Shown: positions 1-64,000 of the stretch, in pieces
Layout of the letters: every line of letters begins with the position of its first letter
How positions within the stretch are numbered: the first letter of the stretch is position 1
Source: Kiritimatiellia bacterium
Lineage (GTDB): Bacteria; Verrucomicrobiota; Kiritimatiellia; RFP12; UBA1067
Reading direction: 5' to 3'
DNA: 64,000 nucleotides
Assembly: GCA_017395505.1 (NCBI GenBank)
Contig: JAFPUH010000024.1
Span: 26,561 to 90,560, forward strand
The notes under the pieces: model-generated
Told to the model about the DNA's origin: nothing
The model's input: only the letters and a program-made list of their open reading frames with translations
The model's database searches: none
Program-made: the position numbers and the translations under genes

Positions 1-45031: not shown

Positions 45032-47027
45032 GATCCAACTCTTTCAACCATTCCCTAAGATAACGCGCAACATTTTTATCGGCAATCAAGTCCACCAATT
45101 GCCGATCCGCAACTGTGATTGATTCCCTCTTGTCGCTTTTCCCCCGATTACGCACGAGTGAAAATACTTTTTCAACCAAATCATCGATTTTCTTCTGTGC
45201 AAATGATCCTACCGTTCCATCCTTTAAAACAAATCCATGGCGATATAAGTCAAAAATATTTGCACCAAAAGTTTTTTTCCGCTCCGCACCAATCAAATCA
45301 CTTAAGAGAACAATATTACCCATGGGGACATCAGACAAAATCATAGGTGAATGGGTGGCAAAAATCACATGAACTGATTCCGCAAGCCCTACAGTATCAA
45401 AGAACTTGATTATATTTACCACGATATCCCTTTGTCTTTCGGGATGCAAAGTTGTTTCTGCTTCGTCTAGGAATACGACCATCTCAGGCGAAAATGATCG
45501 CCGAAGCAATCGTACCGGCATATCAATCCTATTATTTTCTTGTGCATAATACTGACGTAATGATCGAGATTCTTTCATTACCATAAGATAATCATAAAGC
45601 CGTGCGAACATTGATAAGAATGACATGTCTCCTGATGACATTACTGGCTGATACGCGAAAGAAAGAAAGTCAAAACGATTCATCGCGACCACATATGAAT
45701 CAAAGAAATTAGAGAACTTGTCCGCATCTTTGAACTTAACGTGGAGTTCATCAATCGAACTTTGATGCTCTTCCGCTGCCGCACATTTGCACCATTTAGC
45801 AAGACGCACGAACACTCGAGTTAATGAACGACGCTCTTCAAGTTCATTAGGATAATATTCTTCTGCGACATCGCCAGGGCGTTGACCCCTAAGTCGTACA
45901 CCTCTACGCAACGCACTTACTAATTTGTAATGGGCCTTAAAGACATGGTTATCATTCTCGTTACAAACGAACTGCAATACTACATTCAATAGCACTGTTA
46001 CTAAATATTCTGCATAGTCAACAGTCAGTATATTATATCTGTCACTAAATAAGCCAGATATGCGAATATACGTGTACACTAGGGCAATAAACGCTCTCAG
46101 AACAAAGCTTCTTTTTGCATGAACACTATCCGCATAATACGCCCCAGAGCGCTCCAACACTTCAACAACACGGATTCTGCCCTGTAACCAAGCTACTATA
46201 GCACTTTTCCCGTCTTTAGCCTTCTCTTCCTCTAACGCTTGTGCCAAGCGTTTCTTTTGCGCTGAAAGCCACCTCTTATTTTCTTGGTATTCTACAGAAT
46301 GAATTGATATGACAATTTCTTTGGGTCGCGGAAGATTAATACCATCATCACCATGAGGTATATTCCTCAATGCCGTCAACCCCATCCTATGTTCCACCGC
46401 AAGATAATTCTTTTGAATACTTTGATGATCATTCAAATCATACGGACGGTTCATTTGCTCTTCAAACCCACCATACATAATACCGTTTGTTGAAAGGTTC
46501 TCCATCGCTGGAGAATTCACCAGGAATTGGTTCTCCGTTGTAAAATGTGGGGAATAATATGCAAATTCAAAATTCCAAAGCGCGTCGTTTTTGTCACAGG
46601 CCCCGCCTTTGCATTGATTGATAGTTGTTATGTGAGTAGGCTTTTCGGGCAACTCCAATGTTGATACTCCACCTGCTAATTGGTTGTTGCTATCATACCA
46701 TTGGACAAACCATTCACTTCCTTTTTCATAAACTATCAGATAGTCAAAACTTGCAGATCCATCTTCTGCAGAACGAACCAACTCTAAATAACGTGCAACA
46801 GAGGTCTTGCCCGATGCATTCTTTCCGACTACTGCACTTACATCTATATCACATGCTCCGTTAGACCCTTTGAAAAATCCTATTGGCAAAACACAACCAG
46901 TTTCTTTGCAGATTAATCTTATAACCGCATCTTTCTTCTCTACAGAAAATGAATACCCTGAATGGAAATTCAATGAAAAATCATCAAATGGAGGATGATC
47001 ATTAATCCACATATACAAAAGTTTCAT
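45009..47027 (-). CDS. Large ABC/SMC-like ATPase (PtuA-like) with a long helical insertion
   Basis: It has Walker A GKNASGKTSV (about residue 70), Walker B VVFLDEAETTLHP (about residue 545) and H-loop FATHSP. Confidence 0.75.
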   Translation of the reverse strand: MKLLYMWINDHPPFDDFSLNFHSGYSFSVEKKDAVIRLICKETGCVLPIGFFKGSNGACDIDVSAVVGKNASGKTSVARYLELVRSAEDGSASFDYLIVYEKGSEWFVQWYDSNNQLAGGVSTLELPEKPTHITTINQCKGGACDKNDALWNFEFAYYSPHFTTENQFLVNSPAMENLSTNGIMYGGFEEQMNRPYDLNDHQSIQKNYLAVEHRMGLTALRNIPHGDDGINLPRPKEIVISIHSVEYQENKRWLSAQKKRLAQALEEEKAKDGKSAIVAWLQGRIRVVEVLERSGAYYADSVHAKRSFVLRAFIALVYTYIRISGLFSDRYNILTVDYAEYLVTVLLNVVLQFVCNENDNHVFKAHYKLVSALRRGVRLRGQRPGDVAEEYYPNELEERRSLTRVFVRLAKWCKCAAAEEHQSSIDELHVKFKDADKFSNFFDSYVVAMNRFDFLSFAYQPVMSSGDMSFLSMFARLYDYLMVMKESRSLRQYYAQENNRIDMPVRLLRRSFSPEMVVFLDEAETTLHPERQRDIVVNIIKFFDTVGLAESVHVIFATHSPMILSDVPMGNIVLLSDLIGAERKKTFGANIFDLYRHGFVLKDGTVGSFAQKKIDDLVEKVFSLVRNRGKSDKRESITVADRQLVDLIADKNVARYLREWLKELDRGKDLIR

Positions 47028-47040
47028 TTAAGCCTCAATT

Positions 47041-47070
47041 ATTTTATCGGTTGACCAACAGCACATTCAA
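47041..47070 (-). promoter_or_regulatory. Candidate promoter (TTGAAT, 18-nt spacer, TAAAAT) of the ATPase-HNH operon
   Basis: The minus strand reads TTGAATgtgctgttggtcaaccgaTAAAATaattGAGGcttaaATG. Confidence 0.45.
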
Positions 47071-47104
47071 CATCGTCTATCTCGCCATCAGTTAATCATA
47101 TAAA

Positions 47105-47248
47105 TCACAATTTTCTCATCTTACCTATCTCGCGGTCGACGAGCCACCGATACCAGAGACCTTGCCAGAAATGCCAGCGGAAACCGGCGATGCCATCGAG
47201 GAAGCCGAGCTTGAGGAAGTAACGGATGAAGAAGTAGCAAAGGTATGG
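47105..47248 (-). pseudogene. Remnant A of a GT2 C-terminal coding segment (about 47 codons plus stop)
   Basis: The minus-strand frame reads PYLCYFFIRYFLKLGFLDGIAGFRWHFWQGLWYRWLVDREIGKMRKL*. This is the GFLDG C-terminal signature of one GT2 subfamily, but no N-terminal part is present. Confidence 0.7.
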
Positions 47249-47271
47249 AACACTTATTGCAATAAGTGTTC
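47248..47271. repeat. 24-bp perfect palindrome, copy 1
   Basis: The sequence gaacacttattgcaataagtgttc lies 5 nt downstream of the wHTH gene stop. Confidence 0.95.
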
Positions 47272-47276
47272 TAATG

Positions 47277-47834
47277 TCAGTTGTTCGCTATGATGAGTCT
47301 AGAGATCTGGTCTTCTGGCAAACAGATTCTGAAGGATTCACCATCAATATTTTGAACAAGGCCGATGTCGATTGCTGGCTTCAAATGCCGCAGCATGGTC
47401 TTGACATTCAACCCCGTTCTGTCGCAGAGGTAGTCCTTGACAACAGGCCCGTTTTCATAGATTATCCGAACGAGCTTTGCCCGCATTACGTTGCCCATAA
47501 CAGCGAGAATCGCACAAAATCGCTCATCACGGGAATCGGATTCCCGCTCAGAACAGAACCGCTCCTCGATTGCGACGGCAATCTTTCGAATCGCGACCGG
47601 CGCATTCTCGGCATCGGCTGTGTAATTAACGAAGCGTCCGGATCTCATTCGGCGAATCAAGCCAAGCCGCCAAAGCTGTCCCAAATATTGACTCGTTGCA
47701 GCCTGCTTGAGCCCGTCGGCAGAATCAACCGCAATCCCGACATTAAGACCATCTCGAGCCTCGCAAACACGGCGGAGCAAGCCCCTTCGCTCGGGATTCG
47801 CCAACTTCCTGCACAACTCCCAGGTCTCAACCAT
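47277..47834 (-). CDS. Tandem winged-helix (ArsR/SmtB-like HTH x2) transcriptional regulator
   Basis: It has two ArsR-like segments: LANPERRGLLRRV...AATSQYLGQLWRLGLIRRMRSGRFVNY and MRAKLVRIIYENGPVVKDYLCDRTGLNVKTMLRHLKPAIDIGLV. GGGAGG lies 11 nt upstream of the ATG. Confidence 0.7.
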   Translation of the reverse strand: MVETWELCRKLANPERRGLLRRVCEARDGLNVGIAVDSADGLKQAATSQYLGQLWRLGLIRRMRSGRFVNYTADAENAPVAIRKIAVAIEERFCSERESDSRDERFCAILAVMGNVMRAKLVRIIYENGPVVKDYLCDRTGLNVKTMLRHLKPAIDIGLVQNIDGESFRICLPEDQISRLIIANN

Positions 47835-47854
47835 GGACGCAGAAACCTCCCTTG

Positions 47855-47878
47855 GAACACTTATTGCAATAAGTGTTC
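47855..47878. repeat. 24-bp perfect palindrome, copy 2
   Basis: It is identical to copy 1, and 27 nt including the flanks are identical. It lies between the candidate promoter and the RBS of the wHTH gene. Confidence 0.95.
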
Positions 47879-47939
47879 TCGTTAATTGAATCGACTGCTG
47901 ATGGATGGATGAGCTGCATGGATGATTAATTTCGCTTGT

Positions 47940-47948
47940 ATTGTATCA
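47940..47948 (-). promoter_or_regulatory. Extended -10 (TGATACAAT) for the wHTH regulator gene
   Basis: The minus strand reads gtaTGATACAATacaagcg. It lies between palindrome copies 3 and 2. Confidence 0.4.
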
Positions 47949-47977
47949 TACTATCCGCCATTATTAAAGGAGGTATG

Positions 47978-48001
47978 GAACATTTATTGCAATAAGTGCG
48001 C
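47978..48001. repeat. 24-bp palindrome, copy 3 (imperfect)
   Basis: The sequence is gaacatttattgcaataagtgcgc, with the same upstream flank, GGTATG, as copy 1. Confidence 0.9.
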
Positions 48002-48057
48002 TAGACATTTTGGAGATTGGAGATTTCACGGCTTGGATAGTTAGGAGTGGACAAAGG

Positions 48058-48104
48058 AGCGGAAACCAGCGATGGTTAAGGAAGCCGAGTTTAAGGAAAT
48101 ATTG
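48058..48104 (-). pseudogene. Remnant B of the same GT2 C-terminal segment (short)
   Basis: The minus strand reads QYFLKLGFLNHRWFP. Nucleotide similarity to remnants A and C covers the YFLKLGFL(D) region. It abuts the stop of the 298-aa gene. Confidence 0.55.
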
Positions 48105-48105
48105 T

Positions 48106-49002
48106 CTAATTACCCCTACCTTTATTCATCTCTTCTTGATTCACCTTATACTCTTCAAGCGCACCATCGCATTCTAATGCCAATATTGACGCAATACATA
48201 ATTGATATAAGTTGTCATACCAGTGTTCAAGCTGTCCTTCGGTCAGCGATCCAGCAAATGGTTTATACTTAGGGGACTCGGGCGCCATGTTGTTGTGCCG
48301 AACATCCAACTGATTCGCAATATTAAATAATGCACTAGCAATTCTAGGTGATAAACTTGTGAGAACGTCTCGTTTAGCTTCCAAGTGGTGGCAAACACTA
48401 TTCAGCACTGCCCTTTTCCCATCAATATTCCCCTTTAATGACCGATGTCCATATCTCATTATATCAGTGCATAATGCTTTATCAACAGATTTCGCTGCCT
48501 CTATAGCTCCTATATCGTTGGGCACCGCTTGACAAACACAATCTTGCTCTATCATTGTATAGCCACAACCAGAAAGCGAATCATATACTTGTTGTATACT
48601 AGGCGACACCAACAATGATATATCCGATGCCGGGAGGACATTTGTTGATCTCAGACCTTTAAGCATTGTGGCAATATATTCGCAAAGCAACAAATATGTA
48701 TCAAAGTCTGGAATTGGCAACTTCCACGAGGACAATGAAGCGAATGTAATATTACATGCACTATCGTAGTCAAACAGATTTCGGTACGTCTTCCTAATAG
48801 AAGTCGGGAAAATAGCAAAGTTATCCTGACATAAATACGCAAGCGAATGGTCCTGCCTAATTCTAGAGCTTGTGCACATATAAATGGCACGGGGAAACTG
48901 ATCCTCTATCGCCCCGTAAAATTCTTTCCATAATATTGCGAATTCCCTTTTTACGTCAAAACCAAGTTCTTGTAATATGTCTTTAAAAGACTTTCGTGAC
49001 AT
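48106..49002 (-). CDS. 298-aa hypothetical protein, no recognisable domain (orphan cassette gene)
   Basis: It is a clean ORF with GGAGG 8 nt upstream of the ATG. It is A+T-rich and lacks a signal peptide or TM segments. The C-terminal half looks helical. Confidence 0.65.
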   Translation of the reverse strand: MSRKSFKDILQELGFDVKREFAILWKEFYGAIEDQFPRAIYMCTSSRIRQDHSLAYLCQDNFAIFPTSIRKTYRNLFDYDSACNITFASLSSWKLPIPDFDTYLLLCEYIATMLKGLRSTNVLPASDISLLVSPSIQQVYDSLSGCGYTMIEQDCVCQAVPNDIGAIEAAKSVDKALCTDIMRYGHRSLKGNIDGKRAVLNSVCHHLEAKRDVLTSLSPRIASALFNIANQLDVRHNNMAPESPKYKPFAGSLTEGQLEHWYDNLYQLCIASILALECDGALEEYKVNQEEMNKGRGN

Positions 49003-49056
49003 GACACAACCTCCTCATTACATTTTCACGACCGACTCTACGCAGGCGAAGGTTTG

Positions 49057-49080
49057 GATCACTTATTGCAATAAGTGTGC
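49057..49080. repeat. 24-bp palindrome, copy 4 (imperfect)
   Basis: The sequence gatcacttattgcaataagtgtgc lies about 55 nt upstream of the start of the 298-aa gene. Confidence 0.9.
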
Positions 49081-49143
49081 TAAGAGAGACAAGGGGAGCT
49101 ATACCAATATATATCACGTGTGTGACTAAGTGCGCGAAAAGTC

Positions 49144-49320
49144 TCAACTGGACTTTCCCCTTTTCAACCTACCTATCTCACGATCCACGAGCAATCGATA
49201 CCACAAGCCTTGCCAGAAATGCCAACGCCAACCGGCGACACCATCAAGAAAACCAAGTTTAAGAAAATAGCGGATGCAGAAGTAGGCGAAGGCGCGGAAG
49301 TAGGGTGCGAGCGCATACAG
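49144..49320 (-). pseudogene. Remnant C of the GT2 C-terminal segment (58 codons plus stop)
   Basis: The minus strand reads LYALAPYFRAFAYFCIRYFLKLGFLDGVAGWRWHFWQGLWYRLLVDREIGRLKRGKSS*. It begins right after the stop of the GT4 gene and aligns with remnant A at the DNA level. Confidence 0.7.
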
Positions 49321-49324
49321 AATC

Positions 49325-50461
49325 TCATGCTACCGATAGTCTTCTTGCACTCGTTGGCAAAGGTTTCGATGTCAACAGACATTCATAAATCTTGCTAAGG
49401 TCGGCCGCTATACTATCCCAAGAATACTTTTCAACAACAAGCGCGCGCCCTCTTTCACCCATTTCATCCCTTTGTTCGTCAGTCATTGATGTTGCGCATT
49501 TTAGTGCCTCTGCGATAGAATCAACACTTATCTCCGTCCACCATCCGCAGTTTTTCTCCAAAAGATCACCCCATGGCGCCCCTTTTGTGGTTATGACCGG
49601 GATTCCCGCATACAAAGCCTCTGCCACCACAATACCAAAATTCTCTGTATGTGTAGGCAAAATAAATAGATCGCTCCTTCTATAAGCCTCCCACTTTTTA
49701 TCGTCCGACAATGGCCCTGTAAATATAAAGTCCCCTTGAAGCCCATATTCACAAACCGCGCTTTCAACAACCTTTTGGTAATCATCTGCATCGGTTCCAA
49801 CGATTTCCATCTTCCAGCCAAGAGGTCTCACCTTTGCCCATGCCTTAACCAGATTCAACAACCCCTTTTTCTTATGAATACGGCTTACAAACACCGCCCT
49901 TCTGCACCCGTCGCCATGACGATTCCACTCAGGAAGTTTCTCAGGGAAAATCACCCCGTTAGTGTTGTAATATACTGGAGTATCGCCGCAAAACTTCCTT
50001 ATCTGACGAATCTCATTATCCGCAGTAGAATGTATTGCTAATGCATGACGCATATCATACCCCTGATACGTCCAGAGAGCCGGATACTTCTTCCACCATT
50101 TCTGCTTAAGGCTCCACTCGTCAAGTGTTCCATGTGGTGTAAGGATATATGGAACATTATTTCTTCGCGCCGCAACAGCACAAGCATGTAGCCTTGGCAT
50201 CCAAAAGTCATTTAACTGTATAATGTCTGGGCGCAACTCATGGATCAAACCTTCTACAAGACGGATAGTTTCAATATAACTTGGTGAGCCAAGATTTAGA
50301 TAGTTTCTCACTCCTTGAACCCAGGGAGGGGGGCACTCGTCCAAAGCAACAAGCCAAGCGTCTACGCCACACTTGTCCAACCCCGCGACAAGGCCTTGCA
50401 CAGTCCTTGCAGGACCTCCGTACTCTTCCGACAAGGTCTTTACTATCTGAACTACTTTCAT
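49325..50461 (-). CDS. Glycosyltransferase family 4
   Basis: It starts MKVVQIVKTLSEEYGGPART and contains ...TENFGIVVAEALYAGIPVITT. An ATGA overlap joins it to the upstream gene. The last ~15 codons look like read-through into junction DNA. Confidence 0.85.
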   Translation of the reverse strand: MKVVQIVKTLSEEYGGPARTVQGLVAGLDKCGVDAWLVALDECPPPWVQGVRNYLNLGSPSYIETIRLVEGLIHELRPDIIQLNDFWMPRLHACAVAARRNNVPYILTPHGTLDEWSLKQKWWKKYPALWTYQGYDMRHALAIHSTADNEIRQIRKFCGDTPVYYNTNGVIFPEKLPEWNRHGDGCRRAVFVSRIHKKKGLLNLVKAWAKVRPLGWKMEIVGTDADDYQKVVESAVCEYGLQGDFIFTGPLSDDKKWEAYRRSDLFILPTHTENFGIVVAEALYAGIPVITTKGAPWGDLLEKNCGWWTEISVDSIAEALKCATSMTDEQRDEMGERGRALVVEKYSWDSIAADLSKIYECLLTSKPLPTSARRLSVA

Positions 50462-51591
50462 CGCTTGACACTCCGCTTCTCCCCAATGCATAGAGGCAAA
50501 TATTTCTTAAACACAAAATGCACACAAAGGCTAACAATTACAGCTATGCCAGAAACGAGCAACGCATAAGCCCCAAAGGCAACAAGCCCCTTTTGCGGAA
50601 TAGAGGTCGCGCCTGGCATCTTAAGCAACAAACCCATTATCAAATACTTATGCACCATCATTATAGTTATTGATGCCCCGCCAACCGTCACCAGAGCTCG
50701 AAGCTTGACGAATTGTGAAAGCCATGCGCTCGCATATATCCCCAATACAGCAAAACATACAAATGCCCCGTACCACAATAATGATATTTTTCTCACCCAT
50801 GAATCAGGGGCAAGCAAGGCGCAGCACATAACACATACAATCAACAGCAATGAGACTGCCGAATACTTGAACTCATTTTTATCAATGCAATACTTACCAA
50901 TAAGAAAAAAGCAGAATGCTTCAGGCACACGAATCAAACCCCACGGTAATATCCAATTTTCAAAGCGAATACAAACGCAAGAAAGCACCACCATCAAACA
51001 GACATTCGCGATTCGCAAAGGTCTCGTACTCAGTAATCGATCCGATCCATACGCAAACAGCTCAACAACAAATAGGCATGGCAAGAACCATAAGACGCTA
51101 TTCATCTTTAGCCCAACCCCCAAGGGCCACCCACTGGCATAAAGAATAGCGACCATCTGTTTCCACAATGGCAAGACCGCACTGGAAGCATCACTGTAGT
51201 ATGTATCCGTTGCAATTGATACTGCCGACGAGAAGCCCCCCGAAATTAACGTATAGATGACAGCCGAAAGTACCGCAAAAAAGAAATACGGGACTAGCAG
51301 CCTATTGACCTTTTTGACTAAATAAGCCTTAACGCCTATATCACTGCCACGCCAAACAACACCAGCCAATGCAAAAAACGCAGGCATATGGAAAAGGTAT
51401 ATAGTGTTTCTTAAAAGAGAAAAGAAATCATTTGCGTTGGTATCCCCCATGTGTGAGGCCATGCCAAACGCATGGCCAAGCACTACGAGAAGCGTGAGAA
51501 GCCCTCGCCACCTATCAACCCATTCTATACGTTGTCTGTATTGGTGCATAAATATCATATCTTGGATTATATGAACCTCGGACATTTGCAA
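50458..51591 (-). CDS. Acyltransferase family 3 (O-acetyltransferase-type membrane protein)
   Basis: It contains RIEWVDRWRGLLTLLVVLGHAF and about 10 TM helices. The start is uncertain (ATG 51591, 51558 or 51549), and all options overlap the wzy end. Confidence 0.8.
   Translation of the reverse strand: MQMSEVHIIQDMIFMHQYRQRIEWVDRWRGLLTLLVVLGHAFGMASHMGDTNANDFFSLLRNTIYLFHMPAFFALAGVVWRGSDIGVKAYLVKKVNRLLVPYFFFAVLSAVIYTLISGGFSSAVSIATDTYYSDASSAVLPLWKQMVAILYASGWPLGVGLKMNSVLWFLPCLFVVELFAYGSDRLLSTRPLRIANVCLMVVLSCVCIRFENWILPWGLIRVPEAFCFFLIGKYCIDKNEFKYSAVSLLLIVCVMCCALLAPDSWVRKISLLWYGAFVCFAVLGIYASAWLSQFVKLRALVTVGGASITIMMVHKYLIMGLLLKMPGATSIPQKGLVAFGAYALLVSGIAVIVSLCVHFVFKKYLPLCIGEKRSVKR

Positions 51592-64000: not shown

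Follow-up and report, generated by a model that had tools for sequence, protein, structure and literature searches.

Repeated 3' ends of a glycosyltransferase gene between accessory cassettes of a variable polysaccharide locus: a case for modular recombination

Introduction

How does the 3' end of one gene come to stand three times within 2.2 kb, each time behind the stop codon of a different gene? The question is raised by a window of 64,000 nucleotides (the whole stretch of DNA analysed here) from a Kiritimatiellia-like bacterium of the gut or rumen, in which a polysaccharide locus is variable and low in GC. A first-pass annotation had described three decayed gene ends on the minus strand and proposed that incoming elements had integrated there serially, each regenerating its target. 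The gene ends, their cargo and the corresponding loci of related genomes (contigs labelled L) are considered below. In the window, the fragments and the genes between 40,830 and 50,491 lie on the minus strand.

Three copies of one gene end

Re-reading of the sequence places the three segments, named A, B and C, where they had been annotated. Fragment A (49,144-49,320) corresponds to codons ~213/215-267 and the stop of a family-2 glycosyltransferase (GT2) gene; its translation runs to EILYALAPYFRAFAYFCIRYFLKLGFLDGVAGWRWHFWQGLWYRLLVDREIGRLKRGKSS before the stop codon (49,146-49,144). It matches the GT2 of L029 with 70% identity (tblastn, query residues 215-267) and the GT2 3' end of L035 with 80.5% nucleotide identity. 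Fragment C (47,105-47,248) holds codons ~224-267 and the stop (47,107-47,105), runs to VPYLCYFFIRYFLKLGFLDGIAGFRWHFWQGLWYRWLVDREIGKMRKL and is 82.6% identical to the same L035 end. Fragment B as annotated is a short piece (QYFLKLGFL), and gapped alignment extends it over the GT2 3' end, from about codon 226 to the last codons (about 47,999-48,104). It has several deletions, is frameshifted and continues on its 3' side straight into a palindrome (pal2, see below). The Smith-Waterman score of B against L035 and against C is 53-54, for a null of 17 +/- 3 (maximum 29; none of 500 shuffles scored as high), and blastn aligns 46 nt of B with C (E=1.6e-4). The DNA-level similarity of A and C also holds: they share 79% over 125 nt without gaps, and a 12-kb self-comparison by blastn gives 139 nt at 77.7% (E=1e-25).

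Decay as described earlier is confined to B, since A and C have neither frameshift nor internal stop. An in-frame ATG, GTG or TTG start is absent from all three, and no fourth fragment turned up in the remaining intergenic gaps that were tested from 41.7 to 49.1 kb. Each fragment does adjoin the stop of the gene upstream, namely a GT4 gene (49,325), an orphan gene (48,106) and a winged-helix (wHTH) gene with its palindrome (47,277). The peptide motif is indeed the C-terminus of a widespread GT2 subfamily, with about 60 intact genes of 260-290 aa in several phyla, and the last ~150 bp are the most conserved stretch of this GT2 in the clade. Judged from these alignments, A, C and the decayed B are 3' ends of a GT2 of about 267 aa.

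Cargo and the wHTH module

The GT4 glycosyltransferase (49,325-50,491; Pfam Glycos_transf_1 and Glyco_transf_4), for which L032 and L143 have a gene call of 378 aa, is the last gene of the polysaccharide block, and its stop codon adjoins or overlaps the start of A. The cargo of the window consists of an orphan gene, a wHTH module, a PDC-M62 pair and an AbiL pair. The orphan ORF (48,106-49,002, 298 aa) has no match in Pfam, PADLOC or NCBIfam and occurs in the other strain-group contigs covering the same stretch. The candidate defence pair PDC-M62 (43,940-47,027) comprises a 672-aa ATPase (45,009-47,027; PADLOC PDC-M62A, 6.8e-55) and a 363-aa HNH-like partner (43,940-45,031; PDC-M62B, 3.9e-46), with weaker matches to the Septu models PtuA and PtuB; L030 encodes homologues that are 66% identical for the ATPase and 31% for the partner. 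The AbiL defence pair (41,765-43,732; Pfam AAA_21 and RloB), preceded by its own -10 element TGGTATAAT, comprises AbiLi (42,413-43,732; PADLOC 2.8e-84) and AbiLii/RloB (41,765-42,409; 3.1e-30). Beyond it lies a different GT2 of 296 aa, GT2_296 (40,830-41,720), which opens a conserved flank of high GC. From its start codon onward the window is syntenic with L035 and L147, and positions 41,729-39,029 align with L035 at 78-79% (blastn).

The wHTH module (47,246-48,003) is made up of pal2, a promoter-like sequence (TTAATA-16-TGATACAAT, 47,967-47,940, minus strand, from a promoter scan), pal3, a gene for an ArsR-like tandem wHTH protein (47,277-47,834; Pfam HTH_24, NCBIfam ArsR/SmtB) and pal4. The 18-nt palindrome CACTTATTGCAATAAGTG (PAL-W) occurs four times, at 47,251, 47,858, 47,981 and 49,060, for a chance expectation of 0.02. 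Pal4 (47,251-47,268) and pal3 (47,858-47,875) are exact copies, pal2 (47,981-47,998) has one mismatch, and pal1 (49,046-49,083, core 49,060-49,077, conserved flank ATCCAAACCTTCGCC) precedes the orphan gene by 55 nt. Homology of the module to L134 spans exactly palindrome to palindrome (82.8% over 760 nt), and the same architecture with co-varying palindromes is found in L030, L134, L137, L138 and L139. The proposal that the palindrome and CCAWACCTTYGC act as an att-like site has to be abandoned: the unit (35-45 nt) belongs to the wHTH module and is also present at loci devoid of any GT2 fragment. Because the unit flanks wHTH homologues on both sides in six genomes and varies together with them, the palindrome looks like an operator-like inverted repeat of this module and not like a recombination site.

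Arrays in related genomes

A BLAST search recovered the intact GT2 at the syntenic place in the related MAG L035. It was also found in other Kiritimatiellia contigs (L029, L034, L134), ahead of arrays. The pile-up of cassettes marked by GT2 ends, which the first-pass annotation had proposed, is also seen in L029, L034 and L134-L136, where the intact GT2 is followed by cargo and more fragments. Among the genes carried there are AbiE, nucleotidyltransferase pairs, DUF6602 and RAYT-like genes. For example, the L029 array has, in this order, the GT2, a Y1-wHTH gene and two further genes, a 96.7%-identical 153-nt copy of the gene end, NYN and a 23S_rRNA_IVP-family gene, and a partial copy. In L134-L136, the order is GT2, DUF6602, wHTH module, fragment f1, a GT87-like gene, f2, AbiEi, PAL-W, f3 and a nucleotidyltransferase, and in L030, f1, a nucleotidyltransferase with a 154-aa gene, and f2. 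Several cargo types stand directly after a GT2 end in at least two genomes: DUF6602 in L134 and L034, a nucleotidyltransferase in L030 and L136, and the RAYT module in L035, L029 and L147.

Cassette content also varies between strains that share a flank. The GT2_296 protein of L147/L148 is identical to that of the window, and positions 41,722-38,232 are 98.3% identical in L147; where the window has PDC-M62 and AbiL, L147/L148 carry Wzx, a fragment and the RAYT module. Within the strain group of the window, all other contigs covering the cassette stretch share one gene order (L143 is 100% identical over 20.9 kb), and they show neither an excised circle nor a single-cassette polymorphism.

Origin of the copies

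A and C show 23 differences in 108 nt, of which 18 (78%) fall at codon position 3; 17 codon changes are synonymous and 4 non-synonymous. Comparison with other genomes, fragments and intact genes alike, shows the same skew, which appears even within one genome (8 of the 11 differences between f1 and f2 of L134). Since their differences are mainly synonymous third-position changes, A and C probably derive from different functional alleles, which agrees with the earlier idea of imported copies. A resident GT2 end duplicated in place through unequal crossing-over or slippage, its copies then decaying neutrally, would fit direct repeats in a single orientation within 2.2 kb, the state of B and the 96.7% identity of the L029 copies. 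However, this already disfavoured explanation is scarcely credible: neutral decay would leave another pattern than that of the A/C differences, A and C resemble one another no more than they resemble GT2 ends from other genomes, and the cargo between the copies differs in G+C and has homologues elsewhere in different contexts.

It is also quite improbable that a function preserves the fragments. As coding sequence they would be small ORFs for membrane peptides; as a cis element they would serve the downstream gene as promoter, RBS or means of translational coupling. Forty-four database clusters are called as ORFs of 41-107 aa with this peptide end, a 58-aa ORF of L128-L130 (three samples) has an ATG start and overlaps the start of the next gene (ATGA), and the synonymous bias extends to comparisons between fragments. 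Yet the window copies lack a start and B contains a frameshift, the called ORFs owe their unrelated N-termini to read-through of the adjacent DNA, some lineages have a 45-nt insert with a stop, and promoters are found downstream of the fragments, not inside them.

Junctions and mobility genes

The main rival is that integrase-less (CIME-like) or hairpin-bounded elements inserted at a core in GT2 codons ~215-221, each supplying a replacement 3' end, through a trans-acting tyrosine recombinase or a RAYT-like Y1-wHTH protein. The 5' ends of the fragments are not randomly placed: at least five junctions, apparently independent of one another, lie within 9-12 nt at codons 215-218 (TACCGCCTCCCGCCC), with starts TACCGCC (L029 f2), CGCCTCC (L039), CTCCCGCC (L134 f1) and CCCGCC (L030 f2 and L128), and two more lie near codon 213. 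Fragment f3 of L029 is a complementary piece (residues 196-221) that ends where the others start. An order of full gene end, module and fragment from codon 215/218 is seen at the Y1 module of L029, and the same structure recurs at the wHTH module of the window, between B and C. Furthermore, the Y1 (HUH) gene directly follows the intact GT2 in two distant genomes, L035 and L029, whose Y1-wHTH proteins are just 33% identical. It is flanked by cognate palindromes of 25-45 nt in 9/9 genes, with further copies elsewhere, one of them in the window (ACTGGGAAAACAGGTCTGACCTGTTTTCCCACTG, 36,229-36,264, in frame in a GT4 gene linker), and RAYT-associated hairpins lie 7-21 nt upstream of four fragment starts. 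Tandem accretion at gene 3' ends is an established process (PMC5704250). Because of the clustered starts, a site-specific mechanism retains some probability.

Nevertheless, we regard it as unlikely. The ORFs tested in the window include neither integrase nor transposase, as the first-pass annotation had noted for integrases, and the window has no tRNA gene or Rfam match. None is listed among the genes called around the fragments of relatives, except Y1-wHTH (L029, L035, L147), whose best NCBIfam match, REP-associated tyrosine transposase, reaches 59 bits, below the 80-bit cut-off. Among nine Y1-wHTH homologues in genome contigs, the L035 copy alone adjoins this GT2; that of L118 has a GT2 of another family ~520 nt upstream. 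Duplication of a 150-nt target is not known for IS200/IS605-type enzymes. The fragments have no attC-like or special single-stranded fold (z +0.4 and +0.7); IMG/VR viral contigs hold no fragment, and plasmids hold distant intact GT2 genes only.

The junctions are not nucleotide-exact either, and many lie at other codons (160, 165, 188, 199, 204, 221-232, 246). As a crossover site, the junction of pal4 and C finds no support: the microhomology CCTTYGC joins C to the flank of pal4, and relative to the junction preserved in L134, loss of 26 nt between the repeats CCTTTGC and CCTTCGC explains it. The PAL-W-to-fragment junctions form a stepwise-trimmed series (L134 f1, then L136 f3 and window C), and in L128, 18 nt were lost between two CTACTTC repeats. 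Of the target-regenerating integration initially proposed, the import of GT2 ends with cassettes stands, whereas neither a recombinase in cis nor a shared exact junction nucleotide was found.

Comparison with known systems

When integrative and cis-mobilizable elements (CIMEs) accumulate in tandem at a target gene's 3' end, as in the ICESt1-related islands at fda of Streptococcus thermophilus (PMC5704250), this likewise yields arrays of unrelated cargo separated by direct repeats of one gene end, elements devoid of their own integrase and, as in the relatives, an intact gene copy at one array end. Here, however, no integrase-bearing member occurs among about 150 loci, the units measure just 0.8-4 kb, the repeat boundaries are not exact and the copies resemble different alleles. 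Module shuffling in O-antigen and capsule loci, for instance at the wzx junction of Yersinia pseudotuberculosis with its tyv remnant (PMC5399914), also takes place in a polysaccharide locus of low GC and high variability, with a conserved gene at the junction of exchangeable modules and gene remnants at junctions, mobile-element genes not being involved. Here, in contrast, each locus contains several repeats of the same 150-bp gene end, which separate non-polysaccharide cargo (defence systems, regulators). As in the defence hot spots between core genes of E. coli and Pseudomonas (PMC10121019, PMC10250203), closely related strains carry alternative cargo (AbiL and PDC-M62 or other) between the same flanks, often without recognisable mobility genes, but inside a polysaccharide locus and punctuated by repeats of one gene end.

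Integron arrays share compact cassettes of one or two genes, a recurring spacer of ~150 nt (attC sites in integrons) and cargo rich in toxin-antitoxin-like and defence genes. Unlike them, the arrays described here have no IntI, their cassettes have their own promoters, and the spacer is a piece of coding sequence without attC fold or R'/R'' boxes. As in REP/REPIN-RAYT systems (PMC3116915, PMC3337134), the single Y1 gene of the relatives is flanked by cognate palindromes with copies elsewhere. However, its protein has a C-terminal wHTH and falls below the family cut-off, there are very few copies of the palindrome (1 in 64 kb), and the PAL-W of the window belongs to a wHTH-only module without HUH domain.

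Proposed modular recombination through the GT2 end

With somewhat better than even confidence, we interpret the three segments as scars left where modules recombined at the 3' end of a single conserved GT2. In this clade, accessory cassettes (defence, toxin-antitoxin-like pairs, wHTH regulator, RAYT-like Y1-wHTH module) sit directly behind the GT2 end, and DNA of other strains or species would bring its own GT2 end beside its cargo. It could recombine through the shared gene end, by Campbell-type insertion of a circularised piece, or the upstream block could be replaced by one crossover in the GT2 end. Repeated events would stack units of cargo and GT2 end; the GT2 body would later be lost or replaced, GT4 now adjoining A in the window, and microhomology deletions would trim the junctions. 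The pathway that we infer is RecA-type recombination with no specialised recombinase, and the succession of steps is likewise inferred.

Several observations run against this modular recombination. Plain homologous or illegitimate recombination does not predict clustered starts, A and C at 79% identity would be a poor RecA substrate for each other at present, and the strain group shows no circle or single-cassette polymorphism. The third-position skew between f1 and f2 of L134 requires either that the two arose very recently from intact alleles or that they underwent gene conversion, and the Y1 gene behind the intact GT2 hints at an enzyme-driven process. In the reading preferred here, the fragments are scars and may also be working homology linkers, and the repeated GT2 gene end marks a hot spot of recombination that is met again in the relatives.

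Gene Ends of a Glycosyltransferase Among Defence Genes

Over its first 41 kb or so the window has a G+C content of about 62%, and beyond this point one of 40–47%. The low-GC remainder is a polysaccharide locus whose genes all lie on the minus strand and encode GT4 and GT2 glycosyltransferases, Wzy, acyltransferases and a UDP-GlcNAc 2-epimerase. The nearest public relatives of this DNA are Kiritimatiellia, Verrucomicrobiota and Lentisphaerae MAGs of rumen and gut, and the core genes at 26–35 kb share 86% nucleotide identity with the ENA contig L030.

Read along the minus strand, a GT4 gene (49325–50491; 388 aa as read, 378 aa for the called gene, which starts later) is followed by fragment A (49144–49320), 66 nt and pal1, the first of four copies of an 18-nt palindrome, PAL-W. 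Then come an orphan ORF of 298 aa (48106–49002), fragment B, pal2, a promoter-like site, pal3, a wHTH gene (47277–47834), pal4 and fragment C (47105–47248). Downstream of C lie the genes PDC-M62 A and B (45009–47027 and 43940–45031), AbiLi and AbiLii (42413–43732 and 41765–42409) and, as the first gene of the conserved flank, a different GT2 of 296 aa (GT2_296; 40830–41720), then GT25. The AbiL pair is complete, with an AbiLi ATPase (2.8e-84) adjacent to an AbiLii of RloB type (3.1e-30) in PADLOC and Pfam matches to AAA_21 and RloB; by the adjacent-pair criterion it is a predicted AbiL defence system. The PDC-M62 pair, likewise complete and adjacent in PADLOC (A, an ATPase, 6.8e-55; B, HNH-like, 3.9e-46), is a candidate Septu-like system of predicted function.

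Scans of the window for tRNA genes and with Rfam came out empty. Elsewhere in the window, a GT4 gene at 54039–55098 is split into a 172-aa ORF for the N-terminal domain (54580–55098) and a 178-aa ORF for the C-terminal domain (54039–54575), a split that is also called in two other samples (L149, L151); the likely explanation is a pseudogene created by a frameshift, or a split gene. Two ORFs, of 1773 aa (2411–7732, minus strand) and 327 aa (1199–2182, plus strand), have no Pfam match at E<=1e-5.

Fragments A and C encode the same peptide, each up to its own stop codon, and share 79% identity over 125 nt (blastn E=1e-25). Fragment B is a gapped copy extending to the final codons of the gene, from where it passes into pal2; its alignment score is 53–54 against 17 +/- 3 for the null. 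The repeated GT2 C-terminal segments described in the first-pass annotation are thus real. They had all been called decayed, which is true of B but not of A and C. All three lack a canonical start codon in frame and cover only codons ~213–267, leaving out the N-terminal catalytic domain, and intact members of the family match PF00535, so the segments of the window are remnants and not genes.

The parent gene was seen in the surrounding DNA of relatives, as a GT2 of 267 aa in L029 and of 273 aa in L034, both ending in the fragment peptide. In L035, a contig of a MAG (CAMZEN) that also has window-type palindromes, the upstream part holds an intact GT2 (9374–10180) that matches PF00535 and whose 3′ end is 80–83% identical to A and C. 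The motif had therefore been assigned correctly to a GT2 C-terminus. An intact copy is also present in L134; in the window, tblastn with the full GT2 returns the fragments only, and there is none at the array end. GT2_296 was ruled out as the parent, its C-terminus being unrelated, and no fourth fragment was found between PDC-M62 and AbiL or in the other intergenic gaps tested from 41.7 to 49.1 kb. A search of a large protein collection with A yielded only ORFs of 41–107 aa with a shared C-terminus and unrelated N-termini. With one genome scanned per species, intact genes of this GT2 subfamily numbered about 60, spread over several phyla, while the fragments were limited to a subset of Kiritimatiellia and Lentisphaerae-type MAGs. 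A “fragment-only” lineage, marked by a KWHF variant, was ruled out by intact KWHF or KWNF genes in L042 and L061.

Some fragments bear a hairpin-like insert of 45–66 nt at one point just after GFLDGxx (…CCACCACTCTAGCGACTTGCTTCGCAAGCGACCTTCGGTCGGTGGATAC…), as in L030 (10126–10165 and 11500–11545) and the proteins P0031, P0035 and P0039. Both L030 fragments have it, though they differ from each other like separate alleles; the insert could be a small site-specific insertion element or indicate that a fragment lineage is spreading.

Over 108 aligned nt, 23 differences separate A from C, 18 of them at third codon positions, with 17 synonymous and four non-synonymous codon changes. This skew indicates divergence under protein-level selection, and hence that each copy was recently part of a working gene or was converted from one. 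Furthermore, each is as near to gene ends of other genomes as to the other. Judged from these substitutions, A and C were imported as alleles and did not arise by duplication in place.

Cassette Arrays in Relatives and Variation Between Strains

Comparable arrays occur in related genomes and metagenomes. In L029, the intact GT2 is followed by a gene coding for a Y1 transposase-like domain and a wHTH (Y1-wHTH) with two further genes, a 153-nt copy of the gene end (96.7% identity), genes for NYN and 23S_rRNA_IVP, a partial piece with codons 196–221, and a GT4. The array of L134–L136, which belong to one organism, runs from an intact GT2 through DUF6602, a wHTH module, fragment f1, a GT87-like gene, f2, AbiEi, PAL-W and f3 to a nucleotidyltransferase cassette. 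L030 has AAA_14/DUF4143, f1, a nucleotidyltransferase with a 154-aa gene, f2 and then the core genome; L131–L133 have a DUF4062-ATPase, a fragment and a Schlafen-like ATPase; L034 has an intact GT2, a short fragment, DUF6602, an AAA_21 pair and another fragment. All fragments have the orientation of their locus, and DUF6602, the nucleotidyltransferase cassette and the Y1-wHTH module are each found directly behind the GT2 end in at least two genomes. In L029, heptamer tandem arrays, (GAGATRA)n, begin exactly within the last codons of a GT2 fragment (…GATAAAGAGATAAGAG…) and are also seen at many intergenic sites of this contig (8551–8680, 9580–9684, 10048–10107, 12324–12406 and others).

Ten contigs encode a GT2_296 protein identical to that of the window, and those long enough to include the cassette stretch keep the gene order of the window; L143, for example, is 100% identical over 20.9 kb. 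Beginning at the GT2_296 start codon, L147 and L148 share 98.3% identity with the window. On the upstream side, L147 has content unlike that of the window, namely a Wzx gene, a GT2 fragment that begins at about codon 229 and overlaps the Wzx stop codon, and a Y1-wHTH gene between its own palindromes. L148 shows one palindrome of Y1-wHTH type before GT2_296, the contig ending too soon for more. Synteny with L035 also starts at the GT2_296 start codon (78–79% nucleotide identity), and the upstream order there differs again: GT2, Y1-wHTH module, Wzx, GT2_296. As L147 and L035 carry other content beside the shared flank, cassette content does vary at this locus, as the serial insertion proposed in the first-pass annotation supposes. 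G+C falls sharply from ~60% to ~45% at about 41–42 kb, near the GT2_296 start where synteny with L035 and L147 begins; this step is the border between the conserved glycosyltransferase genes common to L035 and the variable region.

PAL-W and the wHTH Module

The palindrome PAL-W (CACTTATTGCAATAAGTG) has four copies in the window, all within 1.8 kb, against 0.02 expected by chance, and related MAGs have 2–4 exact copies each. Homology with L134 spans exactly pal2 to pal4 (48003–47246 versus L134 3724–4481; 82.8% over 760 nt), with wHTH proteins 86% identical and PAL-W identical. More distant wHTH homologues (54–57% identity; L030, L137, L138 and L139) share the layout of the window, with palindromes that are related but different: GGAACACATATTATAATATATGTTCC in L030, whose protein is 57% identical, ACCACATATTATAATATGTTGT in L137 and L138, and GYACAAATATTATAATATTTGTTC in L139. 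The wHTH gene of every genome has a palindrome copy shortly ahead of its ATG and another shortly behind its stop codon. A promoter-like site with an extended -10 (TGnTAyAAT) precedes the ATG-proximal palindrome in the window, L134, L030, L137 and L138, and a further palindrome copy lies upstream of this site in the window, L134 and L030. This co-variation of palindrome and protein points to PAL-W as the predicted cognate operator of the ArsR-like tandem wHTH regulator.

The palindrome had been proposed as an att-like site. This does not hold, for it belongs to the wHTH module, co-varies with its protein and occurs away from GT2. Indeed, an extended unit including TTCCA-NNN-CTTYGC is also found at sites without GT2 sequence, for example close to aspS, following a RelB-YoeB pair or upstream of a Fic-wHTH gene; a metagenome scan for it gave two short contigs only. 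The sequence TCCAWACCT was ruled out as deriving from the GT2 codons P-P-Y-L, since PAL-W is followed by this flank at loci lacking GT2 sequence as well (L012, L025, L115, L116 and L003). PAL-W as the start of a small ORF (MKxWNTYCNKCA) was dropped, the downstream ORFs being unrelated and 38–111 aa long. No specific likeness was found among the wHTH domains of the Fic-wHTH, Y1-wHTH and window proteins.

A series of related junctions accounts for the passage from pal4 to C. In L134 f1, PAL-W-TTCCAAAC is followed by a 29-nt hairpin insert and CTTTGCT before CCCGCCCTACTTCCGCGCCTTCGCCTACTTC; in L136 f3, PAL-W-TTCC leads directly into GCGCCTTCGCC; in the window, PAL-W-TTCCATACCTTTGC leads into TACTTC of C. 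At the junction of the window, 26 nt have been deleted between CCTTTGC and CCTTCGC repeats.

Several other arrangements were noticed around these palindromes. The 18-nt core occurs as tandem doublets ~22 nt apart (TCACTTATTGCAATAAGTGAATTCACATATTGCAATAAGTGA) in L010, L020, L021, L022 and L026, which are Verrucomicrobia ADurb.Bin018 and Kiritimatiellae MAGs, and these look like a two-site operator. A 467-nt repeat is present in the CAMZEN MAG as two copies on one contig that are 97% identical (L003 2963–3427 and L015 4413–4877); it has PAL-W close to one of its ends, together with GC-rich hairpins and three or four 21-nt iterons (CCTTYGTATCATCCAGT...). It shares only the palindrome and ~8 nt with the window, and a larger mobile element common to both was rejected. 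In L138, the stretch of ~330 nt upstream of the wHTH homologue start (about 634–963) has five tandem units of ~30 nt, each with a -35-like TTGAC(A/G) box (CCTCCTTGACATCTCCTGCGAGTCATGT).

RAYT-Like Y1-wHTH Genes

The gene directly after the intact GT2 in L035 (10305–11396) and L029 (6215–7300) encodes a protein of ~360 aa in which an IS200-like Y1 domain is joined to a wHTH at the C-terminus; full-length identity between the two proteins is 33%. The best NCBIfam match is the REP-associated tyrosine transposase (REP_Tyr_transpos), at 59 bits, below the cut-off of 80. All nine homologues in Kiritimatiellia MAGs (L117–L125) lie between cognate palindromes, as do those of L029 and L147 (1752–2870). 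The core of most of these palindromes is AGGTCNGACCT, and the layout, palindrome, promoter, palindrome, gene, palindrome, is that of the wHTH module. An element aimed specifically at this GT2 was rejected: among the nine homologues from genome contigs, the L035 copy alone adjoins it, and the second adjacency, in L029, comes from a metagenome contig outside this set. In L118, a GT2 of another family lies ~520 nt upstream of the Y1-wHTH gene.

Hairpins of the AGGTCNGACCT family are found 7–21 nt upstream of four fragment starts (L039, L128, L030 f2 and L134 f1). No Y1 homologue was detected in the window by tblastn. At 36229–36264, the window has a 36-nt perfect hairpin palindrome (ACTGGGAAAACAGGTCTGACCTGTTTTCCCACTG) of the RAYT-associated family, with a DNA fold of -13.6 kcal/mol (z -6.3). 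It reads in frame as 12 codons (...TTGKTGLTCFPT...) within the linker that joins the domains of a GT4 gene (35802–36728), and looks like a REP-like insertion tolerated within a coding region.

Junctions, Mechanism and Known Systems

The end of the GT2 gene is a recurrent junction and its copies are foreign alleles. The junctions bear microhomology and are trimmed stepwise; close strains exchange cargo, and there is no recombinase in cis. As the first-pass annotation had stated for integrases, the larger ORFs of the window have no Pfam match to integrases or transposases (tyrosine, serine or DDE). Similarly, the called genes in the flanks, up to 10 kb, of L029, L030, L034, L128, L131 and L134 include no site-specific recombinase, the sole transposase-like genes seen near fragments being Y1_Tnp-wHTH in L029, L035 and L147. 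A search of viral contigs found no phage contig with a fragment, and a plasmid search found distant intact GT2 genes only and no vehicle. From junction recurrence, foreign alleles, microhomology, cargo exchange and the negative results on recombinase, fold and vehicle, we infer with modest confidence that recombination through the conserved 150-bp gene end is the most likely pathway. Circularised foreign pieces could insert in the Campbell manner, or a single crossover within the gene end could replace the upstream block, with deletion and trimming as later steps.

Recombination through the gene end does not explain where the fragments start. At least five apparently independent starts fall within 9–12 nt, in codons 215–218, albeit not at one nucleotide, with two more near codon 213, and f3 of L029 ends at codon 221; the other junctions spread over codons 160 to 246. 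Under uniform breakpoints, about 0.3 of roughly 17 junctions (our approximate count) would be expected in the 215–218 interval. The cluster could reflect descent from a single fragment lineage that is spreading, a CCGCC-repeat sequence prone to breakage, or the action of a site-specific enzyme. It is this cluster that keeps alive the site-specific integration with target regeneration initially put forward, which we consider unlikely; no integrase was found, and the junctions do not coincide at one nucleotide. More doubtful still is a wider reading by analogy with attI and attC, according to which the last ~50 codons of GT2 would serve gut Kiritimatiellia as both landing pad and inter-cassette recombination site in a cassette system that resembles an integron but lacks an integrase; defence and toxin-antitoxin cassettes with promoters of their own would be inserted and exchanged at a core in codons 215–221 by an enzyme acting in trans, which might be the RAYT-like Y1-wHTH protein near hairpins.

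The closest parallels among known processes are the stacking of integrative elements and CIMEs by tandem accretion at the 3′ ends of genes (PMC5704250), the shuffling of O-antigen cluster modules, which involves junction genes and remnants (PMC5399914), and the defence hot spots that lie between core genes (PMC10121019, PMC10250203). As in accretion arrays and CIMEs, direct repeats with the 3′ end of the target gene bound elements in the window (A, B and C) and in L029, L030 and L134–L136; however, no recombinase was found among the larger ORFs of the window, the junctions cluster without coinciding at one nucleotide, and the intact target is found in relatives only. The locus is not an integron: no IntI with attI was found at the head of the array, and the window and annotated flanks have no Phage_integrase-type match. 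Whereas attC is an imperfect palindrome that folds as ssDNA and has R″/R′ GTTRRRY boxes, A and C show no folding beyond that of shuffled sequence (z +0.38 and +0.70) and PAL-W has GTTCCAW. As for REP/REPIN-RAYT systems, a Y1 gene flanked by its own palindromes is a feature of the relatives and not of the window; such systems have many dispersed extragenic palindromes per genome, and the 64 kb covered here hold one AGGTCNGACCT-type copy and four clustered copies of PAL-W.

Biological Significance

No parts of bacterial genomes change faster than polysaccharide loci and defence islands, and both determine the range of phages able to infect a cell. In this uncultured lineage of gut and rumen the two are interleaved, and one 150-bp gene end recurs as inter-cassette spacer in many metagenomic contigs and several MAGs. 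This suggests that defence islands could be built without a dedicated integrase, the most conserved piece of a common gene serving as a portable homology arm. The peptide ...RYFLKLGFLDG..WHFWQGLWYR..VD.EI provides a search handle for Kiritimatiellia cassette arrays and candidate defence genes. Further yields are a wHTH regulator family with a predicted operator and a RAYT-like Y1-wHTH family with cognate palindromes. The value of the locus thus lies in a handle on the defence-cassette arrays of an uncultured lineage and in an unexplained breakpoint cluster at codons 215–218 which, if made by an enzyme, would represent a new kind of cassette system.
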